35,615 nt of DNA from positions 1-35,615 of the IMG/VR virus record IMGVR_UViG_3300033067_000289; one strand, 5' to 3'. The position numbers and the translations under genes were made by a program. The DNA comes from a virus. Lineage: Duplodnaviria > Caudoviricetes. Positions within the stretch are counted from its first letter, which is position 1; each line of letters opens with the position of its first letter. This document shows, in pieces, positions 1 to 35,615 of the stretch. A model generated the notes under the pieces. The model was not told the DNA's origin and searched no databases. It saw only the letters and a program-made list of their open reading frames with translations.

Positions 1-1
1 A

Positions 2-157
2 GTGCCACCATCCTACCGCGCTGCGCTGGAGAGTTTCGCCCGCCTTGTTGCGGAGGATTGTGCGACTCTGGTTGAAAGCAACGCGGCGCAGTGCAGCGGC
101 ATGACTGCCGAATTGATGCACTCGAATGCAGACGCCATCCGCGCCCGCTACGCTTGA
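2..157 (+). CDS. 3' part of small phage early protein (VPPSYRAALESFARLVAEDCATLVE...ADAIRARYA)
   Basis: Frame 2 open from the window edge to TGA at 155-157; the LExFAxLV...C...AIRAR pattern is common in small phage proteins. Confidence 0.65.
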   Translation: MPPSYRAALESFARLVAEDCATLVESNAAQCSGMTAELMHSNADAIRARYA

Positions 158-181
158 CCACACCGACCCACCCGGTAAAAT
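154..181 (+). promoter_or_regulatory. sigma70-like promoter TTGACC-N16-TAAAAT
   Basis: TTGACC 154-159 and TAAAAT 176-181; predicted +1 near 188, where the first long stem begins. Confidence 0.6.
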
Positions 182-187
182 GGTGGG

Positions 188-667
188 GCCTTCAAGTATG
201 GTGATTGCTACGCAGCCTTTGTCGCTGCCGGGTTTTGAGGGCCATACAGTCACCATACTTGAGGGAACAACGGAAACGACTTAGGCATGTGCAGCGACAA
301 CGCACGCAATGACCCCCGTTGTGCCTTCACATCAGCGGCGGCGTGGATAGCAAGACGGCGAAAGCCAGAAGCAGCAGAGACACGCACAACAGACGAAATG
401 CGCCTGTTCGATTCAGGCGGGAAGATTGGAGTTGTGGCCCTGTCGGGAGTTTTCCGGGGTACACGATTGGGAGTGGCGCTAGTCGGCCACGAGCAGGAGT
501 TGTGCCCTGCCCGCTGATGTGAGGGTCAAAGCAAACGACGCTGCGGGATCGCGGCTGATGCTGGGTTGCACTGGTGGCCGCCCTCAGTCTTACGCCCGCC
601 TGCCATGCGCAGAACGGGTATCCGAAGCCCTTGCGCATCCGTGCGCCGGGGCTTCAGTCTTTATGTT
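188..667 (+). ncRNA. Candidate large structured non-coding RNA of unassigned class
   Basis: Stems 189-207/247-265, 267-273/316-322, 324-338/511-525, 341-345/381-385, 401-406/414-419 (TTCGATT loop), 432-439/485-492, 493-497/506-510; GAAA tetraloop hairpin 357-366; mismatches in the long stems read as G-U pairs on the + strand; no convincing ORF. Confidence 0.65.
624..667 (+). terminator. Probable intrinsic terminator closing the ncRNA region
   Basis: GAAGCCCTTGCGCA-TCCG-TGCGCCGGGGCTTC hairpin (624-655) followed by AGTCTTTATGTT; the U-tract is imperfect. Confidence 0.45.
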
Positions 668-744
668 CAGAATCCGCCCTTTTATGCACATTTAGCCCGG
701 ACGGATAAAAAAATCGCCAGATTCTGTACACGTCCGCGCTTTAC

Positions 745-1257
745 TCAGTCTCCCGACTGAACACACACAGGCCCCACCACATCGGTGATGTAAGCCTGAA
801 GGCCGGTTACTTGGACTGAGAGCCGGTCAGCGACTCCCGCCACGTCTGCATACTCTGCTGCGCACGCTGCGAGTGCGTCGGCTGTGGCGGTGGCTCCATG
901 AGCCAAGCTGCCGGGGGTGGCAGCGTCGGGCGCTCGGGCTGCACGGTCACGAATCGCGGCGATGGTGCGCTGCAACCCGTCAAGACGAGCAGCAGACACG
1001 GCGCGATCACGCGCCACTTGTTCACGTAGGTTTGCGGCTTCAATCTGGGCCTCCAGTGCGGCCATAGCCGCTTGTGTCGTTATGCGCTGGGCTTTGAGGT
1101 TTGCGTCTGCCAGCGCCTGCCGGTGCTGGTCTTGCCATGCCTGGCGCTCGGCCTTCACGGCGCGATCAATGACGCGCCCTGCGTGCCACTCATGCGCCCA
1201 CCATGCCGCGCCAGCAAGGGCCACAGCGCCCGCGTAGAGCCACAGGCGCGGCGTCAT
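745..1257 (-). CDS. Rz: Rz-like inner-membrane spanin
   Basis: N-terminal TM segment (LWLYAGAVALAGAAWW), Ala/Gln coiled coil, late Cys residues; directly after endolysin with ATGA overlap; contains a nested lipoprotein ORF. Confidence 0.85.
   Translation of the reverse strand: MTPRLWLYAGAVALAGAAWWAHEWHAGRVIDRAVKAERQAWQDQHRQALADANLKAQRITTQAAMAALEAQIEAANLREQVARDRAVSAARLDGLQRTIAAIRDRAARAPDAATPGSLAHGATATADALAACAAEYADVAGVADRLSVQVTGLQAYITDVVGPVCVQSGD
807..1043 (-). CDS. Rz1: Rz1-like outer-membrane lipoprotein spanin nested in Rz
   Basis: Lipobox LLLVLTGC followed by a Pro-rich segment (PERPTLPPPAAWLMEPPP), in an alternative frame fully inside Rz; exact start uncertain. Confidence 0.85.
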   Translation of the reverse strand: MKPQTYVNKWRVIAPCLLLVLTGCSAPSPRFVTVQPERPTLPPPAAWLMEPPPQPTHSQRAQQSMQTWRESLTGSQSK

Positions 1258-1874
1258 GCCAGCAGGCCCCGCAGCGCCTGATCGAACGCCGCCTGGCGCT
1301 CATGCAAGCCCACCATGCCGGGGCCGTTCACGGCTCGGGTGATGGCCTTCGTGTTGCTGGCATCAGCGAGGATGTTGAGCTTGTTTGTGTGCCAGTACCA
1401 CGCCGCGGTCAGGCATGCGTCGGATGGCTGGGCCACCAGGTCGGGCTGCTCGATGTAGGGGCGGGCCAACTCCAGCGCGGCGTCGGCGTAGTTGTGTCGG
1501 CCGGTGAGTTGGAACAGGCCGCGCCCACGGTATCGCCAGCCGTCACCGCTGGCCGGGTCACCGTTGCCAAGGCGCAGCGCATAGACACGATTGGCCAATG
1601 CTTTGGGGTTGCGTGTCAGTGTGGCAGCGTCCGCCAAGCTCGACACCCGCGATGGCCACATCTGCCTGATGCGCTCGGGCGTGGTGTACCAGAGATTTTC
1701 CTCCAGCCGGGTGAACCCCGCCGACTCATGAATGCACTGCGCCAGAAACGCAGCCAAGCGCACGGGCGTGCTGATGTCGAACAACGCACACGCCGCCCGC
1801 ATCGGCTCCGCGAACTGCCGGGCCTGTGTGGGGGCGATGCCTGCGGCGATCAGGGTGGCGGGGGTGATGTTCAT
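1254..1874 (-). CDS. Endolysin, glycoside hydrolase family 19
   Basis: FLAQCIHESAGF..LEENL, YRGRGLFQLTGRHNY and TRAVNG motifs; start reassigned to ATG 1874 (MNITPATL) after AAAGGGG RBS. Confidence 0.92.
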   Translation of the reverse strand: MNITPATLIAAGIAPTQARQFAEPMRAACALFDISTPVRLAAFLAQCIHESAGFTRLEENLWYTTPERIRQMWPSRVSSLADAATLTRNPKALANRVYALRLGNGDPASGDGWRYRGRGLFQLTGRHNYADAALELARPYIEQPDLVAQPSDACLTAAWYWHTNKLNILADASNTKAITRAVNGPGMVGLHERQAAFDQALRGLLA

Positions 1875-1890
1875 GGGTGGCCCCTTTGGC

Positions 1891-2673
1891 TTAGAACTTG
1901 ATGCAGTACAGAAGCGCGATGTTTCGGGGGCGGGTCTCCGTGCCACCTGTGGCTTGAGTTGTCCCTAGTTGATACCCGGACAGAAAACGAGGCGCGCCGT
2001 CACTGAGAATTTGAGTAGACGATGCGCCGTTTCCGTGTGTGTGCGATTGGATTTCTTGCGCCTGCGCAGAGCCGAAAACCCGCCCAGAATCCACTCCGCG
2101 CCCATCATCCCAGCCGCGAACAAACTCCCCGAGAAGGTTTGGAAGAGCGAAAGTTGTAGAACCGTCACCAGCGCCAAAAGTCGTCCCGATGGCTGCAAAC
2201 AATGCTGCGTATGTGGTGCGAGATACGGTTTGCCCGTTGGCTTTCAGCCATCCGGTCGGTGCGACATTTTGAGCAAAAGCCATCACCGCGCCCGGTGGCG
2301 CAGAGGCCGACAAACCAGCATCCAACTGCTGTTTAGGCACAGCATGCAACGCCGACGAAGCATTACCCGGCAAAGTCTGCGCCCCGGCGAACGTGTTTGC
2401 ACCCAGCGTGGCGCGGCCCGCCACGTCCGCAAACTGCTGACGGATGGTGACGGATGAGCCTCCGCTGACGACGAGCACGTCATAGAGCCCATCCGGCGCG
2501 TAGAAGGCAATCTTGCCGCCGCTGGTGGCGTTGAATGGGTTGCTCAGTGACGCGCCTGTCTCGTTTTGCAGTCCGGTGGCTGGCGTCAATGTGCCAGCTT
2601 GATAAACCGTCACCGTCGCGCCGGGCAGAACATTGCCCGACGTATCCTGAGCGAAGAATGTCTTGAGTTCCAT
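1891..2673 (-). CDS. Tail fibre protein 2 with tail-collar domain
   Basis: Collar motif PPGAVMAFA..APTGWLKANGQTVSRTTYAALFAAIGTTFGAGDGSTTFALPNLLGEFVRGWDDGRGVD; C-terminal ETRPRNIALLYCIKF. Confidence 0.88.
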   Translation of the reverse strand: MELKTFFAQDTSGNVLPGATVTVYQAGTLTPATGLQNETGASLSNPFNATSGGKIAFYAPDGLYDVLVVSGGSSVTIRQQFADVAGRATLGANTFAGAQTLPGNASSALHAVPKQQLDAGLSASAPPGAVMAFAQNVAPTGWLKANGQTVSRTTYAALFAAIGTTFGAGDGSTTFALPNLLGEFVRGWDDGRGVDSGRVFGSAQAQEIQSHTHGNGASSTQILSDGAPRFLSGYQLGTTQATGGTETRPRNIALLYCIKF

Positions 2674-2682
2674 GTTCGTGCC

Positions 2683-3702
2683 TCAGAACTTGAGTTGTGC
2701 GGAGAAGGGAACGTTGCGGGGGTGATTAACACCGCCCGATGATGATCTATCGCCGCCAGAGGCGCGAAGGCTTTCCAGAGTTTCTACGCCTTCATTAATA
2801 CCAGACCCCACAACCAAACGCCCATTTGTAATAGATGTATTAGGCGCTGGTGGGTCGCCTGCTGTGCCCCAGCCGTCTCTTGGTACTGTCACAGACGATT
2901 CTTGCCACGACCCAAAAACCCGCGCCGCGTCAATGCCGCGCCCGTCATCCCAGAATCGCGGGAATTCCCCCCGCACATCAAACGCCCGGAACGTCACTCC
3001 GTCCGGGTTGTCGGCCATGAGCAGGGTTCCGGCCTGCCACACGCCAGACGCCACGAATCGGCCATTGTGCAGGCCCCATGCACGCAGCGCGGCGTACTGG
3101 GTGCGCGACAGTGCCAGCGACTGAGAGCCACACAGCACATAGCCGGGGCGGGCTGTGGGTTGTGTCTCCATGCGGATCTCGCCCACGAACTGCGACGCAT
3201 AGCCCGTGTACGCCGCCCCATTGGCCGTGAACGACTGCCACGTCATGAGACTGTTGTAGTCGTCGTGCCAGATCGGCCCCACGTTGGAGGTCGGCAACGG
3301 TTCGCCGCTCGTCAGGAATCGGCGCTGATAGGCGTTCACCCACGTCGCCCCCGGCGTGCCGGGCTCGGTGTTGTTGCTGGCAGCCGTGGACAGCCAAGCG
3401 GCATTGTTGTGGTAGACCACAGCGTTGATGGGGTACGGCGCACCGGCAGACGCCCACAGCGCCGCGCCGCGTAGCTGCATTTCGCCGATGGCTTGCGTGG
3501 CCATGAACAAAATGCCGTTCATCTCTTCGCGCCCGACAGGCTTGTAATCAGGGTCAGGCACGCCGGGCGAGATCTCTCGCGGGCGCTCATAGTCGAAGCC
3601 CCAGCCCTGCGGAATGCTCACCGAGCCATCCACCTGCACGGTCGATGGGACGGTGATCTTGTCGCCGGTCTCGGCAAATGCGGTCTTGAAAATGAAAGCC
3701 AC
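2683..3702 (-). CDS. Tail fibre protein 1 (baseplate-anchored)
   Basis: Follows DUF2612; N-terminal FAETGDK..DGSVS..QGWGFDYE..REEMNGIL anchor; W..YPINAVVYHN repeat; collar-like GEFPRFWDDGRGID; GTG start with GGAG RBS. Confidence 0.88.
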   Translation of the reverse strand: MAFIFKTAFAETGDKITVPSTVQVDGSVSIPQGWGFDYERPREISPGVPDPDYKPVGREEMNGILFMATQAIGEMQLRGAALWASAGAPYPINAVVYHNNAAWLSTAASNNTEPGTPGATWVNAYQRRFLTSGEPLPTSNVGPIWHDDYNSLMTWQSFTANGAAYTGYASQFVGEIRMETQPTARPGYVLCGSQSLALSRTQYAALRAWGLHNGRFVASGVWQAGTLLMADNPDGVTFRAFDVRGEFPRFWDDGRGIDAARVFGSWQESSVTVPRDGWGTAGDPPAPNTSITNGRLVVGSGINEGVETLESLRASGGDRSSSGGVNHPRNVPFSAQLKF

Positions 3703-3706
3703 TTGG

Positions 3707-4339
3707 TTACTCCAACACGATGGCCAAAGGATTGAGCACCATCGGCACGGTTTCGCTCACTGTATAGCCCACGGAGGCCGGGCGCAACAGCAGGTCATAT
3801 TTCTGCAAGACGAACTTGAGAGAACTCGGCATCGTGAACGCAAACAGGTACTCTATGGTCATGTCCTGATTGTCCACCGCATAGGCCACGCCCCCGAAGC
3901 CAGAGAACACCGTGGCCAGTGTCTCGTTGATGTTGGGTAGGGTCGGGCGCTTGGTGATCTGAGCGTAGCGCAGCCGGATCACAAGGCGTTTCTGGGCGGT
4001 CGTCAGCGACAGTTCCCCCGCCTGCGCCCGCCCGAAGTTGCCCGCGCCGAAGTTCTCGTTGTTCGACCCGAATCCAAAATTCGCCTCATTGCCCGACGCG
4101 GGCGCATCGACGCCCAGGTTAACGTCAAGAATCCGCGCCCATACCGCAAGCCCGAAATCATTAGCCGTGTTGAAGTCGAAAACGTCGCGCAGCCAGTCGC
4201 GCCAGAACTGCACCTGTGCCGCGTCAAAATAGGCTTGCTCACCATCGACAATCTGACGCAGCCGTGGAGCACCCTCGTACTGCCACAGGATTGCCCGCAG
4301 CAGATTGGCGTTGGTGTCGATGGTCTGGATGTTGCTCAT
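3707..4339 (-). CDS. Baseplate wedge protein, DUF2612-like
   Basis: AILWQYEGAPRL and DFNTANDFGLAVWARIL motifs; sits between baseplate J and the fibre. Confidence 0.85.
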   Translation of the reverse strand: MSNIQTIDTNANLLRAILWQYEGAPRLRQIVDGEQAYFDAAQVQFWRDWLRDVFDFNTANDFGLAVWARILDVNLGVDAPASGNEANFGFGSNNENFGAGNFGRAQAGELSLTTAQKRLVIRLRYAQITKRPTLPNINETLATVFSGFGGVAYAVDNQDMTIEYLFAFTMPSSLKFVLQKYDLLLRPASVGYTVSETVPMVLNPLAIVLE

Positions 4340-4341
4340 GG

Positions 4342-5532
4342 TCAGACCACGTTGACCGTGATGGACGATCGTTGCAGCGTGGCAACCTCATCAAGCGCCA
4401 CGGTGAGCGGGGCGCTGCTCCACGTTGTGCCATCGGTGGACAGCTCCACGTTCGTCACCACAATGGACGGCTCGATCTGGTTGCACGCGCCGGAGAACTC
4501 AAACGGGTAGACGTTGGTGCCCACGGTCAGGCCCATACCGCCTTCAAGATCGCCGTTCACGTAGTCCATGATAGCGTCGCGGACCAAGGTTTGAACGTCC
4601 AGCGGCGTGTTGCGCACGGTCACGCGCACAAGCACCGGGATCTCGGTCGGGCGGTCAAACTTGACGGGCGTGATCTGCCCGCTGAATGGGTCAGTTACGT
4701 TGACGGTCGTGACTCCGTTGTAGGCCGCGCCCACGGTCTTGGTGTCGTACAAGGCACGGGCCACGTCTGCATCGCTGCCCCCCTGCACGCACGCATAGAT
4801 GGACTTGGCCACCATGCTGATGCCGTCGATGGTTTGCGTGGTGGCGGCGGTGTTTTCCCGGAACGACATGGATCGCACTGCGGGAATCGCCATGACGCGC
4901 GACACGATGGCTTCGGTGGTGGACACGGTTTGCAGCGCCAGCGTTTGCCGACGCAGCGCACGCGCGGCCACGTCCGATTGCTCGGGCGCACCTGGCACGG
5001 CGCTGGCCGGGTTCGTCACGGTCTCCCATCCCAGCACAGCAGACGCCACGGTGTCTAGGCCCGCGATGGGCACCTGAATCGCGCCCGAGTTTACCGCCGT
5101 CATGCTGCCGGTGACGGTGCCGCCTGCGCCGATGACCAGCGGGTTGTCCGTGGCGAACACCTCACCCGTGCCGGACACGATGGCTTGCGAGCCTGCCGGG
5201 ATGTTGGTGCCGGGAACGCCCGAGAACACCACGCCCGCAAGCGTGGAGCGCGTAGCAGCACGGCGCACGCCGCCCGTGAACGATAGCAGGGCATCCAAGA
5301 ACACGCCCCCGGCAATGTCGGGATTGATCTGGTTTGCCAATGCCGCATTGTTGCGGGCGATGGCGTCACGCTCTTCCGTCTGAAGCGTGATGATGACGCC
5401 TTGGGGCGTCTCAGGCGTGGCTACCAAGTCCTCACCAAACGCGGCCCGCCATTTGGCCTCCACGTCTGCGCGGATGGCCGCCGTGTCAGGGACGATGACG
5501 CCTTGGGATGTGATGTAGTTGTAGTCGCTCAT
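4342..5532 (-). CDS. Baseplate J/gp47-like wedge protein
   Basis: PETPQG, NQINPDIAGGVFLDAL, GTNIPAGS and WETVTN..G..EQSD..R motifs; 396 aa. Confidence 0.92.
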   Translation of the reverse strand: MSDYNYITSQGVIVPDTAAIRADVEAKWRAAFGEDLVATPETPQGVIITLQTEERDAIARNNAALANQINPDIAGGVFLDALLSFTGGVRRAATRSTLAGVVFSGVPGTNIPAGSQAIVSGTGEVFATDNPLVIGAGGTVTGSMTAVNSGAIQVPIAGLDTVASAVLGWETVTNPASAVPGAPEQSDVAARALRRQTLALQTVSTTEAIVSRVMAIPAVRSMSFRENTAATTQTIDGISMVAKSIYACVQGGSDADVARALYDTKTVGAAYNGVTTVNVTDPFSGQITPVKFDRPTEIPVLVRVTVRNTPLDVQTLVRDAIMDYVNGDLEGGMGLTVGTNVYPFEFSGACNQIEPSIVVTNVELSTDGTTWSSAPLTVALDEVATLQRSSITVNVV

Positions 5533-5535
5533 GCG

Positions 5536-5880
5536 TCAGCCCGTGATGGTTGACGTGCCGAACTCGGTCACGATGGTTGCTGTGTAGCCCAGCGTGTCGC
5601 CCACCTGCCGAGCGGACAGCTCCGGCACTTGCAGCACGCCGGGGCACTCCAAGATGCGGCGACGCATGACGGCTTCAAACTGCGACAGATTCGGCTGCGT
5701 GCCAAACGCCACGCCGAAGAATGGCACGCCTTGGTCAACCGCGTGGATCATCTCGCCCAGCAGCGTGGACGCATACTGCCGCGCAGTCTGAGAAACCGCG
5801 TCGATGCCTTGCAGCACCTGAAGCGTGCCCGTGGGCATCAGGTTTAGATCGTTGCTTGCGTCGGTGCCCAGCGTCCTCAT
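5536..5880 (-). CDS. Baseplate wedge / sheath initiator (gp25/W-like)
   Basis: 114 aa between spike and J; LGEM..DQGVPF and RRILECPGV pattern. Confidence 0.7.
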   Translation of the reverse strand: MRTLGTDASNDLNLMPTGTLQVLQGIDAVSQTARQYASTLLGEMIHAVDQGVPFFGVAFGTQPNLSQFEAVMRRRILECPGVLQVPELSARQVGDTLGYTATIVTEFGTSTITG

Positions 5881-6515
5881 ACAGGCCCCCCGGTATTAGA
5901 TGGCCCTGAGTCTACGCCGGAATGCACGTGCGTGGAGCCGACATTGGCCCCATTGTTTGTGAGCGTGCCGGTCACTGACACGTTGCCATTGATGACCACG
6001 GATGGCGCGTCGATCTGCACCTTGCCCGCGTGCAGGGACAGGCACACAGACCCATCCAGTGACTGAATCACCATTGCGTCGGCATTGGCCCCGGCCACCG
6101 TCCACCCGCGCAGCATGTCTGGGAAAAACATCCCATCGCTGAACGAGTGCTGACGCAGCGTGTTAGGCCAGTCCTCTTGCCCGCCCCGCTGCATAACGAG
6201 GCTGATATCCCGGTCGCTGGCTTTGAGCCACCCGAAGTCGCCGGCCTTGACCGGGAACCGAATGAAAAAGCCACCCGCGCCGAACCGAAACACCGGGATA
6301 TTGGCAACCTGCGCGCGGCTTACTTTGCGTCCGTCCGTGGTGCCCATCATGACGAGGGGTTTCAGCGTGACGCGGTTTGTTGACTCGTTGTAGCTCACCA
6401 CCCGCGCCGGGATCATGTCATCTACGCCGCGCAGGAATGCCGCCAGCACATCGGCCATCACGCCGGGCAATTCGGCGTCATTGGCAATGTCTAGATTCGG
6501 CGGGGCGATGGTCAT
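5877..6515 (-). CDS. Central baseplate spike (gp138/gpV-like)
   Basis: IPARVVSY..FPVKAGDFG OB-fold N-terminus, RQHSFSDG, terminal HxH motif THVHSGV; start ATG 6515 overlaps the upstream stop. Confidence 0.9.
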   Translation of the reverse strand: MTIAPPNLDIANDAELPGVMADVLAAFLRGVDDMIPARVVSYNESTNRVTLKPLVMMGTTDGRKVSRAQVANIPVFRFGAGGFFIRFPVKAGDFGWLKASDRDISLVMQRGGQEDWPNTLRQHSFSDGMFFPDMLRGWTVAGANADAMVIQSLDGSVCLSLHAGKVQIDAPSVVINGNVSVTGTLTNNGANVGSTHVHSGVDSGPSNTGGPV

Positions 6516-7327
6516 AGTCGGGAGCAAGTGGCGACGTAAAAAAACGGGTCGTCGTGGGTGGCTACCTCGAATTTTAGCTGTTCGATGGTGTAATCACCAG
6601 AGGCGGCCGGATTGAATTTTGAATCCAAGCGCAGCAACCCGCCAAGCGCCGACTCCCCGTCAATCAGGTACGTCACCTGCACGCCCTTCTCGGTGATCTT
6701 GGGCAGGCCCACTAGGCCGCTGTTGGAGTTGAGAATCCGCACCTTGCCTTGCAGGGCTTTGGCCGCGTCTTTGACGATCAGTTCTGTGTCGTCAATGAAC
6801 GCCCGCACGCCGCCCGCGTCTTGCAGCTTGTTGACCAGTTGCGAAGCCGGGCCGCTAAACGAGAAGTTGCCAATGTTCTTGTCTGTGGCTTGGAAGTTGA
6901 GCGACACACCAAGGCGTGACGCCACTTGCTGGGCGAGAGATTTCAGGCGCGTCAGCGCGATCCCGTCCACGCTGGTGATAAGGCCCTTGCTTGCCGCTCC
7001 GGTCTTGGCCTTGATGATGAGGTCAACATCAGGCGGCGGGCCAGGCTCCGCGCTTTCGATGTCACCCACAAACAGCCGGAACGTGCCCGTGCTCACCCGC
7101 CCGGCCTCCAAAATGAGGCGCTTGGGCGTGCGGTTGCTGTTGAACGGACTCGTTTCGGTCAGGATGAAATTGCGCACATCCGTGGACAGCCCCGAGATGG
7201 TCACCGTGCACTCGTTTTCGGTCGGGTTGGCCATCTTGGTGCCGCTGGCCTTGACGCGCAGGCCCTGATACCAATTGATGCGGCCCGAAACCTCGATGCC
7301 GACGCGGATGATGCGGAGGTCAATCAC
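6512..7327 (-). CDS. Baseplate hub protein
   Basis: Start reassigned to GTG 7327 (MIDLRIIRVGIEV); ILEAG..LFVGDI and SGLVGLP motifs; precedes the spike gene. Confidence 0.82.
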   Translation of the reverse strand: MIDLRIIRVGIEVSGRINWYQGLRVKASGTKMANPTENECTVTISGLSTDVRNFILTETSPFNSNRTPKRLILEAGRVSTGTFRLFVGDIESAEPGPPPDVDLIIKAKTGAASKGLITSVDGIALTRLKSLAQQVASRLGVSLNFQATDKNIGNFSFSGPASQLVNKLQDAGGVRAFIDDTELIVKDAAKALQGKVRILNSNSGLVGLPKITEKGVQVTYLIDGESALGGLLRLDSKFNPAASGDYTIEQLKFEVATHDDPFFYVATCSRL

Positions 7328-7673
7328 AATGCGTGCCGTGTGGGTCGAACGGGTCGAGCAGGTGAAAGCAGATCCACCGGGCCAGGTCGCGCCGCCACCC
7401 GTGGCCCCGCTTGATGTGGCGTGTGAGCCGGCCGGTAACCAGGCCCTCCCGGGGCAACTCCATGAACAGCACCGTCGCGATGGTGAGCTGCACGAACACG
7501 TCCAACAGGTAGCCAATGGCGTACATGGGGAACCCCAGCACGAAAGCCACACGGGACAAGCGCCCCTGCAACTTCGCCCGGTAGAACCCCATGACGAGCA
7601 CATAGAACACCCACAGGGCGTAGGTGATGGCCAGGCCGTGCAGGACGGCTGCGCTTGCGGATTCGATGGTCAT
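7320..7673 (-). CDS. Small membrane protein of unknown function
   Basis: Two to three hydrophobic segments, C-terminal WICFHLLDPFDPHGTHC; overlaps the genes on both sides (ATGA with the beta-helix gene). Confidence 0.8.
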   Translation of the reverse strand: MTIESASAAVLHGLAITYALWVFYVLVMGFYRAKLQGRLSRVAFVLGFPMYAIGYLLDVFVQLTIATVLFMELPREGLVTGRLTRHIKRGHGWRRDLARWICFHLLDPFDPHGTHCD

Positions 7674-9505
7674 TCTTCGCGGTTTGCAATCGCGCCGCGC
7701 AGCGTAGGAGCACCGCGCCCATCACCAAACAGGTCCACCGATGAGACCGACGAAACACCCGCCATGGTGGCCACGCCATCCGGCACAAAATTGCGCCCGA
7801 TAGTTGCGGCAGCGCCAAGTCGCTGAGTGTTTGCAGCATCAGGTATATCGCCAGATACACCCACGGCCCTACCAAAAGCAGGCCCGACAGGCACAGTGTT
7901 GCCCGTCAGGTCCTTGGTTACCAAGCCGTTATCGTACCGGAAAATCGCCTGCCCGGATGCAAATGCAGCAGGCTCTGCACAGATCACGTTCCCCCGCGCG
8001 CGGAAATGCTGGTTCGCTCCACCGTTGCGCGGCTCGACGTAGATGAATCCAGATCGCGGCGCGATTGGGCCGTAAGGATGCGCGAGGCGGCCCGCGGACG
8101 CCACGGCGGTGTTGTTGTCAAAGGTCACGTCAATACCGAACAGGTTAGACGCATCAGTGACAGCCAGCGCCGTATTGCAGTTCGCGATCAAGTTGGACGT
8201 GTAGGTGTTCTTGCGCCCGCTGTTGTCCTGGATCGCAATGCCGCAGCCTTCAATGATGTTCTGGGTCACCAGGTTGTTTGCGCTGCGCTGCTCGATATAG
8301 ATTCCGCTACCGTCAACGGTCTGGTCGCCAATGCCGTTCTTCATGTTGCGCACGAAGTTGCGGCGCACAATGTTGCCGCCGCGTGCTGCCGTTTGGCTAC
8401 CATCCCCAATGTATTCATTGATGTAGATAGCCGCTTGGCACGCGCTGTTGTTGCCGTCAATCAGCACGTTGTCCTCAACGATGCAGTTGAGATTGCTGTT
8501 GCCCATGTTGATCGCTGGGCCGCCGATGCTTTGTGCTGTGTTGGAGTGGATGTGGTAAGTGCAGGAGTGCGCCGCGTTACCATCCGACAGAAACAGCCCG
8601 CCAACATCGTTTGCAATGCAGCCGCGCACCTCGACCATATTTACACGCGCACTGTTGACAACCCAAATACCAGAACCGCACTGCTCGAACCGGATGTTTT
8701 CGATGGTCCAGTAGTCAGCATTGGACCCAAGCGAGAAAACGCCGCGTGTGTACTGAGCAAGCACCACAGAACCAGGGCCACCGTAATACGTAGTCGGGTC
8801 CGTCCCTGCCGGTGCGTAAATGTAAATGCGTCGGTTGGTTTCGTCAGGCCAGTATTCAAAATCGCGAGTGAGTCGGTTTGCAGTCCAACTACTAGATGCG
8901 CCACGGTCGATGCCCCAGGCATTTGCGGCCACGGGGAACCGCACGTAGGCGTACCGCCCGAACGCTTTGATGGTGGTGTCCGGGTTCGTGAAATACCAGG
9001 CCAGGCGCGACGCATCCCACGTCCATTGAGCCGCCGTAGGCGTGTAGAAGTAGCGGAACGTGGGACGCTGGGATGGAGAACCGCCCGGATCGTAGTTTGT
9101 GAGCGTCAAGCGGCTGGACGCGTTACCAGCTTTGCCGCTGAACGAAATTCGATCAGCAAGGTTCCAAACGCTGTCATTGGCAAGCGCAATCACTGCGCCA
9201 GGCGTCAACGTTTGCGCCAGTGCTTGTTCAAGCGTCTGATATGGAGTGGCGATACTGGTGCCGTTGTTGGCGTTGCTGCCACGGTTAGCGTCAACGTAGT
9301 AGGTCACCTGGCTGGGTGTCACCGAGCGCACGGGGCGCATCGAGCGCTGCAAACGGGAATACTGAAGGGCAGACATACCCCCCACCACCTGCCCATCAGG
9401 CCCAATCGTCTGCCCTGCGCCATTGACCCGCACAAGGTCAAACGCCTGCGCCAAGTCTTCCTTCTGTTGCGTGGTGGGTGCGTTGCCGCCTACAGTTGCA
9501 GTCAT
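7670..9505 (-). CDS. Right-handed parallel beta-helix protein (pectate-lyase-like; putative depolymerase/adhesin)
   Basis: YYVDANRGSNANNGTSIATPYQTL cap motif, then Asn/Ile/Gly-rich rungs (IENIRFE, IVEDNVL, IVRRNFV, DGSGIYIE, LVTQNII, YTSNLI, FDNNT); no signal peptide; GAGG RBS. Confidence 0.85.
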   Translation of the reverse strand: MTATVGGNAPTTQQKEDLAQAFDLVRVNGAGQTIGPDGQVVGGMSALQYSRLQRSMRPVRSVTPSQVTYYVDANRGSNANNGTSIATPYQTLEQALAQTLTPGAVIALANDSVWNLADRISFSGKAGNASSRLTLTNYDPGGSPSQRPTFRYFYTPTAAQWTWDASRLAWYFTNPDTTIKAFGRYAYVRFPVAANAWGIDRGASSSWTANRLTRDFEYWPDETNRRIYIYAPAGTDPTTYYGGPGSVVLAQYTRGVFSLGSNADYWTIENIRFEQCGSGIWVVNSARVNMVEVRGCIANDVGGLFLSDGNAAHSCTYHIHSNTAQSIGGPAINMGNSNLNCIVEDNVLIDGNNSACQAAIYINEYIGDGSQTAARGGNIVRRNFVRNMKNGIGDQTVDGSGIYIEQRSANNLVTQNIIEGCGIAIQDNSGRKNTYTSNLIANCNTALAVTDASNLFGIDVTFDNNTAVASAGRLAHPYGPIAPRSGFIYVEPRNGGANQHFRARGNVICAEPAAFASGQAIFRYDNGLVTKDLTGNTVPVGPAFGRAVGVSGDIPDAANTQRLGAAATIGRNFVPDGVATMAGVSSVSSVDLFGDGRGAPTLRGAIANREE

Positions 9506-9518
9506 GGTTTAGTCCTCG

Positions 9519-10085
9519 TCAGGAGAAGATGATGGGTTGCCCGTCAATGAGCACGGGCTCACCGTCGATCAGCAGGGCCGCGCCCAAGTCGCGGGTCGGG
9601 TTGATGTTGACGCGCACCAGGGCCAGCGAAGGTGCACCGGGCGACGATGGGTTGTGGCGAACGACTGTTGCGCCGTCGATGGCGATCTGACCAGCACCGG
9701 CCACGCCTGCGCCTACCTCGCCAGTGGCCACATCGTAGAACAGGCGTGACCCAATCGTGACGGGGTTGCCCACGGTCAGCAAAACATAGACCTCGCCCTT
9801 TTGGATCAGTTCGCATTGGCGCTGATTGGGCAGCACGTCCAGCGGCTCGCCGATGTCGTTGACGGCGTGAGTTTTGGGCAGGGTCAGGAAGCCAGCAAAC
9901 AGCCCACCGCCCCCGGCCTGCACGGTTTCCAGTGCTTCGGATCGGTAGGTGAACGCCCGCCCGAACACGTTGTTACGCGGGTCGGTGGAGTCGGTCATCA
10001 CGGCGACCGTGCGCGACGGAATGCGCACACCCACTTCACCGGGGATGCCGGACTGCAACTCGAAAATCGGACCAGATGGGAACAT
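9519..10085 (-). CDS. Second copy (paralogue) of head decoration protein with C-terminal extension
   Basis: Aligns without internal gaps to 18246-18731 (SGIPGE, NNVFGRA, VQAGG.GLFAG, GEV.VLLT, GATVVRHNPS..APSLA); extra tail INPTRDLGAALLIDGEPVLIDGQPIIFS. Confidence 0.88.
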   Translation of the reverse strand: MFPSGPIFELQSGIPGEVGVRIPSRTVAVMTDSTDPRNNVFGRAFTYRSEALETVQAGGGGLFAGFLTLPKTHAVNDIGEPLDVLPNQRQCELIQKGEVYVLLTVGNPVTIGSRLFYDVATGEVGAGVAGAGQIAIDGATVVRHNPSSPGAPSLALVRVNINPTRDLGAALLIDGEPVLIDGQPIIFS

Positions 10086-10088
10086 GGC

Positions 10089-10403
10089 TCACTCCAGATC
10101 GGCGGCGGTCACATAGACAAGGGACTGGTCAACTCCAAACCGCTCCCACCACGGGTATGCGTCATCGACGGTGACGAACATGAAGTTGCCCGCATTGGGC
10201 GCGACACCATCAATCAGACGCCGATATGGTATCACCGGCAAGCCTGCCACAACACGCTGGCCGCGCAAAATAGGCGTGTCGTTGAGGTCAACGTCAACCG
10301 CCATGACGCCCTCGCAAGCCTTGATCGTGAGCGTCCAGCGCACCTCATCCAGCGTGACCACGACAGACTGATTGGCGACGGTTTGCAGCGGGATGGTACG
10401 CAT
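10089..10403 (-). CDS. Baseplate plug-like protein
   Basis: 104 aa, IPLQTVANQS..YP.W..FG...LVY pattern; follows the Dit-like gene. Confidence 0.7.
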   Translation of the reverse strand: MRTIPLQTVANQSVVVTLDEVRWTLTIKACEGVMAVDVDLNDTPILRGQRVVAGLPVIPYRRLIDGVAPNAGNFMFVTVDDAYPWWERFGVDQSLVYVTAADLE

Positions 10404-10957
10404 CAGAACAGTGCCTTATAAAGTAGCGACTGACGCCGCACGGGGGCTTGCTGCGCCGCTGGGGTGGCTGTGGTCTGTTGCTGCCCGCGTGCGACCGTGG
10501 ACGACTGCGCCGGGCGGGCGACTTTGCTCGGTGGCAGCGTGCCGTACTCTGGTTCAATCGTGATCCACTCTTGCAGCGTGATCGGCACGGCAATGGCCTC
10601 GCCCGTCTCGGGTGTCTCGTCGTGCGGGATGGCCGTGATCGCCAGCGAGAAGTACAGAGCCACCTTGGTCTGAACGGCCACCAGCGTGCGCGACTGAAAC
10701 GCCTGGCGAAGCTCGGCAAAGGCGTTGCGGGTTTCGTCAGTCAGCAGAAAATCAATCGTGACTTGGATGGGGTTGCGCACGAAGTGGTCCGAGCGCGTGG
10801 TGCCGTCCTCAACCGGGAACTGCGTCAACTTGCCATCCTCCCGCACGGTGACGCGCATGGGCTGCGCCGCCGTGAACAGAGGCACCAACGACTTGGTGTC
10901 CAGCACGGCTACGAGGTCTTGCGTGGAGTTGATGACGCCCGGTGTGGTGCTTGCCAT
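10403..10957 (-). CDS. Dit-like / tail tube initiator baseplate protein
   Basis: LTQFPVEDG...SDH...P motif immediately after the TMP. Confidence 0.78.
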   Translation of the reverse strand: MASTTPGVINSTQDLVAVLDTKSLVPLFTAAQPMRVTVREDGKLTQFPVEDGTTRSDHFVRNPIQVTIDFLLTDETRNAFAELRQAFQSRTLVAVQTKVALYFSLAITAIPHDETPETGEAIAVPITLQEWITIEPEYGTLPPSKVARPAQSSTVARGQQQTTATPAAQQAPVRRQSLLYKALF

Positions 10958-10958
10958 G

Positions 10959-12401
10959 TCAACGCTCCATGCCTGTGGCTGATGCGGTTTGCAGGCGCTT
11001 GAGTTGCCCGTTCAAAGACCCGCCAATGTCCCGACTGATGCCGTTCGCGTCCGTGGCCTGCGTCTGCACACGCACCTCACCGATGCTGACGTTGGTCTCG
11101 CGTTTGCCGCCGATGCTGTTGCTGATGGCCGCGCTTGACATGCCGTTGGTCGGAGCCCCCGCAGCGTAAGACACAGCAGCGCGACCAGCGGCAACACCCT
11201 GCCCGGCTTCGTCCGCATCAAAGCCGAGGAACCCACCCACAGCACGCGCCACACTGCGCACCTTGTCCACCCCGGCCATGATCTTGCCAATGAACAAGTC
11301 CCACGCGCCAGTGATGCCATCCCAGATGCCCATGACGAAATCGCCCAGCGCCTTGAACGCGGCGATGGCGGCAGGGATGACTCGACCGATCAGGCTGTCA
11401 TTGCCTTCGATGAAGGCCATCACATCATCGTAGGCCAGCGCGAACAGCGCAGCCAGAGCAGCAACCGCTGCGCCCATGGCGATCATGGGCCATGTGGCGG
11501 CAATCGTGGCGGCGGCTGCGGCAATCATGCCGGGGAGGTACGCATAGGCCACCACAGCGGCGATGGCGATGAAGAACCCGGTGATGAGGTCTTGATTTTC
11601 ACGCGCCCACGCCGCCGCCTTGCCAACCCATTCCACAAACACCGTCAGCGCCGGGATGATGGCTTGGTAAAAGCCATCCGTGAGCGAGCCCACGACTACG
11701 CGGGTCTGGTTCATGGCGTCCTGAAATTCCTTCGCACGCTGCACCGACTCAGCCGTGACCGTGCTTTGCTCTTTTTGGGTGCGGAGCATGTCTTCCAACG
11801 CGCGGCGGCCCTTGAGGATCATCTCGACCGTGCGGTTGTCGGTGATGCCCAGCTCTTTGATGCGGAAGACCGCCTGCCCGCGCGGCAGCGACTCCACCGC
11901 CGAAGCAAGGTCCAGCATGCCTTGCATGGCCGTCTTGCTCTTGCCGTTGACATCCAGCAGCGACACACCCAGCGCCGCAAAGGTCTTGGCCCGGCCCGAC
12001 TCCACATCGGCCATCGCCTCGCCCATCGCCTCTGCCATGTCGGTCAGGCTGTCACGTGCGCCTTGGGCGTCCCCGCCCATCATCTCGGCAGCCTTGCCGA
12101 AGGCGTCCACATCTTCGGTCGCCATGCCCAGCGCCTCAGCGGTGCGATTGATGGCCATGATCTGCTCGGCACGCCCGATGGCACCCGTCACCGCTTGCGA
12201 TGCAGCCACAGCACCGGCCAGCCAGCCCACCAGCTTGGTGGTCATGGCGCGGAATGAGTCCGCCGTCTTGTCCGCCTGTGCGTCGGCTTCCTTCATCGAC
12301 TTGATGAGATCGTCCGTCGATTGCTCGGCCTTGTCCAAGCCACGGTTCATCGTGGCCGTGTCGGCTTCGAACAGGATTCGGAAGGTGTCAAGCAGAGCCA
12401 T
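10959..12401 (-). CDS. Tape measure protein (480 aa)
   Basis: Ala/Met-rich helical protein with a hydrophobic central stretch and YDD...F..G.DSLIG motif, after the tail chaperones. Confidence 0.88.
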   Translation of the reverse strand: MALLDTFRILFEADTATMNRGLDKAEQSTDDLIKSMKEADAQADKTADSFRAMTTKLVGWLAGAVAASQAVTGAIGRAEQIMAINRTAEALGMATEDVDAFGKAAEMMGGDAQGARDSLTDMAEAMGEAMADVESGRAKTFAALGVSLLDVNGKSKTAMQGMLDLASAVESLPRGQAVFRIKELGITDNRTVEMILKGRRALEDMLRTQKEQSTVTAESVQRAKEFQDAMNQTRVVVGSLTDGFYQAIIPALTVFVEWVGKAAAWARENQDLITGFFIAIAAVVAYAYLPGMIAAAAATIAATWPMIAMGAAVAALAALFALAYDDVMAFIEGNDSLIGRVIPAAIAAFKALGDFVMGIWDGITGAWDLFIGKIMAGVDKVRSVARAVGGFLGFDADEAGQGVAAGRAAVSYAAGAPTNGMSSAAISNSIGGKRETNVSIGEVRVQTQATDANGISRDIGGSLNGQLKRLQTASATGMER

Positions 12402-12631
12402 CAGCGGTTCCGGTTAGCGTACTCAGCGGCCAATGCCTCATTGTGCCTGTTGACTGTGGCGATTTCCCAGAGGTTCATGGCGTCCTCTAGGTCAATCGTC
12501 GTCATCAACTCGGTGTACGTGGCGAGCCGTTCAGTAACGATGGCGGCAAAGAATCCATCAGCGTTTTGATAACTTGCGGCAGGTACTTTTGAAGCAGGGA
12601 GCCCACGAAGTCTGAGCTCCCTGCGAGTCCG
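12401..12631 (-). CDS. -1 frameshift extension of tail assembly chaperone (gpGT-like)
   Basis: -1 frame open from the slippery site to TGA at 12401-12403 (TGATG overlap with TMP): ...SYQNADGFFAAIVTERLATYTELMTTIDLEDAMNLWEIATVNRHNEALAAEYANRNR. Confidence 0.8.
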   Translation of the reverse strand, partial: RTRRELRLRGLPASKVPAASYQNADGFFAAIVTERLATYTELMTTIDLEDAMNLWEIATVNRHNEALAAEYANRNR

Positions 12632-12951
12632 AAAAAAGACGTGTTGTACTTGAGCATTTCAAGCTCAAGCCGAATCAGCGCCTCGCCATCGGGCACGTGG
12701 TTATCAATCAGGGCTTGCGTGATCAGGCGCAGCATCGACCCATCATCACGCTCCACGGCCACGTACTTCATCATCAGCAGCATGGCCTCGGTGCTGGTGC
12801 CATAGTCGCCCAGCTTGGGCACATTGGCGACCGGGTACTTGGCGAGGATCTCGCGGCCCACCGTGGCAGGCAGGCGCGAAATCACGAAGCTGTGTTCAAT
12901 GCCGTCACGGTCTTTGACCTTGACGCTTTGGGGCTTGATGAGGTCTGCCAT
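12505..12951 (-). CDS. Tail assembly chaperone (gpG-like)
   Basis: Between tube and TMP; FVISRLPATVGREI, LIDNHVPD and MLKYNTSFF motifs. Confidence 0.82.
   Translation of the reverse strand: MADLIKPQSVKVKDRDGIEHSFVISRLPATVGREILAKYPVANVPKLGDYGTSTEAMLLMMKYVAVERDDGSMLRLITQALIDNHVPDGEALIRLELEMLKYNTSFFGLAGSSDFVGSLLQKYLPQVIKTLMDSLPPSLLNGSPRTPS
12631..12637 (-). other. Slippery heptamer T-TTT-TTC for programmed -1 frameshift
   Basis: In-frame X XXY YYZ (TCT TTT TTC, S-F-F) inside the chaperone gene, linking to the open -1 frame. Confidence 0.78.
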
Positions 12952-12954
12952 GGC

Positions 12955-13407
12955 TTAGACGGCGCGGGTCTGGCTGTAGTCTTGGAAGGCGAACACGTAA
13001 GCGTTCGTCTTGATGCGGCCGCCGCTGGCCACCGACCCGCCCGGCATGCCCGATGTCATCTTGCCTTCGCTGAAGGTCTTGGTGGAGCCGTCAGGGTAGG
13101 ACGCCACCAGCGTAATCACGTCGCGGGCGTTGCGCTTGCCGCGTGCTGCGCGGTTCGCGTCCCACAGGATCGACAGATTCTTGTCGGACTCGCTTCCGGG
13201 AATGACGTTGATGGTGGGCGTCATCGGCGTCGGGCTTGACCACGTGACCAGATCGCCGTTGACGTTCATGGCCGTGCTGGCGATCTCGACAGCGGGGATG
13301 TCGAACGGGTCAGCGTCGTCGGCCACTTCGGTGATCGTGAAGCCGTTGGGGAAGGTCTGCGAAGCCCGCAGAACGAGGGTAAAGCCTTGTGCGCTTACGT
13401 CTTGCAT
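12955..13407 (-). CDS. Tail tube protein
   Basis: 150 aa after the sheath; ASQTFPNGFTITEVADDADPFD..NGDLVTW pattern. Confidence 0.85.
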   Translation of the reverse strand: MQDVSAQGFTLVLRASQTFPNGFTITEVADDADPFDIPAVEIASTAMNVNGDLVTWSSPTPMTPTINVIPGSESDKNLSILWDANRAARGKRNARDVITLVASYPDGSTKTFSEGKMTSGMPGGSVASGGRIKTNAYVFAFQDYSQTRAV

Positions 13408-13423
13408 GTCAGTCCCTTTCGGA

Positions 13424-14914
13424 TCAGATCAGGTTGTGGCTGCCGGTGATCTTGCGCACCACGTCGCCCTTGGAGTACACCAGCGTGTATTGCGCCTCGT
13501 ACTCGGTCACGCCCGACACGGGCACGCGCTGCACGATGACCACATCGGCCCAGAAGCCCTTGCTCTGCACGTCGCGCCATGCGTCGGGGTCGCCCGTGAT
13601 CTGCGCAATGGCGATCTGTTGCGCCACCGTCAGCACCTTGTCGATGATGATGGTGCCGTTGATCTTGGCCTTGTTCACCGCGTCGGCAAGTTGGGCCAGG
13701 ATGTACGCGCGGCCCTCGTTGTTCGCGGGAATCTTCGACAGCGACAGTTGCAGGCTCAACAGTTGCGCGGTCAGGTACGACTTGAGCCATTGCTCATTGG
13801 CGTGCACGCTCATGTCCACCGGGGAGGTCGCGCCACCCAGCAAAAAGCCGCGCTGGAAGAAGCTGATGTTCTGCCCGGCGCTGGCGGTCTGACCGTAGTA
13901 GTTCACGCGTGCAGCGTCGTACACATTGGCCAGTGCGTCGGTCTTCACGTCAGCGGTGAACCCACCCACTTGGCGGTACATGTAGTTGATGGCCGAACCA
14001 CGACGGTCGTAGTTGGTCGCGGCCATGATGGCTGCGGGAATGGCTTCCTTGTACTCGCCCGCCGTGCCGTTCAGGATCAGGCCGGTGGACTGGATGCCAG
14101 TCAGCGCGGCAGCAATGGCCGTGTAAGTGGTGGGCGTCACGCTCACATAGTACTGGTACTTGACGTTTTCGCCCGCGACGTACTGCGCCACGGCCTTGTG
14201 CTCGTCGGTCGTGATCGTGGGGCCAAACGATGCCGAGCCGAACGAGTCCGACACCTGCTCGGCAGCTTGGAAGGCGTCCAGCGGGGTCTGTGCATCGACG
14301 CCTGGCGACAGGATGGCGGTGGGGCCGACCCAGCCGAGGGCCTGCGCCAGCGTGCCATCAGCCACCAGAACGGCGGCATCTTCGACCACAGCGCCGGTCA
14401 GCACGAACGACTGACGCGAGGCGTCGTAGGTCACGGTGGCATTGGCGAACTGTGCGCCGGTCTCCAGTCGAATGGCGGTTTGCAGGGCAGTCGCCACGGC
14501 TGCAAACGACACAGCGGCGGACAGGTTGACGCCGGTCACGTCTTGAGTGGTGCCGCCGAAGGTGATCTGCACCGAACCAGAACTGATCGCGGTCAAGTCA
14601 TTCAGGCTGGCGTGAGTGCCACCGAAGACAGCGGGAGCGCGGCCAGAGGGTGCGTATGCTGCGAACTGCAAAGCACGCGGGGCGCTGGCCGGGGCTGGCG
14701 ACACATAGCTGAAGTATTGGCGGGCAAACGCAGCTTCAGCCGAGGACGAACCGAAGAAGGCGTCAGCGTCACCTGAGCCCATCTCGACAAGAGCCCCCAC
14801 GGGCACGCGGGGGTCCGTCACAAAGCGGCGGTGATCGAGTTTGCGCTGCGCCACGCTGGACGCGCCAGCCACCGCCGAGATGATATCGACGTAACGGGTG
14901 ATCTTGATTGCCAT
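13424..14914 (-). CDS. Tail sheath protein (DUF3383-like)
   Basis: 496 aa; MAIKITRYVDIIS, FFGSSSAEA..A..YF, NYYGQT, ANEQWLK and terminal KITGSHNLI. Confidence 0.92.
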   Translation of the reverse strand: MAIKITRYVDIISAVAGASSVAQRKLDHRRFVTDPRVPVGALVEMGSGDADAFFGSSSAEAAFARQYFSYVSPAPASAPRALQFAAYAPSGRAPAVFGGTHASLNDLTAISSGSVQITFGGTTQDVTGVNLSAAVSFAAVATALQTAIRLETGAQFANATVTYDASRQSFVLTGAVVEDAAVLVADGTLAQALGWVGPTAILSPGVDAQTPLDAFQAAEQVSDSFGSASFGPTITTDEHKAVAQYVAGENVKYQYYVSVTPTTYTAIAAALTGIQSTGLILNGTAGEYKEAIPAAIMAATNYDRRGSAINYMYRQVGGFTADVKTDALANVYDAARVNYYGQTASAGQNISFFQRGFLLGGATSPVDMSVHANEQWLKSYLTAQLLSLQLSLSKIPANNEGRAYILAQLADAVNKAKINGTIIIDKVLTVAQQIAIAQITGDPDAWRDVQSKGFWADVVIVQRVPVSGVTEYEAQYTLVYSKGDVVRKITGSHNLI

Positions 14915-14925
14915 GAGTGGCCCTT

Positions 14926-15462
14926 TCAGACTCGATGAATCGACAGCGTGGGCGCTGCCTCTTTGGTGGCTTGAGTGATCGTGATTTTACGCGAAACCAC
15001 GAAGTCGAAGGAGGGATTTTGTTCGTACTGATCCAGGTCGTTGACGAAGAACGGCGCACGCACGGCGCTAGGCACTTGAACGCCCACGCCCACAGCGGTC
15101 ATGGCTTCGGTGAACCTGTTGGACTGCACGATCATGCGAACGAGGTTGCACAGGTCTTTGGCCGTGGCGCTGGTAGTGTCGGTCGGGCTGTCCGGCGTGA
15201 ACACGTTGACTTGAAACTGCGTCTGCATGTACTGCGTCTCGATGGTCTCAAGCTGCAAAGTTTGCGGGTTCGCCCGCGTCGTGCGGCCCTGCCATCCGCG
15301 CGGCGTGTCAGACACCGGCCAGAAGTACACCCCACGCGCCACGCGGCCCTGCGCGGTGCCAGGCTGGTTGCCAGCGATGACCGGCAGGTCAGTCACGCCC
15401 GCGTGCGTGAGGCAGTCCAGCAGCGCAGCGCGGATGGCGATGTGCAGGGCTTTGTCGTTCAT
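14926..15462 (-). CDS. Tail terminator / neck protein
   Basis: Immediately upstream of the sheath; R.PFFVND.DQYEQNPSFDF motif. Confidence 0.75.
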   Translation of the reverse strand: MNDKALHIAIRAALLDCLTHAGVTDLPVIAGNQPGTAQGRVARGVYFWPVSDTPRGWQGRTTRANPQTLQLETIETQYMQTQFQVNVFTPDSPTDTTSATAKDLCNLVRMIVQSNRFTEAMTAVGVGVQVPSAVRAPFFVNDLDQYEQNPSFDFVVSRKITITQATKEAAPTLSIHRV

Positions 15463-15830
15463 GTGGCGGGTCCGATGTCAACGCAGATGATGGACACCCA
15501 GCCGTCTTGCACGATCCAGTCGTCCGTGCTCACGACTTCGTACTTGCGGCCATCGGCGATCAGCAGATCCGGGGACGTGCCACGGTTGACACCCTCCACG
15601 GGGGCCGAAGCCCAGAAGCGCCGGTATGTTTTCGACGTATCAAAGCCCAGCTCTTTCACGCGATCAGTCGGGTCAGACTGCCATGAGCCGGACAGCGGCA
15701 CATCGGGCGCGTAGGTCACAACCCAATTTCCAAGCGCGTTCTGCGTGCGGCCCGCAAACGCCCGCCACATGACGGTTTTGCGCCCGATGAGGCCAAGGGC
15801 CATGTTCAGGACGTTTGCGCCGGGGGTCAT
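15459..15830 (-). CDS. Head closure / neck protein
   Basis: 123 aa; PGANVLNMAL.LI, GSWQ, DW..QDGW pattern; synteny. Confidence 0.72.
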   Translation of the reverse strand: MTPGANVLNMALGLIGRKTVMWRAFAGRTQNALGNWVVTYAPDVPLSGSWQSDPTDRVKELGFDTSKTYRRFWASAPVEGVNRGTSPDLLIADGRKYEVVSTDDWIVQDGWVSIICVDIGPAT

Positions 15831-16312
15831 GCGGTCACCTTGTAGTCAACCGAGTTGATCATCTGCCCGGTCGCTACCAGCGGCTTGCCGATGCTAGGGC
15901 CCGCCGTTGCGGCGACACCCGACGACAGCCGATTGAGCCGCGCGGCGACCGTGGCGTCAGACAGTGCGGGCGAGGTGACCGACTGGATGGACTCTTTGAT
16001 GTGCCCGGTGATCCGTGCGCCCATTTGCTCCAGCACCTGGCGCGTGGTCAGCTTTCCGTCAGTCACGGCCCGAAACCCGCCCGCGAAGTTGCGCACCCAT
16101 TGGTCGCGCTTTTCGGCAATGGCCGGGCGCATGAACGGACGCGCGGGAATCGGCCCCCATCCAAACTCATGGATTGATGCAACGTACGCCACAGGGACGC
16201 CGGATGGATAAACGGCAGTGTCGAAAAAGCCCACCTCAAGCCGCGCCTTGTGCAGCGACTCCATCTGCTTGCGCATGCGGGCGATGCCCTTGCCGTAGAT
16301 CACCTTAGCCAT
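15827..16312 (-). CDS. Neck / tail completion protein
   Basis: Start reassigned to ATG 16312; VGFF...Y..G.PVA.VA.IHEFG..IPARPFMRP and KPLVATGQM motifs. Confidence 0.82.
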   Translation of the reverse strand: MAKVIYGKGIARMRKQMESLHKARLEVGFFDTAVYPSGVPVAYVASIHEFGWGPIPARPFMRPAIAEKRDQWVRNFAGGFRAVTDGKLTTRQVLEQMGARITGHIKESIQSVTSPALSDATVAARLNRLSSGVAATAGPSIGKPLVATGQMINSVDYKVTA

Positions 16313-16731
16313 CGCCCCCCCGGAAACACCCCGGCCACGCTGCGAAACGCGGCCCGCTCGGGTTGCCCGCCCACGTACACGCCACCCGATGAGCAACGTG
16401 ACAGCAGGGCAGCAAGCTGGGTGCCGTACGGCGTGGAGAACAGCCAGAACTTGTAGGCGCTTGAGCCCACGGGCGGGGGCGCGATGGTCACGCTCACCTT
16501 GTCGATGGTGGCGTTGGTGACCGGCCCGGACGCGCCGCCATTGGTGGCAGCGGCTTGGAGTTGGAGCATGTGGGCAACCATCAGTTGCCACATGGCCTCA
16601 TCACAGTCACACGCCCCGTCCTGCCCCACAAAGCACAGCGCGGCCGTTGCCGTGGCGTTCACCGTGGCGTCAGAGACGGCAGCGAACTGCGGGTAGGCAA
16701 CGCGGAAGGCGGGCAGGTCGAAGGTGGCCAC
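16300..16731 (-). CDS. Head-tail adaptor, DUF4054-like
   Basis: FRVAYPQF, LMVAHML, WLFSTPYG motifs. Confidence 0.88.
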   Translation of the reverse strand: MATFDLPAFRVAYPQFAAVSDATVNATATAALCFVGQDGACDCDEAMWQLMVAHMLQLQAAATNGGASGPVTNATIDKVSVTIAPPPVGSSAYKFWLFSTPYGTQLAALLSRCSSGGVYVGGQPERAAFRSVAGVFPGGRWLR

Positions 16732-16734
16732 GGC

Positions 16735-17088
16735 TTAGTCGGCGTTCTTGGCCGTGCGCGTGCGCGTGCCAGTTTTCTTTTCCTGCACGGCAGCGTCGGC
16801 CTCGGTGTCAGGGGCAGAAGCGTCAGCACGCTCCATGTCCACCACGACCTTCTCGACATCGTGCTTGGTGTTTTCCCAGCGGATGAAGCCGTTTTCCTTG
16901 TGCAGGTTGAACAGGGGCAGCTTGCGCAGCGCGTCAAGTTGCTCGCTCGTCACCTTGGTTACCACTCCGGCGCTCGTCTGCATGTACTGGTTCGGCACGT
17001 TCGCGCCGCCTGCGATCAGGACGGGGCCTGCGTGCGTTTCGTAGCACACCGAAGCGGTGAGGGTGGAGTAGACGTAGAAGTCAGACAT
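16735..17088 (-). CDS. Virion morphogenesis protein of unknown function
   Basis: YVYSTL..V.IAGGANV..GVVTKVT..F..H.ENGFI; lies between capsid and adaptor genes. Confidence 0.75.
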   Translation of the reverse strand: MSDFYVYSTLTASVCYETHAGPVLIAGGANVPNQYMQTSAGVVTKVTSEQLDALRKLPLFNLHKENGFIRWENTKHDVEKVVVDMERADASAPDTEADAAVQEKKTGTRTRTAKNAD

Positions 17089-17156
17089 GCGTTTGTCCTA
17101 TGGTTGATTGGGTGAGCCGATTATGCACCGGCCCACCCGCTCAGTCTACCGACCGA

Positions 17157-18230
17157 TTACACGCCAGTGACGCGCACGAACAGGTAGGGGCGCTTGCACA
17201 TCACGCCCGCAGTAGCACAGCCGAAGTCCTCGACATAGCCCTTGGCACGGCGCTCGCTGCCGATGTTGAACATCTTGGCGGGCACGATCTGCTCGATGGC
17301 GTTTCCGCCATCAGTGCTGCCATCCTCGATGCGCTCGGCGTAGTAGTAAGCCACGTTCGCACCGCCGTTGGCAGCGGTGAACTCGGGCACGTACTCGATG
17401 CGCACGTTCGGGTAGTTGGCGTTCAGCCAAGCCAGCGGGGTTTGCCCGTAGGTGTTCGGCTTGGTCATGATCGTGGAGTAGCCCACGGGCAGCACAATGG
17501 TGAACGCAGAGTTTTGCTCCACGTTGCCTCCGCTGTTGGTCATGATCGCGCCGAGGCGAGTGGCCAGTTCGGTGGTCAGCTCGTCGAACGTCATGGCGGC
17601 GTAGGTCTTGCTGCCTGCGGTCGTGGCGTATGCGGCCAAGCCAGGGTCATTCAGCAGACCGTACACACCAGCAGCGCCACCAGCAAAACCCACGAAGCCT
17701 GCGCGGTTGCGGGCGATGTCCAGCGCCAGCATGGCAGCGCCACGCTTCTCGGCAGCCATCGGAATGCCGCCTGCACCTTCGCGGGCATCTTCCAGCATCG
17801 ACACTTGGAAACCCTGCTCAAACCGCACGATGCCACGGGTGGCATAGGTGTGGCCGTAGCTGGCCAGAGGGATGTTACTGTGATCGCCGTACAGTTCGGC
17901 CTTGGCCACGGGAGTGGACACGCGCTGCACCACGGTGTCGTCGTACCAGTTGCCCGCAGCGGTCACACCCGCGATGCGGTCGATGGCGCGAACGGTAGTC
18001 AACTGACGCACCATGCCGGGCAGCCACACTTGCAGGAATTGCTGCAAGGCAGCGCCCGAGCGTGCGGCGGGGCCGGTCAGGGCGGTGTCCATGACGGCTT
18101 GAAAGCCGTGCACACCCAGCGAGGGCAGCGACTCATAGGCTTGCAGGGCTTGGTCAGCGGCGATTTGCAGCGGCTTGCGCTGGGCCAGTTCACGGCCCGA
18201 CACGCGTTGCGAAACGGTCGTTTCTTTCAT
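17157..18230 (-). CDS. Major capsid protein (DUF2184-like)
   Basis: 357 aa; FLQVWLPG.V, YGD..NIPL, VRFEQG, YGLLNDP, ATAGVMCKRPY motifs. Confidence 0.93.
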   Translation of the reverse strand: MKETTVSQRVSGRELAQRKPLQIAADQALQAYESLPSLGVHGFQAVMDTALTGPAARSGAALQQFLQVWLPGMVRQLTTVRAIDRIAGVTAAGNWYDDTVVQRVSTPVAKAELYGDHSNIPLASYGHTYATRGIVRFEQGFQVSMLEDAREGAGGIPMAAEKRGAAMLALDIARNRAGFVGFAGGAAGVYGLLNDPGLAAYATTAGSKTYAAMTFDELTTELATRLGAIMTNSGGNVEQNSAFTIVLPVGYSTIMTKPNTYGQTPLAWLNANYPNVRIEYVPEFTAANGGANVAYYYAERIEDGSTDGGNAIEQIVPAKMFNIGSERRAKGYVEDFGCATAGVMCKRPYLFVRVTGV

Positions 18231-18245
18231 GATTTCGGGCTCCTA

Positions 18246-18731
18246 TCAGGCCAGACGGACCACAGCCAGGCTCGGGGCATTGGCGGCGGAGGGGTTGTGA
18301 CGAACCACGGTTGCGCCCGTGATCTGGGTTTGGCCACCGCCAGCGGTGCCAGCACCCAGAGCGCCGGTCGCGTTGACGAAGAACACACCGTCGCCGATGG
18401 TCACCGAAGTACCAGCGGTCAGCAGCACGAAAACTTCGCCACGAGTGCAGAACTCGACGGTACGGCTGTTCGGCACGGTGTCGGCGGTTGCGGCCAAGGT
18501 GTTGTCAGCGAAGCCCTTGGGGTTGACCAGCAGGCCCGCAAACAAGCCAGTTCCGCCAGCCTGCACCGATTCGATGGACTCATCACGGTAGGTCAGCGCA
18601 CGACCAAACACGTTGTTCGATGCGGTGTCGGTGTTGATGATGGCGGTGCCGCCCACGTAGGGCGTGTCGAAAGCGATCTCACCGGGGATGCCCGACACCA
18701 AGTCGGAGATGACGGAAGACGGGAAAGTCAT
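18246..18731 (-). CDS. Head decoration (cement) protein
   Basis: 161-aa Gly/Thr/Ala-rich beta protein between protease and MCP; start ATG 18731 in TAATG overlap. Confidence 0.85.
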   Translation of the reverse strand: MTFPSSVISDLVSGIPGEIAFDTPYVGGTAIINTDTASNNVFGRALTYRDESIESVQAGGTGLFAGLLVNPKGFADNTLAATADTVPNSRTVEFCTRGEVFVLLTAGTSVTIGDGVFFVNATGALGAGTAGGGQTQITGATVVRHNPSAANAPSLAVVRLA

Positions 18732-19819
18732 TACTTGGACTCCTTCCACAGGGTGTTCAGGTCAACGGGCTTGACGGCACTGTCAGCAGCAAAGGCCGGC
18801 TTCTTGCTGTCAGGGGTGCGGCCATGCAGCCATGCGTCCAGAGCCACGCGCTCGGCACCGGCAGCGCAGGGCACGGCCAGCAGCTTGACGGCATAGGCAG
18901 CCAATTGGTCAGCGGTCATCGATGCGTGGTCAAACGCACCGATGAATGGGCTCACCTTCCGGTACAGCTCATCACGGGCAGCGATGCCAGCGATCACGGT
19001 GCCGGTGTCTTGAGCGGTGGCCAGCTTGGCGGTCAGGTCAGCCACTTGCTTGCGCAGGGCGTCCATGGCTTCCTTGTCGGAAGCGCCTTGGGGCACGGGG
19101 TTCGGAGCGGGGTCGCTGGGGGGGTCTTTGTCTTCGACCACTTCAGCGGCCTCGGCCTCGGCTTTGATCTCGGCCAGGATGGCCTTGATCTGCTCTTTCA
19201 AATCCATGTCCTTGGCCTCAGCAGGGGCCGGGGTCAGTTCGTCAGCCATCGTTACGGCCTCCTTCAAAAGTTGAGAGTCCAAGGCACACAAGTGCCCAGC
19301 GGTATCCAGCACGGCGACATCGGGGCCGGTTCGCCCCTCCTCCACCAATGCAAGATGATTGGCCCGGATGTCGCGCTGGATGGCGTCATACTGCTTGCCG
19401 TCCCACACGCCGGGCGTCCAGTCTGCGCGGAATCGGTATCCCGGCGACAGCTCGCGCTTGACGCCAGACCGCACCAGCCCCTTGGCAGACTCGGAGTAGA
19501 GTTTCAGGTTGCCCCGCAGGTACGGGGCCTCGTAGTAGACATTCTCACCGATGACGCCATGCACACCCTTGCGCTCGGCAGGGGTGAGCCCTTCGGCCTC
19601 GTCACCCAGCATAGCGTGCTCGTCGGTCAGCGGTGCCAGCTTGAATGACGCGATGGTGTCAGGCGAGGAAAGCTCTTCCTCGGGGCGCAGCACCATGTAC
19701 ACCTTGTCAGGCTCAGGTCCACCGATTTCGCGGCCAAGATACGGGTAAACGCCCACCTTGCTGATGGGGTTGCCCTTGATCTCGACGAAGCCGTTGATGT
19801 CTGTGGTCTGTGCGCTCAT
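18731..19819 (-). CDS. Prohead protease/scaffold (DUF2213-like)
   Basis: NPISKVGVYPYLG, ELSPGY, QRDIRANHLALVEEGRTG.DVAVLD; acidic coiled-coil C-terminal half. Confidence 0.92.
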   Translation of the reverse strand: MSAQTTDINGFVEIKGNPISKVGVYPYLGREIGGPEPDKVYMVLRPEEELSSPDTIASFKLAPLTDEHAMLGDEAEGLTPAERKGVHGVIGENVYYEAPYLRGNLKLYSESAKGLVRSGVKRELSPGYRFRADWTPGVWDGKQYDAIQRDIRANHLALVEEGRTGPDVAVLDTAGHLCALDSQLLKEAVTMADELTPAPAEAKDMDLKEQIKAILAEIKAEAEAAEVVEDKDPPSDPAPNPVPQGASDKEAMDALRKQVADLTAKLATAQDTGTVIAGIAARDELYRKVSPFIGAFDHASMTADQLAAYAVKLLAVPCAAGAERVALDAWLHGRTPDSKKPAFAADSAVKPVDLNTLWKESK

Positions 19820-19844
19820 GATAGCGGACGCCTATTGGTGGCTC

Positions 19845-19871
19845 ATTATAGCTAGTTTGCGGCTATGTCAA
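19845..19871 (-). promoter_or_regulatory. Internal promoter for capsid genes, TTGACA-N15-TATAAT
   Basis: Perfect hexamers at 19871-19866 and 19850-19845 in an AT-rich gap; spacer only 15 nt. Confidence 0.55.
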
Positions 19872-19878
19872 CTGTTTT

Positions 19879-20739
19879 TTAGTCGTCCTCGCCCCATGAG
19901 AGCTGTGGGACCATGAAACAGCGGCAACGGGGAAGACTGCCGGGTAGCCCGCGTGTGCCGTCGGAGTCAATCACGGGCAGGTTGTCCAAGGTAAACACTT
20001 TGCCATCAAGGTCCTCGTGCATCTGGCGTGGGTGCGCCCCCCCTCGTGAGTGCCGCCACACGAACTGCGTGATGCCCGCAGACCGGGCCCGCTCGGCTTG
20101 GATGGCAGCCGACACGCGCCGGACTTGGTTTGATGCGATCAGGTCGCGGCGGTTGTCCGTGATCCCGGCGTACTTGTCCAACGCGTCGCGCACGTCAGCC
20201 AGGCCACGCCCGCCCGGTTGCAGTGAGCGCATCACTGCGCCCGCAACCTGGGCGTGGTATGTTTCGGAAATCGACTTGATAAGCGCGACATTTTCCTTGA
20301 CAGCCGACTGCACCACTTGGCGCAGCGCGGCGGGCATCTTGTCGGTCTTGAGCGTGATGCCGCCCGACAGTTCACGCAGCGAGACATTGAGCGTGTCCGT
20401 GCTGGCCTTGTCCACGCCCTTCAGCATGTTCTCGACGATCTGCGGTGCACGCTCACGGAACAGGCGGGCGAAGCGGCGCTTCAACTTGTTCAGCGCCACG
20501 CTTGCCTTGTTGGCAATGCTGGCATCTTGCGCAATGATGATTGGCGGGGTCTCGTCAAACGTGGCGACAAGTTCACGCCGGTATTCCCGATACATCACGC
20601 GCAGCAGGGCAGTGATGGCCGCGCTGTAACGGTCAATCTGCCCTTGTGACGGACGCAGAGCGCCGCCTACCAGCTTACCGGCAGAGCGTTGCTCGACGTA
20701 GGTCTCGCGCTTACGCGAGAGTCGGAGGTTGCGGCTCAT
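19879..20739 (-). CDS. Minor head morphogenesis protein (SPP1 gp7 / Mu F-like)
   Basis: ENVALIKSI, W.HS.GG.HPR..H..LDGK.F, PG...RCRC motifs; follows portal. Confidence 0.88.
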   Translation of the reverse strand: MSRNLRLSRKRETYVEQRSAGKLVGGALRPSQGQIDRYSAAITALLRVMYREYRRELVATFDETPPIIIAQDASIANKASVALNKLKRRFARLFRERAPQIVENMLKGVDKASTDTLNVSLRELSGGITLKTDKMPAALRQVVQSAVKENVALIKSISETYHAQVAGAVMRSLQPGGRGLADVRDALDKYAGITDNRRDLIASNQVRRVSAAIQAERARSAGITQFVWRHSRGGAHPRQMHEDLDGKVFTLDNLPVIDSDGTRGLPGSLPRCRCFMVPQLSWGEDD

Positions 20740-22471
20740 TGGCTGGCTCGACCTTCAGTTCGATCATGGGGGCGATCATGCGCTCGATTGTTTCCATGTC
20801 AAGCGGGAAGGCCGATGCGATTATTTCCTTGGCGCTTTCTACCGGCATGGTCTTGGCCGCGACGCCGTTCAGCACCTCAACCAGTGACGCGATCTGCGCA
20901 CCGTTCATGGATACCTTAGCGATGCTCTCGCCCTCTGCGGCTGCGGATGCTGCGGCACTATCGGCTGGAACGTTCGTAGAGGTTTCTTGTGGATCGTCCA
21001 AGTCGGCAAAGTCGATGTCTGCGGGTTCTTCTTCCTCTGCCAACCCAAAATAGTCGCTATCCTTGTCCCGGCGCAACTGCTCGCGCACGTCTTGGCCGTC
21101 GATGGCCCCGATCTGTGCCAGTGCGGCGGCGGCTTGGGCTTTCTTCAGGTTGACCTCTGCCCACTCCGCAGCGGTCGGGCTGTCCAGCGGACGCCATGAG
21201 GTCTCAAGCTCCAAGTCTTCGGACAGGCTGAACTTAGTCCGGATGATCGACCGCATGACAAGCTGATGGTGGCGGTCCAGCAGGGGTTGCAGGTCGTTGG
21301 TCTGGATGGACTCCAGCGTGATCCGGTAATCCTCGGCCTCGGATTCGCCCGTGGCGTTGAATCCCTTGGGCGTGGTGCCCAGCAGCTTGGTGGCGGGCAC
21401 TTCGGCAATAGACGCCACAAGCTGATACTGCGTCATGATCGTGGAATCGAGGTCTGTCAGCGTGGTGTCGGTCTGCACCACGTCCTCAGTCTCTTTGTCG
21501 CACACCATCGCGCCGTAATTGTCCCGGCCCATTGCCCAGTCGGTCAGGCGCTGCATGCTCTGGGTCAGGTTTGACCAGAACGCCGAGGCGTCCGTCTTGA
21601 ACACCACAAGCCGCTTGGTCATGGCCAGTTGCGGGGCCTCGTTCGCGGTGCGCTCGGCAGCGTACACGCGCTCATAGATCAACTGGGGCACGGACTTGCC
21701 GCCGTACTGATAGGACGGCTTGAGCACGTCTGGCACAGGGTGCGGGATGTACACGCACAGGTGCGACCGATGGTAACGCTTGCCGCCGATCACGTAGAAC
21801 TCGGGATCGTAGAATCGCAGGCCAGCCGGGTCAGACAGGGCCGCGTCGGTCAGTTCGGGCACGCACCAAATGGGGTCCACTTGGCTGATGCCCATGTAAG
21901 CGCCGGGGGTCACCCCGTCGATGTTGAACGGCTTTTCGTAGTATTCGGGGTCGGTGGATCGCACACGGAATATGGCCACTCGCACGCCGTAGACGCGCCC
22001 CATGTGGACGAATTCCCGCATGGCTTGGGTGACCTTGTAGCGCTTGTCCTGCTTGTCGACTTCGGCAAGGATGGCCTCAGCTTGGGGCGTGCCTTCGGGT
22101 AGGCTCACGTCATATCCCACCCGCACAGCGTCGCGGGCGGGCATGTTGCACGCCTTGTCAACCAGCCAGTGCTGGGACATGAGCGCGGCAACCTGCCACG
22201 AGATGAACCCTTGCGAGGCGTACCAGTAAAACTGCGCCTCGGGCACTTGGTTGTAGCCGATCTGCTGCTTGAACTCGGGCACCAGTCCGGTGCTGGAGTC
22301 CATCGCCGCGCCGGACGCTGAAGCCGTGGGCTGTGGCATGGCGGCACGTAGTGCGGCGACACGCTCAAGCGGGCCGCGCTTGTGGGGCGACTCCCATTCG
22401 GTCGTGAACGTGCTGGCCCGCGTGGGCGCAGGGGCCGGGGCTTGTGCGGGTTTGGGCTTGTTCCAGAGCAT
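20711..22471 (-). CDS. Portal protein (DUF1073-like) with C-terminal extension
   Basis: QHWLVDKAC..PARDA.R.G, YHRSHL, PATKLLGTTPKGFNATGE motifs; follows TerL. Confidence 0.92.
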   Translation of the reverse strand: MLWNKPKPAQAPAPAPTRASTFTTEWESPHKRGPLERVAALRAAMPQPTASASGAAMDSSTGLVPEFKQQIGYNQVPEAQFYWYASQGFISWQVAALMSQHWLVDKACNMPARDAVRVGYDVSLPEGTPQAEAILAEVDKQDKRYKVTQAMREFVHMGRVYGVRVAIFRVRSTDPEYYEKPFNIDGVTPGAYMGISQVDPIWCVPELTDAALSDPAGLRFYDPEFYVIGGKRYHRSHLCVYIPHPVPDVLKPSYQYGGKSVPQLIYERVYAAERTANEAPQLAMTKRLVVFKTDASAFWSNLTQSMQRLTDWAMGRDNYGAMVCDKETEDVVQTDTTLTDLDSTIMTQYQLVASIAEVPATKLLGTTPKGFNATGESEAEDYRITLESIQTNDLQPLLDRHHQLVMRSIIRTKFSLSEDLELETSWRPLDSPTAAEWAEVNLKKAQAAAALAQIGAIDGQDVREQLRRDKDSDYFGLAEEEEPADIDFADLDDPQETSTNVPADSAAASAAAEGESIAKVSMNGAQIASLVEVLNGVAAKTMPVESAKEIIASAFPLDMETIERMIAPMIELKVEPANEPQPPTLA

Positions 22472-22476
22472 GGGGT

Positions 22477-23868
22477 TTATCCGAAGGTTGAGCGGCGTTT
22501 GCTGTACAGGTCGCGTAGGGCTTGCGTCATGGCGTCCACCCGGTCGTCATGGGCAGCAGCGGGGAAGGTTGTCACCTCCTCCACAAAGTCCTTGACCCAA
22601 GGCGCGATATCAGGGTGAGGAAGCCAGACATTGCCCGCCTCCCATTCTGCGGTACAAGCGTGCGCCCGTGCTAGTTTACTACCGTCCGGCTCGATTGGGA
22701 CCATTCCCGACACTTCAGACTTGAGCGAGTCCAAAATGGCGGGGCCGTTTGCCTTGTCCTCGATGAGCTTGCGCCGCGCATCGGGGTATCTAGCGCTCAT
22801 GTCCTTGACCGCCTTCTTGGAGGCGGTGAACCCCATGCGCTCGCGCACCTCATGCAGCAGGTAGGTGTTCGCCCCGGCCTTGGCCCAAACTTGCCCGGCC
22901 ACGTAGTCGGACCCGTCCGTATCCTTGAAGGTCATGTCCCATGACTGGATCACCTTGTCGAACTTCGTGGGCAGGTCTTTGGGCAGGTAGTAGCGGACCC
23001 CGTGATCCTTGAACACCGCGCCGCCTAGCGTCTTGGGAGACCCTTGGTACATGGCAGACCAGAAGTAGTCCCCCAGTGCGGCCTTGGTTTCGATCAGCTT
23101 TTCAATGGGGTGCAGGTCAGGCACCAGCGCCTCACCTCGCTCATTGATGGCGGGAAAGCTCAAGCGGCGGGCTTTGGGATTGGCCGCCAAGACGCGCCCG
23201 GACAAGTCGTCCGTGGCCCACCGGGTGGCCATGATGATCTGCCCGGAGTTGCGCGAAAGCCGGGTCAGGAAAGTGGAGCCGTACCACTTCCATATCGACT
23301 CTTTGACAGTCGGGCTCAGGGCCTCCTTGCTGTTCTTGATCGGGTCGTCGATGATCCCAATGTCCACGCGCTTACCCGTCAGCGGTCCGCCGACACCTTG
23401 ACCGACATATGATCCGCGCGCGCCGATGATCTCAAACGTCTCGCTGTTCCGTTTTGCCTCCGCCTCGACGGTCACGACGCGCTTTTGGTTGAGGCATGAC
23501 TTTGGGAACAGGACACCGTAAGCCGGACTCATCATGATGCGCTGCACATCCCGGTTCATGTCTGATGCCAAGTCTTTGGCGTATGACAGGCCAGCGATGC
23601 GCAAATTTGGATAGTGCCCAAAGATGAACGCAGGCAGGTATCGAGACACCATATCCGACTTGCCGTGCTGGGGTGGCGCCTCCAGAATCAGCAGCGGGCG
23701 CAGACCGGCCAGGCTGTCAGCAAGAAACCGTTCAAGCTCGGCACATACCTGAATGGCAAAGTCGCTGACGATGTAATCCGGGTTGATGTACCGGATGAAT
23801 GCCAGCAGTGAAGCGCGAGCCTCCCGGCGTCGCAGTAGTTCACGGGCTGCGTCAGCCTTGCTGATCAT
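22477..23868 (-). CDS. terL: Terminase large subunit
   Basis: Walker A PPQHGKS, Walker B IGIIDDP, TRW..DDL coupling motif, nuclease SWDMTFK / IEDKANG / HDDRVDA. Confidence 0.96.
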   Translation of the reverse strand: MISKADAARELLRRREARASLLAFIRYINPDYIVSDFAIQVCAELERFLADSLAGLRPLLILEAPPQHGKSDMVSRYLPAFIFGHYPNLRIAGLSYAKDLASDMNRDVQRIMMSPAYGVLFPKSCLNQKRVVTVEAEAKRNSETFEIIGARGSYVGQGVGGPLTGKRVDIGIIDDPIKNSKEALSPTVKESIWKWYGSTFLTRLSRNSGQIIMATRWATDDLSGRVLAANPKARRLSFPAINERGEALVPDLHPIEKLIETKAALGDYFWSAMYQGSPKTLGGAVFKDHGVRYYLPKDLPTKFDKVIQSWDMTFKDTDGSDYVAGQVWAKAGANTYLLHEVRERMGFTASKKAVKDMSARYPDARRKLIEDKANGPAILDSLKSEVSGMVPIEPDGSKLARAHACTAEWEAGNVWLPHPDIAPWVKDFVEEVTTFPAAAHDDRVDAMTQALRDLYSKRRSTFG

Positions 23869-24295
23869 TGGCGATGATGGCCGCCAGAGCCTCGTCTGAG
23901 AGGTCGCTCACGTCTTTGGTGAGGATCGGTCCACCGTTTGCGCCTGTGACCTCTTGGGTGATCTTGTCGCCGTATTTCTTGGGAGCCAGTTTCGACAATA
24001 GCCACTTGCGGGTGTCTACTTGCAGGCGTTGCTTGGCGACTGCGCCCGAGTCGGTCGATCCGTTGTCGGTTGTGCCCACGGCCTCGTCGGCAATGTCGAG
24101 CGTGTCCTCGGCCATGTGCTCAATGAGGATCGCGCGCGCGCGGGTGTATTGATCCGCGAGGGCGGCGTCATTGTCGCACCAGCGCAGGAATGTTCCCATT
24201 GGGAGCCCGACCATTTTACAGGCAGTGCGCGTGCTGTGCCCTTCGGTCATCAGGTCGATGACTTGATTGGCGAGTTCCTTGCGCTCTTCGTTCAC
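23852..24295 (-). CDS. terS: Terminase small subunit (Sf6 gp1-like)
   Basis: G.S.R.AC..T...W, QY.RAR, IAD, RLQVDTRKWLLSKLAPKKYGDK. Confidence 0.92.
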   Translation of the reverse strand: MNEERKELANQVIDLMTEGHSTRTACKMVGLPMGTFLRWCDNDAALADQYTRARAILIEHMAEDTLDIADEAVGTTDNGSTDSGAVAKQRLQVDTRKWLLSKLAPKKYGDKITQEVTGANGGPILTKDVSDLSDEALAAIIANDQQG

Positions 24296-24298
24296 GGC

Positions 24299-24634
24299 TC
24301 ACAACCCCTTTTTCTCAGCAAACCGTTGACCCCACTCCCGCACCTTGTCGGCTCCAAAGAGGCCCACGGAAGCGCCGATGAAGGTTGACCAGCCGTCAGC
24401 CATACCGAGGGCTTGGACGAGGCTGGAGATGCCGAGGGCGATCAGCCCGCACAGGACGGACTCCAGCGAGCGGCGAATCCATCGGGGTTCTTTGCCATCG
24501 TAGACGACCCGGACGAATGCGATGAGGGCTGCCAGGATAGCGGCCCGCGCTGGCTCGGGTAGGGCGTCGATCAGCTTCATGAGGGTGCTGGCTTCGTCGT
24601 TCATGCTGAGGGCCTGAGTGTGTTCGTTCGGCAT
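24299..24634 (-). CDS. Holin, lambda S-like class I (3 TM)
   Basis: AALIAFVRVVYDG..R..ES.LCG..A..FIG..VG..G.D..R pattern, three hydrophobic segments, basic C-terminus; start could be Met1, Met11 or Met19. Confidence 0.85.
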   Translation of the reverse strand: MPNEHTQALSMNDEASTLMKLIDALPEPARAAILAALIAFVRVVYDGKEPRWIRRSLESVLCGLIALGISSLVQALGMADGWSTFIGASVGLFGADKVREWGQRFAEKKGL

Positions 24635-24635
24635 G

Positions 24636-24701
24636 AATGTAACAGATGCGGCGCGTTAGGGGCAATGTGTGGATGGTAGCGCATCGGGGGAGTGTGGGCA
24701 A
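24636..24701 (-). promoter_or_regulatory. Two tandem candidate late-operon promoters
   Basis: TTGCCC(24701-24696)-N17-TACCAT(24678-24673) and TTGCCC(24665-24660)-N18-TACATT(24641-24636, with TGn extension). Confidence 0.45.
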
Positions 24702-24779
24702 CTGGCACACCCGGATGGGGGGGGGGTTACGCAATGCGCCAGACGCGTGCGCCGTCAGGGCACCCCGCAAAACTCGCAT

Positions 24780-25106
24780 CTCATTGCACACTCATCGCAC
24801 CGCCAAAAGTGCAATGAGTTCGGCCCAAATGTAACAAAATGTAACCTAAGTCTCGTTGCTAACCTATTGATTTATAAAGATATTTACTACTACTACTACT
24901 ACGTAGTAGTGTCGTGCTGCCAGTTTTTCAACTCATCGCACTCATTGCACCGATTTTTCGATCCCGGATTTTTTTGGTCTGGGTCTGTGTTTGTAGATTG
25001 GGGGTGGTGCAATGAGTTATGAGTTCAAAAAATGCGCTAACCCATTGATTCATAATGAAAAACTCGTCGCACTCGCGCAAAACTCATGTCTCAGCTGTGC
25101 AATGAG
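24780..25106. repeat. Putative replication origin: CTCRTYGCAC iterons, two IHF-consensus sites, AT-rich core and (TAC)6 palindrome
   Basis: Decamer copies start at 24780, 24791, 24932, 24941, 25063 (direct) and 24809, 25007, 25097 (inverted); YAANNNNTTGATW at 24860-24872 and 25038-25050; palindrome ACTACTACGTAGTAGT 24895-24910; directly downstream of the primase-helicase gene. Confidence 0.65.
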
Positions 25107-25121
25107 TTTCGCCGCTGGCAC

Positions 25122-25142
25122 AAAAAAACCGCCCGAAGGCGG
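25122..25142 (-). terminator. Intrinsic terminator of primase-helicase transcript
   Basis: Minus strand CCGCC-TTCG-GGCGG-TTTTTTT (UUCG tetraloop), 22 nt after the stop. Confidence 0.88.
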
Positions 25143-25164
25143 CTTGTGTGGTGGCTCGTGTCGG

Positions 25165-27504
25165 CTAGGCCAGCTTCAGGAATTCGGACGACCTCTGCCC
25201 AGTCTTGCGCATCTCCACCACGATGAGCCCTGCCGACACCATCGCGTCGATCAGCCCCTGGCACCCTTCTCGGCTGGTCTTGAGCGCCCGGTTGATCTTG
25301 TGCCGCGCCACCCAATCGTCGCGCGACAGTAGCGAAAGCACCCGCTGGGTGTCCTTGCCTGTGTCTAGCTCGTCATTGGCACGGGCGTACCTGATCTTGG
25401 TTGCCGTGTCGTCCACCGCAATGGCAAAACCGTACAGGACGTGCTCGGCGGTTCGGTGCCCGCCGTCAGCCATGGCGAGGATGAGGCTGATCTTGGAGCA
25501 CATCTCCCATGACCGGCGCGTGATGGCTTCCATGCCGGTGGTTTCCCGGTGCTTCTCCCCAAGCCGCCAGAAGTGCTCATAAGCCTCCTCCAGCAGCTCA
25601 GACGCCTCTGCCGATGTGGTGACATCAACCGGGTCGCCCTGGCGCTCTACGCGCCCCGTAGCGGGCTGGGAATTGCCGCCGTAGTGCAGGCTGTGCAGCC
25701 GCATGACGATGGTGTCGTCAATGTCGGGCTTGACAAAGCCCTCTTTCTTGCGCGGGTTCGTGTCGGCTTCGCGCAGGATCAGGGCGCGGGCCACAAAGCC
25801 GTTTTTGACGTTCTCGGGCGTCACCGTGGAGTCAAACGTGTCCGGCGTGGTGGTGCCCATCAGCGACAGATAGGGGTCGATAATGCCCATGTCAGCGTCT
25901 TTGATCTGCTGCATGATCTGGGCAATCTCGGCCTCGATCTGCGCCGGGTTGCCGTCGCCGGAGTCTAGGCGCTTGTTCAGGCGGGCGGCGGCGTCTTTGA
26001 GGCTGGTCTTGATCTCCTCTTTCAGGTCGCCCGTGATTGTCAGGATGCCGCACGCCTTGGAGTAGATCTCCATCAGCGCACCGATGACGCCGGTCAGGTA
26101 GATCGCCCCGCCGCCCTTGCTGGCCTGCGCGATCTTTTGGAGCATGATGCCGATCTCGTCCACCAAGTAGTAGGCGGCTTGGTGGCGCAGCAAGTTGCGG
26201 TAGATTTCCTGCTCGGATTTGATCTTGCCGTGCATGGCCTGACTGATGCCGATTCGGGAAAACAGCTTTGTGACGGCTTGGAAAACCGACTCCTTGCCCG
26301 TGCCGGAGCCCGCCACGGCGAAAACCATCAGGTTCAGCCCCAGCCCGTCGCGGGCGTCACGGTGCCTCATGCCGCCGATGCACGACAGGGCGTAGAGCGT
26401 GGCCCCGGCTGCCAGCGTCTGCTTAGGGTAGAGGCACTGGCCTTCGATCCAGCGATAGAGCCTCCCGGCGAAGCCCGGCATGTCCCACGGCTTGATCCCA
26501 CGCGCCATGTCCACGATGCTTTGCGCGGCTGGCGCGGGCTCGTCAAAGTCCACATCTGATTCAAACGTGACGGACTCGACGTAGCCGTGAGCCTTCGCGT
26601 GCATCATCAGCGTGCCGATGGTCACATGGCGGGCGGTCTTGCCGAAACCGTGCCAGCGGTGGTCGCAGTCGCCCGCACGGTAGCGGGCCGCGTCCTTGGC
26701 GCTCATGGCTTCCCACAACGCTAGGCCGAGGTCGCTCCCACCTGTGGTGTGGTGCAGGGCCATGCCGCATTCGATCCACTCGGCATAGGTCAGGCGCTCG
26801 ACCTTCACCGCGTCCGCGATCTGAGCCAGTTCGCCCGCAGGGATGTCGCGCACTACGCCGTTCACGACACCGGGGAAGATGTCGCGCTGTGCGATCTTCT
26901 CCACCAACTCAGTCGGAGGCTCCGCCGTGTCAGCAGGCCCGCCGCGCAAGAGCCGGTAGTCCATGCCCGAAGCGTGCGGGCTGCCATAGCCCACCACAAA
27001 GCCGGAGGTCTTGAAGTCGATGCCGGGGTATTCGGGGAGGTTCTGCCGATAGGTGCGATCGTCCCCGGCTGGCAGGCGGAAATAGTAGTGGGCCGACTCG
27101 CCACCGCTGCCGGTGCGAACCACGAACCGCGCCGCGTCACGGATCGACACGCCAATGGCACGCTCCAGGCGCTCCATGCTTTCGACGCCGCCGTTGCGCT
27201 CGTCCAAGTCCACCACCAGCCAGCCCGACACCAGCACGGCCACGGCGGGGTAAAGCTGCCCCATCATCCGCATGGCTTCGACCTGCTCTGCGTCCCATTC
27301 CGGCGTGTGCTGCCATGCTCCTGCTACGGGGTGTTTGCCCACGGCTTTGCACTCATGGTTCCCGCACCCGCACCCGATGGCCCCGCCGCCGTGCTCCACG
27401 ATGCGCTGCAGCGGCAGCACGCGAAAACCCGCAGCCATGTAGCGTGCATAGGGGAGCGCTGCTTCTTCCTCGGGCGTCAACGCCTCATTGTCGTCATCCC
27501 ACAT
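25165..27504 (-). CDS. Bifunctional Prim-Pol primase with PriCT-2 and C-terminal P-loop helicase-like domain
   Basis: CGCG..C..GKHP Zn site, VVDLDERNGG, TGSGG.SAHYYF, IDFK; W...GMALH..W..S (PriCT-2); GSGTGKE Walker A and VDEIG; ATG 27504 coupled to the HTH stop. Confidence 0.9.
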   Translation of the reverse strand: MWDDDNEALTPEEEAALPYARYMAAGFRVLPLQRIVEHGGGAIGCGCGNHECKAVGKHPVAGAWQHTPEWDAEQVEAMRMMGQLYPAVAVLVSGWLVVDLDERNGGVESMERLERAIGVSIRDAARFVVRTGSGGESAHYYFRLPAGDDRTYRQNLPEYPGIDFKTSGFVVGYGSPHASGMDYRLLRGGPADTAEPPTELVEKIAQRDIFPGVVNGVVRDIPAGELAQIADAVKVERLTYAEWIECGMALHHTTGGSDLGLALWEAMSAKDAARYRAGDCDHRWHGFGKTARHVTIGTLMMHAKAHGYVESVTFESDVDFDEPAPAAQSIVDMARGIKPWDMPGFAGRLYRWIEGQCLYPKQTLAAGATLYALSCIGGMRHRDARDGLGLNLMVFAVAGSGTGKESVFQAVTKLFSRIGISQAMHGKIKSEQEIYRNLLRHQAAYYLVDEIGIMLQKIAQASKGGGAIYLTGVIGALMEIYSKACGILTITGDLKEEIKTSLKDAAARLNKRLDSGDGNPAQIEAEIAQIMQQIKDADMGIIDPYLSLMGTTTPDTFDSTVTPENVKNGFVARALILREADTNPRKKEGFVKPDIDDTIVMRLHSLHYGGNSQPATGRVERQGDPVDVTTSAEASELLEEAYEHFWRLGEKHRETTGMEAITRRSWEMCSKISLILAMADGGHRTAEHVLYGFAIAVDDTATKIRYARANDELDTGKDTQRVLSLLSRDDWVARHKINRALKTSREGCQGLIDAMVSAGLIVVEMRKTGQRSSEFLKLA

Positions 27505-27692
27505 CAAACGCCCCCGGTCAGGTAGTCGCTGATGCGCTTGATGGTTTCATAACTCGGATTGGTGTTGATCCCGGAAGCAATAGCCCAAACCTGCTGACGT
27601 GTCATCCCCACGCGGCGGGCGACTTCTGACAGGTTGCGATCCTCTAGACGGCGCTGGATTTCAGGGAGCGAGAGTAGGGTTTTTGCGGTCAT
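27504..27692 (-). CDS. Small Cro/XRE-like HTH regulator (62 aa)
   Basis: LEDRNLSEVARRVGMTRQQVWAIASG.NTNPSYETI..ISDYL; start reassigned to ATG 27692. Confidence 0.88.
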   Translation of the reverse strand: MTAKTLLSLPEIQRRLEDRNLSEVARRVGMTRQQVWAIASGINTNPSYETIKRISDYLTGGV

Positions 27693-27724
27693 GGCGATGG
27701 CTTGTTGTTGCGTTTGAAAATGAC

Positions 27725-27763
27725 TGTTGACATTGTGCGCTTGTCGGTTGTACATTGTCAACA
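27725..27763. promoter_or_regulatory. Symmetric overlapping divergent promoters / operator
   Basis: + strand TTGACA(27727)-N18-TACATT(27751); - strand TTGACA(27761)-N18-CACAAT(27737); inverted repeat TGTTGACATTGT / ACATTGTCAACA. Confidence 0.7.
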
Positions 27764-27804
27764 CCACAACGCGGCACGCAAGCCGCACCAACTGGAGAGC
27801 AACC

Positions 27805-28662
27805 ATGAGCTTCTTAGCCAAGGCCGCCAAGCCCGGCGCAAACCCTGCGCCGCCTATCATCACCATCGTCAGCACGCCAGGCGCGGGCAAGTCCACCCTG
27901 GCCGGGGTGTTCCCCGGTGCGCTGTTCGTGCAGGCAGAAAGCGCCGGTACGGTGTTCGAGACATGGGACGCGGACGCACAGCCTACCATGCTGCCCGTGC
28001 TGCCCAAGGCCGCCAAGGATGACGCGGGCAATGTCACGCAAAGCCCGTTCAACGTGCTGATGGATCAACTGCGCGAAGTGGCCACTGCCGAGCACGACTT
28101 CAAGACGCTGGTCATCGACAGCGTGACCGCCCTGAGCCGCAAACTGGAGCACGAAATCGCCCTGACCGACGACGTGGCCACCGTGGCAGACGCTGCGGGC
28201 GGTTTCCACAAAGGGTACACGCAACTGGCAGGCATGCACGCGGAGATCATCTACGCCTGCGAGATGATCCGCAAGCGCAAGAACATGGCCGTGGTGTTCT
28301 TGGCGCACTCCGGTGTGGTCAAGGTCAAGAACCGCCCCGACGAGGGCGCGGAGTACACGGTCTATTCACTGGACATGCACAAGGACAGCGCACAGGCGTA
28401 CATCAGCAACAGTGACGCCGTGGTGTACATCAAAAAGGAGGAGTTCATTCAAGGCGCAGAAAGTAACCGCAAGGGCCAGACTACGAAGTTTGGCCGGGCC
28501 ATGCAGACGGGCGAGCGGGTGCTCATCACGTCAGGCGACGGGCTTGTGGGTTACGTGGCCGCAAAGTCCCGCTACCCGATGCCCGTTGAAATCCCGCTGC
28601 CTCAGGGCGAGAATCCCCTTTTGCAGTACATCCCCTTTTTCCAACCAGCCGCTAACAAGTAA
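27805..28662 (+). CDS. AAA ATPase, Sak4-like recombinase
   Basis: Walker A STPGAGKST, Walker B KTLVIDSVT, GGFHKGY, VFLAHS, AKSRY; start ATG 27805 after GGAG; adjacent SSB. Confidence 0.85.
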   Translation: MSFLAKAAKPGANPAPPIITIVSTPGAGKSTLAGVFPGALFVQAESAGTVFETWDADAQPTMLPVLPKAAKDDAGNVTQSPFNVLMDQLREVATAEHDFKTLVIDSVTALSRKLEHEIALTDDVATVADAAGGFHKGYTQLAGMHAEIIYACEMIRKRKNMAVVFLAHSGVVKVKNRPDEGAEYTVYSLDMHKDSAQAYISNSDAVVYIKKEEFIQGAESNRKGQTTKFGRAMQTGERVLITSGDGLVGYVAAKSRYPMPVEIPLPQGENPLLQYIPFFQPAANK

Positions 28663-28674
28663 GGAGCAGGCATC

Positions 28675-29202
28675 ATGAGTTTTTTCAAGACATCGACCGG
28701 CGAGGCCGTCCAATCCACCGGCACGTTTGAGAGCGGCGGCGGCAACATGGCCCCCATTCCTGATGGCACGCAAGTGCTGGCAGCCACCGATGAGGCCAAG
28801 TGGGACGCCTACCAAGGGGAGGAGTTCATTGCGCTTCGGTGGTCCGTCATGCAGCCCGAAGAGCACAAGAACCGCAAGATTTTCCAGAAGATCAAGGTCA
28901 ACGAAAAAGACCCCACCAAGCGGGACAAGGCGCTCGCCATGCTGGCCGCCATCGACACCAACGCGGGCGGCAAGTTGCAGGCCGCAGGGCGCAAGCCGAC
29001 TGACCAAGAACTGGCCGCCGCGCTGATGAACCGCCCGATGGTGCTGAAGCTGGGTGTGTGGGAACTGGACGACAAGACCAAGAGCGGCAACTGGGTGCAG
29101 AAGGTTGCGCCGCGCAAGGGCGGTCAGCAGGCCGCGCAGGTTGCGCCGCCTCCTCCCAAACCCGCCCCCGTCATTGACGACGACAGCGACATCCCGTTTT
29201 AA
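28675..29202 (+). CDS. Single-stranded DNA-binding protein (DUF669-like)
   Basis: PIPDGT..A...EAKW, NRKIFQK, acidic C-terminal DDDSDIPF tail; AAGGAG RBS. Confidence 0.82.
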   Translation: MSFFKTSTGEAVQSTGTFESGGGNMAPIPDGTQVLAATDEAKWDAYQGEEFIALRWSVMQPEEHKNRKIFQKIKVNEKDPTKRDKALAMLAAIDTNAGGKLQAAGRKPTDQELAAALMNRPMVLKLGVWELDDKTKSGNWVQKVAPRKGGQQAAQVAPPPPKPAPVIDDDSDIPF

Positions 29203-29206
29203 TCCC

Positions 29207-29231
29207 AAGGCGGCCCAGCGCCGCCTTTTTT
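29207..29231 (+). terminator. Intrinsic terminator after SSB
   Basis: AAGGCGGC-CCAGC-GCCGCCTT followed by a T-run. Confidence 0.75.
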
Positions 29232-29247
29232 CACGCAGGACAACACC

Positions 29248-30153
29248 ATGTTTGAAGAACTCCAACGCACCGCCGCATGGCACGAAGCCCGCAAGGGCCG
29301 CATTACCGGATCACAGGCCGGCGCACTGCTGGGCCTGTCGCCATGGGTGACACAAGCCGAGGCGATCCGCGCGTGGGTGCGGCACGCCAAAGGCGCAGAG
29401 TCTGAGATTGCCGACAACCCCGCGTTTGCCTGGGGCCGCAGCCATGAACGGGCCGCACAGCTCGCGCTGATGCGCCGCGAGAACCTGACCATCAACGACT
29501 GCGGGTTTTTGACATATGAGGATTGGCTCGGCGCAAGCCCTGACGGTCTGGACGACGACGGGCGCGTGGTTGAGATCAAGTGCCCATTTTCATGGCGCAA
29601 CAAAGCCGAGCCAGAACCCCAGCCCCTGATCGAACAGCCGCACTACTACGCGCAGGCGCAACTGGAGATCCTCTGCGCCAATGCCCCCGGCGCGGTGTTC
29701 GCGCAGTACCGGCCCGCGTTTGGCGATCCGTTCAGCGACGACTACGCACCGGAGTTCCTGCACGTTGATCTCATCGAATCTGACCCGGCATGGCGCGACG
29801 AGTACCTGCCCAAGCTGCGCACCATGTGGGAGGCGTTGCAGATTGAACTTGAGAACCCCGCACACCTTGAGCCCCTGCGCGTCACGCTTGACACCGACGA
29901 AGCCCTGCGCCTGGTGGACTACATCGGGGAGCTGGACGCCTCAATTGAGCAAGCTGAGCAAGCCCGCAAGCAAGCATTGGCCGATCTGGTCAAGCTGGCA
30001 GGCGAGAAGAATGCCACAGTGGGCGGGCGTAACCTGACGCTGGTCAACCGAGCCGGGGCCATCAGCTACGCCAAAGCCATCAAGGCGCTGGCACCTGATG
30101 CCGACCTTGAGAAGTGGCGCGGGGCTCCTAGTTCGTATTGGAAGCTGGGGTGA
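29248..30153 (+). CDS. YqaJ / lambda-exonuclease family nuclease
   Basis: QRT..W..ARKGRITGS, WG..HE, LGASPDG, EIKCP, YYAQ.Q motifs. Confidence 0.92.
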   Translation: MFEELQRTAAWHEARKGRITGSQAGALLGLSPWVTQAEAIRAWVRHAKGAESEIADNPAFAWGRSHERAAQLALMRRENLTINDCGFLTYEDWLGASPDGLDDDGRVVEIKCPFSWRNKAEPEPQPLIEQPHYYAQAQLEILCANAPGAVFAQYRPAFGDPFSDDYAPEFLHVDLIESDPAWRDEYLPKLRTMWEALQIELENPAHLEPLRVTLDTDEALRLVDYIGELDASIEQAEQARKQALADLVKLAGEKNATVGGRNLTLVNRAGAISYAKAIKALAPDADLEKWRGAPSSYWKLG

Positions 30154-30156
30154 TCC

Positions 30157-31989
30157 ATGCGCCTACAGCCAAGAGACTACCAGCAAGCCGCCCACGACGC
30201 GGTGATTGAGTGGTGGCGCACCACCACCGTGCCGTGCGTGGTAGAAGCCGCAACTGGGGCGGGCAAGTCGCTGATTGTGGCCATGCTTGCCGAAACCCTG
30301 CATGGCTTGTCAGGCAAGCGGGTTCTGTGCCTTGCGCCATCGGCGGAACTGGTGCAGCAAAACAGCGACAAGTTCAAAGCCTGCGGCGTGCCTTTCTCGA
30401 TCTACAGCGCCAGCATCTCCAAGAGCCTGCGCGGGCAAGTGGTGTTCGCCACCGAGGGCACCTTCAAGACACAGGCCAAGCGCCTAGGCGGAGAGTTCGC
30501 CGGGGTGATCGTGGACGAGTGCCACCGGATCACGCCCACGGTGAAGCGCATCATTGATGACATGCGAGAAGGCAACCCGAACTTGCGCGTGTGCGGCCTG
30601 ACCGCGACCCCGTACCGCCTGGGTGACGGGTTCATCTTCGCGCAGGACAATCAAGGGCGCACGCTGCCGCCCACGATTGCGCGGGAGCCGTACTTCGCCC
30701 GCCTGGTCTACTACATCAACGCCCCAGAACTCATCGGGCGTGGGTTCTTGACGCCGCCCGTGGTTGGTGCGATCAACGCGGAGTCATACGACACCAGCGG
30801 GCTAGAGTTGACCAACACCGGCACGTTCTCCACGGCCACGGTCGAACGCGCATTTGAAGGCTGGGGCCGCAAGACTGCGCAGATCGTGGACGACGTGCTG
30901 CGCCAGTCAGTCGGGCGTGATGGCGTCATGTGGTTTGCTGCGACCGTCCAGCACGCGCAGGAGATCATGGCCAGCCTCGACTCCAAGAACTCCCGCATGA
31001 TCGGCGGCACGATCAACACCAAGAAGGCCGAACGCGCCCGCCTGGTGGCTGACTTCAAGGCGCAGCGATACCGGCACTTGGTCAGCGTGGGCACCATGAC
31101 CACCGGAGTGGACTTCACGCACGTAAGCTGCATCGCCATCCTCCGCGCCACGGAGTCGGTGAGCCTGCTACAGCAGATCATCGGGCGCGGCCTTCGCCTG
31201 CATGATGGCAAGGCCGACTGCCTCATCCTCGACTACGGCGGCAACATAGACCGGCACTGCCCTGACGGCGACCTGTTCCGGCCCGAGATCAAGGCGCAGT
31301 ACCAGACCGCATCAGAGGGCACGATTGAAGCCGAATGCGAGGAATGCGGCTACACCAACACGTTCAGCCCCCGTCCCAATGACGGGGACTGGCCAGTTGA
31401 CAAGTACGGCTACTTCACCGACCTGGACGGGGAGCGCATCAAGAACAACGACGGCAAGCCTATCCCGGCGCACTTCGGGCGGCGGTGCTGTTCCATCACC
31501 ATCGGCAAGCGCGAGCCTACGCGGTGCGGGTATTTTTGGTCGTGCAAGATCTGCCCGGAGTGCGAGGCCGACAATGACATCGCGGCGCGGTACTGCTCAA
31601 GCTGCAAGGCAGAGCTGATCGACCCGAACGAGAAGCTGATAGCCGACTTCAAAGCCCTCAAGCGCAGCCCCAGCGCCGTGCAGACTGACGAGGTGTTGCA
31701 GATGGACGTGCTGCCCACCACAAGCCAAAAAGGCGAGCGCATGATCCGCGTGGAGTTCGTCACGGCGGCCCGCAAGTTCGCGGTGTTCTTCATGCCCGAC
31801 GCCAAGAGCGCCTATGTGCGCAGCCAGTGGGCGAACTTCGAGGCCGCCACGCGGGGCAACAAGCCGCGCACGGTGACTTACAAAAAAGAGGACTCTGGGT
31901 TTTACCGTGTGCTCGATGTTGACAAACCCACGGACAAGGAACGCCTCGACGCGGCCCTTGCCGCCAATCTTGCGAAGGCTGCCGCATGA
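30157..31989 (+). CDS. SF2 DExH helicase with C-terminal Zn fingers (RadD-like)
   Basis: PRDYQ, ATGAGKS, VDECH, GLTATPYR, TTGVD, QIIGRGLR, CEEC, CPEC..CSSC. Confidence 0.94.
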   Translation: MRLQPRDYQQAAHDAVIEWWRTTTVPCVVEAATGAGKSLIVAMLAETLHGLSGKRVLCLAPSAELVQQNSDKFKACGVPFSIYSASISKSLRGQVVFATEGTFKTQAKRLGGEFAGVIVDECHRITPTVKRIIDDMREGNPNLRVCGLTATPYRLGDGFIFAQDNQGRTLPPTIAREPYFARLVYYINAPELIGRGFLTPPVVGAINAESYDTSGLELTNTGTFSTATVERAFEGWGRKTAQIVDDVLRQSVGRDGVMWFAATVQHAQEIMASLDSKNSRMIGGTINTKKAERARLVADFKAQRYRHLVSVGTMTTGVDFTHVSCIAILRATESVSLLQQIIGRGLRLHDGKADCLILDYGGNIDRHCPDGDLFRPEIKAQYQTASEGTIEAECEECGYTNTFSPRPNDGDWPVDKYGYFTDLDGERIKNNDGKPIPAHFGRRCCSITIGKREPTRCGYFWSCKICPECEADNDIAARYCSSCKAELIDPNEKLIADFKALKRSPSAVQTDEVLQMDVLPTTSQKGERMIRVEFVTAARKFAVFFMPDAKSAYVRSQWANFEAATRGNKPRTVTYKKEDSGFYRVLDVDKPTDKERLDAALAANLAKAAA

Positions 31990-32390
31990 AGTTTCCCCCA
32001 TGGCTGCGCGTTTACGGGAATCTTGACTACCGGGGAGACTGCCCCACCGAGAGCGCCGAACAGGTGACGTTCGTCAACCGGCTGCGCCAGGCGCACCCCG
32101 ACACATGGGGGCGCTTGGTGGTGCACATCAAAAACGAGGGCAAGCGCACCATGTGGCAGGCCCAGCGCGACCGAGCCGAAGGCATGACCAAGGGCGCGGC
32201 GGACATCATCGTGCCGGGGCGCGTGACGTTGCTGGTCGAACTCAAGCGGCTCGACCACACACAGAGCCGGTTTCAGCCGGGGCAGTTGGAGTACCTGCAA
32301 GCCGCGCATGATTCCGGAGCGTTTGTGTGCGTAGCGCTGGGTGCTGATGCGGCCATGGCGGCTTTTGCCGACTGGATGGCTACGCACTAA
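31986..32390 (+). CDS. VRR-NUC domain nuclease
   Basis: E..EQ, HIKNEG, EGMTKGAADI, VELKR, Q..YL motifs. Confidence 0.9.
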   Translation: MKFPPWLRVYGNLDYRGDCPTESAEQVTFVNRLRQAHPDTWGRLVVHIKNEGKRTMWQAQRDRAEGMTKGAADIIVPGRVTLLVELKRLDHTQSRFQPGQLEYLQAAHDSGAFVCVALGADAAMAAFADWMATH

Positions 32391-32424
32391 AAAGAAAGCC
32401 CGTCCAGCTTGCGCTAAGACGGGC
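32388..32424 (-). terminator. Terminator of the convergent minus-strand small-gene operon
   Basis: GCCCGTC/GACGGGC stem (32398-32424) followed on the minus strand by TTTCTTTTT. Confidence 0.65.
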
Positions 32425-32488
32425 CAAGTCATCCCACCAAGGACAACGCAGAGGAGAGCAATGCGGGTTCAGTGTAGCGCGTTTGTGG

Positions 32489-32668
32489 TCAGAGTTCAAG
32501 GGCCATCTGACGCGGGTCAACCTCGTCGGGCTGCTCATGCTGCGCCACGAATCGCGCCTGACCGATGCCGGCCCTGACCGCGCACTTTGGGCCATAAGGG
32601 CGGCCATAGAGCCACCCGGCAGGCGTGGAAAGCGCACGGCCGCACATCACGCATTTGAGGCCCACCAT
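32489..32668 (-). CDS. Small Zn-finger protein (CxxCGR.L...GPxC)
   Basis: MVGLKCVMCGRALSTP...YGPKCA...DPRQMALEL; start reassigned to ATG 32668. Confidence 0.7.
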   Translation of the reverse strand: MVGLKCVMCGRALSTPAGWLYGRPYGPKCAVRAGIGQARFVAQHEQPDEVDPRQMALEL

Positions 32669-32853
32669 GCTTGCCTTTTTGCGGCTTCGTCCGGGCTCAC
32701 GGGTTTGTGTTTGTCGCATTGTCGGGGGAAGCTGATGGAGACCATCCGCCAGGTTTTGTTGTGATCCACGCCGCAGCGGGGTAGGCCCCGCTTTGCCATG
32801 GCGGGGTCGGTTTTGGTGTCTACGTGCTGGCAGGTTAGGCAAGTGACTAGCAT
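32647..32853 (-). CDS. Small Cys-rich hypothetical protein
   Basis: VTCLTCQH...C...RQC; overlaps both neighbours in the operon. Confidence 0.7.
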   Translation of the reverse strand: MLVTCLTCQHVDTKTDPAMAKRGLPRCGVDHNKTWRMVSISFPRQCDKHKPVSPDEAAKRQAWWASNA

Positions 32854-33281
32854 ACCGAAGCCAAGTCAAACACCGACCGCACCGCAGTCGTGCGGGGCAT
32901 GGGGGCAGCAGTGGCGGGAATCCAGCGTTGCACGATGGTGTCTTCGTGGTGCGGTGGGCGAGGAGGGCCGCAGAAGATGGGCTGATGAATGCCGGTCAGC
33001 TTCTTTTTGAGGTACTGCCGACGGCTTTTGACCAGCGGGTAGGGAATGCCAAAGCGTGCCGCGGCGGCCGGGCAGCCGTAGGCAAAGATGTAGTCATCCA
33101 TCTCGGGCGTGAAGCGCGTGCGCGGCTGGCGCTTGAGCTTCAGCGCGTCGATCTTGGAAGCGATGGACTTTGCCGACCTGCCGCCCAAGTGCCGCCCTAT
33201 CTCGGCGTAGGTCATCGACCCAAGGTTGCGCTCCAGAAACTCCACGTCCTCGCGCGTCCACTTGTTTGCCTTGCTGTGCAT
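32847..33281 (-). CDS. Myb/SANT-like HTH DNA-binding protein
   Basis: KWTREDVEFL..N...TYAEIG..LGGRS..SI..K...L repeat followed by a second FTPEMD repeat; GAGGAG RBS. Confidence 0.72.
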   Translation of the reverse strand: MHSKANKWTREDVEFLERNLGSMTYAEIGRHLGGRSAKSIASKIDALKLKRQPRTRFTPEMDDYIFAYGCPAAAARFGIPYPLVKSRRQYLKKKLTGIHQPIFCGPPRPPHHEDTIVQRWIPATAAPMPRTTAVRSVFDLASVC

Positions 33282-33290
33282 ATGATCTCC

Positions 33291-33767
33291 TCACGCCGAC
33301 ACCACAACAGCCCCGCCACCTCTGATGACGGACACCAGGCGTTTGTGGCTCTTTTCCTCCGCCTCGAAATACTCCCGATGCGTCACGACTGACAGCACCT
33401 CGCGCCACAGATCCACCAGGCCGCGCAGGTCTTCCAGTTCGCCCGGATAGAGCGCCTTGCTGCCCGTCTTTTTCTGACGGTCGAGGATGCCCACAATCAC
33501 GGCTTGGATGGACTCTAAGTAGTCCTGTCCGCCCCGCATGACGCGAGGCATCGTGACAAAGCGGTCAAGCATGTTGACCACATCAAACACGGCTTGCCAG
33601 TCGGCTTGCGTGGCGATGCCCTTGGCGATCTGGTCAACGGCGTGCGCTGATGGTGCCGTGATCCTGTCTTGATCGTACTGGCTGAACTTGGCCATGCCTT
33701 GCACTGCAAGCGAGATGGGGTCAGCCTTGATGGGCTTTTCGCGGTACTTCTTGCGGGGCTTGCTCAT
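33291..33767 (-). CDS. Hypothetical phage protein
   Basis: 158 aa, basic N-terminus MSKPRKKYR, ATGA-coupled to the upstream gene. Confidence 0.78.
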   Translation of the reverse strand: MSKPRKKYREKPIKADPISLAVQGMAKFSQYDQDRITAPSAHAVDQIAKGIATQADWQAVFDVVNMLDRFVTMPRVMRGGQDYLESIQAVIVGILDRQKKTGSKALYPGELEDLRGLVDLWREVLSVVTHREYFEAEEKSHKRLVSVIRGGGAVVVSA

Positions 33768-34030
33768 CGCCCGTCCCTCTCGTACAAAGCCGTGCGCAGG
33801 TACACAGCCAAGTCAAGCGCCTCCTCATACGCATCGCGCAGAGTGTCGCGCCCGTTGTGGGGTTGCAAGGGTGTTCCGTAGCGTTCGCGTCCCACCTTGT
33901 CGCGCCCGGCCATGTCTACCATGACGAGGGGCCACACGGCGGGGTGCGCGTTTGGCGTGGGGTCCGGCTGTTCCTGCATCGTGATGCGCGGCACGTAGCC
34001 AGTGGGGACTGTGTAGTCGTTGTTGCTCAT
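33764..34030 (-). CDS. Hypothetical protein, possibly MazG-like all-alpha NTP pyrophosphatase fold
   Basis: R...G.ERYGT.L....GRD.L.DAYEEALDLAVYL; GGGGAG RBS; function is inference. Confidence 0.75.
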   Translation of the reverse strand: MSNNDYTVPTGYVPRITMQEQPDPTPNAHPAVWPLVMVDMAGRDKVGRERYGTPLQPHNGRDTLRDAYEEALDLAVYLRTALYERDGR

Positions 34031-34191
34031 ATGGATCTCCCCCGCTTGAGCTTGTCCAACTTCGCCGGATCGGCGTCATGGTCGAGCTTTGCGCGCGGGT
34101 TCTTGGGTGGTTGAGTGATGGTCACGGGCCGCTTGGGGTACTTCTTTTGTGCGGGCAGCTTGGACTTGTAGTCCTTGTCGAACGGGCTCAT
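34027..34191 (-). CDS. 54-aa basic protein, absent from the ORF track
   Basis: MSPFDKDYKSKLPAQKKYPKRPV...LKRGRSI; ATGA overlaps at both ends. Confidence 0.7.
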   Translation of the reverse strand: MSPFDKDYKSKLPAQKKYPKRPVTITQPPKNPRAKLDHDADPAKLDKLKRGRSI

Positions 34192-34346
34192 GTGGCGCGT
34201 TTGAGTTCAGCCAGGCACCAGCGAAGAAACTTCGCCAGCGGTATGACGTGCTTTGCGCCGTTTTCGTGGATGACATGCACTCCGTCGGGCTTGTGCTCTG
34301 CCCTGATGCGCTCGTGCGGGGGTTTGGGGGGTAGTGTCGTGCTCAT
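34188..34346 (-). CDS. 52-aa hypothetical protein, first gene of the leftward small-gene operon
   Basis: MSTTLPPKPPHERIRAEH...LRWCLAELKRAT; ATGA-coupled to the next gene; TAACAT 7 nt before the ATG suggests a leaderless start. Confidence 0.62.
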   Translation of the reverse strand: MSTTLPPKPPHERIRAEHKPDGVHVIHENGAKHVIPLAKFLRWCLAELKRAT

Positions 34347-34493
34347 GGTGGAGATGTTACGGGCGTGGCGCGTGATGCGTGATTGATTTTGCCTAACGGC
34401 TTTGACCGACACATGGAAACAATCAACTAGCCAGCAAGAGGGCGCAAGCGCAGAATAACTACATCGACAACGCAACGCACCAAGGAGCGCAAG

Positions 34494-34682
34494 ATGACCT
34501 ACGCCACCAAGACCATCCCCGAAGGCACCAAGCTGTACACCACGCTGGCACGCTGCTGCCACTACCAGATGCGCCGCCCCAGAGGCGTGCAAGCTGTCAT
34601 CGGCCAAGATGGCAAGTTTGCAGGCTTTGCTGCCTTGCCTGCCAAGCAAGACGGCATGGATGTCGTTTGGCGCACAACCTAA
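34494..34682 (+). CDS. 62-aa hypothetical early protein
   Basis: Strong AAGGAG RBS; first gene of the rightward unit. Confidence 0.7.
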   Translation: MTYATKTIPEGTKLYTTLARCCHYQMRRPRGVQAVIGQDGKFAGFAALPAKQDGMDVVWRTT

Positions 34683-34729
34683 CCCCACCCCCGGCCACGC
34701 GCCGGGGATTGAAACACCAAGGTGAGAAC

Positions 34730-35095
34730 ATGCAAACCCCCTGCTACCACACCATCCAAGCCGAGCGCCACTTAGCCGCAGTGGCGCGTGGAGACGACCG
34801 ATTCGCCGCCGCCTGGCAGTCGCTTTACGACGAGTTCATGGCGGGCGTTCGCGCCGGGCTCGGCTCCGTCATCGACACGCCCGACTATCACAAGCCGCAG
34901 TCCACCGTGTTGGAGGTCATGGCCGAGTATCTGGAGTTTGTCGGCCATCAGGCTGACGTGCGCGAAGTCTTTGCCTTGCTGATTGACGCAAGCCACGGGC
35001 ACGACACCAGCGCCCGCGCTGCTGCGCTGATTGAGCGCATCGCGGTGCACCATGCCAATTACCACGCTGACCGCAAAATGGAGAACCAGGAATGA
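34730..35095 (+). CDS. Hypothetical early protein (121 aa)
   Basis: Start reassigned to ATG 34730 after AAGGTGAG; ATGA overlap with the next ORF. Confidence 0.72.
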   Translation: MQTPCYHTIQAERHLAAVARGDDRFAAAWQSLYDEFMAGVRAGLGSVIDTPDYHKPQSTVLEVMAEYLEFVGHQADVREVFALLIDASHGHDTSARAAALIERIAVHHANYHADRKMENQE

Positions 35096-35244
35096 CCGAA
35101 GACCGCCAAGCCTACTATCGTGAGCTTGCCCACGAAAGCGCCACCGAGCGCCGCTACAGCACCGCGCTGGACCTGCACCCGCGCTGTGATGACCCGGACC
35201 ATCCGGGCTGTGGTTACTGCCAAGATGAGGAGGGCGAATCATGA
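35092..35244 (+). CDS. 50-aa protein with HPxCxDPDHPGCxxC motif, absent from the ORF track
   Basis: MTEDRQAYYRELAHE...LHPRCDDPDHPGCGYCQDEEGES; GGAG upstream; ATGA overlaps at both ends. Confidence 0.72.
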   Translation: MTEDRQAYYRELAHESATERRYSTALDLHPRCDDPDHPGCGYCQDEEGES

Positions 35245-35582
35245 GCAGCGGTAAGCATACGCCGGGGCCGTGGGAATGGGACGGCAAGGTCTGGTGTTAC
35301 GACGACAGCAACGAGGCGCCTTGGCTTATTCAAGCCCCGTGGAGTGATGTCGCCAGTAAGGCGGTCCTAACCGGCACTATCCGCTGCGAATCCGAAGCAA
35401 ACGCCCGACTCATATCCGCCGCGCCTGATTTATTGGAGGCTGCAAAGCTGGTCATTGCTTGGTATGAGGCGGAAGACGATCACAGCAAAGCTGACTTTTA
35501 TCAGCGCATGGAGATGTGCCGTCAGTCTGAGGCCGCATGCCGCGCCGCCATCGCCAAAGCCACAGGAGCTACCAATGTTTGA
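35241..35582 (+). CDS. Phage protein of HTPGPW...ANARLIAAAPDLLEA type
   Basis: KHTPGPW, ANARLISAAPDLLEA and RAAIAKATG motifs; GAGGAGG RBS. Confidence 0.85.
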   Translation: MSSGKHTPGPWEWDGKVWCYDDSNEAPWLIQAPWSDVASKAVLTGTIRCESEANARLISAAPDLLEAAKLVIAWYEAEDDHSKADFYQRMEMCRQSEAACRAAIAKATGATNV

Positions 35583-35615
35583 CCCCCACACCTACCGCTA
35601 CCCCCGCACATGGGC
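35575..35615 (+). CDS. 5' fragment of next small gene (MFDPHTYRYPRTW...)
   Basis: AGGAG RBS, ATG 35575, open to the window edge. Confidence 0.55.
   Translation, partial: MFDPHTYRYPRTW

Follow-up and report, generated by a model that had tools for sequence, protein, structure and literature searches.

The region between positions 154 and 667 of the window (the whole 35,615-nt stretch of virus record IMGVR_UViG_3300033067_000289) is a row of four folded RNA cassettes followed by a terminal module, not one 480-nt RNA. It is apparently an undescribed variant of the RNase III-processed prophage RNA operons. We have very little doubt that the region is a real functional RNA, and we hold it quite probable that this RNA is processed into several RNAs. 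The original prediction had left the choice between a single RNA and a processed RNA array; the array is the option we prefer, whereas one molecule of ~480 nt is not supported. What had been overlooked is that D3 has a tRNA-like frame, that there is a fourth module (520–586) and that neighboring modules share hexamers. The region and its neighbor comprise:

154–181, + strand: sigma70-like promoter, TTGACC-16-TAAAAT, a 10/12 match to consensus
189–265, + strand: cassette 1 (D1), a 19-bp stem running from hexamer a1 (CCTTCA, 189–194) to a1′ (TGAGGG, 260–265), with a variable interior
260–329, + strand: cassette 2 (D2, 267–322, with its own 7-bp stem), closable by pairing of a1′ with a2 (CCTTCA, 324–329)
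324–525, + strand: cassette 3 (D3, 'X'), a tRNA-shaped frame with stem 324–338/511–525, then a CG linker
341–345/381–385, + strand: D-like arm of D3, with an expanded loop
386–492, + strand: D3 core, where a tRNA has its anticodon arm
401–419, + strand: hairpin of the D3 core with the canonical T-loop TTCGATT, common to five relatives
493–497/506–510, + strand: T-like arm of D3, directly on the 3′ strand of the stem
520–586, + strand: cassette 4 ('Y'), closed by a2′ (TGAGGG, 520–525) pairing with a3 (CCCTCA, 581–586)
594–667, + strand: terminal module, with hairpins 594–619 and 624–655 and a T-rich tail
745–1257, – strand: Rz-like spanin gene, convergent neighbor outside the array

The five hexamers alternate, are complementary and are shared by neighboring cassettes. 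The window is a linear virus record, ~82% complete, of a contractile-tailed phage with genes for spanin, endolysin, tail fibres, baseplate, sheath, capsid and terminase; the array faces the spanin gene convergently. Arrays of the same kind are present in Pseudorhodoferax and Variovorax genomes. Elsewhere in the window, the adjacent tail-fibre genes at 1891–2673 and 2683–3702 (– strand) have a 62-nt repeat in common (2069–2130 and 2909–2970, 71%), possibly a duplication or a host-range module. The holin gene (24299–24634, – strand) adjoins the small terminase gene, ~22 kb away from endolysin and spanin. The non-coding stretch 24635–25165, 3′ of the primase gene, is origin-like: the words GCAATGAG/CTCATTGC recur in it, and it also holds a CTA run and, at 24940–25017, an inverted repeat of 12 perfect bp.

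The predicted stem positions hold for D1, D2, D3 and the hairpins at 540–555 and 624–655. D1 is closed by a 19-bp stem (189–207/247–265) with a perfect 13-bp core (192–204/250–262), and D3 by a 15-bp stem (324–338/511–525) with a perfect 12-bp core (327–338/511–522). Against dinucleotide shuffles, the comparison proposed with the original prediction, folding is better for D1 (z = –4.6, 0/200 shuffles as good), D3 (z = –3.3, 2/200), 590–667 (z = –3.2, 2/200) and the whole of 185–667 (z = –2.4 to –2.9). D2 lies where it had been placed, but folded alone it is no better than chance (z = –1.3); with its hexamers, cassette 2 reaches z = –2.9. Positions 519–588 alone do not rise above chance (z = –0.8). 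The predicted hairpin 605–638 overlaps the conserved 594–655 fold, and three homologues do not preserve its arms. A perfect 12-bp inverted repeat is present in 20 of 30 shuffles of the 35.6-kb window, so that a single such repeat is not rare, and the case therefore rests on homologues.

Folding favors the + strand (–207 kcal/mol, versus –188 kcal/mol for the – strand), and the wobble pairs fit the + strand, as predicted. No reading frame is open across all six members of the D3 subfamily, the minus-strand frame of ORF 327–638 being open in 3/6; lengths modulo 3 are 33/23/37. Covariation, a model match on the + strand only and the absence of a common open frame support the claim of a functional + strand structured RNA. 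The sigma70-like promoter is the sole match in 1–3000, which is weak evidence on its own given a chance expectation of 0.5 ± 0.7. Transcription is predicted to start near 185–188; a variant contig from run X3, with a loose end, has TAGAAT as its –10 element. BLASTN of 140–720 against cultured phages gave no match. ARAGORN called no tRNA or tmRNA in the window, and Rfam, also among the suggested checks, returned nothing at threshold there (sar 24.2 bits versus 43, C4 none).

Outside D3, evidence from relatives differs between the cassettes. D1 has a homologue in L324 and L283 with changes on both strands, and lacks a T-like arm; run X11 has other interiors behind 207 and before 247. A pattern scan for D1 gave two AT-rich matches, which we ascribe to chance. 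For cassette 2, a diverged homologue was looked for and none was found. For cassette 4, L286 has TGAAGG/CCTTCA at the positions of the window's TGAGGG/CCCTCA; an automatic alignment of this cassette with three relatives was misaligned and was not used. The terminal module is likely a terminator and is weakly sar-like. At 624–655, where a terminator-like hairpin had been proposed, the terminator scan makes no call, but the two-hairpin module 594–655 is conserved in three other arrays, with 8/22 pairs changed on both sides. Across the loci, terminators were found downstream in only 9/59 versus 4/59 in the control.

D3 is a member of a family built on a common frame. An unrelated contig, L026, matches 323–533 of the window at 93% and nothing beyond. 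Pattern scans for the closing stem, with stretches from viruses (18), metagenomes (18) and genomes (2), yielded 26 distinct elements including the window; L291, L294 and L298 of the viral set were dropped for want of the frame, along with duplicates, and L284 was kept though its D-like arm does not parse. A first 15-mer scan had returned mostly chance matches (closing stem in 7/120). The frame common to the 26 elements consists of a long stem, a 2-nt linker, a 5-bp hairpin, a variable core and a 5-bp hairpin on the 3′ strand. This geometry is that of a tRNA with the anticodon arm replaced.

The T-like arm was also scanned alone to escape selection by the stem, and its word occurs in ~350 IMG/VR stretches. 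Family statistics refer to 93 distinct parsed copies among the 120 matches listed of these ~350, with 21 matches unparsed; the T stem of the 93 is fixed by the search pattern, and since the parse chooses among D-arm candidates by length of stem, it somewhat favors pairing. In the 26 stem-selected copies the T stem varies yet stays paired. Among the 93 copies from the matches listed, stem positions 3–7 are paired in 97.4%, whereas shuffling of the 3′ strands gives 50.9% and at most 56.6%; pairing drops between position 7 (87/93) and position 9 (53/93), and the core occupying the place of the anticodon arm measures 28–174 nt. Stem sequence varies freely across the family, and 13/20 pairs have changed on both sides in the 45 shortest copies of the 93. 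A model built from these 45, with the window left out, has its best window match at 329–520 (+ strand only, E = 0.005) and matches 23/25 stem-selected loci, as well as 2/151 genomes of one bacterial family. It is weak on the window's own subfamily (L286, E = 0.28), and blanks in relatives are therefore soft. Such blanks include 41 loci searched with the model out of 162 around relatives of the phage's spanin, baseplate and terminase; BLAST found no match in any of the 162.

The canonical loops of the family are GAWGGA in the D-like arm and WAUCAAGC in the T-like arm, the latter 8 nt long. They co-occur (9 elements with both, 13 with neither, 4 discordant; n = 26; Fisher P = 0.001, rows not independent), and two discordant rows, L283 and L300, are parse failures with a visible GAAGGA loop. 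In tRNA, D-loop GG and T-loop UUCRA make the elbow contacts. D3 of the window has neither canonical loop of the family: its subfamily changed both, and its core holds the hairpin with a canonical T-loop at 401–419, one pair of which has changed on both sides in 2/6 members.

Two cultured phages, Caulobacter phage DMCA (PQ480021) and Komagataeibacter phage phiKX2 (LC644976), have full copies of the frame at places without annotation. In both, the frame adjoins an integrase gene (L444:968–2287 and 2834–4024, L445:1188–1958). Across the D3 family there is no constant neighbor gene: 41 of 120 flanking ORFs have a PHROG match, with 7 lysis, 5 HNH, 4 packaging and 1 integrase assignments among the 120, and the name Ro60 is absent among these 120 ORFs, 41 of which have any PHROG match. 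tRNA genes lie within 700 nt of the frame in 12/61 loci, in 12/12 cases on the strand of the element. The family has no Rfam match, as searched with the element in 8 and in 20 family loci. Among the papers searched, we found no description of the D3 frame or the hexamer chain, and none of four motif strings turns up in the text of any paper; fragments may be among the 8,495 candidates of PMC10690425.

The second feature of the array is its chain of hexamers. Extended copies of the frame have a 15-bp stem ending in CCATCA/TGATGG or a variant. In 30/34 extended copies the 3′ word has a second, downstream partner (6.0 expected), as against 14/84 non-extended copies; extension by a hexamer is seen in 8/93 copies of the T-arm scan, among the matches listed. 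Upstream, alternation is not general (last hexamer none in 16, a′ in 10, a in 8). L318 has seven strictly alternating hexamers followed by a terminator, and L283 repeats the module order of the window: D1 homologue, middle unit, frame, last unit, terminator-like end. Several other units were seen near hexamers. A small GGAAAGAC-loop hairpin stands directly before the first hexamer, upstream of the frame, in L026, L044, L283, L289 and L380. Units derived from tRNAs, their D and T loops normal but their anticodon arms swollen or lost, lie between hexamers in L380 (1753–1880, strand coordinates), L314 (2153–2250) and L288 (after 3148). In L300 (3181–3269) an ARAGORN tRNA begins inside the TGATGG word at the frame end.

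Contigs of public runs join window positions 194>323, 259>520, 207>520 and 348>504, as well as 586>667 and 586>663, the last two lacking the terminal module. Others have different interiors behind 207, 346, 440 and 527, the promoter joined straight to D3, or a tRNA-type 3′ end before 594. The joints were read from contigs of metagenomes, at a likeness of 85%, with sides of 25–50 letters and mostly unknown sequence between; two of the runs bear an RNA-Seq label but probably consist of DNA, and they too are contigs. Such apparent natural variants with modules missing or replaced, several of them at hexamers, count as support and not as proof.

How would such an array mature? The long-stem register (a1:a1′, a2:a2′) is 11.5 kcal/mol better than the other, and in equilibrium folding of the uncut precursor the clasp register has a probability of 0. 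With the long stems favored, cassettes 2 and 4 would therefore be clasped only after cutting. In six related loci, the unit 3′ of the hexamer aligns at both ends with the dicF–dicB element of prophage Qin, and pieces of the unit aligned to this element match 199 cultured phage records. PMC6212723 places the in vivo RNase III cuts of Qin at 1649454 and 1649584; with the coordinate taken as the first base after the cut, they read U^GAUG and CAUCAC^. For Rac, there is a mapped cut at CAUCAAC^, with G^UGAUG as the predicted partner. In relatives, then, RNase III cuts at this word. The dicF–dicB homology and the cuts at a like word make RNase III processing the likely mechanism, and we rate RNase III as rather probably the main cutter. 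In E. coli K-12 itself (L447:1643–1794 for Qin, L448 for Rac), the elements that RNase III excises ahead of dicB and kilR carry no RNA annotation; both have homologues in many phages.

We scored 17 distinct array stems, picked by the hexamer itself, with the pair counts given in PMC6212723. By these counts the best cut register is 8 bp in 11/17 stems, 10 bp in 4 and 7 bp in 2; for Qin, the mapped register shares the top score. None of the 17 stems has G-C at hexamer position 3. The matrix scores are only modestly above those of shuffled stems (median P = 0.15; 4/17 below 0.1). The RNase III valley holds ~22 bp, versus an outer arm of 6–8 bp in the arrays. Cassettes 2 and 4 of the window are not of the Qin type. 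Extension is found in only 8/93 copies of the matches listed, and most frames must therefore mature another way. Both the short outer arm and the rare extension count against RNase III as a complete explanation.

The main rival, which we consider unlikely, is maturation in tRNA style: RNase P would cut 5′ of the acceptor-like stems (332 in D3, 521 in cassette 4), 3′ trimming would follow, and the hexamers would be recombination scars or folding aids. It predicts the same D3 5′ end as RNase III cleavage. The family-wide 7–8-bp core stem on a 5-bp T-like arm agrees with it, as do the 85/93 copies (matches listed) without extension, the tRNAs and tRNA-like units within arrays (L300, L314, L380), of which that of L300 starts inside a hexamer, and the association of canonical D and T loops (Fisher P = 0.001, rows not independent). 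It is harder to reconcile with the non-canonical state of both window loops, a leader that is paired in the favored register, CCA encoded within positions 8–14 in only 12/93 copies (matches listed), and a D1 that lacks the T-like arm.

We lean slightly towards an overall explanation by RNase III: a precursor, cuts in the D1 and D3 stems, and separate small RNAs serving as ligands or decoys for host proteins. The array would be transcribed as one precursor and fold with its long stems closed. RNase III would cut both strands of the D1 and D3 stems 7–8 bp in from the outer end, with predicted new 5′ ends at 196/197, 260/261, 331/332 and 520/521. Each freed hexamer could then re-pair with its other neighbor, clasping cassettes 2 and 4 shut, and what remains of the D3 stem would be 7–8 bp long and acceptor-like, end in an overhang of 2 nt and stack on the T-like arm. 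The same repeated words would be DNA crossover points at which cassettes are gained, lost and swapped. The frame may give stability, with the variable cores acting in trans.

Several known RNAs resemble parts of this array. Engineered tRNA scaffolds carry a larger domain in place of the anticodon arm. GOLLD, ROOL and OLE likewise come from large folded regions of phages that hold no genes and often lie close to tRNAs, and each has one conserved fold; in contrast, the window holds a shuffled array without Rfam match. D3 resembles a tRNA in its 7-bp acceptor stem, 2-nt linker, D-like arm and 5-bp T-like arm, but has no anticodon arm and an 8-nt T-like loop, and neither ARAGORN nor Rfam recognizes a tRNA in the window. 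As in tmRNA, the anticodon arm is replaced by a larger domain; unlike tmRNA, G-U at the 3:70 position is found in only 1/93 copies (matches listed), and there is no ARAGORN call. YrlA, a Y RNA encoded near Ro60, is likewise a tRNA mimic with D- and T-like arms that occurs in phages (PMC4201824). Its order is T, closed acceptor hairpin, D, whereas the D3 frame runs D, variable core, T, with an open acceptor-like stem; no YrlA match was returned by Rfam for the window or the family loci. T4 RNAC and RNAD are small RNAs of a phage tRNA region and are likened here by description, in the part of PMC3014915 at hand, which describes no interlocking words for them. Membership of C4/sar was rejected: the Rfam sar score is 24.2 of 43 bits, C4 gives none, and a complementary target is not found in the phage's own genome (~82% complete). 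The array belongs to none of tRNA, tmRNA, YrlA, C4/sar or GOLLD/ROOL.

The closest parallels are the dicBF operon of Qin and the kilR leader of Rac, with a homologous module in related arrays and mapped cuts at a word resembling the hexamer. Qin, however, has one element within a protein-coding operon, with no X frame and no alternating chain, and its long arm lies outside the module, whereas in the window the long arm is the stem of the neighbor. The window array, unlike dicBF, is all non-coding and without the Qin-type module, which is present in six related loci.

The released RNAs may be bound by host RNA-binding proteins, as ligands or as decoys; fixed frames, freely exchanged folded cores and arrays that differ between close variants would fit binding to host proteins under changing selection. 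We hold this decoy role only tentatively. A GGA loop had suggested a CsrA sponge, an idea we dropped, with one loop per module and none in the window's D3. Alternatively, the released pieces could be base-pairing regulators of host or phage mRNAs, of the DicF, C4 or sar type, with the frame as carrier. This seems to us improbable, given that the cores are mostly paired and that the longest complement to the rest of the genome (~82% complete) is 10–12 nt, matched by 20–38 of 40 shuffles; this complement search lends no support to antisense control of the phage's own genes.

A single promoter, a single terminal module and the better-than-shuffled folding of the entire region would suit one large RNA working whole, like GOLLD or ROOL, a likeness raised in the original prediction. 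We judge it very unlikely: the modules stand in different company elsewhere and are deleted, replaced or swapped in close variants, and Rfam has no match. Least credible of all are DNA-level elements without RNA function (miniature inverted-repeat or recombination cassettes), which would explain the inverted ends, sharp boundaries and patchy spread, with no BLAST match in 162 relatives' loci, but not the covarying internal arms, the G-U wobbles that fit the + strand, the freely variable stem sequence or the tRNA neighbors on the same strand in 12/12 cases.

Overall, the preferred reading would supply a rule for processing, and a unit that can be tested, in phage regions of a widespread kind that hold no genes. 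Its copies of the frame in cultured phages open the old question of the stable RNAs of phage tRNA regions to experiment. A natural tRNA scaffold that has swappable cores and is set free by a host nuclease also offers a design by which one promoter could yield several small RNAs. More speculatively, and with considerable doubt, phages of Proteobacteria may possess a hypervariable library of RNA cassettes, in which tRNA-shaped frames with interchangeable cores form a chain and a single linking word serves simultaneously as RNase III half-site, as clasp of the next RNA and as DNA crossover point. The cores would be decoys in counter-defence, with toxins and nucleases directed at tRNAs as examples of what they counter. 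If so, these arrays would be an RNA counterpart of integron cassette arrays.
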